Shown here: one piece after another, positions 1-64,000 of the stretch
Layout of the letters: each line of letters begins with the position of its first letter
Numbering within the stretch: the stretch's first letter is position 1
NCBI GenBank assembly: GCA_943704425.1
Contig: CALSCP010000738.1
Location: 59,972 to 123,971 of the forward strand
Length of the DNA stretch: 64,000 bases
Source of the DNA: Ministeria vibrans ATCC 50519
Taxonomy: Eukaryota; Protista; Filasterea
Reading direction: 5' to 3'
Program-made: the position numbers and the translations under genes
Notes under the pieces: model-generated
What the model saw: the letters and a program-made list of their open reading frames with translations, nothing else
Told to the model about the DNA's origin: nothing
The model's database searches: none

Positions 1-159
1 CATCTCCACTGACTTCTCTCCAGTCGCACGCCGCCCCTTCAACCCGCCAGCCCCCCCGACCTTTTTGCTGCCGTTACCCTCCACCGCCCACGAGCCTCCC
101 TGCTCTCCTCTCAATCGTCGACATTGCGCTCTCCAACAAAATATCGCTCGCGCGCTTTG

Positions 160-200
<41 letters not shown>

Positions 201-210
201 NNNNNNNNNN
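201..210. other. Assembly gap (N run) after a poly-T tract
   Basis: Ten N characters. Confidence 0.99.
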
Positions 211-309
211 CTTCAGGGCAGATTGAAACATCCGCGACATGTCAGTGACGCTCTAGGTACAACAACCAATCATTATTATATTATTCTCTCTCTTCCGTCT
301 CTGTCTCCT

Positions 310-359
<50 letters not shown>

Positions 360-485
360 CGTCTTTCCTCCTCGAGTGTATGCCTCGTTGTGGGGTCTGC
401 CGTGGGCCCACAGGCGCCATACTCCCCGCGTGTCTCCCCCTTAATAATTGGTTCCTTTTCTCTCCTCGTTTTCCCCATCACACAG

Positions 486-1224
486 TTGCGTCGTCGAGGG
501 TCGCTCAATCTTGACTTTCTTGATCTCGACGGCTCCGACCCGTCTCTCCTGGACCTTGTCGAAGAGGTAAACTGACAGCTTCCGTTTGAGACGACAGTCT
601 TGGGAACAACCACCTAATCTCCTTCTACTGCTCCTGTCACTTTAGGATCCCGCTGCGACACACTCCGAGTGTGACGACGACGATGACGAGGCGACACGAA
701 AAACTTTGACTGACCTTATGCGAACCTTTTCATTGGAGCAAAACAAAGAGGGGAGTGGAAGTGCCGCGGGTGGTGGTGTTGATGGTGGTGGTGTTGGTGG
801 TGGGAGTGGCGGAGGCGAGACGACAGTGGTCTTGGCATGTTCATCGGATGGGAGTACACTCCTTCGCGAGGGTGGCACTCTTGCTGAAAGTGGCGACAAC
901 CTGACAACAAGTAGCGACAATCTTCTTATGGCGAGTGGCGACAGTCTCGTTGGTGAGGCATCGACTCTCTCGGGGTCATCGTTAAATCTAGTGATCTCCT
1001 CGGTGGAACTTACTGTCACCGAGTCCGAAGGCAACGCACCGGGTCTGCTGACGAAGCAAAAGGCCAAGAGAGAGCGTTCGGCGGGCCTCGAACAGGCACA
1101 AGCACTCGAGTACATGCGACGCTCGCCACGAAACACCTCAGCGTCCACCGAGTCTCTCAACCAACTCACCTCAACACAACAAACCTCCACGTTTGACGAC
1201 CAAGCGCAACTCAATCATCAACGT

Positions 1225-1283
<59 letters not shown>

Positions 1284-3093
1284 ACAAACTTATTATCAAC
1301 GACGACAACAAGAGCAACAGACTTTATCATGTGACGATATCTCTGGTACCGATTTGTGTGCTCCCGTAGGGCGGAGACGGTCTTTGTCGGACCCCATGGC
1401 AACACATGCGACCATTGCCGACTTGTTACAGACACTCGAACGATCAACACCCAGGCAACAACCGTTGGGCGTCCGCAGAGGCACCCATGACAGCGGCGAT
1501 AACGACGCCAACGACGCCTTCAATCCGCTTCACGCCTCGTCCGTCTCTGCCGACGACATTATCGAGGCCATTGGTCACGGTAGTAGTTGTGGTGGTGCTA
1601 GTAGTAGTAGTAGTAGTGGTGCTGGTGGTGGTGGTGGTGGTGGTGGTGATGATGATGAGGCCGCTGCGTGTCCAACGACGCTCTCGCAAGAGCTCCCTCA
1701 GTTTTACTCGCGCGCCAGTGCACCGGAACTCACCGTGTCGTGGAACACAGACGTGAAGAATAACGTGCAATACAGCCACAATGTGGTGGTGACTCCCATT
1801 GAGGAGGTACACGGCACCGAGTCACCATTGTCGGCAAGCGGGAATCATCCAACCGCAGTGCGCACACGCAGTCGTTCCATGCCGGTTGTGTCTGGCTCGC
1901 CGACGACTACCACCTTGTCTTCATCGATGCGTCTTGAGGATGCACTGGCCATTCTCGAAACGCCCGGAGACGACTTAAACTCCTACTCATCCGTAAGTAC
2001 ATCCTCCGCGGGTGCCCCGGCCTATCCCACGCACTATGCTCCGCGTACCACTGCAGCTGATGTGTCACTGTCGCACCCACGCCATGTGCCATTGGCAAAC
2101 TCGGTGCCTAGTGTGCACCTGGAAGGACAGCCCTTGGACACGGCCGTGTCGCAGTCGGAACACCGGACCGAACAGCACACGCAAAACATGTTGCGCCTCA
2201 AGCAGCATTTGCGCAAACAACAGCAGCGCTTGCAACAACACCATCAACAACAGCTGCGAGAACAGCACGCCTCACTTGCACAACAACTCTCGTCACATGA
2301 ACATCCCGAATCGCAGGACGCCGCCGACGGCGAAGAAGATGATCTCTTGCTGCTACTGCCACAGCAACCTGAGCAAGACGGAAGTCCACAAGGCCGCGCG
2401 GCTGCAGCAGCAGCACTTCAACATCGTCATTCAGCATCGTCTCTCAGTACCGACTACAACAACAACCGAGTCTCGACGGCTGGCTCGCCGATGTCGTCGA
2501 CGTTGCATCCGGTTCTCCAACGAAGGCACCACTCGGCGAACACGCTGACGTTTGGCAACGAAACCTTCAGCTATACACCCGCACACACCGCGTCGCTCGA
2601 CAATCTTTCGTCGCTGCCCGATTCAACCACTCATCACAGCATAATGGGGTCATTTGGACCGCACCGTGGCAGCGTTGGCGCCCTCTCGGTCGGTTCCGAC
2701 GTCGCCCCGAGTCCTCTGCCCTCTCCCGGTGCTCTGGGCTCGAGCAGCGTCGGCTCCTCCTACACCAACATCCCCTCTGCACTCTCGCCCAACTCCCACC
2801 ATGGAGGCAGTGCTGAGCCCCTCACACAGCTCACTTCATCACTCACGCTCGACACAGAAAAACAACAGCAACTACAAATGACAAACCGTGAATGGCAGTT
2901 CTACGACGAGACGCCCGAGGCGGAGAAGCAGCGCTTGCGTGCGTCTGCCGCTGCCGCCCGTGCCTCTGCACGCGCCGCCCCTCCTGCTGCCCCCACAGCC
3001 CTTCCTGCCGCCCCGTGGGCTGCCCAGTCCGCCCAGCAGAGCGATCGTGTGTGGGACTTTTGCTCAGAGACGGGAAAGAAAGGCCGAATGTGA
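486..3093 (+). CDS. Low-complexity Gln/Ser/Gly/His-rich disordered protein, function unknown; 5' end uncertain
   Basis: Exon 486-566 (LRRRGSLNLDF...VEE), GT-AG intron 567-645, then an open exon 646-3093 in frame with the 795-aa ORF. Poly-Q and poly-G tracts; no recognisable domain. Confidence 0.75.
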
Positions 3094-3239
3094 AAATAAA
3101 TAATAATTATTATTAATAAACAAAAATGAACGAACAGTATTGTACCAAAACTTAATAACGCTGATGTTTTAAATTGAGTTTTTTAAATAGAAGATTGAAA
3201 AAAAATCATAGTGATATTACAAGAGCTCGAGGCGCAACC

Positions 3240-3317
3240 TTATACAGTCTCTTCAAGTTCATGAAACTGGAGAGTGGACTTTTTGCGGTTGGACGACGAA
3301 GGACTGCGCGATCCTAA

Positions 3318-3405
<88 letters not shown>

Positions 3406-3483
3406 GGGAAAGAAACAAAGTAATAGAGAGAGAAAAAGAAACAGAGATTGAGAGGGAGGGAGAGAAAGAAACAGATGCAAAGT

Positions 3484-3544
<61 letters not shown>

Positions 3545-4904
3545 AAGAAACAAAGTGTTAAAGAGAGACAGAGAGACGGAGAGACAGAGAGACAGAGACA
3601 GAGACGGAGACAGAGACAGAGAGGAGGAAGAAAGAAACAAAGCGATAGAGAGAGACAGAGAGAAGGGAAAAAGAAACAAAGTAATAGAGAGAAGGAAGAA
3701 AAAAACAAAGTGATAGAGAGAGACAGAGAGAAGGGGGAAAGAAACAAAGTAATAGAGAGAGAAAAAGAAACAGAGATTGAGAGGGAGGGAGAGAAAGAAA
3801 CAGATGCAAAGTGATGGAGAGAGAGAGAGAGAGAGAGAAATAGAGTAATGTAAAACAATTTCAAGGGTACCTCTGAGAGATGAGAGAGCATTGACTTCGA
3901 CGGGCTGCGACGCGAGGATTCCATCAGTGTCATCGTCAAGGGCGTCGTTGTCGTCTTCGCCGCCGCGCAGGACCATCTCGTCGCCGTCCTGTCCTACGGT
4001 GTTGTACCCCTGTTGTGTTGCTCGCTGTCGCGAAAACCGCGCCACAAGCGCTCCAAACCGTCGTCGTGTTGCCTCGCCCATTTCCGAGAGTTTAGACCGC
4101 ACTGTGGACTCCTCTCTGTATACAATTTTGTCATCAGTGCGCAATCGATTACTTTGTTCGTACGCGTTGTTAGCGCTCTGGGGGTGTCGATGAGTCCTGT
4201 GTCTGCCGCGGCGAGCTTCACGATCGGCCACCAATGCGCGCTGGTACTCGTCGTCGTCTTGCAGCTGTCGTTGGAACTCGTCGCTTTGCAGCAGTTGCGC
4301 CAAGAGTGCATCCCGACCTGTTTGCGTTGAGAGAGGCGCATCACTCGAGTTGGGCGCAAGGAAGTGGGCAGGGAAAGGGAGCAGGAGAGGGGTGGTAGGA
4401 GGTTCAAGAGGCACAGCGGCAGAGGCCGTGGGATTGGCGGAGGCGGGGACAGAGGCGACGGTGGAAGGAGGTCGAGGTCGAGGCTGAACTTGCTGCGAAA
4501 AAAGAGAAGAATCAATCAGGGAGCGCGCCATTGTGCTTTGGTGCAACACGCCTCGATACCACAGCTTCAAGGGGTGCGCTCCCGTCGCTTTGGACGGAGG
4601 CAAGAATCTACAAAAAGAAAGAGAATGACGTTGTTAGAGTGGTGGCAGACCGAGTTTAAGTAGGTGTACCGCTGCCTGATGCTGGGGCGCCTCGGTATCG
4701 GGAGTACCAATGGCCAGAAGCGCATCGATGGCATCGTCGAGGTTCGGGTTGGCCGCCAAGGTCGCCTTGATTCCATTTGGCGCTACGTCGAGTTGGAGTT
4801 GCGTCAAAAAACAAAATCCACATTTTGGTCACTTGTGAGTTGTGATCGCCCATACCGATGTTAGGAAACATCATCACCAGAGTTTTGTAGTCATCATTAT
4901 TCAT
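3240..4904 (-). CDS. CUEDC1: CUE domain-containing protein 1-like (ubiquitin-binding), about 5 exons
   Basis: Spliced N-terminus KTLVMMFPNIAPNGIKATLAANPNLDDAIDALL gives the CUE MFP...LL signature. Downstream LLLPFPAHFL, DALLAQLLQSDEFQRQL and SKLSEMGEATRRRF resemble conserved CUEDC1 blocks as I recall them. Last exon ends ...FHELEETV* at 3240. Confidence 0.75.
3316..3850. repeat. Intronic (GA)n microsatellite complex with a ~90-bp direct repeat
   Basis: The unit aagggggaaagaaacaaagtaatag...gatgcaaagtgatggag occurs at about 3402-3490 and 3731-3820 among GA runs. Confidence 0.9.
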
Positions 4905-4961
4905 TATAAAAAAAATAATAAAAATGAATCGAAGTCAGAAGAAGAAATAAAAATCGTAATA

Positions 4962-5014
<53 letters not shown>

Positions 5015-5410
5015 ATACAGTCACCAGATCTACAACAAAAACACAAGTGCAATCGCTATCCAGTGAGGTAATCGCAACGGTACGCCATACTCCAGTGACT
5101 ACCAGTGAGGGCTTAGGGCTCTGAAAAGCTGTAACAGCTGTCTAACGAGTAAAACTCGGTGCGAACGATCATCCGGCTGATACGCTCGTTGTTGTGGCTG
5201 TAGTTCAGACGACGATGCTGCAGGGTCGTCCGTATCTGGGTTAGCGGGCGGGTTAGCGGTGTGTGTTAAAACTGTCTGCGGCCTGTTGAAGCTGCGGTCG
5301 CTGCGGTTCTTCCTCCACAGGAATGATGATTAAAACTTCGTGGACTTGATCGTGAGCAAAAAAATAATTTTAAAATATAATATTATTTCACCACTACTCC
5401 GTACATCGTT

Positions 5411-6880
5411 ATGAATCATATGTTTCGCAAAGTAGGAGGGACCGAGGGACAGGTTTATGCGCTAACGGAGGATTCTCCCGCGGCAATGCTCATTTCAACA
5501 ATCTCGTTGTCCGGTGTGGCAATTCCCGTTATCATGGCGACTACCTCTGGCCACATCGACTCACAGTGGTATTGTTTTAATAGGTGACATTACTGAGGAG
5601 GGACTGAAAGACGCCGCGCGCCAGTTTCAGGCGCGTCATACTCTGGCACGCGCCAAAGTAGAGGAACAAGGTGAACAACTCTACTTCGTGGAGGACCCAC
5701 GAACCATCCCTGTGACTACAACCACAGTCGAGTCGGCAGAAGGACGTGAAAAGGCAGTGAAGGCGAGTCAGCTTGAGATTGGGCACACACCAGGTCGAGG
5801 GTACGTCCCACTGGCGATTCATCTTGTGAGCGGTCCGGCGCCCGACGAACACGTCCTCATCTGCGGTGCAAGCCACATGGTGAGCGACCTGCAAGGAATG
5901 GTTGTGTTCGTGAGTGATATTTTGCGTGCCCTGGACGGCCAGACACTCGAGCCGTCCGATACGGTTCCGCCAGTCATTTCCGATGTGGTGCCCGACAACG
6001 ACCGCGGCTTCTGGAAGCTCCTCAAGACTGTGCCGACAGTGATTCGCGTGCTATGGAACCTACGAAAGGCTCAAAAGACACTCATGTCTGTCTCGCCAAC
6101 GGGCAAGATAGGGCCCGCCGACGAGCGATCGTGCGTTTGGGCGACACACCGTCTTGAAGCGGAACGACTCGATGTGCTCCAGTCACTGTGCAAACTACAC
6201 TCAATCAGCGTGCATGCAGCACTGCTTGCGGCCATGCAAGCGGCACTGCTTGATCTTGTCTGGTCTGAAGGGCGTCTGGAGGAGTGTGTGCAGCGCATGG
6301 GCGATCCTGAGCGCTTCTCCTTCTTCCACAACACAACCATCGACCTCCGCCGCCATGTTCCCGCACCTCCGCCCCCAGAGACCTTTGCGCATCTGTCTAG
6401 CGGCACAGGACACCTTGCACAAGTCAACGTGGCCGCGTACCTGCGCAATGCGGCGCAGGGCGGGTTCACTTCGGCCGAGCTGTGGAGCAATGCGCAGCGA
6501 GTGCACTCGGGACTGCAGGAGGCACTAACATCGCGCGGATACCTCGCCTTCGTGCCCTTCATGGACGGCATGTCGCCGAGCAAGGCCAAGGGAGCCGCCA
6601 GTGGAATGCTTGAGAAGCCCATGGTCGCCGTGTCGCTGGCGAACCTGGGTCGTGTGACGCTGCCGACACTGACGTCATCGCGGGTGTGTGTCCAGGGAGC
6701 ACTCGATGTGCTCCAGTGGGCGGGCCTGGGTCTCGACACAACTGCCATGTGTGTGTGCACCGCGAACCGTGTGCTCTCTGCGACCTTCTCTGCCCCGTCG
6801 CCCTCTGTCTCCCAGCACAAGGTCGACACTTTCATTGCATCCTTTGCGACGCGACTCAATGCCCTGATCGACCAACAAGA

Positions 6881-6887
<7 letters not shown>
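5411..6887 (+). CDS. Stand-alone condensation-domain / CoA-dependent acyltransferase (AATase/PapA5-like)
   Basis: ATG 5411 (MNHMFRKVGGTE, R-x-x-G-x-x-E start motif); one intron about 5514-5583. HxxxD motif (SHMVSD), SVHAALLAA, DLRR and ANLG motifs. Confidence 0.75.
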
Positions 6888-6971
<84 letters not shown>

Positions 6972-7520
6972 ACAATCTTAGTAATCGTCACCACGCGAGA
7001 GGACCTCTGACATTTACTATGTAAATAAATAATTGTAGGCATTTATTTCACAACGTCGTAATTTTTACACAGTGGGCTTGGCTGATTGGCTCTTTTATTT
7101 TACTACCCTTGTCAAACCCCTTTAGTCTTTACATAGTAATCTGGATTCTGGATTCTGGTGCCATATCAGACAGTCTAGCGTGAGTGCCCGGAGGTAGCTC
7201 CCTCTATTATGGTCATTCATTCTGGGTATTGGATAAAACCGTACTTATTTTTGTTTTTGTCTTCTTGTACCCTCTCTCTTTCTCCAGGTACGCTCCCTTA
7301 CCTTAGTGACGTTAGTGTTTGTCGATTAAGAAGAAATGTAAAGGTGCTATGCAGCTTGATCGACGCTGATCTAGATAAGTTGTCGTTTCAGTCTTTTTAA
7401 TCCCTTTCTTTTCATTCATCATAGAGCAGAAAAAACGCTGTTGGTTTGTGTGATCAGTCCATATACTTGGTATCAGGTATACACTTTAATCTCAAGTGAA
7501 AATGCCGGTACCCACAACAT

Positions 7521-7542
7521 TATATAAAATAGCATTATATAT
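7521..7542 (+). promoter_or_regulatory. TATA-like elements upstream of the permuted tRNA gene
   Basis: TATATAAAA at 7521-7529 and TATATA at 7536-7541, 25-45 nt upstream of the predicted leader. Confidence 0.5.
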
Positions 7543-7576
7543 CACTTTTTCTTGTTTTCCGCTTTGAACGATTGTT

Positions 7577-7668
7577 ATCAATTCTCTACGGAGGCGTGAG
7601 TTCAAATCTCACTGGCGTCGCTTGTAATTCGACGCTATGGCGGAGTGGTCTAACGCGATTGACTTGAA
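7577..7668 (+). tRNA. Circularly permuted tRNA-Ser(UGA): 3' half 7577-7620, 10-nt spacer, 5' half 7631-7668
   Basis: Acceptor GACGCTA/TGGCGTC; D-arm GCG..CGC with GG; anticodon stem ATTGA/TCAAT; loop CT-TGA-A|A; variable arm CTC-TACG-GAG; T-arm GTGAG-TTCAAAT-CTCAC; discriminator G73. The halves reconstitute an 82-nt class II tRNA. Confidence 0.93.
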
Positions 7669-7674
7669 TCGTTA

Positions 7675-7684
7675 TTTTTTTTTT
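7675..7684 (+). terminator. Pol III oligo-T terminator
   Basis: T10 run six nt after A37 of the tRNA 5' half. Confidence 0.7.
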
Positions 7685-7861
7685 GATCCATCTATCTACT
7701 TGGAAAGATCCAAGGAGAGTAGGAGAGAGGAAGATTTTTTTTTTTTCGTTTCGTAAGAAAAATAATAATTAATAATATTATTTATTATAGAGAAAAGAAT
7801 CGAAATAATATTTTTTTTTCGATTTTTATTGTTCTGTACACAAACTACATTTTTTTTTGTG

Positions 7862-8680
7862 TTACGTTGCACGAATAAGGTTTAGCAGTAGAGAACGCAG
7901 TTCTGCCTCCGATATATCTGCAGCTTCTGATCTGCGCTTATTAAGTGCATTGACGCACATGGTTTCCAGCACATCCTATGCAACAGACAGGTAAGTTACA
8001 AAGAGGAACATCAAAGGGACACAACTCTACTCTCACTCGTTTTGCTTGTGAAATGGCCGAATGAGTCAGTCCCACCAGTCGAGCATATTCAACTAGTGGT
8101 TCTCCTTGGTAATACCTACCACAAAAAAGCAAGAGAGAGAAAGAGAAAGAAAGAGAGAGAATGATTAAGTATGCACACACACACAAGCCTCTTTACCGAG
8201 TCGCCCGTTGAAACTGCTCTTTCTCATCCTCAAACCAGTCTGCCTCCGTCACATCTAGCAGCTTCTTAGAGTTGGCCTTGACGCGCCGCGCAAGCTCATC
8301 CAATTGCTATAATAAACACTATTATTCGCACATGTACACCACACACAAACCACACACACTCCTATATCGTTCTCTCTCCATCACTTTTGTTTCTCTCTCT
8401 ATCACTTTCTCGCTCCCTCTATCTATCTCTATTAGTTATCTCTCTCTCTATCTATCTCTATTAGTTGTCTCTCTCTCTCTACCACTTCGTTCTTTCTCCC
8501 TCTCTCTCTCTCTATCACTTTGTTTCTTTCTCCCCTCTCTCTCTCTATCACTTAGTTTCTTTCTCCCTCCTCTCTCTCTATCACTGTATCTCTTTCTCCC
8601 TCTCTCTCTCTATCACTTTGTTTCTTTCTCCCTCCTCTCTCTCTCTATCACTTTGTTTCTTTCTCCCTCCTCTCTCTCTT

Positions 8681-8778
<98 letters not shown>

Positions 8779-10013
8779 TCGTTGCACGCGCAATGCTTTC
8801 TCCTCTCGCTCCTCCCACTCCTTCAGTCGTGTTTTATCCTGTTTTCGTGTGTTGTTGTTGATAGAGTATGATTAAACAGAAACAATATAAGAAAATGATT
8901 GATACCTTTCGTTTGAGGTACCGACGCACCAAATTGTCGAGAGTGACGCAGGGTGTCATGGACCAGTTCTCGGGGACTGTTGCTCTGCAAGTGACACACT
9001 CACGTGCATCGCCAGACTTCCACGCGAGCCATTGGGTGATGCAGCCACGACAAAACTGGTGGCCGCACGGCAGTGAGACGGTGCGCACAAAGAGATCCTG
9101 GCAAATGAGACACGTCATTTCTTGCTCGGCCTCATCGTCATCCTCTTCATCATCGACATTGTGGCTGTCGGCACCACCCTTCGTCGTCGTGGTTGTAGTT
9201 GTGCTCGTGACAGGGGTGCTTTCAGTTTCTCTTAGGAGCGGCTCGTCGTCGTTGTCGTGCGCCAATTCAACAGTGGCACCTTCGCCCGTCAGTTCGCTGC
9301 TACCATCTTGGACGCCATCGTTGCTGTCGCATGGCACGTCTACGACACCGTCGCCAGCCGTCGAGACTGGCGTCGACTCAAGACTGTCCCCTTCCAATAT
9401 CTTGTTTCGTTTCCGTTGGCGTTCCTCCTCCACAAGCTCGCTTGCACGTCGCTTCAGGCTTGCCTCAATCGACTCAAAGAATTCCCCTGTCCCACGCACC
9501 TCATACACAAACTCCCGCGCCCGTGGCCCAAACCGCAGCTTGTCTCCGTCGTGAAGCAAACGAGGCGCCTAAATCAAATGGGGGACGAACAACCGACTTA
9601 TCAGCTCCTCTGGCGACCCTCTTCCTTTGGTGCACCTCCACTCGCTTCCCGTTCACGTAGGAGCCATTGAGACTCCCAAGGTCGGTAAACACGATCGCTT
9701 TGGAGGCGGTGTTCAGTGAGAGAGTCGCATGTTTTCTAGACAGAAAAAAAAAAAAGTTGGCGTTTTCTACTGTCACAAGCACGACGTACAGGCAAGCCCG
9801 ACGCACACACCCGCACGCACACACACACACACACACATCCTCCCCCTCCCGACCATACCTCCCAATAGTCTGTGGTCGCACCTGGGAGTCAAACACCACC
9901 GTCGCCTGCGCCTGACTCCGCCCCACCACAACCACCGGTGGGCTGTCGCTGATTTCAATGGTTTCCGGTCCCGACTCGATCTCAGAGATGCGACAGAGCC
10001 TAGGATAGCTCAT
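7862..10013 (-). CDS. FHA + RING E3 ubiquitin ligase (RNF8/CHFR-like), multi-exon
   Basis: FHA motifs VGR, RKH, DLGSLNGSYVNG, LHDGDKLRFG; C3HC4-type RING CLIC...LPCGHQFCRGC...CVTC. Spliced C-terminus ends LLLNLIRAT* at 7862. Confidence 0.88.
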
Positions 10014-10202
10014 AATGGAGAGTTAAAACAAACTGAGTTGTAACTCGGCTTCGTAGGTGGATAAATAATGTTTATAAGTTTATCGTTTGAGCAACGATTG
10101 ATTCTATTTGAATTCCTTACATTCTTCGAATATTCATAATAATATTAGGCGGTCTGGCTGTGTCTTCGCGTGGTGACTGTATCATTAATAAATGGGTTGT
10201 AT

Positions 10203-10379
<177 letters not shown>

Positions 10380-10397
10380 AATCAGACAGTTCAAATT

Positions 10398-11905
10398 TTA
10401 TTTCTTCTCTCCTCCACTCGTATCATCACCGCTGGCCAGCCCCGCCTCCTTCTCCGCCTCCATCTTTTTCTGCTCCTCGCGCGCCGCTCGTCGTTCCTTG
10501 GCGGCCGCCACCTCGGCCGGTCGGCGAGCCAAGTACACCTTGTGCAACACCTTGCCTCGCTGCGTCCACCGACTCGTCTCGACCAGACGCGTGTGTGCAA
10601 GGGACTCAACCGCCTGGCGCAATGGAACCACATCAACAACGGAAATGCGCGAGCCTGCGTGAACCACTGACTGCCCAATCATGAGGGCTGCTGCACAGTG
10701 CATCTCGAGCTTGCCACGGTCACACAAGTCGCCGTAGGCACGCGCCTGGCCCTGCGCCTCGTACGTGCGCTCCAGCTTGCTCTGCAGCGTCTCACAAAAC
10801 TTGGTCGCCGTCAGCACCACCGACTCATCCACCTCGACATCGTTGTCGTCGGCGTCCAGACTGTAGCCACAGCCACACGCAAGCGGTGTGTAGCCCTCGT
10901 GCCATGCCGTGCGTCCCACTACGTCCGCCAACAGACTCACCGCCGTCGGCAACGTCTCGCTCGCCGCAATGCTGACGCAGAGGGTCACCAGCGACGAGAG
11001 AGGCGCCCGAAACACCGGTTCGTCCAGGCGTCGTTGGTCTTCGCGCGCCTGCTCCGTCTTCACGTCCGCCTGCAGCGCACGACCCACATCAAACATGAGT
11101 GCCGAAAAGAACCGCGCGCACGCCTGCACCACCGCAAGTTCGCTTCGATAGTCGCGCATCAGGGTGACCACACGCGCAAGCAACTCAAAGCCATGCGCAT
11201 CGTTGAGCGCGTCCACAACAGCTCGGCGCTGCGCACGCGTGTTGCGCACCAGCAGCGAATGGAGCACATCGATGCGCGTGAGCAGTTCAGCTCGCGCATT
11301 GCCTGAAGACGGTACCACAATGATGCGTCGCACCACTGCCGTGTCAATGAGCACCAGATGAAAGTCAGTGTGTTCGTCAAGACACGCCGCCAAATTGACC
11401 CGGCCACGGCGCAAGTGCAACAACTGTGACAACAGACGGAGCAGCGGTAGTGCACGGTGGCGATCGACGACGCGCAGCTCGGCCACTAGACTGTGCACAA
11501 AGGCCTCGTCGGTGCGTCGCGATGCCTCGCGCGCCGCAAAGCACACCGACCCTTGGTCAATGATGCTGTAGTTGAGACGACGCGCTATGCACATCAGAAA
11601 CTCTTCGACGGCCGCAGCGTCGTCGTCGTCGCCCTTGCTGGCCTTGGCATCGCCTCCACCACTACCATCCGAAGTAAGTGAAGGGTAGAACAGGCGCGAC
11701 ACAAGCATAAAGTGGTCGCGCAGAAAATAAACAAGCTCCTCGAGAGGCGTCATGACGATGGCCGCTGCCACAATGCGACGCAGCGGACCCATCAGGCGCG
11801 CGTCAAGAGCGCGCGCAGACACCTCACAGAGCACCTGGGACGTCGAAATGCCTGCCCCTCGCAGCGCCTCTTCGTCCACTATTTCAAAATACACCGTGAG
11901 AAAAT

Positions 11906-11961
<56 letters not shown>

Positions 11962-13257
11962 ACACAGACACACACATATTAGTATCGGTGCACATACCAA
12001 GTCCAAACAGGTTGCCGAGCATCCATGCCATCGGTACATCCGCACCGTCCGCCACGACACGAAGTGCCATCTTGAGCACGGGCCCTTTTCCTGTCGACTC
12101 CTCAATGAGTGGCAGTGCCTTTTTGCGACTGCGCTGCAACAGTCGACTCATCTCCTTGCGCGCGCGATTCGTCTTCTCCGCAGTTTTTCTTCGTGTGCGC
12201 TCCGCCACGTTGTCCGGCACTCGCTCCAGTTGAGGCGTGTCTGCATCCGAGCGCAGGTCCAGTTGAAGACCCGACGACGTGCCAAGGCCACGCACACTGC
12301 GCTGTCTCCTAGGCGTAGAATCAACCTTGACGGCCGCATCACCGTTACTGTTGTCCTCCGCGCCACTCTCGCTGCCACTGCCGTCCGTTTCGCCGAGCTG
12401 TTCGCTTGTGCGTCGTCGGTCTGTCGGCGACTGCGGTGATTCTTCACTGAAACTCCCACTGGCGCTGGTACCACTGCTAGGCAAGGCAGATTGTGACGGG
12501 CTGCGCGACGATGTAGAGGACGGCACATCCGAGGGTGCTCTTCTGCGACGCGCATCAACCGAGCCACGACCAAGCAGACTTCGACCGTGATTGACACCCG
12601 CACGTCGCTCAGCCGTGTCCCGCTGCATTGAGCTCAGACTCTGCGACGAGGTGGTGCGACTAAAAAGTGCAGGAACAGCCGTCGGCAGTCTATTCCGTGT
12701 CTCGGGCGGCAAAATAACCGTCTGCTCCGACGGCACCCACATACGAAGCTCCAGCTCAATACGATACAAACTGTTCCGTCGCACCATTGCACTGCCTAGC
12801 ACCGAAGCTGCCTGTCGTCCCAACGCCGTGTCGTCGTTCGACATCTACTCATCACCGTGGTAAGCAAGGAAAACCAAACAGACCAAAAAGAGAAACAATA
12901 AAGATGCATCATCTATACCTCAATAAAAGTGTCAAGGGCCGGACCAAAGAGAAAGGTGAGTGTCTTTTTGGGAAGCACTTGAGAGAGTAGGACGTCATCG
13001 AGCACTATTTGAGCAAAGAGCGCGGCGTAGGCGGATCCACGGTTGCGCAAGAGTTCGAGGACCGGGTGACAGAGAAGGAGGCAGAGGGGCAGGGAGGCTT
13101 TGCCACCGGCGGCACTGACGCTCACCAGCACGGCCAGACTCGAGCATAGGCACCCGAGCGCATCCACGTCTTTACTGGCGAGAACGTCGCGTACAAAGGC
13201 AGTCACAAGAGTCACAAGCTGCACTGCCGAGGCGCGATGAGAAGAGCTGGACACTAC

Positions 13258-13288
<31 letters not shown>

Positions 13289-13923
13289 GAGGGAGCAATG
13301 AAGGCGGCCGAGTCGTCGGTGGTGGCGCCTCCAAGAATCTGCGCCGCTGCGGCCACAAACAACTCAATGTTCTCCTGTGGCGCACCCTTTTGAGGCCATT
13401 GATGACACAGATGGCCGGCAAAGGCAGCGCGCAACGGGATCGAGTCGTCAAGGCGACAGAGACGCTCGACTTGTGTAAGGATGCGCTGGCGCGTCTCGTC
13501 GGCAAGCGAGAGATCGTCAAAGGGAAAAAGCAAGACAGCAAGGTCGGCGGCACGTGGGTAGCAGGCGGTGGCGAGCGTCTTGTCGTCCATGCCGCCGAGG
13601 AAGGTGGCAAAGACACTGGCAATGTCGCCGGACGCCGTCTGATTGCGTTTCTCAACGGTGTCGCCGACGATGCTTGCGAGCGCACTCATCACTACCGCGT
13701 CGCCCGCAACACCGTGGAACACGTGATCGCTCGGCAGCGACGAGAGCAAATCGGACACGAGCGCGGCAAGACGCAGGAAAAGTTCGCTCGGGCCCGACCC
13801 TTTTGTTTTTTTCTTCTCCACCAATGCCACGGCGCGTATCAGGTCACCTGTCGCCGCCCCAAACTCGCCAATGGCCGTCTTCTTCCCTTTGGTGCGAGAC
13901 CAGGTCAGTTTGGGAGACTTCAT
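10398..13923 (-). CDS. Large helical-repeat (ARM/HEAT-like) protein, about 1100 aa, 3 exons; N-terminus weakly PP2A B56-like
   Basis: ORFs 12913-13971, 11879-12844 and 10398-11975 join through GT-AG introns (about 12845-12917 and 11880-11996). Two Leu/Ala-rich helical blocks flank a Ser/Arg-rich linker. Confidence 0.7.
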
Positions 13924-14131
13924 TCTGTGATTCAAATCGGCAACGCCAAATAAAGATTGTGACGTAAACAAGAAAAGGAACTCAAAGTGAATTATTTAAG
14001 AGTTAAAATAAATTTATTGTGACTTTCCGCTTTTTAAAAACAAAAAAAAAAACAAAACAGATCCAAAACGTCGCGCTGGAGCGACGGCATGAATGATTTG
14101 TGCACAGAGTATATATTATATAAAGTTTATT

Positions 14132-17100
14132 TTATAACGACAGATTCTCGGTGTACACCAGCACGGGGGGCCTGGCGGGCAGATCCTTGTCGGAGACAGT
14201 GGTGTCGTAGGAGCCGCTGGAGGCCGCAGAGTCACCGACAAGCAATTGGAGATGCGCTCGCTCCAAGATGCGTTCGTCGGCAAGCGTCTCTCGGTCGGAC
14301 TCGTCGTCGTTGCCTGCAGCCAAGTGCTTGAACGAGCTAAAGTTAGGAATGGCATTGCTACTCTCGCGTGGCGCCTGTCGGAACGAGGGGACGCCCGCAA
14401 GCGCCGCCGCAATATTCTCGCGCTCGTAGCGATCATCGTCTGCAAGCTCAAGTTCACTCATGTCCACGCCAAGCACTCGTCCGACGCGGTCCTCGGGTGT
14501 GCGCACAGGCGACATATCTTCGACGTAGGTGAACGTGTCAACGTGCTGATCGGCACCAGCGTTGTAGTTGTCCTCGTGGTACTCGGTCGGCGCATGATGT
14601 GTGTAGACGGTCTCTAGACTGCCGGTCCCGTCAAAGATGACACGCGACACGCTATCGTCGCACTCGTCCGTATCCGCGTTGATGAGCTGGACCTCGTGCA
14701 CGGTCACCACCTCATCGCGACTGTTGGCCAGAATCGACGGAATGTGCACTCGGCGACGTGGCTCGGGCGCAACGTGAGACGCGGGTGCCGGAGCTTTCGC
14801 TGAACCTGGCAAGGGTGCCTCAAAAGCGCGCTTGATGCAGCTAGGGATGCGCACCCGCGTGCGAGGACTCTCATTGTGCGGCCTGTCCTTGTTGTTCTGC
14901 GCAGGTGGAGGGCTTAAGTGACCCTCGAGAGCACGCACCACACACGATGGTATCTTGACACGACCCACAAACAGGTTGGATGTGGGACTTGCCACAACCC
15001 CCACCTCAGTATGTTCGCTTTCGGCCCTCTTGTCAGCGATAGGGGTGGTCGACGTTGTGGTGTCTTCGAGTTCGAGCGACAACAACGATGGCGGTCCTTC
15101 GACTTTGTGTTGCGACAATGGACGCTTTATAGGACTCGCGGGCGCTGAAGGGGCGTCTACCACAGACAAAGGCGGTGGCGATGGGCTGCGAGCGCGTACG
15201 GCGACCTGGCGCGGAAGCGACACCGTGATGGAGGTAACGCCCGTGGAAAACGGCGCGTCGAGTGAAGCGACAGCTATAGCTGCTGGTGGTGGTGGAGGAG
15301 GAGGAGGAGGTGGTGGTGTTGGTGGTGAAATGCTGGTGGCGGATGCTTGTGGTTGTGGTGGAGGAGATGGAATGACCGCTGAGAAAGCGGGCGTCACCAT
15401 AGGCGGGGTTGCTGTTGTTGCGGACTTTATCGGTGTAGAATTTTGAGAAGGTGGTGGTGGTGGAGGTGGAATGGCCGCTGAGGAAGCGGGCGTCACTGTA
15501 CGCGGTGTTGCTGTTGTTGCGGCAATAGTTGGTGTAGATTTTGGAGGAGGAGGAGGAGGTGGTGGTGGTGGTGGTGGTGCAGAAGACTGAACATAATTGG
15601 TATTGACATGTTGTGAGGGGATAGGTGGAATGAGAATGGACGAGGGACGGTCGCGAGAGGTGGCGGCAGTGGCGGCCGAAACGCTTACAGTCCGCGTTTT
15701 GGGACGACTCTGCGGAGCAATGTAATCGTAGTCGTCGTCGTCTGTATCACGCGCCGAGCCTGTGGATGAGGCGGGACGTTCAGCCTGAGGCATGAAGTAA
15801 CCCGAGTCGGCATGCTCGTTGGCCTGCGGAGGGGGCGTGGATGGAGGAGGAGTCCTGGGGATGAACGATGGGTAGGAGGAGCGTGTGGGTGGTGAGCGTG
15901 GAGGAGTGGATGGAAAGGCTGCTTTGGATTGGGGCGCGTCGTCGGTCACGAGTGGCGCACGGGGCATGGCCAGTGCCTGTTCCAGCTTGGCGGCAATTCG
16001 TGCCCGAGAAGATGGGGGAGGAGGAATGCCTTTGGTTGCAACGGCTGCAGTTTTCACGGGCACGGCGTCGCGCAGGTCGCTCTCGGGAGCGTCATCGAGA
16101 CGAGAGGAAAAGGTAGTCTCGGGAAGATTGTGCGTCTCCACCAACCATCCGGAAGCGAGTTGTTGGCCAAGTGACGATGCGTTTGGTGGACTGGAGGGTG
16201 ACGAGAGTTGCGCGTGAGGAAGGGCGGCGACGGCATCGGCAGTGGCGCGACGATGCGGTTGGGTCTTGGCAACAGGAGGGAGAGGAGGCGGAGGCGGAGA
16301 AGAGGAACTGGCCAACTGAGGTTCATGAGGCAGAGTCCGCGAAAGAACAGGTGGAGAGGGAGACGACCGACGACGCAGCTGTACGGGAGTCAACACCTCG
16401 CCGTCGTCAGTGGCAGCAGCCGGATCGACAAGCCAAGAGGGAGCAGCAAACGCGATGCGGTCGGCGGCACTTGAGCGCCGCACTGCCTTGTCGAAAAAGC
16501 TTTCGCAACGCGTCAGCTGTGCACTAATGTCCCCAAGTGCCATCTCCTGCTGCTCTCGGTTCACTTCCGAGCTGTTCTCTTCTTCTTCTTCTAAAACGCG
16601 GTACTTATCATCGTCGTCGCTTTCGTCATCTTCGAGCCATCCGGGCGTATTGAGACGCTCGACAGTGCTTGCTCGGCGCATCGCCTTGTCGGTGAAAGAC
16701 TCCAAGCGCTCCACTGAGCCACCCTGCGGACTCTTGGACTGTTCTTCGCGTCGTCGCTGGTACTGACCCACCAGTGGAGTACCCGGCGGCGGCACTGCAG
16801 GAGGAGGTGGTGGAGGTGGCGATGTGTCGGCGGGCAATGGGAAGAGAGGAGTGTGTTTCTTGATGTGGTTGTTGTTGTTCGTGTTGTGGGCACGCGCTGA
16901 GGGTGGTGACATCCACGACGGAGCCATGAGACGGCCTGTCTCTGGATTTGTCGAGGGTTTCGTTGCAATTACATCGACAGTATTTCTGCGTTGAGGTTGC
17001 GGCGAGGGAACAGGAGAGAGTTCGGGCGGCTCTTCAACCATCAAGTTGTCGTTTGTGTGGTTGTGGTGGTTTCTTTCTTCTTGGTCGTTGTCGTCGCTGT

Positions 17101-18176
17101 CGTCGTTGCCGTCAGCGGCGGAAACGGTGGACTCTTCTGGGTGCAATGGTACTACTTCACCGAGGTCCTCAAGTTCGGGCAGACGAGCGGCACCAAAATT
17201 GCGGGTGCTTACGTTGTCAAGGGACAGGCTGCGTTTCTCGAGGACCTTGTGCCGTCTTCGGGCCGACTTGGTGCGCAACGGGTTGATGAAAGCTTTGGGA
17301 GATGACGCATCGTCGTCGACGACGCTGTCGGCGACACTACTACAGACGTCTGCAAAGGGCATTGCGGCGTCGGGTGGATTTGAGGCGGTGATGAGAGCAG
17401 GCAGACCAAGGTCGTCTCGAGTCAGGCGAATCGACGGAGCAAATGCCTTCGGAGCTGCATCGTTGGACGTCGGCGGTGCGCTTGGAGGCGTGGGAGGGGG
17501 CGGTGAGAGAGAGACACGCCTGCCTGCCGCTTCCTTCGGCGTCGCCTTAGCGACAGCCGTCGTCTTCGCTCTTGTCTCGTCTCCTTGGGACTCTATGAGT
17601 TCGCTTACGTCGCGCAAAGCCGCATGACCAATAAAATCCTTGGCAATAGTCGATGTCCAAAGGGCGCGGCGCATTTCCTGGACGCAAGAGAGTGTGAGTG
17701 GAAAAAAAAGAAGAAGAAAAAAACGTCTTTTTTTTTTTTTTTTTCTCCTAAATGGAATTCTTTGTCGCTGTGAAACCGCCAAAACGGTTTGCTGGAGCGC
17801 TGTGGCGAATAGACATACCTCAAGGGACTTCTCTTTGGCGGCTTGTTTCTTGGACTTGCGCTTCGCGTTGTGGGGCGAGAGAGCGGCGGTTGCGGGAGGG
17901 CCACGGGCACTTTAGATGGGACGAATGCGGTAAGTGATGGTTGTATGCCCATTCTGCGCCATACCTGCTCCTTGGCGAGTTCTCTGTGTGTGGCGACATT
18001 GGGCCGGTCATCTCGTCGAGGAGGTCGTAGTCCTCGTCGTCGTCCGACAACTGAACTGGCGGTCGTTCGTAGCGCACTGGCAGATTCGACTCGGAAGACT
18101 CGACGGCAATTGGCGGTGCGCGAGCTGGTGGAGGGGCTGCCACCGCACTACTACGACGACGCCCGACCAGTGGCAT
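14132..18176 (-). CDS. Proline-rich disordered scaffold protein, about 1300 aa, with a candidate PP1-docking motif
   Basis: 1216-codon ORF plus two short upstream exons; poly-Pro tracts; RVIF motif near the C-terminus. Confidence 0.75.
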
Positions 18177-18304
18177 GATGATTATAAAAAATGTGTGTGT
18201 GTGTCTGTCTGTCGAGTGTCGAAATAGTTGATACTCAATTCCTCGTAATTAATCATAAAATGAAGTCAATCGTCAATTCGTCATTCTTTTCATCTTTTGT
18301 CGCC

Positions 18305-19730
18305 ATGTACAAGCTTGTCCTCATTGCTGCGCTCGCGCTCCTCGCCACCCCGGCTCTTGCTGCTCCCAAGGTTCAGCTGGCGCTGTACTACGAGAGCCTC
18401 TGCCCCTACTGCCAGCAGGTGAGCCGCTGCTTCTCTCCCCCTTCCATCCACGCCCAGCTCATGCGTGCTCCTTGTCTCCCACACACTCCTCTTTTGCGCA
18501 TGGAAGCATTCTTCTGTCAAACAAACACCCAAACAACAAAAAAAAAAAAAAAAAAAAAAAAAGCGAATTGCCAATTGCCCACTGACCATATTGTACTCTA
18601 GTTCATCCAAACGTCGCTCAACGACGCGTGGACTGCCGAGGGTGTCAAAGACATCTTTGAAATGTAAGCGCATCAACGGATTTCTGCGGTCAACTGACTC
18701 CTCAATATTGTCCCATGTCAATTTCTTGTCTCTAGTGCTTTCATCCCGTACGGAAACGCCCACGAGACCACCACTGGTGGTGGCACGTACGACTGGACCT
18801 GCCAGGTAGAGAATAGGACCAACCTTTTTCGTTTTTGCGCTGATTTGTATTTTTATTTTTTTGATTGATGTTTTTTTTGTTTTGTTTTTGCTTTTGTATT
18901 CGTTTCCAGCACGGTCCTAACGAGTGCGCCGGCAACCTCCTCGAGTCGTGTGTCCTTGGCCTCAACCCCAACCAGGTACACATCTCGAGTCTCGCACATG
19001 CTTGACCAACCGGATAGCTCACTCGCATTGTTTTGTCTTATGCGTCTCGTAGACTGTCTACTACCCTGTCATCCACTGTCTCGAGGGCAAGAACGACCCC
19101 GGCAGCGCCGGCCAGGAGGTACCGAGAGATACAAGAACAGTGCCCGGTGGAATCGTTTAGCTTCTTATTCATGCGTCTTTTCTTGTGTAGTGCTGCGAGA
19201 AGTTCGGTGTCGACTACAACGCTGTCAAGACTTGCGTCGACGGATCTCAGGGTACGCCTGTCTCGCTCACGCGCGTGTGTGTCTGTCTTGCGTCTCTTAC
19301 AGTGCTCTTTTTCTTGTCTTTTCATTCTCTTTAGGCAACCACCTGCAGCACGTGAACGCGCAGAAGACTGACGCGCTCAACCCCCCTCACCAATACGTTC
19401 CCTGGTATGACCTTTTTTGATATCTTCCCTTCACCTCACTCACTCACTCTCTCTCTCTCTATCACGTTGTTTCTCTCTCCCATTATGCTTGTAGGATCAC
19501 CGCCGGTGGCAAGCACACCGAGGCCATCCAGAACGCCGTGCAGGTGCGAAAACCCTCCATCATCTTCTCACTCACTCACTCGCACTCTCTCACTCACTCA
19601 CTCACTCTCTCACTCTCTCTTTTTCTCTCTCTCTTAGGACGACGCTCTCAAGTACATCTGCGAGAACTACACTGGCGTCAAGCCCGCCGGCTGCCCCAAG
19701 ACCACCATCAAGGGCTGCATGCGCAACTAA
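18305..19730 (+). CDS. IFI30: Gamma-interferon-inducible lysosomal thiol reductase (GILT), many small exons
   Basis: Signal peptide; YYESLCPYC (CxxC), PYGNA, CQHGPNECAGNLLESC, HQYVPW. Confidence 0.95.
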
Positions 19731-19790
19731 GCTTGTGATCAAGAAGAATTAATGAATAAAAAAAATTAAAAAAAAACAATTTTTTTTTTC

Positions 19791-20663
19791 ATGAAGACTC
19801 AATTTTCAGACTCGTCCGACGAAGAGCAGACACCCACCGTCGATGTAGTACAGGCGAAAAGCAAAAAGAAGAAGAAACAGAAGCGTCGGGCGGACGAGAG
19901 CGCTGATGCTGATGCGTCCGTCCCGAAACGTGCCAAATCGGCCCATTCTCAGACTCTTCCATTCGAGACGTGCGACGACGATCACTGCGAGACTCCTCTT
20001 GAAGCGTATGCGGACATGGCGCCCATTCTGAGGTCGCTCGCGACTGCCTTGGGCCGCAAAAGCGCTTCGTTGCGCATTTACGATCCGTACTATTGCGCCG
20101 GTTCGGTGCGCAGCCATCTCAACGAAGTTGGCTTTCCGCTTGTGGCAAACGAAGCGCGCGACTGCTATGCAGACTGGGCATCGACATCCGTGGCACCGCA
20201 CGACCTCCTCTTGACCAATCCGCCCTTCTCGGGCGACCATTTTGAGCGGCTCTTTGCGCACCTGACAGTCACCGCGTCGACGCCGTGGATTGTGCTTGTG
20301 CCACAGTTTGTGCACAAAAAGGACTACTTTGAGAAGGCGATGGGTGGCAGAGGCAAGGCGGCAACGCGCGTGCCGCTCTTTGTGGTGCCCCGTAAGCGCT
20401 ATGTGTTTGTGCCGCCACCCGACGCTCGTGAGAAGCGAGTCTCCGACACCCACGTGAAAACATCGCCCTTTGTCACCATGTGGATTGTGTGGGGTGGAAC
20501 TCAGGTAAGCAATGTGAAAGGAGGCACAAGCACATCAAATTGACCACGGTTTGTTTCGCTGGCACAGATCATTACGGATCGTCTTGCCGACTGCGCAAGA
20601 ACAATTCCGTCCGTCTTTGTTGCGCGATCACGGTCCCAGCTTCGAGATATGCGTCGGGTGTAG
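19791..20663 (+). CDS. Putative N6-adenine methyltransferase (NPPF motif)
   Basis: Basic NLS-like N-terminus; DDHCETP, IYDPYYCAG (SAM-binding motif I-like), LLLTNPPF (motif IV), SPFVTMW. Intron about 20505-20567. Confidence 0.72.
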
Positions 20664-20838
20664 TTTTTTTTTGTGTTAATTATAACAACAATATTGTAGG
20701 AATAAATGTAGTGAAAATTATGCATCTGACATATCTGTTTCAACTTTCAGGGATGAATAAATTAAAATTATTATTATTATTACTTTTATTGTCTCTGTCT
20801 CTCTCTCTCTCTCTCTGTTTCTCTCGACTGGTCGGAAA

Positions 20839-22564
20839 ATGTCAGAGTCGAACCAGAACATTATGAAGACATTTGCGAAGATCGCGGTGGCGGTTGGATC
20901 GTACTGGGCAGTTTCCATCTCGATGGTGAGACACAGTGAGTTGCTTTGAGAGTGCTGATCATGCACGCCTGTGCGTGTGCCTGTAGGTGTTTTTGAATTC
21001 GTATCTGTTGTCGGGGAGCGAGCGAATGGAAGCCCCCATCTTCATAACATGGTACCAGGTACGGTCCCCGATAGAAACGGAGAGGGGAAAAATAACCGTT
21101 GTCTGTGTGTGTGTGTGTGTTCGTTTCAGTGCTTCGTGGCGGTTGTTGTATTGAGCGCTGCCAGTCGTATGTCATCTCACTCGGAGACGGACAAAGATGC
21201 GTTTCCTGAGCTCACATTTGATCCTAAAATCGCACGTCAAGTTTTGCCCTTATCCATCGTTTTCGCATCGATGATCGGTAATCTCGAGCGATTTCAACCA
21301 CTGCGGACGTCTCTCATGTGTACGTTTGTGTGTATGTATGTCTGTGTGTGTGCGGTTCTTCTCGCGTAGGCTTCAACAACCTCTGCCTCAAATTCGTTGG
21401 CGTTGCCTTTTACACGGTCGCTCGATCGCTCTCAACCGTCTTCAATGTCGCCCTCACCTACTTTGTCTTGGGCGAGACCACTTCGGGTGCAGCCATGCTC
21501 TGGTACGCCAAAACCGAGCCGGATGGAACACACATATATCAATCATGGAAAATGACACGTTGTGACACATGATATTTTATCTTTTGCATGACGCACACTC
21601 AACCCACTTTGTTTCTTTTCTTCTTTTCTTTCTCACACACATTGTTTCTTTCTTTCTCTCACTTTCTTTCTTTCTTTCTTTCTCACACACGTTGTTTCTT
21701 TCTTTCTCTCACTTTGTTTGTTTCTTTCTTTCTCACACACATTGTTTCTTTCTTTCTCTCTACTGATGTTTCAGCTGCGGCGTGCTTGCCTCGGGATTCA
21801 TGCTGGGCGTACAACAAGAAGGCACGGCCGGCTCGCTTTCCTTTGTCGGAGTCCTCTTTGGTGTGCTTGCGTCGCTCTTTGTCTCTCTCAACTCCACCTA
21901 CGTCAAAAAGGTTCTTCCCGTCGTCAACAACAACTCATGGTATCTCCTTCTCAAAACAATTGTGTTGAAACTAAACATCCCCCTCGTTGTGTAGGCGATT
22001 AACATACTACAACAATGTGCTGTGCTGTTTCTTGTTTCTCCCAATGATGCTCATCAGTGGCGAATTTTCCATTGTACGCCTAGACAACAACACAAGACAA
22101 GACAACAGCCCTCCCCTCGCCTTCCAATTATTTTGGTGTATTCTGTCTATTTTTTATCATTGATATTATTGTTTGTGCTGCAGATTGTGTCGTTTCCGCT
22201 GATCACCAGTGGCTCGTTCTGGTTCATGATGACCATGGGCGGTCTTCTTGGCATTGCCATTGCCATTGTCACTGCCAACCAGATCAAGTTCACGTCACCC
22301 CTCACTCATCTGGTCTCTGGCACTGCCAAGGCCGCCACTCAGACTGTCGTTGCCATTGCTGTTGGTGACCAAGCGAAATCAGGTCCCATCAATCAACCAA
22401 TCAATCATTCGTGAAGGACTAAAGTTTTTTTCAAATTATATCTAGGACTATGGTGGTTCTCTAATGCACTTGTGCTTGGTGGATCGGCAGCGTATGCGCA
22501 GGTGCGACGACGCGAAATGGTCGCCCGAATGACCGACGATGCCGCAAACTCGGATCAAAAGTAA
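20839..22564 (+). CDS. SLC35C1: GDP-fucose transporter, multi-exon
   Basis: [58 protein letters not shown]. Confidence 0.93.
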
Positions 22565-22778
22565 AATTAACGATTGTTATTAATATTACAATAAGACTTC
22601 TCTTTTTCTCCACTTCTACTCACATCGCGCATGAACGAATGTTCTACTTGTAAAAGAGATTGTCTGCTGCCAGTATCGGGCAGCCTACGACGGCCTGTCT
22701 AAAAGAGTGCCTATACAGTCAGTCTCTTTCTCTATCACTTTGTTTCTCTCTCTCTCTCTATCACTTTCTCTCTCTATC

Positions 22779-22922
<144 letters not shown>

Positions 22923-22931
22923 NNNNNNNNN
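22923..22931. other. Assembly gap hiding the 5' part of the spectrin gene
   Basis: N run between a (TC)n tract and mid-repeat spectrin coding sequence. Confidence 0.97.
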
Positions 22932-22932
22932 C

Positions 22933-25900
22933 GAGGTTGTGCAGTGGACGCAGGAGACGCAGGCGGCGTTGGATGCGGCCGAGCTGGGCGACGACCTCAT
23001 TGCCACGCAGGATCTGCGCAAGAAGCACCAGTCGGTCGAGGTGGAGATTGGCGCACAGGGCGAGGCTGTGGCGGAGCTGCGTGCGCGAGCGGACGGGTAC
23101 ATTGGCGCGGGGCACTTTGATGCGGAGGGCATTGCAGCGAAGCGCACAGAGCTGACGGACCTGTTTGACGGACTGCGCGCAGCGTCGGCGCGGCGTCGTG
23201 GCGATTTGGAGGATATGGAGAAGTTCCACCAGTTCAACCGCGAGGCGGCAGAGGTGGAGTCGTGGATCAAGGACAAGGAGGGAGTGGCGCAGGCGGAGGG
23301 CGAGGGCAAGGACATTGCGCAGATTGAGTTGCAGCGGAAGAAGTTTGAGAAGTTCCAGAACGACTTGGCGGCGAACGAAGACCGAGTGCGCGCAGTTGGG
23401 GATCTGGCACAGCAGCGTGCGGACGAGGGACATCCGCGTGCGTCGGAGATGCAGGAGCGCAACGAGGCGCTGCAGGAGAGCTGGCAGGCGCTGCACGGTC
23501 TGACGGGCGACAAGAAGGGCACGCTGGCGGACACACACGCTGTGAAGGTGTTTGAGCGTGACGCGGAGGAGACGAAGCAGCGCCTGGCGGAGAAGACTGC
23601 AGCGATGGAGGTTGACGAGTTTGGCAACGATGTGGCGAGTGTGGAAGCACTGCAGCGCAAGCACGAGGACGACGAACGCGATGTGGCGGCGATCGCCGGC
23701 AAGGTTGGCGAGCTGGCGAACACGGCATCGGAGCTGGCGTCGAGCAAGCCTGGGAGTGCTTCTGTGGTGCGCGATCACGACGAGGAGTTGCAGACGCGCT
23801 TGGCGGCGCTGCAGATGGCCACGAATGTGCGGGGTAGCAAGCTCAAGGACTCGCTTGACAAGGAGCTCTTCTTCCAGGCCCAGCGCGAGACGATGTTTTC
23901 CGTTGGTGAGATGCAGTTGCGTGCCTCTGCGAGTGAGTTGGCGGACAATCTGTCCAATGCTGACTCGCTTCTCGGTGAGCACGCAGAGTGTCGTTCGGAC
24001 CTTGATTCTCTGCTGGTCACCGTCAGCGGTGTGCGTTCCATGGGTGAAGGTTTGGTGGCGCGCAACCACTACGCGTCGGACGAGGTGCGTGAGCGTCTCG
24101 AAGAACTTGACACTGGAAAACTGAAGATGAACAAGCTGTGGGAGGCGCGACAGCATTTACTTGAGCAGTGTCGCGAGCTGCACATCTTCCATGGTCTTGT
24201 AGCGGCAGCGCGTACCTGGATGAACAATGGTACATCGTTCCTTTCGAACGGCGATGTGGGTGACTCTGTGAGTGCCGTCGATGCGTTGCGTAAGAAGCTT
24301 ACTGACTTTATGACGACGGTCCCGGTCGAGGAGAAAAACATCAAGGCGCTGGGCGAGCGCTCTATTTCGTTGCAGTCGAGCGACCATTATGCGGCGGCAG
24401 AGATTGCTGAGCGAGCTGCCGAGGTTGAGGCTGAGTGGGCGAGCTTGGGTGCACTCAGTGTCTCGCGCGAGCAGCAACTTGAGGCGTCGCGTCGACTCCA
24501 GGCTTATTTGCAGACCGTGCACGACACGGATGCGTGGATTGCGGATCGCATGGCGGTTGCATGCGAGGAGAACTATCGTGATCCGGTGGGTCTTGCTGAC
24601 AAGGTTGCCGAGCACGATGTGTTCCAGGCAGAGTGTAAGACTAACGGACCTCAGGTCGAGGCAATTGGCAGCATGTCGGAAGCGCTTGTGGCCGAGGGCA
24701 ACACACAGGGAGGCGAGGTGGAACTCCGTGGCGCGGCCACTCAGGAGGCTTATGCAGCACTGCTTGACAAGGTTGCCGAGAAAGGCACGCGTCTGAATGA
24801 GGCAATGGAAGAGCAGGAGTATTTGCGGGGTGTGGAGGACGAGCAGCTGTGGATGGGTGAGACGCAGACGCTCTTGTCAAGTGACAACGTTGGCAAAGAC
24901 GTACCCAGCGTGGAGAACCTTCGCAAGAATCAACAGTTGGTGGCGGGTGATGTGGACGCACACGAGTTCACTGTGATGGGTGCGTTGCACGACAAGGCGG
25001 CCGACATGACGGGTGCGAACCATTTTAACGGTGCGTTGATTGAGGCACGCCAGAGCGCGCTCGAGTCCGAGTACACCCGTGTGCGTGAGTTGTCTCGGAA
25101 GCGTGGTCGCGATCTCGAACAGGCGGAACAGTACTTTGTGTATGTGGCGGACACGGACGAGTTGGCAGCGTGGATGTCGGAGCGTGTGGCCGTGTTGCAC
25201 TCCAAGGAAGACCCTACAACGCTCGAGCAGCTGGCGGGCATGACTGCCAAGCATGATGAGTTTATGAAGGAAGTGAATGCAAACCGACCTCGTCTGGAAC
25301 GACTTGCGCAAGCTGTCGATGCCCTGGCGAGCGACGGGAATCCGCGAGAGATGGACGCTGTTGCACGCCAGTCAGAGCTTGCGCACGATTGGGCGCAATT
25401 GGAGACCGAGATGGAGGACGAGGCTGAGCACCTCGAGAACATGAAGGACGTGCTCACATTCTACAGCGCCGTCGACGACACCCTCAGCTGGTTGCGCGAC
25501 AAGGCACGTGCCTTGCCGGACAGCCTTGGTGCGGATCTGTCGAGTGTGCAAATGCTTCAGCGTAAGCATGAGGCGACAGAGCGTGATCTCGTGGCCATCG
25601 AGTACAAGGTTGAGGCGCTTGTCACGGACGGCACGAAGCTTGCCAAGACGTACCCGAACGAGTCTGCGGGTCTCGAGGAGCGTCGCGACCTTCTCGATTT
25701 CGAGTGGAAGGAGCTGCGCAAGAGTGCCGACACGCGTGACAAGCAGCTCGAAGAGGCATTCCATGGTCACCAGGCCTTGACGGACGCGCGCGAATTGCAG
25801 CTTGTGCTCGACGAGCTTGCGAAGCGTGTGGCCGTGAGCGAGGGTCGCGAGGGTCTCACCAGCGAGGCGGCACACGATTTGGCGACCGCTAAGATGTTTG

Positions 25901-28900
25901 TGTCGCGTCACGACGAGCTTCACGGCGATCTCGAAGTGGTCGATGTGCAACTTGAAAGTGTGGTGAGCGCCTGTCAGAAACTGGTGGACGCGGGACATCC
26001 TATGACGGAGAGTGTTTGTGAGGCGTCGCAGACGCTGTCGCGAGTGCGCCAAGAGTGTGGAGCGACGTGGACGACACGTCGTGGGCTTCTTGCTTCGTCG
26101 GTGGACGTGCACCAGTTTTACGAGGACTGTTCGGCGTTGCGTGCGCAGCTGGACTCGCAACGAACCATTGCGGAGCGCACTGACGTGGGCACGACTCTTG
26201 CCGAGGTGGAGGCGCTTCAGCAGCAGGTGACAGACTTTGTGGGTCAGTGCACGGCGACATTGGAGCGTCTTGGATTGCTCGCGGAGCGCGGTCAGTCGTT
26301 TGTGGACGCCGGTCACTACGACGCGGCACAGGTGACGGCACGCCTTGAGAAGCTGCGTCAAGTCCGGGACGCTGTCGCTATGCAGTTGGAGAAGCGTCGC
26401 GAGCTGCTTGAGAATGCTCTTCGGGTGCAGCACTTTTTGCGTGACTGTGGCGAAGAGCAAACGTGGATTGACGAGCATGTGGCGGAGGCGAACGACCAGT
26501 CGTACCGCGACGTGGGCGTTGACGCGAGCGTGCGCTGGAATAAGCACACTGCCTTTATGGAGGTGATTGAAACCGCCGCGCCACGCATGCAAGCGCTTGC
26601 CGACAAGCGTGAAGGTGTGTCCGCGCTTGCGACGGACGATCTCTCTGCCCAGGTGAGTGCGCAACACAGAGCGCTGGACGAACACTGGCAAGCGCTGCAG
26701 CAGAGCGCGGCAGCAAAGAGTGCCGGTCTGCAAGAGGCACTGGCTCGCCAGGCGTTTAACAGCGAGTGTGACAACCTTTCGCTGTGGATGGGCGAGACTG
26801 CGCTGGTGTTGCGTGCGGTTGAGACGGGCGAGAGTGTGTCGGGCGTACAAAGCCTGCTGGCCAAACACGAGTTGGTGGAGGCGGGTTTGCGTGCGCGAGG
26901 CGACGCTCTGGTGGCGCTGCGACGCACCTCGGCGGGTTTTGTCGAGTCGGGTCACTTTGATGCGAGCAAGTTGGAAGCGCGCGGCGAGCAGCTTCAGGTG
27001 GAGTACGACGGCCTGGTGGCGACGTCGGCGACACGACGGGGCGAGCTGGAGCACGCTCTCGAGGTGCAATTGTTGCTGAAGGATGCAGAGAACCAACTGA
27101 TGTGGCTGCGAGAGAAGGACGTGTTGGCTCAGTCAACGCAGTCCGGCCGTGATCTCAGTGGCACACAGGGCCTGCTGACCAAGCATGCGACTCTGACTGA
27201 GGATGTGGAACGTCGACGCGCCGCTGTGGAAGCCGTGTCGAAGCGAGCGCACGATGTGATTGCTTCCAATGTACACGAGAACGACCGTTCCCTCGTTAGC
27301 GGCAAGGTGGAGGAGTTGAAGGGTGCAGTGGTGGCCATTGGCAAGGCGCTCTCGGCACGCCAGGCGTTGCTGGAAACCTCGCTGCGCCTGTACGAGTGGC
27401 TCACTGAAGCGGACGGCGAGTTGTTTTGGGCGACCCAGGTGAGCGGTCAGCTGACGAGCGGCGATTTTGGTTCGTCCAAGACGGCGACGGTTGCGTTGCA
27501 GAAGCAACTGACGGCAACCATGACGGATGTGGAGACACACAAAAGTGCCATTGACAAGCTTCAGTGTGCGGGCGAGGCGCTTATGTCGTCCTCATCGACG
27601 AGTCTTGCCGACTCGGAACGCGAGCGAATTTGCGCGTCGCGTAACGAGCTCACGACGCTATTGACGAACCTCGAGCAGCAGCAAAAGGAGCGTGAGGCGG
27701 GTCTTGCGTCGGCACTGCTCTTCCATTCGTTTATGCGCTCGGCCGACAGTCACGCCCTGTGGTTGCAGGCGCAGTTGACCGAGGCGCGATCGGAGGAGGC
27801 GGGCAAGTCGCTTGCAGACGTGGCACGGCTGTTGCAAGATCACGAGCGATTCTCTACGGAGTGCAAGGCAGACGCCGAGAAACGTCTCGAGGCGCTTGTC
27901 GCGACCCAGTCAACGTTGGCTAAGGAGGGACACACGCAGGCGGATTCCATGGCGACCCGTCTGGAGGAGTTGGCGACGCAGTGGCGCAGTGTGCAGGAGG
28001 CGTTGCAGCGTCGCAAGGTGATGCTGATGGACAAGGACAAAGAGTTGCGGCGTCTCGACGAGTTGTGCCAGCAGTTTGCGTCGGGAGCGTCGGCATTTAA
28101 CAGCTGGCTCGAGACGGCGACCGAGGACCTCAATGAGCCGGTGCGTGTGGGCAGTGTGAAAGAAGTGGATGCGTTGCAGGCGGCGCTCTTGGCCTATCAA
28201 CAGTCGCTTGTGCAAATGAAGGGGGACTTGGACTCGCTCACGTCGGCCGACACGTCGCTGCGCCAGGCAGGTGTTGTGCGCAACCCATACACGCGATTCG
28301 ACGTGACCGCACTCATGGACAAGTGGAATACAATTCTGAAGCTGATCGAGGAGCGCATTGTGTTGCTGGACAACGAGGCGGATCGACAGGACGACAACGA
28401 CGAGCTGCGTCAGGACTTTGCAACGCACGCCAACGGATTCAACGACTGGCTGGTGAGCATGCGACAGCAGCTGGCGTCGGATGGCGGTGCAGACCTTCGC
28501 GAGCAACTGACGCAGATTCGTAAGGTGCAACAGTTGATCCAGCAGCGCAAGGGTGACGTTGCCAAGATTGAGCGACTGGGCGAGGCGATGGAGGCGGCGC
28601 TCATTTTCGACAATGAATACACGGAGCACACGCCGTCGGCACTGGCGCAGCAGTATGATCAGCTGGAGGCGATGGGAAAGCGACTCGAGGCGAATGTTGA
28701 GTTGCAGATTGCGGCGAGCGAGAGCAGCGGCGTGAGCGACCAGCAGTTGCGCGAGTACCGCGAGACATTCAATTACTTTGACAAGGATCGCAGTGGGCAT
28801 TTGCAGTACATTGAGCTCAAGGCGTGTCTGCGCTCTCTGGGCTACACCTTTCCGACGCTGCAGGAGGGCCAACAAGATCCCGAGTTTGCCAAGATTGTCG

Positions 28901-30297
28901 CGGTGGTGGACACAACAGGCAAGGGCCACGTCAGTCGCGACGAGTTTATTGCGTTTATGATTCAGCGCGAAACGGAGAACGCTGAGAATGCGGACGATGT
29001 GGTGGCGGCGTTCAAGTCGACGGCGGGCGAGCGCGAGTACGTGACCAAGGCAGAGTTGTACAAGATGCTGCCAAAGGAGCACGCGGACTTTTGCATGTCG
29101 CGCATGGACGCGTACGTTGACGAGAATGGCTTTCAAGTGCGCGGGCGCTACGACTATGCATCGTTCACCAAGGCAATGTATGGCCAGGGGCGTACGGCTG
29201 CTCTTGACGCGATCAATGCCAAGCATGCGGAGGAGGCGGCGCAAGCGGAGCGCGAGGATCACGAGGGGATTGAGCAGGAGAAGGCGCTGCTGCAACAAGA
29301 GCTTGAAGCGATGCAGGCGACCGAGTTAGCCTATCGCCAGGAGGACCTGACGGCGGCCGACCAACAGCGGGAGGAGCACGAGAAGGAGAAGGAGGCGCGC
29401 CACGAGTCGCTGCAACTCACACGTGAACAAGTGCAGAAGGAGCGGGCACAGCAAGCGGCCGAGCTGCTTGCACATCAGCAGGCGGCTCTCAAGGAGAGTG
29501 AGACTCAGCGCGAGCGTGAGCAGGAAGCGTTGAAGAAGGAAGCGACGGCTCGCGCGGCGAAGGAACGCGAGCGGATGCGTGTTGAGGCGGAAAAGCGTGA
29601 GGCGGCTCTGGCAAAGTTGCTTGAGGCGAAGCGTCGGGACGCGGAGCGAGCCCAGACGGCGGAAGTGAGCGAACGTCAGCGACGTGTGGCAGCGCAGGCG
29701 GCGGAGCGTGAGGCGCACTCAAAAGCACATGCAGAGCAAGCGGCGGCTGCCAAGAAGACGGCAGTGACACTGGAGCGAGAGCGAACCAACATAGAGGAGG
29801 CAGCGTACAAGGCTGAGGCTGAGCGCAAGCGTGCGCGCGAGGCGATGCTTGAAGAGCAGGCTGAAAAGCGGAAGGAGCGCGAGACAACTGCATTGAACGT
29901 CGAGAGGAGTTTAGCTGCGGCCCGTCAGCAGCAGCTTGCCAAGGAGTTGGAGGGACGTGCGAAGCAAGAAGAGATTGAGCGACGCGAGGCGGAGGCTCTT
30001 GCGAAGCGCACGGAAGAAAAGCGGGCGGCAGTCGAGGCGGAGCGCAAGATGCGCCTTGAGAAGCAGCTACAGGAGGCGGCGGTTAAGGCCAAGGCAGCGG
30101 CCGAGGTGAAGGCCCGCGCCGAGCAAGAGCGACTTATGACTGAGCAGCGAGCTCGCGAAGAGAAGGAAGCGCAGTTGGCGGAGCGACGGCGCAAGCTGGA
30201 GGAGGACAAGGAGGCGGCGCGAGCCAAGGCGCAGAAGGACGCAGCGCGGTTGCGTGCTGCGAACGAGGCGTCAAAGAGACACAGCAAGCGCGTTTGA
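22933..30297 (+). CDS. Alpha-spectrin-like protein (5' partial): about 18 spectrin repeats, EF-hands, charged coiled-coil tail
   Basis: ~106-aa Trp-containing repeats; alpha-type terminal repeats ASAFNSW, NPYT.F, ALIFDNEYTEH; EF-hands FDKDRSGHL..ELKACLRSLGY, YVTKAEL, YDYASFT. One uninterrupted 7.4-kb ORF. Confidence 0.95.
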   Translation, partial: EVVQWTQETQAALDAAELGDDLIATQDLRKKHQSVEVEIGAQGEAVAELRARADGYIGAGHFDAEGIAAKRTELTDLFDGLRAASARRRGDLEDMEKFHQFNREAAEVESWIKDKEGVAQAEGEGKDIAQIELQRKKFEKFQNDLAANEDRVRAVGDLAQQRADEGHPRASEMQERNEALQESWQALHGLTGDKKGTLADTHAVKVFERDAEETKQRLAEKTAAMEVDEFGNDVASVEALQRKHEDDERDVAAIAGKVGELANTASELASSKPGSASVVRDHDEELQTRLAALQMATNVRGSKLKDSLDKELFFQAQRETMFSVGEMQLRASASELADNLSNADSLLGEHAECRSDLDSLLVTVSGVRSMGEGLVARNHYASDEVRERLEELDTGKLKMNKLWEARQHLLEQCRELHIFHGLVAAARTWMNNGTSFLSNGDVGDSVSAVDALRKKLTDFMTTVPVEEKNIKALGERSISLQSSDHYAAAEIAERAAEVEAEWASLGALSVSREQQLEASRRLQAYLQTVHDTDAWIADRMAVACEENYRDPVGLADKVAEHDVFQAECKTNGPQVEAIGSMSEALVAEGNTQGGEVELRGAATQEAYAALLDKVAEKGTRLNEAMEEQEYLRGVEDEQLWMGETQTLLSSDNVGKDVPSVENLRKNQQLVAGDVDAHEFTVMGALHDKAADMTGANHFNGALIEARQSALESEYTRVRELSRKRGRDLEQAEQYFVYVADTDELAAWMSERVAVLHSKEDPTTLEQLAGMTAKHDEFMKEVNANRPRLERLAQAVDALASDGNPREMDAVARQSELAHDWAQLETEMEDEAEHLENMKDVLTFYSAVDDTLSWLRDKARALPDSLGADLSSVQMLQRKHEATERDLVAIEYKVEALVTDGTKLAKTYPNESAGLEERRDLLDFEWKELRKSADTRDKQLEEAFHGHQALTDARELQLVLDELAKRVAVSEGREGLTSEAAHDLATAKMFVSRHDELHGDLEVVDVQLESVVSACQKLVDAGHPMTESVCEASQTLSRVRQECGATWTTRRGLLASSVDVHQFYEDCSALRAQLDSQRTIAERTDVGTTLAEVEALQQQVTDFVGQCTATLERLGLLAERGQSFVDAGHYDAAQVTARLEKLRQVRDAVAMQLEKRRELLENALRVQHFLRDCGEEQTWIDEHVAEANDQSYRDVGVDASVRWNKHTAFMEVIETAAPRMQALADKREGVSALATDDLSAQVSAQHRALDEHWQALQQSAAAKSAGLQEALARQAFNSECDNLSLWMGETALVLRAVETGESVSGVQSLLAKHELVEAGLRARGDALVALRRTSAGFVESGHFDASKLEARGEQLQVEYDGLVATSATRRGELEHALEVQLLLKDAENQLMWLREKDVLAQSTQSGRDLSGTQGLLTKHATLTEDVERRRAAVEAVSKRAHDVIASNVHENDRSLVSGKVEELKGAVVAIGKALSARQALLETSLRLYEWLTEADGELFWATQVSGQLTSGDFGSSKTATVALQKQLTATMTDVETHKSAIDKLQCAGEALMSSSSTSLADSERERICASRNELTTLLTNLEQQQKEREAGLASALLFHSFMRSADSHALWLQAQLTEARSEEAGKSLADVARLLQDHERFSTECKADAEKRLEALVATQSTLAKEGHTQADSMATRLEELATQWRSVQEALQRRKVMLMDKDKELRRLDELCQQFASGASAFNSWLETATEDLNEPVRVGSVKEVDALQAALLAYQQSLVQMKGDLDSLTSADTSLRQAGVVRNPYTRFDVTALMDKWNTILKLIEERIVLLDNEADRQDDNDELRQDFATHANGFNDWLVSMRQQLASDGGADLREQLTQIRKVQQLIQQRKGDVAKIERLGEAMEAALIFDNEYTEHTPSALAQQYDQLEAMGKRLEANVELQIAASESSGVSDQQLREYRETFNYFDKDRSGHLQYIELKACLRSLGYTFPTLQEGQQDPEFAKIVAVVDTTGKGHVSRDEFIAFMIQRETENAENADDVVAAFKSTAGEREYVTKAELYKMLPKEHADFCMSRMDAYVDENGFQVRGRYDYASFTKAMYGQGRTAALDAINAKHAEEAAQAEREDHEGIEQEKALLQQELEAMQATELAYRQEDLTAADQQREEHEKEKEARHESLQLTREQVQKERAQQAAELLAHQQAALKESETQREREQEALKKEATARAAKERERMRVEAEKREAALAKLLEAKRRDAERAQTAEVSERQRRVAAQAAEREAHSKAHAEQAAAAKKTAVTLERERTNIEEAAYKAEAERKRAREAMLEEQAEKRKERETTALNVERSLAAARQQQLAKELEGRAKQEEIERREAEALAKRTEEKRAAVEAERKMRLEKQLQEAAVKAKAAAEVKARAEQERLMTEQRAREEKEAQLAERRRKLEEDKEAARAKAQKDAARLRAANEASKRHSKRV

Positions 30298-30488
30298 ATC
30301 TAGAAAGAGTAGAGTAGAGAGAGAGAGCGAGAGAGAGAGAGTTTTCGTTGAAGGTTTTTGTGTTGGTTTGAAAAAGTCATAGAATTGCTTTATTTCAAAA
30401 TTCACTTCAGAGTTCACAATAATTCGAACACAAGTCCGCAAGAACCTTCGTAATTGCAAAATAGGGGGGGTTTTATTTATTTATTAAT

Positions 30489-31958
<1,470 letters not shown>

Positions 31959-32162
31959 GGCGACCGTCGAGGCGCTTGTATTACGCGAACTCAAATGCGC
32001 ATTCATTGGTAACGTGTGTGACGTCAGACACTGCCAAGACCAAAGTGTAAAGACTGGTGAATCCTACCAAATTTGTTTTTTCATTTCGGTTAAGAATTAC
32101 GATCGTCAATTGACAATTTGTCATTTTGAATATTATTCATATATCATTAATTCGCTGTTGCA

Positions 32163-32957
32163 ATGTCACAAACTGTTCCAAAAGTATTGGAGCCAATCCT
32201 GGACGACTTATGCAGGTATTCATGACACACACACACACTCTCTCACACTCACATACTCTCTCTCACTCACTCTTTCACCCTCTCTAATTTCTCTTTCACT
32301 CTCACTCTCTCCCTGTCACTCTCTCCCTCTTCATGCGTGCGCGTTCTGACCCGCTTCACTCCATAGCCGATTCATTTTAAATGTTCCCGATGAAGAGCGC
32401 ACCTCATTTGAGCGCATCTTGTTTCAGGTAATCTCTTTTTCGTCCGTATCTCTCTCTCTTTCGTCTCTCTCTCAAACTCTCATCTTTCTCTCGCTCTCTC
32501 AGGTCGAACAGGCGCACTGGTTCTACGAGGACTTTGTTCGTGAGACACGTCCCGAGTTGCCACAGTATCGCTTGCGGTCGTTTGCTGCCGTCATGTTCAG
32601 CCATTGCCCAATTTTGAAACCGTTTGCGAAAAACATGGATGTGTTCTTTGAAGAGTTCACGAAATACAAGGTAGGCGCCGATACGGCTCTTGCTCAAGCA
32701 TCTCACGGTATCTGTGTATGTGTGTGTGTCGTCGTACGCCCTAGTCTCGTGTTCCCGTGATGGGTGGTATTCTCCTCAATGAGAAACTCGACAAGGTGTT
32801 GCTGGTCAAGGGGTACACCAAAGGCGCCGGCTGGTCCTTTCCACGCGGCAAAATCAACAAGGACGAGGCCGAATATGACTGTGCTGTTCGCGAGGTACAT
32901 TTTTAACACATCCCCTTCAACTTTCTTCTCTCATGATAACACATAACACACACACAC

Positions 32958-33006
<49 letters not shown>

Positions 33007-33822
33007 CTCTCACGCAATGTGTTTGCAGGTTCTCGAAGAGACCGGCTTTAACATGACCGAGCACAGCGACAGCAATGAGTTTGTCGAACAGACGGTGCAC
33101 GAGCAGCGGATCCGTCTGTACATTGCCAAGGGGATCTCCGAGACCACAGCATTTGTAACACAGACTCGCAAAGAGATTGGGGACATCCAATGGTGGGGCA
33201 TTGACGATGTGGTGCGCTGTGCGGTTGGCGGGGCACCTGCAGTCGCCGACGGCAACGGCAAGACAGCAACGCGCGGCAAGCTTTACATGGTCATTCCGTT
33301 TGTAGCGTAAGCCAAGAGAATCTCCAAAATGAGAAAAAAGAGGAAGAGAGAGAGAGAGAAAGGAGGGAGAAAGAAACATAATGATAGTGATAGAGAGCGA
33401 GAAAGAAAAAAAAGTAGTGATAGAGAGAGACTAATTAAAGAGTGTCTCACACTTTTCAAACATGTGGGGGCGCCTTGTTTTTTTATATAGTCCTCTTCGG
33501 GCGTGGATCAAGAAGGAGCGACGACGACGCAACAAGGGCAGCGAGACAGGCACGCGCAAGGGCGGAGGCACTGCAGTAGCGGGTGCGCCTGGACCGTCAG
33601 CACACAGTGCAGAGCATCTCAAGGCCCTTTTAGGCATTGGAACCAGAGGTAGAAACAAAATGAACCACGATTGGAAGAGGCCATCTCGCTTAATCGAGTC
33701 CTGCGCACCCATTCTTCTCTCTAGTTGAACCGTTTTTGAACTTTGAGTTTGATCGTGCCCTCATCCAAAAAGCGCTGTCTGTCCCGTCAAAAAAGGGCAA
33801 AAAGAAGGAGGTCAAAACGTAG
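32163..33822 (+). CDS. DCP2: mRNA-decapping enzyme 2 (Box A + Nudix)
   Basis: [39 protein letters not shown]...CAVREVLEETG. Confidence 0.96.
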
Positions 33823-33863
33823 CAATAAACGAAAAACGTACAGTGTATTTTATGATTGAGTAC

Positions 33864-33910
<47 letters not shown>

Positions 33911-33923
33911 TATTTTAATAATA

Positions 33924-33970
<47 letters not shown>

Positions 33971-33996
33971 CCATATTATTGTTATTCATATTATTA

Positions 33997-35476
33997 TTAA
34001 TGGTGGCGTTGCTTCTGGAGATCGTCAATGAGAGACTTGAGCCTTTGCTGGCGGGCGGGGTCTTTGGTGGCCGTCGAAATCTTGGCCGTGAGGTCGGCGA
34101 TGCGCAGTCGCAGACTGGCGTCGTTCCGCCAAACGTGTGCGCGGCGTCCGTGCGCACTGGCCAGCCACATGGAGTCGGGCGAAAAGACAAGGCCGCTGAC
34201 GGGCCCTGCTTCGCGCATACGGTCCATTTCGACGCCCGTGCGCACGTCGTACACGACAATGTCGGCGTCCGCACTCACGGCAACGACAAGACCATCACCA
34301 GAGACACACACATGCGACGACGCACTGCCACCGCCACCGCTGCTCTCGGGTACTGCCTTATCGATGCTGAGCAGCACTTGGGGTTGCTCGTCGTACTTGG
34401 GACGCACGTCAAGACTAAACACGCGGACTGTGCCGTCCTTGCTCGCCGTCACAGCACGCTCATCGCTCGTAAACGCCACATCGTGCACACCACGACGATG
34501 TCCCGACAGCGACGTGAACCGCGTCGCGTCCAGAAATGCCCCCGACGTGTCACTGCGCACCTTGAACACGGCCACGTCGGTCGCGTACGCAGCTACGCCA
34601 ATAAACTGCGAGCATGGCGATACCCCCAGACGACTCACGCCCATCGCTTTGGTCAGGTCCAGACGCGTAAGCAGCGCGCCTTGAACACTAAACACATTCA
34701 CATGTTGATCGGCGCCCAGCGTGCACAGGAAACTCCCATTGCTGGCAATCGCAATGTCCATCATGGGACCACTCTTGTGCTGCGATGCAATCTCACGATG
34801 TACCGCAAGTTCCTTCTTGCCAATGCGCACAATCTAGAGGGACGGAGGGAGAGAGTGTGTGTGAGACACAACAAACAATGATAATAATAGCATATTTCCC
34901 CCACCTGAATGTTTAAACTTTGCTCGAGAGCAAGAAGGAGGTACTTTGAGTCGGGTGAGAAGCACGAGGCAGTCGCATGGTCAAGCTCAACGTTGAAGCG
35001 GCGATAGGTTGGCTCCCGCTCGCACAAGGACGCACACTGCCACAGGCGCACAGTCCGGTCGGCCGAGGACGTTGCCAAAGTATGGCAATCGGGTGCGAAC
35101 GCAACACTCGTCACCGTGTCTGTGTGTCCCTTGAGAGTCGACAGCAGAAGAGGGCCCTGCCAGTGCCGTATGGCCCAGTGAGTCACGGTTGCATAAGCGC
35201 GAAAATTCACTGTTGCCCTACCTCTACAGTAACAGCGGGCGTCTTCCTCTTGCCAGCCCCAGCCGACATTTTGGGCGCAGGATGACGCGCCTTCTCATGG
35301 GCAGCAGCGGCGGCTTCCTTCGCAGCCAGCTCGGCAGCGGCCGCTTCGTCGTCAGCCGCTTGTTGTCGGGCCGCCTCAACAGCCGCAGCCGATCGCCTGT
35401 TTGCAATGAACGCAATGAGCACAACTACACTTGTGGCCACCAGCGAAGAAATCCACAGCTTCACAGAGTCGTCCAT
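33997..35476 (-). CDS. TBL2: Transducin beta-like protein 2 (N-terminal TM, WD40, C-terminal coiled coil)
   Basis: Hydrophobic N-terminus; LKGHTDTVTSVAF...SADRTVRLW, NVELDHAT...FSPDSK, TASKDGTVRVF. Confidence 0.88.
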
Positions 35477-35918
35477 TATAATAATAATAATTAATTATTG
35501 TGATTATTCATCATTATTGTCGAATCACGAATAATTTTGTCAAACTGAGTTGTGACTGAATAATCTTGCCTTCTGAGCGAGAGAATCGGCGGGAGAGCAG
35601 TGTCAAAACTCACACAGAAGTGAAAGGACACCCAGTACAGGAGTCAGAGAGGGCGATCGAGCCAGTTTGTTCACTGTGTCTGATTCGTTCCACATTAGTG
35701 CATTAGTGCCTTGACGTAAACGATTGAAAAAATACAGAAAAATAACAAACGTACCATATTTTTTTTTATTCTTCTTCTTCTCTTCTCACACGGAGCAACG
35801 GCGTGCGCGTTTGCCTCGACTCTTTTTCTCGTCATCTTCACACAGCACTCCCTGAGTCCGAGTTTTCCGCTGTGATTTCTCCCACTGGGCATTTTCTGTT
35901 GTTCTTTGACGTATCAAC

Positions 35919-36109
35919 ATGGCGACTCTTGCAGTGCCCTCGTCGTCCGCTGCGCCCGCCGATAAGAAGGTGTCGCCGCTGCTGTCGCGCCTCCACCCCT
36001 CCTTCATGCATGTAGGCGCCTCCCGGTCGCTCCCATCCCCTTCTCCACGCCTAACCCCTTTTCCCGATTTAGGACCCCTCCGTTCAAAATGCGACCGACA
36101 CGAGCGGTA

Positions 36110-36154
<45 letters not shown>

Positions 36155-38818
36155 ATCTTCCTCTCTAACTCCGCTCTCCCCTTCTCCCCTTCTTCTCTGT
36201 ACTATATTCTCCTCGCCCACCCCCGGCCCCCTCGCAGACGACGAGCTTGCGGTACGAACGACCGATCTCCTCTCCTCTTTTTTTTTTTTTTTTCCCTTCT
36301 TTCCATAACAATGGACTCTCTGCTCCGCTCGTAGGTTCGACCTGAAGACGATCCACGTCATCTGTACCCTATTGGACGGTCCAAGGACGTCCTGACGGAC
36401 CTGTTTACGGACGAGAGCGTCGATGAACTTCACAAGGGCCAGGAGGTGTTCCTTCTGACAGGCGGCGCCAAGCCTGCTGTCAAGCCGTGCTTTGCCGTCG
36501 TGGACGAGTACAACCATCGCTTGTCGGTGTTTCCCGCCGGTAGCGAGAAGAAGCTCAAGAAGAAGAAGGCGGTAAGCGCGCACGCGAGCGAGAGAGAGAG
36601 AGAGAGAGAGAGTGAGTGAGTGAGTGAGAGTGAGACATTGATGACGAGACCGGTCGCGTTTCATATGGTGTGTATGTGTGTGTGTCTGCCCTCACCTCGT
36701 ATCGCATTCTTCTTTTTGTACCCATTCCCCTTCGGTGTTCTTTTGTTGCTGCCTGCAGGTGAGACCGCTGCTTCAAGTGTCCATTGGCAAATTGCGCGAA
36801 GTACGCGACTCGCACAACATCAACGTCCCCGAAAAGGTCCTTCAAAAGTCCAAGCTCGACTCTTCCTACGCCGATCGACTGATCGTCTGCGTGTATGGCT
36901 CCGGGGCCATTGAGCGCAGCTTTGTTCACTTTGTTGCACCCTCTGAAGGTCAGTTTTCATCAATGCATCCCTATGGGATGGGCTTTTCTCGTCTGAACCT
37001 CCAATTTCGGTACGTTTTTGTCGTTTTTTTTTTGTTTTGGGTTTTTTTTTTGTAGATGTTCGCAAAACGTGGACTACGGGCTTTCGCGCTCTCATTGGAG
37101 CGGCACAAGGGGCTCTGGACGCGACCTTGGCATTTTACAAGATCTCGTATCTGCACATGGAGGACAAGGAGCCTAACAAGATGCCGGTGAAGGCGCTGCT
37201 GCAGACGCTGGGCGCCACTTCAGCCAACGAGAAGGCAGAGTTGGTCGAGCGACTGCACGTGATGGGCATTGAGCTGAACCTTAAGAAGACCAAGACAATC
37301 AGCACAAGCGAATTGCCCTTTCGTCAATTTGTCACCCTTCAAAACGAAATGATGCACCGTGCCGACATTGCGGCCATCTTTCGTCGCCTATGCGCTGAGG
37401 CACCCGACAAGGATGCGACGCCCGCCGAGCGTCTGTCAGTTTTGTCGTTTGCTGCCTTCCTCACGAGTGAGCAAGGGCGCGAGAATGTTTCTAAGGACCA
37501 AGCGGCCGCGTTACTTGCGCTGTACAACCCCGACGCAGGCCAGACAGACTTGCTCACCCTTGACGGCTTTACCAACTACCTCTCGTCACGCGACAACCAC
37601 TACTACTCGCGCCGCATCAAGAATGTCTACCAGCCCATGAATCTGCCCTTGAGTCACTACTTTGTCGACTCCTCCCACAACACCTACTTGGCCGGCCATC
37701 AGCTCACCGGTGAGTCCACCGCCGAAATGTACATTCAGGTATCAAACAAACAAACAAAGAGAAAGGGGGAAGAAAGAAACAAAGTAATAGAGAGGAGATG
37801 ACTTTGATACTGTCCAAACAACACACAGGTTCTGCTGGAGGGCTGTCGGTGCGTCGAGATTGACTGCTGGGACGGACCTAACGGCGAAACCATTGTCACA
37901 CACGGCCACACACTCTGCACTTCGGTTCCCTTTGTCGATGTGCTGCGCGCAATCCACAAATACGCTTTTGTTACTTCGTATGCTCTGTTTTTCACAGCTC
38001 CAATTGTGTCAGCGCCTGATGTTTGTGTGTGTGTCTTTCTTTTTGTATTTTAGGCCCTATCCGGTTATTCTGTCGATTGAAAACCACTGTTCGATTCCTC
38101 AACAGGACTTTATGGCGGCCAAGTTCAAAGAGCTGTTGGGAGAGTATCTGCTCGATTCTGTTCTCGATCGGGTACGTATAGCAAAGCAGCGAGAGAAGGG
38201 AGAGAGACCGAACGGTTTTAATTGCCGGTCAATTAAACCGTGCGCTTCGCTTTTTATTTCTCTAGGACAAAACTTGGGATGGAATCAGTCCCAATTTGCC
38301 CTCACCGGAGCAACTCAAGTTCAAAGTATGTCACCCCTTTTTGTTCCATTTTTTCCAATAATAAGTGCCCATTGTGAAGTACACTCAAAACGTCTTTGCA
38401 CTGAATTCTAGATTCTAGTCAAGAACAAGAAGCGACCGGAAGAGAATGCGACAGCGCTGGCGAGCACGCCGATTGTGGAGATCACCGAGCAGCTGCAGAA
38501 GGATGCAGCCAAGTTCAACTCGGACGGGTCGACGCCGGACGGGTCACAAACATCGCTTGCCACGGTGGCGACGGAGGAAAGCCTTTTGGCACTCGATGAG
38601 AAGTCATCCCCTGACATTGGGTACCCAAAAGTTTTTTTTTTTTTTTCAGGGGTGCTAAATGTACTTGTCTCGTATTTGATTTGTTACGCAGGGGCTACAA
38701 TCAGGCGGTGATTGCTGAGCTGCCGAAGAATGTGCGCGAGCGGGCGATGACTCACGAAGGAGCCATGTCCGGCAAGAACATCTCACCCAAACTCAGTGCC
38801 CTTGTTATCTACACTGAG
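35919..38818 (+). CDS. Phosphoinositide phospholipase C (PH, EF-like, X domain); Y and C2 domains not found
   Basis: [62 protein letters not shown]. Last recognisable exon ends LSALVIYTE. Confidence 0.9.
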
Positions 38819-38872
38819 GTACAATATGCCGTTGTTTTAGTTTTGCACGTCTCTGATTCATTGTGTGTGCGT

Positions 38873-38906
<34 letters not shown>

Positions 38907-39175
38907 TGGTTTTCGTTGGGCTAGTCGTGAAGTTTCATCCATGCACGGCATTGTATGCATGCAGCTGGCATTGGATAGACCGCGTGTGGCGATTAGAGTT
39001 CATTTTTCATTTGTATGAATGTCGATTTCAATGATTCGTTTTTGCGCACTGAAGAGCACTCCACCGACTCTTTCGCGCGCGTCTGGGTGTCCTCTAGTCA
39101 TTGATCCTCTCCCCCCTCCCCAGCCTGACCACTCGCAGACTCCGTTCTGCCCGACACTAGCGGGGAATTGGGTGT

Positions 39176-40288
39176 TTATTGACTGTGGCGCACAAACTCC
39201 TCGACCAGCAGCGTATCGTCGGCGGTCCTTCTGCGATCGATGACGCCCTTCTCAGTGATGATGGCGGTGATGAGTGCGGCGGGGGTCACGTCAAAGGCGG
39301 GGTTCCACACGGGCACACCTTCGGCTGCAATGCGTGTGCCAGCGATGCACGTAAGCTCTTGCGCCTTGCGCTGTTCAATGACAATGGATGCGCCACTTTC
39401 AAGGTGGAGATCGATGGAGGTAATCGGGGCAGCGACAAGAAAGGGCACGCCAAAGTGGTGTGCTGCAATGGCCAGTTGCAGTGTGCCAATCTTGTTCGCG
39501 GTGTCACCGTTGGCCGCCACTCGATCGGCCCCGACCACCACGGCCGACACGGTTCGCTGTTGCATCAGTGCACTGGCCATCGAGTCGGCAATGAGACAGC
39601 AGGGAATTTCCTCAAAGACAAGCTCGTAGGCGGTCAGGCGCGCTCCCTGACAGTACGGTCGAGTCTCCGTGTGGTAGGCGCACTCGAGGCGCTCTTGGCT
39701 GTGCAGGGCACGAATGACGCCCAAGGCTGTGCCGTAGCCGGCGGTCGCTAGTGATCCGGTGTTGCAGTGGGTGAGCACGTTGAGTTTGGCTGAGGACAGC
39801 GGCGCCTGCTGTGTCGCTGCATGGCGCGCGAGAATGAACGCCGCGCCGTGCTTCCCAATGGCACGGTTGTCATTCACGTCGGCGACCAGCATGTTCTCGC
39901 AGTACGCTACAATGCCGTCAAAGACCGCGGCCGGGGTGGCGTCGTCGGCGCTTGCCAGTTGCCTGGCGAGTGCCTCGATTTCGTCTGCGGCGCGAAACAA
40001 GTTGACGGCAGTCGGTCGCGACGTCTTCAAGTACTCCATGCGGTCGACGACAAGGCTGGCAGCAGACGCAGCAGTCGATACGGCGTCACGCTTGGCTCCG
40101 ATTTCAACAGCAAGCGACAGGGCGGCCACAATGGCAATGGCCGGCGCCCCACGCACTTGCATGTCGCGAATCACTTGCCACCCGTCCTGCGTGTGCTTCA
40201 CCGCCACATACACACTCTCATGCGGCAGCTTCAGTTGATCCAGGATCTCCAGCGAGCCCCGTTCGTACTTGATGGCGAGCAGAGTCAT
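39176..40288 (-). CDS. MRI1: Methylthioribose-1-phosphate isomerase, intronless
   Basis: [72 protein letters not shown]. Confidence 0.97.
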
Positions 40289-40414
40289 TGGATAAAGGAC
40301 GGAAAGTGAAAAGCAAGTGAGTGCCGAATACGCCGATTTTTTTTATCTTTTCACTGTCCAGAATCTATATCTCTTTCTCTTTTTTTGATTGCTCTCCTTA
40401 TTTGTTGTTGTGAT

Positions 40415-41228
40415 ATGCTTCGTCTGGCAGCAGAGGGGCGCGTGTGGGCTCTCGCCCGGCCTGTTGCGCTTGCATCGCGCGCTCTGTCCACTTCAAGAGC
40501 TGCTCACAACGAAGCAACGCACGAAGTGCCTCTGGACACCTGCCCGTCCATTCTCACCCCAGTCCACACCCCCCTTGTCAACAAGAAGCGTGTCCTGGTG
40601 CCCCCTGCTCCTCGTAAGGGGGTTTTATGTGAAAAAAAACGTCTTTTCGTCATTCAGTCGCTCTCTTCGCCTCTCAAAGCCTCACCGCACCTGTTCATAC
40701 GGCGTTTGTCTACTTCACGCGCGACCGTCGTGTGTGTTTGTTTTGGACAAACGGCCCAAAAAAACTGTTTTCTCGATTCTCTCTATCTCACACACACGCA
40801 CACACTCACACACGTGCCTCCTTGTAGCGAACATGTCCGGCCGGCTGTTTCTGCAGCTGATTGGGCCTGAAGCGGTGCAGCAAGCAAAGCACTTTGAGTG
40901 CTGGGAGGACATTTTCTCGGCGTACGCACAGTGTCGCGTTCCCTTCGCGCTCCTGACCCCGCCGTCTCCGTAGATCACTGCACGACATGAAAGAAAAGGG
41001 CATTCCCGTACCGGCAAGACGGAAAATCCGCAAAGCCTGCGGACACTATCGGTAACAGTTTCAGTGTGACAGCACTCATCATCGTCATCATCGTTGTTGC
41101 CTCTCCTTAGGTTATATGGCGAATTGCCATTGCCACCCAAGCCGCGAAAGATGAAGCAAACATGGGATCCACTGGAGGTGCTCAAGAGGAAGCAGCTCAG
41201 GATCTTTGGACAGATTGTTCGTCGCTGA
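40415..41228 (+). CDS. Mitochondrial IGR-motif protein (mS41/Fyv4-like)
   Basis: Arg/Ala/Ser-rich transit peptide; spliced FLQLIGPEAVQQAKHFECWEDIFS..SLHDMKEKGIPVPARRKI matches the IGR-domain pattern. Confidence 0.75.
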
Positions 41229-41274
41229 GAACAATTCTTATTCTTGCAAAAGAAGTGTACAATTCGTTTTTTTT

Positions 41275-44200
41275 TTATTCTTTTCTTTTTACATGTTCGG
41301 ATGGAGCAGTGGCCGTCATGAGCATCTCGTTGCGTTTGTGGCGGGGGTCATCACGCAGCGTGAATCTTGCGAGCGAGAAGGCCTGGCGCGCCCGCTCCAG
41401 CACCACTTCACCTTTGGTCTCCTCGGCAATCTCATTGAAGAACTGTGTGTGCATATTCGTTCGTGGAAGTGAGTGAATGTGTGTGGGGGTACGTGTAGGT
41501 GGGTGTGCTCTATATACCTTAAGAATGTGCTCAAACGACATACGGTTGTCGAGAATGACATCGCGGTAGATGTCAAGGATGGCATAGGCAATGTACACAT
41601 GGAACTGTGGCCCACCGCAGCCACTCCAGATAGCCTCCCACACGCGAAAGACCCCTGCATAGTCAAACTCACGCTTGAAGAGCAGCAGAAACCATCGGTA
41701 GCAGAAGTACATGTGTGATGCATTCACACTCGCCAGGTGCGCCTCGAGCGGTGCGTCGAGCGCCATAAGCAGTGTCCGCATCATGGACAGTTGTTGGGAT
41801 ATTGCAACCTGACAAGGGAGAGAGAAAAAAAAGGTGAGTGTGTGTGATAGAGTGACGAGAAGAGAATGTGAGAAAGCGAGTGAAAATGTGGACATCAATT
41901 AATTATAATAAATATAAAAAACCAAACAAGGCACGAACAACTTACTTGATCACGATCAAAATTGCCCTTCATACGTCGCATGAGTGCCACAAAGGCCCAG
42001 AAGACGTCCACTTCATTGTCCATGACGGCCAAGAGAGGCGCCAGATAGTCACACATCCCTTGTACATACCCAAATTCAAGATTCTCATGCACATAAATCG
42101 TAATCACATTGCGCAGTCGGTCTGTGTTGGCTGTCCCTCCATCGCCCGCAAATGTCCTTTGCGTGCGGTCCGTCCGCTGTACATCCTTCTCAATGCGTCG
42201 TAGTTGCTCACCAAACCCTTCATCGTCAGACACATTGCCCGTCTCATCCTCTTGTTCCGCCACTTCGTCTTCTCCCCCTTCCTTCTCCTTCGTCTTCTTC
42301 ACCCGACTGCGACGCTGTCCACCACTCTCAGCAGCTATTCGCACACCCTGACCCAACGACAGCTCATCGCGCGTCGCCGGACACCGCGCAAGCACTTCCG
42401 CACGCGCCGATGCCTTCATTCCAGCGTAACTCGACGCCCGTGACACATCCAGCGCCCGTCGCTCGTCCGTCCGACTCCCAAACGCATACAGTCCAAGAAA
42501 AAACTTCCACACCACCGCACGCAATGAAGACTCACACCCTCCCGCATACACATACAGACGTGCCTCCATCTCATCGCGACAGCACCCGTCCGCGTCAAAC
42601 AGTCCCTCCCAGATTTCTCGTGTCAGACCGCAGCGGTGTCGCTTGCTCACCCGACAGTCCCCAAGCATTCGTTGCATGGGCGATGGAGACGACACGGTCT
42701 CCCTACGAAACAAAACGAAACAAGTGTTAAAAATAATACTATTGTAGGTGCTGCAACCTCCCTCTCTTCCTTTTCTCTTACCCTGCTTCTTCGATCATTC
42801 TGAGTGCCAATCGTTGTGAGACTACTCTCTTGGTGTGGTTGTGCCACAGAAGAAATTTGTCACGCTTGATGTTCTCAATGAGGCTCTTGCTTGAGTCACT
42901 TGCTTCTCCTCGCCGACCTCGCAGCCGATCCGCAAGCGACTGTGGTGGAGCTGCTGCTGGCTCCTGTTCCATGGGAGACGACGCGCTGGCCGAGAAAATG
43001 TACGACGATGAGGTGGATGTGGTCGATGACGAGCGAGAGGGCTCCGCGTGCGCCTCGGGCATGGCTGAGACATGACCGCGTGGAGCAATGCGCGTGAAGA
43101 AAGGCGAGTCCGACTGGTAAGGCACTACGTCGAGAGGCTGCTGCTGAATCTGTTGTTGGATGTCGATGGCCACCTCGCCTGCGAGCATGGCCATTTTCTC
43201 CTTCTTGAGCTGCTGCGCCCCTTGCTGACCATCTTCCCCTTGTTCGTGCTGCTTGCCAATAATAAACATATTCGTCATAATGTCGCGCACACATGTCACC
43301 TGCGTCGTCTCGCCAATGGCCGCCACCAGCTGCGACGCACCACCGTTGAGCAGGTACAAGTCGGGCCAGCGACCACCGTCTGCCAACATCACCGACACGA
43401 GCTCCTCCTCCGACGTCCGTCCCCTCCGCTGCTGCCGTCTTCGACACGAACTACCGCCATTCCCCTCGCTACTGCCATTGTCGTCGTCGTCGTCGTCGTC
43501 GTGGTCACCGGTGTGGTCCTCGTGACCGTCAATGGTTCCGTCGCTGCTGTCATCGCTCACATCACCGTACACGCGTCGGTAGCTGTGCGAATCGGGTCCT
43601 GCACACTCACTCCCGGTGCCCTTGCGTCCAGCATGTACACTCTCCGACGAGTAGTGGATGTGCCAAATGTCATCGATCGCCACTTCAACCACTCGACGCG
43701 GGTCAAACTCATCCCTCGCCATCATCATCGTTGTCGCAACAGATGCACTCTCTGTCGCTGTCGCAGTGGACGGCTCACCGTCATTGCCAATAAGAGCGTA
43801 CGGGGTAAAGCGTAGTACGGCGCGTTCAGCAAGCTTGTGTAGGCTGAGATAGCCGCGCACGCACGTCTCCGCACGCCCCACAACGAGGTGCATACAGGCG
43901 TTGTTCTTGGCAAAGAGAAGCTGTGTCGCGCGACTATGCAGGTACGTGTCGAGTAGTGAGGTAGATGACGGTGAGCTCAACTGTCCGTACGAACGCGCCT
44001 CGTGCATGCTTTCCCGCTGCTGCTTCTTCTGTTGTTGTTGTTGTTGTTGTTCTTGTTTGTGCTGCTGCGAGTTTGACACACTGGACGTACCACTGAAACT
44101 GCGGCCGCTGTTGCCATTCTCGACTTTGCTGGCGTCGCTACCGTACCGATGAAATCGTTGACGATTAATGAGCTCTTGCGCCGAGAAATCTCCAGTAGCC

Positions 44201-44966
44201 GCACCGAGGAGCTGTTCGGCAGGCAGGCGAGAGAAGTCGACGACTCGTACGCCGTCGAGCAGACCCACAAAGATGTCAAAGTCAGCCGAGTGCCGCACGA
44301 GCGCCCACGGTTCGTAGCGCGCCTCAATTGCGCTCACCACACGTGGATGGTCCAACAACCGCAGACACTCACCAAGGAACTTGCGCTTCATCAGGGCGCG
44401 AATGAGCAGCGCAACGCGCTCTGTGTCAGTGCCACTCGCAATGCGCGCACTTGCAAAGTCCTCTTCGGTCGCGGGCGGACACAGCGGCTCAATGAGCTGC
44501 ATCACGTCAAAGAGACACCGTTGCTGCGACACACAGGAAGGGGCAAGGGTCAGAAGCGACACAGCGCCCGCTCGTCCACCCTTTCGTTTTTGTCTCCTAC
44601 CTGAGTTGCCGCAAAGAGAAACAAAAACCGTTTGTGCGTGTACAAAAGCCCATTGAGCAGAATAGCCACGACCGAACGCACCACAGTACGCGTCGACGCG
44701 GCGTCGTAGTACACACACCGCTTCAGAGTCGCTTCCTCAAGAAGGGCCTGCGTTTCAAAACGACAAAATGGGTTTCTTTCAGTCGCAATTACAACAAAAA
44801 ATGGAAATAAAAACTCTCTCGCCACCTTCACTGCATGCTTGAGGTTCGCAAGCAATAGACCACGTTCTACGGGTCGAAAGGGGAGTGTGAAGAAGGAGAA
44901 TGGAAGAGTGAAAAGAGAATTCGCTTTGTGCTTTGTGCTACCCTGCGTCGCATTCGATCGCTGCAT
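41275..44966 (-). CDS. Small G protein signalling modulator SGSM1/2-like (RUN + PH-like + TBC Rab-GAP)
   Basis: LLANLKHAVK.LLEEA N-terminus; RUN-like LIRALMKRKFL; LLFAKNN; TBC IEKDVQRTDR, YVQGMCD, YFCYRWFLLLFKREF. Confidence 0.9.
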
Positions 44967-45357
44967 CACACTGATCACAGGCACTCGAGGGACTCGCCGA
45001 TGAAAGCTCAGAAAAAAGGTGGAGGAATTTAGAATCTATGGGGGTAATTGATAAAAATATGATTATTATTTGATCTTTTCTTTCCATTAACCAGATAAGT
45101 CTCAGTCTAGAGCATCCAAATGCAAAGCCAATCCGACAAACAGTCATTCAATACAGCACACGCTGCAGTGTGGACGAATAAGTAATAGCGGCTGTTCTCT
45201 GATTTCACACACAGACAATTTCGGAGAAGTCATCGATCATGATCGAGTTTCTTGCTGTAGCGTCTAATTTATTCTGATTCACGTTGACCGTTGTACAGCC
45301 TGCATGTCTCTGTTTGTGTCTCAACGTTCTTTGTGTACAGTACAATTTTCATTTTCT

Positions 45358-46524
45358 TCAATACGGTCTTCTCCCTTTGCCCTTGGGCTCGCGCCCCATC
45401 TTGCCACTGTCGCTCGAGAGGGCCGGAGAGCCACTCTGATGGCGAGTGTTCGACGAAGAAGGGTCGTCAAACTCCCAACGACAAACGGTGGAGTCTTCGG
45501 CACCCGTGAAGAGGACATGGTCGTGCCAGGCGAAGCAGCGCGTGGGCGCTGTGTGTACGGGCACGGGGATGTTGGTCTCCACATCGACTGTTGCAAGCCC
45601 ACCGGCGACGGTTAGCTGATCCACGTTGACATAGAGCAGGCTCAGATCGCCACCCGTGTCGCAGACGGCGTACAGGTGGCCCGACGGCGCGTCAAAGTGA
45701 CACCCGAGGCAGTGAGTCGACGAGCGGAAGTCGGCTGAATCGTCATTACTAATAAGAAAATCGGCACCCATCGCCGTCGAGGGAGCGCCCGCCGTTGCCT
45801 GAATCACGCTCAGACGCGCCCCCAGCTGAGATGCTTCGTGTGCGTCAAAAAGCACAATCTGTTGGTCGTGTGTGTGTGTGGCGAGGTACTCGCCGCTGCG
45901 CCCAAACCACGAAAGATGCTCGACACTCGATTCGCAATTGAGTACACTCAAATAAGCGGCGTCCTCGTCCGTCTCGGTGGTGTCCAGCACACAGACGAGT
46001 CCGTCCATGCCGGCAGTCGCAAGAACGTTGGGTTGCGTCGCGTGAAACGCCACTTGCGTCACATCGTCAGTGTGCGCCTCGGAGTACACCCGCAGCGCCT
46101 TGGTCGGATTGCGCATGTCAAAGAGCGACACGGCCGCGTCGCAGTCGCCAAACTGCTCGGTGCCGCTCGCGAGAGACACAGGCATCGTGCCGACCGTCGA
46201 CGCGCCCAGCGCCACACTGCACAGCGCCCCACGCAGCGCACGCGGACGCCCTGCCTTGATCGACACCGCTCCACTGCGCATGTCAAACACTTCAACAACG
46301 TCGGCTGTCGCCACGGCGGCCGTCGAGCCGCTCACGGCCAAGGCAGTTGCGTTGCCCGTCGTCTCCAGCCGCCCGCTGAATCGCATCGAACTCGCGTCGT
46401 ACGCCTTCACTCGCGCATCCGATCCACGCGTGTACAGTGCCCCGTCCCCAAGGCTACACTCCAGAACGTACGTTTCGTCCGTCGCTACCGCGTTGTACGC
46501 CACGCGTTCCCTCAGTCGCCACAT
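45358..46524 (-). CDS. WDR89: WD repeat protein 89-like, intronless
   Basis: YSEAHTDDVTQVAFH...LATAGMDGLVCVLD...DEDAA; TGAEDSTVCRW. Confidence 0.8.
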   Translation of the reverse strand: MWRLRERVAYNAVATDETYVLECSLGDGALYTRGSDARVKAYDASSMRFSGRLETTGNATALAVSGSTAAVATADVVEVFDMRSGAVSIKAGRPRALRGALCSVALGASTVGTMPVSLASGTEQFGDCDAAVSLFDMRNPTKALRVYSEAHTDDVTQVAFHATQPNVLATAGMDGLVCVLDTTETDEDAAYLSVLNCESSVEHLSWFGRSGEYLATHTHDQQIVLFDAHEASQLGARLSVIQATAGAPSTAMGADFLISNDDSADFRSSTHCLGCHFDAPSGHLYAVCDTGGDLSLLYVNVDQLTVAGGLATVDVETNIPVPVHTAPTRCFAWHDHVLFTGAEDSTVCRWEFDDPSSSNTRHQSGSPALSSDSGKMGREPKGKGRRPY

Positions 46525-46817
46525 CCAAAAAGAACTCTGAATAATCAAATATCAATGGACAATGATGATGATACTTAATCAATTCTTCAAGATCCGAATT
46601 CGAGGAGCCTTTTGCGCTTGGTGGAAAGGTGGAGTACTCAAAGTCTCAAACCAGAGTTACCAAACCAACCTCCGTATTCAGTACCGCTGAGAGAACTTCC
46701 ATTTCTGCTCGTCTGATCTCCTATTCGTGAATTATTTTTCAAAAAAAATAATATTAAAAAACGAAAAATCAAAAAAAAAACCTCCCTTATTCTTCTTTGT
46801 TTTGCAAGACACCCATC

Positions 46818-49800
46818 ATGTCCTCTGGGGGATTCAGGCCTCCGCCTCCGGGCCAGCAGCAGTTCGCGCCGCAGCCGCCTCAGCAACGACCTCCTTTTTC
46901 TTCGGGCGCCCCACCGCCGCAAATGGCGATGCCACGGCAGCCTGGCGGACCGGCGGGTGCGCCACGTCCGGCTATGCCCATGCAGCGGCCGCCGCAGCAG
47001 CAGCCGATGGGCGCTCCAGGCGGATTCCAGCCACATCCTCAAATGACATCGCAGCAGCCTGGCGCTCCGCATCAGCAGCGTCCTCCCCTCCACGGCCAGA
47101 TGCCACTCCACCCGGGGCAAGACTTTCCGCCCCGCCCGGGCCAGCCGCGTCCGATGGCGCCAACCGCTGGCGTGCCACCGCCAGCGCAACAGTTTGTGTC
47201 CAGATCGCAAATGCCCTCGCAACTGCCAGCACACGCCCAGCAGAGCCCACCAATGCCCTCAGGTCCCGCTATGGGGTCGCCTCCACAGCCTCACCTTAGC
47301 GGCCCAGCGCCACAGGCGTCCTTTGGTGCTCCTCGACCGCCACAGCCACAGCAAATTGCACCATCGACAAATCCTTCGCAATTCGCCGCACCGCAACCCG
47401 CCTCGGGCGCACTCCCACCCGCTTCTGGCGCCCCACAGGGAGCTCCACCTCCCAGCGCTCCTCTCTCCAGCACCAACATGAAAAAACGTCGCGTTTATCC
47501 CGGTCAAGCGCCGCCCTCCGACTTGCCGCAGCAGCCACAACAGCAGCAGCAATATGCTCAAGATCAGCCTGCCACCGCTCCTTTACAGCCCTCGCAGCCT
47601 CAACACTCGGCGACAATGCAACCACCTTACTCGGGTGCCTTCAACCCAGGCCAGGCGCAGCCCCCTCAGCAACAATACATTCAGCGTCCAGGCCCTGGCG
47701 CTGCTGTCCCACCACGACCACCCATGCAGCAGCACCAACAGCAGCAACCAGGTCAACCTCCTTTACCGTCACAGCAGCAGCAGCAGCAGCCGCCACCGAC
47801 TTCGATACAGCCCGGCGGACAGCAAGTGTCGCCCGGTGGCAACGTGCAGCGTCCCAAGACACGCATTGACCCTGACATGATCCCTTCACCCGTGCAGGTC
47901 ATGGAAACCGACCAGCGCTCCCAGTTCTCCAAACCCTACAGCACCAACACGGCGTACGCCACCGACGACGTCCGTCCCGTGCCCCCACTTGCTTCGTCCG
48001 TCTTCACTGCCGTCGACGAGGGCAACGCCAATCCCCGTTTCATCCGCATGACTCTAAACTGCGTGCCCCAGACCCCTCAACTCCAAAAATCCTCCCACGT
48101 TCCCCTTGCTGCCGTCATCCAGCCCCTTGCCGAGCTTTCACCAGGTAATAAAGAGAAAGAAGATAGAGAGAAGAGAAGAGAAGAGAAAGAAAGCAAAAAG
48201 AAAAAAGAAAATTGAAAGAAAGAAAGAAAGAAACGTAATATTTTTTTGTATTTATTCTTATACTAACTCACTCCCAACTTATTTTCGTCAGACGAGAAGC
48301 AAATTCAACTGGTGGACTTGCCCAATGGCCCTGTGCGCTGCAACCGTTGCAAGGCCTACGTGAACCCATACATGGCGTTTGTCGACGGCGGTCGTCGCTT
48401 TAACTGCAACATATGCTTCCACAGCAACGAGTGCCCTGAGAACTACTTCTGCAACCTCGACCATGCTGCCCGTCGCCACGACATCTACGAGCGTCCCGAG
48501 CTCCTCCATGGCTCAATCGAGTTTGCTGCCACAAAGGAGTTTTGTCTGCGCGACCCCAAGCCGCCCGCCTATGTCTTTGCCATTGATGTCTCCTACGCGG
48601 TACGACTTATATTATACGTCTTTTCATTTGACTCATTCTTGCAATATAACAATAATACTAAAAATTTAAAAATAATAATAATAATTACTTATTATTGTTT
48701 GTTTTTAGTCGTTAAAATCGGGTGTGATCAATGCCGTCTCGCGCACCATTGAGCGTCTGCTCGACTCGTTTCCGCGTCCGTCCGCTCAAGAGCCATCGCC
48801 CGTGCGCATCGGGCTCGTCACATACGACAAGGACGTCCACTTCTACAACCTCTCGCCGCGACTTACACAACCCCAGATGATGGTCATCTCTGACATTGAC
48901 GACGTTTTTGTGCCCCTTCACGATGGCTTCCTCGTCAACATCGAAGAGTCACGGTATGAAAAAAAAAAAAAACTTTCTGTCGTCTTTCACAACACTCGGC
49001 GTATGTATAATTCGGATTATTCTATCTTTAGGTCTCTCATTGAAGCGCTTCTGCAGCAATTGCCAGTGATGTTTGAAGACACGCGCGAGACCGAAGTGGC
49101 AATGGGCGCAGCAGTGCGCGCAGCCGCAATGGCAATGAAGGTATCGCACGCATTTACTCGCCCACTTAACTCACACTCACTCGCACACACTTTTTTCTTT
49201 TCTTATTTATTATCTCTCTTTTAGGAGTGCGGTGGAAAGCTTTTTGTGTTTCAATGTGAACTGCCGTCGTTGGGTCCGGGGAAACTGAAGAACCGCGAAG
49301 ACAACAAGTTGCTGGGCACCGACAAGGAAAACACATTGTTCCAAGAGCAGGATGCCTTCTACTCCAAACTGGGAGAGGCCTGTGTTGGCTATGGGGTCTC
49401 GGTGGATCTCTTTCTTTTCCCCCACGCCTCGTACACCGACGTGGCGACGCTGAGCGAGCTTGCACGTGTCACAGCCGGTGAAGTACGTCTCTATCGCAAG
49501 TTTCTCTGTCAGATGGACGAAGAGCGCTTTGCCGGCGATCTGGGTCGTCATATCACGCGCACCACTGGCTTTGATGCTGTCCTCAGAGTTCGCGCAAGCA
49601 CCGGTAACTGTTCACAAAATTCTTTTTTGACCTGTCGTTTTCTGACTTATCTGCCCCCTTTTTTTTACAGGTCTTCGTGCAGTCAAACACCACGGAAACT
49701 TCTTCACCCGCAACGTGACGGACATTGAGATGGCGGCTGTCGACTGCGACGCAGCTCTCGGTGTCCTCTTTGACTACGACGACAAGTTGCCCATCAACGA

Positions 49801-51359
49801 GAACGGACCAGTAAGAGACTTTTAGCAATTTTTTATGATGAATTGGATTTTGGATTTCAGCTCATTCAATGACACTCGATCTCGATCACTCCTAGACCAA
49901 TGCGGCAATTCAAGTGGCTCTTCTCTACACCACCATTACCGGTGCACGTCGCATCCGAGTGCACAATTTGTCGCTGCGCACCAGTTCACAGCTCGCTGAT
50001 GTGTTTCGCTGTGCCGAGCTCGACACTCTTATGAACTACATTAGCAAGGTACCTTGTTTGTTTTTTTTTTACATTCTACTTTGTTTCTCTCTATCACTTT
50101 GTTTCTATCACTTTGTTTTTGTTTGTTTCTATCACTTTGTTTTTGTTTGTTTCTTCACTTTGTTTCTATGACTTTGTTTCTATGACTTTGTTTCTATGAC
50201 TTTGTTTTTATGACTTTGTTTCTATGACTTTGTTTCTATGACTTTGTTTCTATGACTTTGTTTCTATGACTTTGTTTCTATGACTTTGTTTCTATGACTT
50301 TGTTTCTATGACTTTGTTTCTATGACTTTGTTTCTATGACTTTGTTTCTATGACTTTGTTTCTATGACTTTGTTTTTATGACTTTGTTTCTATGACTTTG
50401 TTTCTATGACTTTGTTTCTATGACTTTGTTTCTATGACTTTGTTTTTATGACTTTGTTTCTCTCTATCACTTTGTTTCTCTGCGTCACGTTTATTCTCTC
50501 TTTCACTTCTCTCTCTCAATCACTTTGTTTTTTTTTTCTCTTCAACGTCATTCTTGCTCTTTTTCGTGTGAAGGGAGCCATTGTGCAAATAATGCAGAAA
50601 CCACTGGAGCAGGTGCGCAAGTCGGTATCACAGTTAACGGTCGCTGTGCTGGGCTCGTACCGCAAAAACTGTGCAACGGCAAGCTCAACGGGCCAGCTGA
50701 TCCTGCCCGAGGCACTCAAGCTCATGCCTGCCTACATGGCGTCGCTGTTGCGCAACCCTGCCTTCCTGAACGGCCAAGAAGTGTCTCCGGACATGCGCGT
50801 GCATCTGTACCATCGATTGCGACGCCTCTCCGTACCCAACTCTATTGTGTACTTCTACCCACGCATAATTGATTTGGCTCTCGCCCTCGAAAACCCTTTT
50901 ATGCCCATTTTGCCGACTGTACGCGCTTCGATGATCCGCATTGAGAACGAAAAAATGTACCTGTGCGAGAATGGCTTTGAGCTGGTGCTCTGGGTCGGTC
51001 TGGGTGTTCCCAGCTCGCTTGTGCAGGCCATCTTCAACGTCTCCGACGTGCAACTGCTCAATGTCACCGCCACCGCACTACCCGAGCTTGAAAACTCTAC
51101 ATCGACTGGTGTGCGCAAGATTATTAGCCGTCTGCGCAACGAACGCAAAGAGTACATGCAGTTTAGGCTGTGCCGTCAAAAGGACGCAAGTGAGGGTCAA
51201 CTCTACCGAATGCTCGTCGAGGTACCATGTTGGTTGTTTTAAGTGTGCGACCGAACTCACTGTCGACTTATTTTGTAGGATGGTCATCCGGGGTGCATGA
51301 ACTACGTGGACTATCTGTGCTACACCCACAAGGAAATCCAGCACAGTATGGCAACTTAA
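46818..51359 (+). CDS. SEC24: COPII coat protein Sec24, C/D type
   Basis: Pro/Gln-rich N-terminus; RIDPDMIPSP; zinc finger RCNRCKAYVNP...CNIC; YVFAIDVS; RRIRVHNL; GQLILPEALKL; YVDYLC..HKEI. Confidence 0.96.
50091..50478. repeat. Intronic 14-bp tandem minisatellite (CTATGACTTTGTTT)n
   Basis: About 21 near-perfect copies at about 50166-50460, flanked by CTATCACTTTGTTT variants. Confidence 0.95.
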
Positions 51360-51485
51360 GATGCACTGAGACACAGACTGAGAGAAAGAGATAAATAAAT
51401 AAAGAGAAGATAGAGAGATAGATAGAAGATAGAGAGAGATAAGAGAAAGAAAAATACAAGAGAATACAATGATAACATACAAATT

Positions 51486-53474
51486 TTACTGAGCTTTGTA
51501 AAGGGCCTCACTATAATCAAGCATCTCAGGCATGGCAAGGATGTGCTTGAGGTGGAAGTGGGCTTGATCGGGAGTGCACGAGAGCTTGAAATCAAGCATG
51601 ACAAGCACCGACATCTCATAGGCAGAAATGTGGCGCATCGAGACGCCCAGTGTCTTGTCAATGGCACTCGCGAGTGGCTGCAGACCATTGTTGGTGGCGT
51701 GTGGATCGTGGAACTTGGCGGCAAGCCACAGACAGACGGCCGTGATGACTTTGCGATTCTCCTTGTTAATATACCCTTTGAGAATGACCCGCTCAAACAA
51801 CGTAAAGGCCAGCGCGACTGTGCTCACTTCAAACTTGGCGGTGAACACAGTGATGTGGACCATGTCGCGCTTGAGCGAACGCATTTTGCTAAGAGACAGA
51901 TGCACGGTGGGGTGCTTCTCCTTGAACATTTCGTTGAGATCACGTTTGAGATCGAGGGGACGCACATAGGCAAAGAGAGTCATAAGGTGGGTGTTGAAGG
52001 CAATCACTTGACGGTGTTTGCCGGAGCGCGTGTCGGGATCGTCCAGCTCCAGTAGATTGTATGGGGGCGGTTCGGTGGCGAGTGTGTCGCTGAAGGAGCG
52101 CTCTTCGTCGGTGGGACACCAAATGTCGGTAAGCACAGGCGTCGTGTCGATGTCATCGCTGGCAAGGGTCGTGCTGGGGTCGGCAGGCAGACCGCCCGGG
52201 CTGCTGTCACGGTTGCCGGCGTGCATATGGTGGGTATGGTGGTGATGCGACGACTGGGGTTTCAGACGCTTCTTGTGGTGCTGTTGAGAGTCCTCTTTCT
52301 GCTGCGCACGGTCGACCTCTTGCTCTTCGGTGCCCGCACGGCGTTTGCGCTGGTATGAAAGTACGCTTGTGATGGACACGGCTGTGTGGCCCACGGTGAG
52401 GACTAGACGACCTTGTGCAAGAGCTGATGGACCACCCGAGTAGGCCAAGGAAGGCGCTGCAAGCGTACCTGTGAACGCGCCAGCGGAGTAAACTCCACTT
52501 GATGCTGCTGCTGCTGCTGCTGCTGCTGCTGTAGCATCACCCGTGACGGGAGCGCTCTGGGGAAGAGGGAGGGTAGGGTGTGAGGGTACCTTGCCACCGC
52601 TGTATGCCATGTTTGCCATGGTCGTGCGGACCATGGGAAAGGGCGGTCGGCGTCGTGGTGCCACAATGATGGCATCTCCATCGGTGCCTATATGCGACAC
52701 CCAAATGTCATTGTTGTCTTCTCCATGGTGAGAGAAAGAGCCATCGGCGCTGCGTGTCACGGTTGTTTGTCGCCCCCCGCCGCTGTTGTGGTCGTTGGAC
52801 GTCAAGGCCGCTGCCGCCGTGGCAGCTACTGACGTGTTGTATTGGCCAAGCGACAGGCGGTTTTGGGTGGCAGGAGAGGTGATACTGGGCTGGCGCGATC
52901 GGAGTTTGCTAGGATGGTCGGCGGGGTCGTTTCTGTTGGCGACTACGACGCTCATGGAGGACGATGACAAGCGCAGGGCCGACGACGGGCGGTGGGTACG
53001 AAAACCGGCGTTGTGGGCGGCGGTCAGGTCGGCTAGCGGCGAGTCGCTTGCGGCCACAGCGTCGCCGTGTTCATCATGAATGTTTTCGCCTGATGAATGA
53101 AAATCCTTTCCGTCCAGTGGCGCTGTAACGCCCAACGTAGCGTCAAGGGGAGCAGCAGCCGTGGTGTTCGGTGCCATGTCGCTGTCGGGGGAGGCGGCAG
53201 AAGCAGCCGCAGCAGCCGCAGCAGCAGCGGCAGGATCGGGATTGTCGTTGGGAATGCGAGAGGGTGTTTCGTGCTGAACGCGGATGGAGGTGATGAGCCC
53301 GATGGCACGCGCACGAGATCGAGCCGAGCGTGGACGTCTTGCAGACGTGTGGTTTGCCGCAATGAGAGCGCCCAGGGCAAGCGAACTCGAGCGAGGACTG
53401 ACGGGCTTTCGCATTTTTATCGAAGTGTCTTTCTCGACGCGTTTTAATTCTCCAATGTCGTCGCGAGACGTCAT
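51486..53474 (-). CDS. CABLES: CABLES-family cyclin-box protein
   Basis: LDDPDTRSGKHRQV...YVRPLDLKRDLNEMFKEKHP..LSLSKMRSLK, STVALAFTLFERVI, NRKVITAVCLWLAAKF. Confidence 0.92.
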   Translation of the reverse strand: MTSRDDIGELKRVEKDTSIKMRKPVSPRSSSLALGALIAANHTSARRPRSARSRARAIGLITSIRVQHETPSRIPNDNPDPAAAAAAAAAASAASPDSDMAPNTTAAAPLDATLGVTAPLDGKDFHSSGENIHDEHGDAVAASDSPLADLTAAHNAGFRTHRPSSALRLSSSSMSVVVANRNDPADHPSKLRSRQPSITSPATQNRLSLGQYNTSVAATAAAALTSNDHNSGGGRQTTVTRSADGSFSHHGEDNNDIWVSHIGTDGDAIIVAPRRRPPFPMVRTTMANMAYSGGKVPSHPTLPLPQSAPVTGDATAAAAAAAAASSGVYSAGAFTGTLAAPSLAYSGGPSALAQGRLVLTVGHTAVSITSVLSYQRKRRAGTEEQEVDRAQQKEDSQQHHKKRLKPQSSHHHHTHHMHAGNRDSSPGGLPADPSTTLASDDIDTTPVLTDIWCPTDEERSFSDTLATEPPPYNLLELDDPDTRSGKHRQVIAFNTHLMTLFAYVRPLDLKRDLNEMFKEKHPTVHLSLSKMRSLKRDMVHITVFTAKFEVSTVALAFTLFERVILKGYINKENRKVITAVCLWLAAKFHDPHATNNGLQPLASAIDKTLGVSMRHISAYEMSVLVMLDFKLSCTPDQAHFHLKHILAMPEMLDYSEALYKAQ

Positions 53475-53658
53475 GCCGTGTCTCTGCCTACGCTTCAACA
53501 AAAGACAGGTGAAGATGCTGTTCTAATACACGGAATTGTTATTATTTCTTAATTCTTATCGATCATGCATTCACCTTTGACTATTATTTATCTTTCAATG
53601 TGCGGGATGACTTTCTTTCCGACTTCGGAAAAAACTGAAACCACTTTTTCATTTCTTT

Positions 53659-56600
53659 ATGGAGCGTCAGCCCTTGCTCACTTCGGGTCGTACTGGGGAC
53701 AAGGGGTCAGTGACATCTTCTGAAGTCTCCTCGATGAGCACGTCTCCACCACCGGGCACCAGCGACTCTCTGGAGCAGCTCGACGTTGAAGGTAGCCGAT
53801 CTGATTGGTCGCCACTTCCCGTTGCATTCCCTTGCAACCCACAGCTCGTCTTCGCCTTTCGCTTGCATCTCACGTTTGGTTTTGACCCCTCCCTTCTCCC
53901 CCCCCCCCCTCCTCCTCCTCCCCTCTCATCAGGTTACTACAGGCTGAGCCGGTGCAAAAACTTTTTCTTCGTCGTCTTCTCCATTCTTACCGGCGGCCTC
54001 CTTGCTCTCGTGAGCATGTGGCTCCCTATTCTGCGCACCCGACTCTCCTATGTACGCTGCAGCATCACGTCGGCCGAATGCGTTCTGGTGCGGCACGATC
54101 CCTCGGCCGCATTCACGCTCGAAAGCATTGAGCAGTCGGAGGTGCGCGACGTCGAGCGTCGCTGGTTCTCTCACCGCAAGCTGCGCTACGTCTACAACAA
54201 CGTCGCAGGCGCATTCAATCCATCAGCAGCATCACTTCCTCGTTTGGGCGACATCAAAGACGGCAGTGCCTCGCTGGCGGGACTCGGCGCGTCCGGTGTC
54301 CGACAGCAACAACTGGTCCACGGCGACAATGCCACGCCCGTTCCCGTGCGGCCCGTCTGGCAAGTGCTCGTCAGCGAAGCCCTCCACCCTTTCTACGTCT
54401 TTCAGATCTTCAGTGTCATCCTGTGGATGCTTGAGCCCTACATTGTGTACGCGTCGTGCATTCTTGTGATTTCGCTCGTGTCGCTCGCCATTGAAGTGTA
54501 CGAAACGTGTGCTAACGAACGTCGTCTGGCGGCCATGGCACACGCCCACGCAGCCCTCCCCAGCATCACTGTGGTTCGCGACGAAAAGCACGTGGTTGTT
54601 GACACAGCAGCTCTTGTGCCCGGTGACCTTGTCGTTGTCTCGCCGGGTCTCAGCTCGTGCGACATGGCACTCATTGATGGGCGCTGTGTGGTGGACGAGA
54701 GCATGCTCACCGGTGAGAGCGTCCCCGTCCAGAAACCCTCCTTGCAACCCGAAGACTTTTCCCTACACGCCAATACCTCGGTTCCCGCCCGCTCCGTCAT
54801 TTTTTCCGGCACACGCGTCATTCAAACGCGCGCTGGCACTCAAAAACACGTTCTGGCCATTGGTAAGACTACATCACGATGAATATGTACAACAGTCGAA
54901 AATTACGATTATAATAATTATTATAATAATAATATAATAATTTTGTTGCGTGTGTAGTTATCTGCACAGGGTTTCTGACTGCGCGTGGTGAGCTCTTGCG
55001 TTCCATCCTTCATCCCAAACCCACTCGTTCGTCGCGTCTCCAGTCCGACTCGGCCCGCTTTGTCCTCATTTTGGCCTTTCTCGCTCTCATTGGAATGATC
55101 TACTCCATCATTGACTTGCACAAGCAGGGGACAGTCACCAAACTGATTGTCATTCGTTCGCTCGATCTCATTACAATTGTGGTCCCACCGGGTAAGGAGA
55201 GAAAGAGAAACGTCCCACCTTTGTAAATACGTCGGCCAACTTTTTTTTTTTTTTTTAAGCCCTTCCGGCTGCGATGACTGTGGGCGCTGTGTTTGCGCTG
55301 TATCGTCTGAAAAAGTTTTCAGTGTACTGCACAAGTCCATCGCGTGTCAATGTGTGTGGCAATGTGGACACGCTCGTGTTTGACAAGACAGGCACACTTA
55401 CAGAGGACCAACTCGACGTGCTAGGGTTCCAACCAGTGCATACGAGTCACACCGCTAGTGTCACTAGTAGCAACACTGGCACTGGTACTGTCACTGGCAC
55501 TGGTGATGATGCATCTCCTGTGCACTTCCTGTCGCTTGAGAAACATCTCAGTGTGCTTCCCGATGCTCGTGTCGTGTGGGGCCTTGCTGCCTGCCATTCA
55601 CTTGAGTTGGTTGAGATGCCCGCTGAGAAGACCCACAATGACTTTGATTCACCAAGTACGAAACGCGACTTTGACTTATTATTATATTTTTTCTTATTAA
55701 TTTTTTTTTACTATTGTTGTTGTTGTGACTTTAGAAATGGAAAGTACGCTTGTTGGAGATCCTCTCGACGTCAAAATGTTTGAGGCACTTGAGGAGTGGT
55801 TTGTGGAGCACAATGGATCGTCGACGACCATCGTGTGGCGACCCAAAGAGAGTATGTTTTTAAACAAACACGTCGAATTCACTGTTTTAACGGCGGGCGG
55901 GGGGTTTCATTTCATATAGCTACCCAGACAACGCTCCGCATTGAACGCCAGATGTTGTTTGCGCCTGAACTTCGACGGAGCGGAGTCGTAGTGCATCACG
56001 AGAGCAAAAGCACAAGCAGTGACGCAGGCAATGACGCTGTGCTTGATTTTGACATCTTTGTGAAGGGTGCTCCTGAGGCAATTGTTCCACTCTGTGTGCC
56101 GGAGAGTGTTCCACAGGATCTAAAGGATCGTCTTCATGTGTACACCTCGGAAGGTACGGCCATCGTAATACTTTTTATAACTTTTAGCTTGCTTACACAA
56201 TGATTTTCGCCTAGGCTTTCGAGTGATCGCCTTGGCTCACCGACCGATTCAGCAGCAGACACGGTCATTTGTGATGGCGGAGTCGCGCGAGGCACTCGAG
56301 AGTCAATTGATCTTTTTGGGCTTTTTGGTGTTCCGGAACTGTCTCAAGAGCGAGACGAAAGGGGCGATTGAAGAGCTTCACGATGCGCAGACGTTGCACA
56401 TTGTGATGGCAACGGGAGACAACGCACTGACGGGGATTAGTGTGGCCTTGGAGTGTGGACTGGCACGACCACGGGACTACCGTGTTGCCGAGCGGGCTGG
56501 TGTGTTTCTGGGTGAGCTCAGCGGTACAGGTGGGGTGACGTGGACGCGTGTGTCTGAATGGCACCGGGCACGTGGACAGGGCAGTGGTGGTGGTGGTGGC

Positions 56601-58605
56601 GGTGGACAGGAGTTGGTGTCGTCCCCACGACTGAGCGGAAAGCGAGAGCATGGCGAGTCCGGTGGTCAACAGGAGCCAGTTGCTCTGGCGCAAGTGCCGC
56701 TGCGCAGTGTGTTGGCCGTGACGGGCGATGCGTTTGCCGCTCTTGTGAAGTCGGCTCAGTCGGACCCTGCCGAGACCGCTGAACTCGAGCGTGTTCTTCG
56801 CAACGGGTCTATTTTTGCACGAATGTCACCCTCGCAAAAGGCGCTGCTTGTCGAAGTAACACACGAGAAAGATACAAAGTGATAGAGGGAGAGAGAAGGG
56901 AGAAGGATACAAAGTGATAGAGAGAGTCAAGAATCATACGATAATAACTGTTGTGTAGTCGTACCAAGAGCGCCACCACATTGTGTCCATGTGTGGCGAT
57001 GGGGCCAATGACTGCAGTGCCCTCAAAGCTGCCCATGTGGGCATATCCTTGTCTGACACAGAGGCATCCGTTGCTGCTCCCTTTACCTGTCGCGAGTACG
57101 TCACTTGAGTTTATTATTATAATTATCAATTATTATTTTATACTGATTGTCTGACTTTAAACTTAGACAAAACATTTCGTGTGTGCCGAAACTGTTGTGT
57201 GAGGGGCGCGCTGCGCTCATGACGTCATTTGCTGTCTTCCGCTTTATGGCCATGTACAGTTTCATCCAGTTTACCAGTGTGCTCATTCTCTATCATATCA
57301 GCTCAAACTTGTAAGAGACGAGTTTAAGAGAGAGAGATAGAGATAGTTTGAGAGAGAAAGAGAGAGACAACGAAACAAAGTGATAGAGAGATGTGAGTCA
57401 TTGTGAAATTGTTTCATTCTTTTTTTTTGTAGGTCTGATTGGGAATATCTGTACATTGACCTGTTTCTCATTCTTCCCTTGGCACTCTTTATGGGCCGAC
57501 AGGTAAAAAAACGGAAGTAAAAAATTATACTGAAAGTGATATTGATAGACACCTGTTCGGAGTCTGTACAAGTCGGCACCACCATCACGACTGACGTCAC
57601 TGCCTATTATCGCCAGTCTCATTGGCCAAGTACGAAGCAAATTGTTGCGCAGTGGCAGAAGAATAACACGATTGGGCATTGTGTTTGTGTGCGTGTAGAT
57701 TGTGGTCCAGATTGCGTTTCAAGCGGGTTCTTATGCGTGGTTGACAGAGCGGTCGTGGTACCATCCACTGGTGCCCGTGCCTGACTGTACGTTTTACTGA
57801 CATTATGAGAATAATTTTTATTTCTGTCTTTTTCTTGTGTGTTTGTCTTAGTCTGAGAGATATTATGAGTGATGTGAATGTGTTATTAATTTTTCATTTA
57901 AGAATATTCTAATACTATAATACGTCAAAATAAATGATAATAATATTATTATTCTTATTAATAATGTTTATTAATTTTATTATTATTCTTGCTGGGTTTG
58001 TTTTAGCCGAGAATTATGTTTGTATGGAAAACAAACTCGTCTTCAGTGTGAGCGTATTTCAATACGTGACGGTTGCGACCGTCTTTATGATTGTAAGTCA
58101 TGTCAAAAAAACCTGAACCCTAACTTTAATCTTAACCCTAATTCTCTAGGGCGGACGACATCGCTCGTACCTCTGGACGAACAAACTATTGGTGTGCACC
58201 ATTCTCTTGGGCTACACCATCTCTGCTCTTCTCGCCTTTTTGCCCTATTCTGGGTTCACTCGTCTCTTTGAATTTGACGAAGAAATTCCTAAAGTAAGCA
58301 AAACCTCACTTTGGTCCGATTTAACAATCGTTATGATTACCACGTTGTAGTCTGGCAACATCGTGATTGCGATATTTGTGCTTGTGAACATTGCCTTGTC
58401 CTTTGCGGTTGAGCTGCTCGTTGTGCCTTTTGTGGTGTGGGCGCGGGATCGATGGCGTGCCCGCCGCTCGCTGGGTGGTGGTAGTGGTAGTAGCAGTGGT
58501 AGTGGTATGGCGGCGGCGCTGTTGGAGGGCGATGAGGATGGAGATCATGATGAGGAGAAGGATGAGGAGGCGACTGCTGTTGATGGGCGCCTTCTGTCCT
58601 CTTGA
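53659..58605 (+). CDS. P5B-type ATPase (ATP13A2/3, Ypk9-like), multi-exon
   Basis: [57 protein letters not shown]. Confidence 0.95.
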
Positions 58606-58831
58606 AACGATTTTGTATACACCAAAGAAATTTGTTTAGCTGACAGGCAACTTTTCTCCATGTAAATTGTAACGTGGGAGTTTGATGATTAAGAAGTTTA
58701 TAAGAAAATAAATAGAGAATCGAGTTGAATAAAAATCGAGAACTTGGACGAGTTTGATTTTTGATTTTTCAAGTTCTGAAATCTGAAAACTTCTGATCAG
58801 ATTTTCTGTTCTGTCTCTCCCTACCTCCATC

Positions 58832-62006
<3,175 letters not shown>

Positions 62007-62275
62007 ACATTGTCGTTCATACTTTCTTGTCGGTCCATTCGGCAACTCTGCTCTTGACCAGATGCCTTGTACTACCATGATCGTGATCATGGTATTTCTA
62101 GTAGCGTGCAAGTAAGTTGCTCTTTAACAAGAGTTTGAGTGAGTGACAATATTATTATTACCAAGACGTATCAATCAAAATTAATATAATTGGAAATGTC
62201 TTCTTCTGCTTCATAAAATAATAAATATATCCTTTATATTCTCTCGCGTCGCATCTGATTGCTCATAGGCACATC

Positions 62276-63852
62276 ATGCACGCTGCAACGCTGGCGATTG
62301 CGCTTAGCGTGTGCTTTGCGACGGGTGAGTTCTGTTATTTGTTTTGGGTTTGTATTACGTCGCTTTCCGCTCTACTCTCAGTGCGCCCAGGTGTTATGTA
62401 AAGCCCGTATAACCTATGCCGGTTTACGCAGCTGCCCGTGGCTTTGAGCGGAATTCCCATCAAACGCGTTTTTTTTTTTTCTCATACGTTTGCGGTTTCG
62501 TGTTTGACCTGAGTCTCGCCCGCAACTACGACGGCTTCACTCGTGCCACAGCCTCGCCCGAACGCCTGCCAGTCCATACGAATCGTCTTGTTATGCCGTC
62601 ATCCTTGCGTTTCACCTCCTCGCCTTCCCCACCCTCCGCAGCAGTCGAGAACGTGTCTCTAAAACGTTGTTTATCCTTTCGACAGCGCTCGGCGCCCTCC
62701 CGACGCCGCGCTACCTCTACAACGCCCAGACGCAGTCCTCGACTGCCACCAGTTGGCCATCTACCGGCACCACGACCGGCCGATCCTGGAATGTAAGCCC
62801 TGAAGCGACAGTGTGTGTGCGAAACGCCGTTTTGCGTCGGCTGGATCCGTCTCCAGAACAATCCTGTCGCAATTTGACTTTGCGTCATCTTTTCCTCCTC
62901 CTCTGCTTCCATTCCCCACCTCCTACACACCCATCGTTGCCCCCTTCAACCCTCTTCGAGACCGTTACGCACCTTTTTTTTTTTTTCTCTCTCTCTCTCT
63001 CTCTTGTTCGAAACACACTGTGAAACGTCCTCTGCAAATTTGTATAGTTTGGCCTGATTCGCCCAGCGCGCCGAACGGGCCAGTCTATGCCGGCATTTGA
63101 CGGCCTCGACCGTGCGTATGACTTTGAGTTCTTCACGTCGACGACCGCATTCCAGAACGGACAGTCCTTCTCGGAGCAGGGCACTCTGCATCAGACGAGT
63201 GCGATGATTGAGGTGGTGGTTCGTCCGGATTCGCTGACGACCACCGGTGCGCAGACCATCTGGGAAACTGGCGGGTACAGCACCACCTTCAACTCTATCC
63301 ACTCTTCTTCTCTTCTTCTCTCTTTCTGACCGTCTTTCTCTTTCCTATTTTTGTCTTTGTTGTTTCTTTGGTCTGTGAAGGACAACGCGAGGTGTCGGGC
63401 TCTATATCCGTGGCTCGACCCTATCTGTGCTTCAAACACCTCCCGGTGTTGCTGTGTCGACGACTCTGACGGCCTCCGACATCAGCGGATACGCCCTTGT
63501 CACTGTCGCCATCGACACTGTGTCCAACAACCGCACTTTGTACGTCAATGGCGAGCGTCGTGCCTCGCTGCCGGCTCCTGGTGCCACGCCTTGGTCTGGT
63601 TCTAACGATGCGGGTCTGGCAAGTACTCGTGGAAACTCGGGCGGTACCAGTGCCTCCTATGGCCGATTCCAAGGCCGCATTAGTCGCATGGCAATCTGGG
63701 AAAACACCCTCTTTACCGACGCCGAAGTGTCGCGTGACTGCGGTCCCGAACTCAGTGTTATCGGTGACTTTGTCCAGCGTGTCTGCACCGGCACAACCTT
63801 TAAGAAGACCTGTACCTTCTCCATCATCAACGGCACCTGCCCAAAACACAAG
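62276..63852 (+). CDS. Probably secreted LamG/concanavalin-like domain protein (3' partial; 5' exons uncertain)
   Basis: Signal-like MHAATLAIALSVCFAT; spliced SAMIEVVVRPD...QTIWETGG..GVGLYI...TLYVNG...FQGRISRMAIWE. Confidence 0.7.
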
Positions 63853-63894
63853 GTAGGTGCAACAGTCATTATTTTATTATTATTATTATTATTG

Positions 63895-64000
<106 letters not shown>

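Follow-up and report, generated by a model that had tools for sequence, protein, structure and literature searches.

The closest described systems are the circularly permuted tRNA genes of algae and of one archaeon. A review from 2014 (PMC3978253) counts 34 such genes (Cyanidioschyzon merolae has 11, four prasinophytes together have 19, and the Bigelowiella nucleomorph, of green algal origin, and Thermofilum pendens have 2 each), with spacers of 1–74 nt, and documents for them a circular intermediate, a junction of the bulge-helix-bulge (BHB) type, a TATA-like promoter and a T-stretch. Auxenochlorella was added in 2025 as a further host, and a review from 2026 still names permuted tRNA genes from algae and archaea only. 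The lineages listed in a preliminary description of the DNA analysed here agree with the 2014 and 2026 reviews, with Auxenochlorella to be added. Its statement that no such gene had been reported from opisthokonts also stands, as none came to light in the literature: our searches found no report of a permuted tRNA gene outside algae and one archaeon, and no relevant report on permuted tRNA for holozoans, opisthokonts, Filasterea, labyrinthulomycetes, thraustochytrids or apusomonads.

The locus described here shares with the permuted genes of C. merolae (Soma et al. 2007, 2013; PMC3978253) the position of the 3' half upstream of the 5' half, the short spacer between them, the upstream TATA-like promoter and the downstream T-stretch. 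It occupies positions 7577–7668 of the window (the whole stretch of DNA that was analysed, 64 kb in length), where the preliminary description had proposed a circularly permuted tRNA-Ser(UGA) gene broken between positions 37 and 38 of the tRNA. This proposal was borne out by ARAGORN applied to the swapped halves and by a strict structural descriptor, and we regard the locus as very likely (with a probability of about 0.85) a functional, single-copy nuclear tRNA-Ser(UGA) gene of the circularly permuted type II (37/38 junction). The features of the locus are as follows.

7526–7545, + strand: putative upstream promoter element, recognised as a motif of fixed spacing common to the tRNA genes of this genome
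7567–7576, + strand: leader, paired in the minimum-free-energy fold with nt 36–37 and the trailer
7577–7620, + strand: 3' half of tRNA-Ser(UGA), 44 nt, tRNA positions 38–73
7621–7630, + strand: intervening spacer, 10 nt, with no T-run and no promoter motif inside
7631–7668, + strand: 5' half of tRNA-Ser(UGA), 38 nt, tRNA positions 1–37
7669–7674, + strand: trailer, 6 nt, of which 7669–7673 is predicted to pair with the leader
7675–7684, + strand: run of ten T residues (T10), a Pol III terminator signal read from the sequence

The 3' half carries the 3' strand of the anticodon stem, the long variable arm, the T arm, the 3' strand of the acceptor stem and G73, which is directly followed by the spacer, CCA not being encoded in the locus. 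The 5' half carries the 5' strand of the acceptor stem, the D arm, the 5' strand of the anticodon stem and the loop through A37, with the anticodon TGA at 7665–7667. When 7631–7668 is joined to 7577–7620, ARAGORN identifies a tRNA-Ser(UGA) of 82 nt, with an acceptor stem of 7 bp (one G-U), a D stem of 3 bp, an anticodon stem of 5 bp and a T stem of 5 bp; the 82-nt cloverleaf with G73, long variable arm and UGA anticodon that had been read from the letters is thus recovered with all stems intact. The swapped halves show the conserved nucleotides U8, G18G19, U33 and T54–C56. The predicted tRNA would have serine identity by its long variable arm (a variable region of 13 nt with a 3-bp stem), by G73 and by the UGA anticodon. 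Compared with the canonical tRNA-Ser(AGA) encoded in this genome, it shows ~70% identity and a variable arm that is nearly the same, and its D arm is closer to the Leu genes of the genome than to its other Ser genes. The descriptor comprised, for the 3' part, the T-loop motif, a 5-bp T stem and a 7-bp acceptor stem across a spacer of ≤80 nt and, for the 5' part, U8, a D arm with GG, a 5-bp anticodon stem formed between both ends, U33 and R37. It produced a single match in the 64-kb window, which is the Ser(UGA) locus, and none in 300 random windows of 64 kb each with first-order Markov composition, which excludes a chance origin of the permuted cloverleaf. ARAGORN, applied by brute force to every possible half length, accepted far too many candidates with the acceptor and T arms fixed, and explicit stem checks were used. 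At the DNA level, the order of the halves, the cloverleaf and the external signals that characterize a type II permuted gene are all found at 7577–7668.

The preliminary description had also expected that default scanners would miss this gene. In the native order, ARAGORN detects no tRNA in the whole 64-kb window and Rfam detects nothing at the gathering score, so that the permuted Ser(UGA) gene escapes ordinary scanners; a permissive Rfam search returned one sub-threshold tRNA match (15.4 bits), anchored on the T arm. The 131-nt locus is present in one copy in the 29.7-Mb assembly, with no second copy of either half. The order of the halves recurs in contigs from two other sequencing runs: a contig of 347 nt from a 2024 algae metagenome (X7) spans 7405–7746 with 0 substitutions and a T-run shorter by one T, and a contig of 1197 nt from a run of 2022 that bears the label of the same organism (X1) spans 7400–7752 with 0 substitutions. 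The runs that hold DNA of the window include algae, seawater and marine metagenomes.

The putative promoter element at 7526–7545 consists of an AAAATAG box, 10 nt with a TATA-like end, CAC and then a T-rich stretch, and stops 31 nt short of the first coding base (7577). The same rigidly spaced motif is found 25–44 nt upstream of canonical, intron-containing and permuted tRNA genes alike, the canonical genes that bear it including Ser-AGA, Gly-GCC, Leu-CAG and the initiator Met. Genome-wide, the motif pattern gave 78 matches vs 31 with the reversed control; downstream of most clean matches stand a tRNA-like sequence and a T-run. This two-part upstream motif looks like a gene-external Pol III promoter, as judged from its sequence and position. 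Of the 10 type II permuted genes aligned at the junction, 9 have a T-run of ≥7 that starts 2–14 nt past nt 37. As the upstream motif and T10 flank the locus and neither occurs in the spacer, the unit looks like one Pol III transcript. Three further loci, L085 (C1993:66399–66699), L087 (C2371:117282–117582) and L088 (C2497:224882–225182), exhibit the promoter motif with no tRNA-like sequence and a T-run 55–130 nt downstream of the motif; they may encode small Pol III RNAs. Among the RNA-like contigs, apparently from poly(A)-type runs, X9 covers only 7425–7538 and X15 has nothing at the locus. The X9 contig, probably from an RNA run, has its end within the promoter motif and 76 unrelated letters on its 5' side; it could belong to a spliced transcript or to a neighbouring one.

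For the native transcript, the predicted fold is a cloverleaf in which the spacer closes the acceptor stem (z = -2.4). In the predicted fold, the leader (7567–7573) forms a 7-bp helix with nt 36–37 and the trailer, which extends the anticodon stem; G7574, three bases ahead of A38 (leader -3), is able to pair with C32 (7663), and 7575–7576 together with A38 make up a 3-nt bulge containing the predicted 3' cut site. Eukaryotic splicing endonucleases use the anticodon-intron pair to fix the 3' cut, and the modelled G7574:C32 pair is its equivalent. The pair between leader -3 and nt 32 is Watson-Crick in 10 of 10 type II permuted genes, with a chance expectation of ~0.25 per gene. In the canonical register the central helix at the Ser(UGA) junction comprises one pair (G7574:C7663), not 4, and the minimum-free-energy fold puts the 5' cut site within the leader-trailer helix; across the 10 genes the central helix has 1 to 4 bp. 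The modelled Ser(UGA) junction is therefore different from a strict BHB. A covariance model of the type II permuted genes was dropped, as MAFFT misregistered the genes with 4-nt and 5-nt variable loops.

The Ser(UGA) gene resembles the ordinary tRNA genes with a 37/38 intron, represented in this genome by Arg-CCT, Leu-CAG, Ser-GCT and Ser-CGA, in the predicted cut sites, in the pair to nt 32 and in the enzymes expected to act on it. Unlike in these genes, the A and B boxes of the permuted gene stand in reverse order, and the 'intron' is split into leader and trailer, so that ligation would give a circle and not a linear tRNA. By analogy with the known permuted genes and from the conserved signals, we infer the expression of the Ser(UGA) gene, its circular intermediate and all RNA steps as follows. 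RNA polymerase III would start at the gene-external upstream promoter (7526–7545), read the leader, the 3' half, the 10-nt spacer, the 5' half and the trailer, and halt at T10. The transcript would fold as a cloverleaf, its leader-trailer extension resembling an intron-containing pre-tRNA, and a tRNA-splicing endonuclease of the Sen2/Sen34 type would cut after A37 and before A38. RtcB would then ligate position 37 to 38 to yield a circular RNA, which RNase P and tRNase Z would open at the acceptor stem with removal of the spacer, and CCA would be added after the opening of the circle. Two loci with the catalytic domain of the tRNA-splicing endonuclease (PF01974, on C1244 and C1078) and one multi-exon RtcB gene (on C2497) were identified in the genome. 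A Sen-type endonuclease and RtcB are expected in any holozoan, and their presence shows only that the parts of the pathway exist.

The preliminary description had treated the gene as a single case, which does not hold: disruption affects tRNA genes all over this genome, and the genome-wide search revealed at least 17 permuted loci, for 14 anticodons, distributed over three junction types as follows.

37/38 junction, one locus each: Ser-UGA, Arg-ACG, Cys-GCA, Gly-UCC, Thr-UGU, Gly-CCC, Ala-UGC, Thr-CGU, Arg-CCG and Lys-UUU
37/38 junction, two copies each: Val-AAC and Ile-AAU
D-loop junction: Arg-UCG, which also carries a 12-nt canonical intron
T-loop junction: Lys-CUU, two copies, one of them on contig C277 and recognised by eye

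Several of the permuted genes carry extra inserts in the T arm or T-loop. Six loci were reconstructed by eye, with the acceptor pairing or the junction pairs checked: L037 (Arg-CCG), L038 (Lys-TTT), L044 (Arg-TCG), L076 (Lys-CTT), L082 (Ala-TGC) and L083 (Thr-CGT). A search for a T-loop followed by a downstream A box gave 68 matches genome-wide, no more than the control; the acceptor complementarity of the inspected matches is bimodal, with 11 loci showing 6–7 pairs and the remainder ≤4. The search with the promoter motif contributed further permuted loci, and the four loci common to both searches lead to a rough capture-recapture estimate of ~25–30 permuted loci.

The Rfam tRNA model gave 63 matches in the whole genome (a lower bound), and the matches divide into ~27 on a mitochondrial-type contig, ~25 in odd clusters and ~25 ordinary nuclear genes, several of which contain introns. 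With only ~25 canonical nuclear tRNA genes detected, the permuted genes would be needed to fill the set. Ectopic or multiple introns occur also in genes that are not permuted (among loci L077, L080, L081, L084, L086 and L062–L064): as recognised by eye, Leu-CAA has inserts in the D-loop and the anticodon loop, Pro-AGG has a 50-nt insert in the D-loop and Ala-AGC an 8-nt insert in the D-loop. Taking together the 17 loci, the 14 anticodons, the three junction types, the ectopic and multiple introns and the putative gene-external Pol III promoter throughout, we think it probable that no eukaryote outside Cyanidioschyzon has so far shown a set of disrupted tRNA genes as large and as varied as that of this heterotrophic unicellular relative of animals.

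The odd clusters comprise 5–9 tRNA-like genes, 25–100 nt apart (L001 on C2093, L002 on C585, L003 and L005 on C2083), with near-identical backbones and different anticodons (e.g. Pro-UGG and Ala-UGC). Some of the clustered 'Leu' genes are 74 nt long and lack the long variable arm, and some T-loops are aberrant; the clustered genes are only 64–67% identical to the permuted genes of the same anticodon. At L056 (C425:28813–28986) ARAGORN identified Phe-GAA and Ile-GAU, 27 nt apart with a T-run between them; one of the two encodes CCA, and both are unlike the other nuclear tRNA genes. Contig C1523 (55,949 bp, with L035 and other loci), with 24% GC and ~27 tRNA genes, one of them with the anticodon UCA, is the probable mitochondrial genome, and the UCA anticodon suggests that UGA is read there as tryptophan.

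That the genome would use TCA codons and lack an ordinary tRNA-Ser(UGA) gene had been anticipated, and the results are in line with this expectation. No other tRNA-Ser(UGA) was found among the genome's matches to the Rfam tRNA model (a lower-bound search), and a genome-wide search with a pattern of the class-II D arm and the UGA anticodon arm yielded only the Ser(UGA) locus as tRNA-like. Five other matches to this pattern were rejected (no promoter, no T-run, no tRNA). Counted over 7 long ORFs of the window, Ser codons number 625, of which 73 are TCA. An ordinary Ser(UGA) gene heavily disrupted by introns could be present elsewhere in the genome, and a tRNA-Ser(AGA) with inosine-34 might read TCA, in which case the permuted gene need not be essential.

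The alternative that survives best, which we nevertheless consider improbable, is that the locus has lost its function: an intron-containing tRNA-Ser gene would have been duplicated in tandem, and the locus would be the decaying remnant of this duplication, with expression and processing now lost. Such a relic would agree with the lack of coverage of 7577–7668 by the RNA-like contigs, with the deviation of the junction from a strict BHB and with the capacity of the canonical tRNA-Ser(AGA) to cover TCA in part. It is at odds with the stems of the swapped tRNA, all of which are intact, with the promoter motif and T10 terminator at their usual distances, with the retained pair between leader -3 and nt 32, with the failure to find another Ser(UGA) gene and with the same architecture in sixteen sibling loci. 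A still smaller chance, hardly more than slight, is given to the reading in which each half gives its own RNA and the two RNAs are joined in trans, a scheme known from split tRNA genes in some archaea. Complementarity of the halves in the acceptor and anticodon stems is a trait shared with split tRNAs, but the halves are just 10 nt apart with no promoter motif or T-run between them, and a single promoter motif precedes the 3' half and a single T-run follows the 5' half, as in the siblings; separate loci with a promoter and terminator for each half, typical of split tRNA genes, are thus not found at 7577–7668. Finally, an error of assembly (either ordinary tandem tRNA genes collapsed into one, which the preliminary description names as a possible refutation, or a chimeric contig) may be dismissed although the assembly is in pieces (2860 contigs), since X7 from the 2024 metagenome and X1 from the 2022 run span the locus in the identical permuted order without substitution, its flanks are unique sequence with the promoter motif and the terminator signal, and the 131-nt locus is single in the genome. 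A functional permuted gene accordingly remains our preferred reading of 7577–7668.

The host had been described as apparently holozoan from the genes flanking the locus, and at the level of marker genes this assignment is upheld. The genome contains T-box genes at two loci and integrin-beta genes at three loci, and no match to PF00504 (chlorophyll a/b-binding, LHC) or PF00016 (RuBisCO large subunit) was found in it. In the window, the + strand has one open frame at 22660–30297 (2545 codons); its product, with EF-hand domains and 17 stretches that match spectrin repeats, would fit an alpha-spectrin. One protein combines EGF, TSP1 (thrombospondin) and receptor-L domains, and the taxa in a protein atlas comparison are weakly opisthokont-leaning. 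The HSP90 gene of the genome is interrupted by introns. T-box genes are known from opisthokonts only, integrin beta is not known from fungi, and long spectrins are a holozoan feature. The combination of T-box, integrin beta and spectrin with no photosynthesis genes points to a unicellular holozoan, as an indication from markers and not from phylogeny, and fits a non-photosynthetic, holozoan-like heterotroph.

The set as a whole resembles that of C. merolae also in its junctions in the D-loop, at 37/38 and in the T-loop, in its ectopic and multiple introns, sometimes within one gene, and in the too small number of tRNA genes found by standard scanners. It differs in that C. merolae is a red alga and the present host a non-photosynthetic protist with T-box, integrin-beta and spectrin genes, in the number of permuted loci (17 here, at the DNA level, vs 11) and in the upstream element, which is longer here, rigidly spaced and two-part. 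In Ostreococcus and Micromonas (Maruyama et al. 2010), type II Ser(UGA) genes are of the same isoacceptor and have the same 37/38 junction, with spacers of 12–33 nt vs 10 nt here, a likeness by description; their junction is of the relaxed kind recognised by the eukaryote-type endonuclease, which the junction predicted here may share. These green algae, unlike the present host, have 3–6 permuted genes and almost no atypical introns. In the archaeon Thermofilum pendens (Chan et al. 2011, PMC3218864), the permutation is, as here, presumably resolved by the splicing endonuclease, and a gene with a T-loop junction is found here too (Lys-CTT on C277, recognised by eye), whereas the archaeal junctions are only at 59/60, CCA is encoded and the endonuclease is heterotetrameric.

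A first scan of metagenomes for an identical Ser(UGA) gene gave no match. A relaxed scan detected one contig from another organism (L104, Ga0181554_1022264, 3.9 kb), which carries at positions 73–179 a permuted class-II gene that gives a tRNA-Leu(AAG) when its halves are swapped. The sequences of its D and T arms are the same as those of the window gene, the spacer is 25 nt long, a T11 run is present and the leader and trailer form a near-canonical bulge-helix-bulge. The coding GC of this contig is much higher than that of the window, and an ankyrin-repeat gene is present on it; its source could be a prasinophyte. The apparent permuted gene of this contig shows the permuted architecture in a second natural organism and has no bearing on the lineage of the window.

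What is new here is a whole system of permuted tRNA genes in a non-photosynthetic protist with adhesion and transcription-factor genes of the animal type. A permuted set in a protist related to animals unties such genes from the algae and brings back the question whether permuted tRNA genes were retained from an ancestor or arose more than once. The independent origin proposed in the preliminary description is one possibility, besides ancestral retention and gene transfer. If the reading is true, permuted tRNA genes and a relaxed splicing endonuclease are not an algal or archaeal peculiarity, and they would either have arisen independently among the relatives of animals or date back to early eukaryotes. 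On this reading, the splicing endonuclease of a eukaryote should tolerate cut sites at a great distance from 37/38, and Pol III should transcribe tRNA genes whatever the order of their internal A and B boxes. The finding also implies that, in relatives of animals, standard scanners can miss a large part of the tRNA genes.
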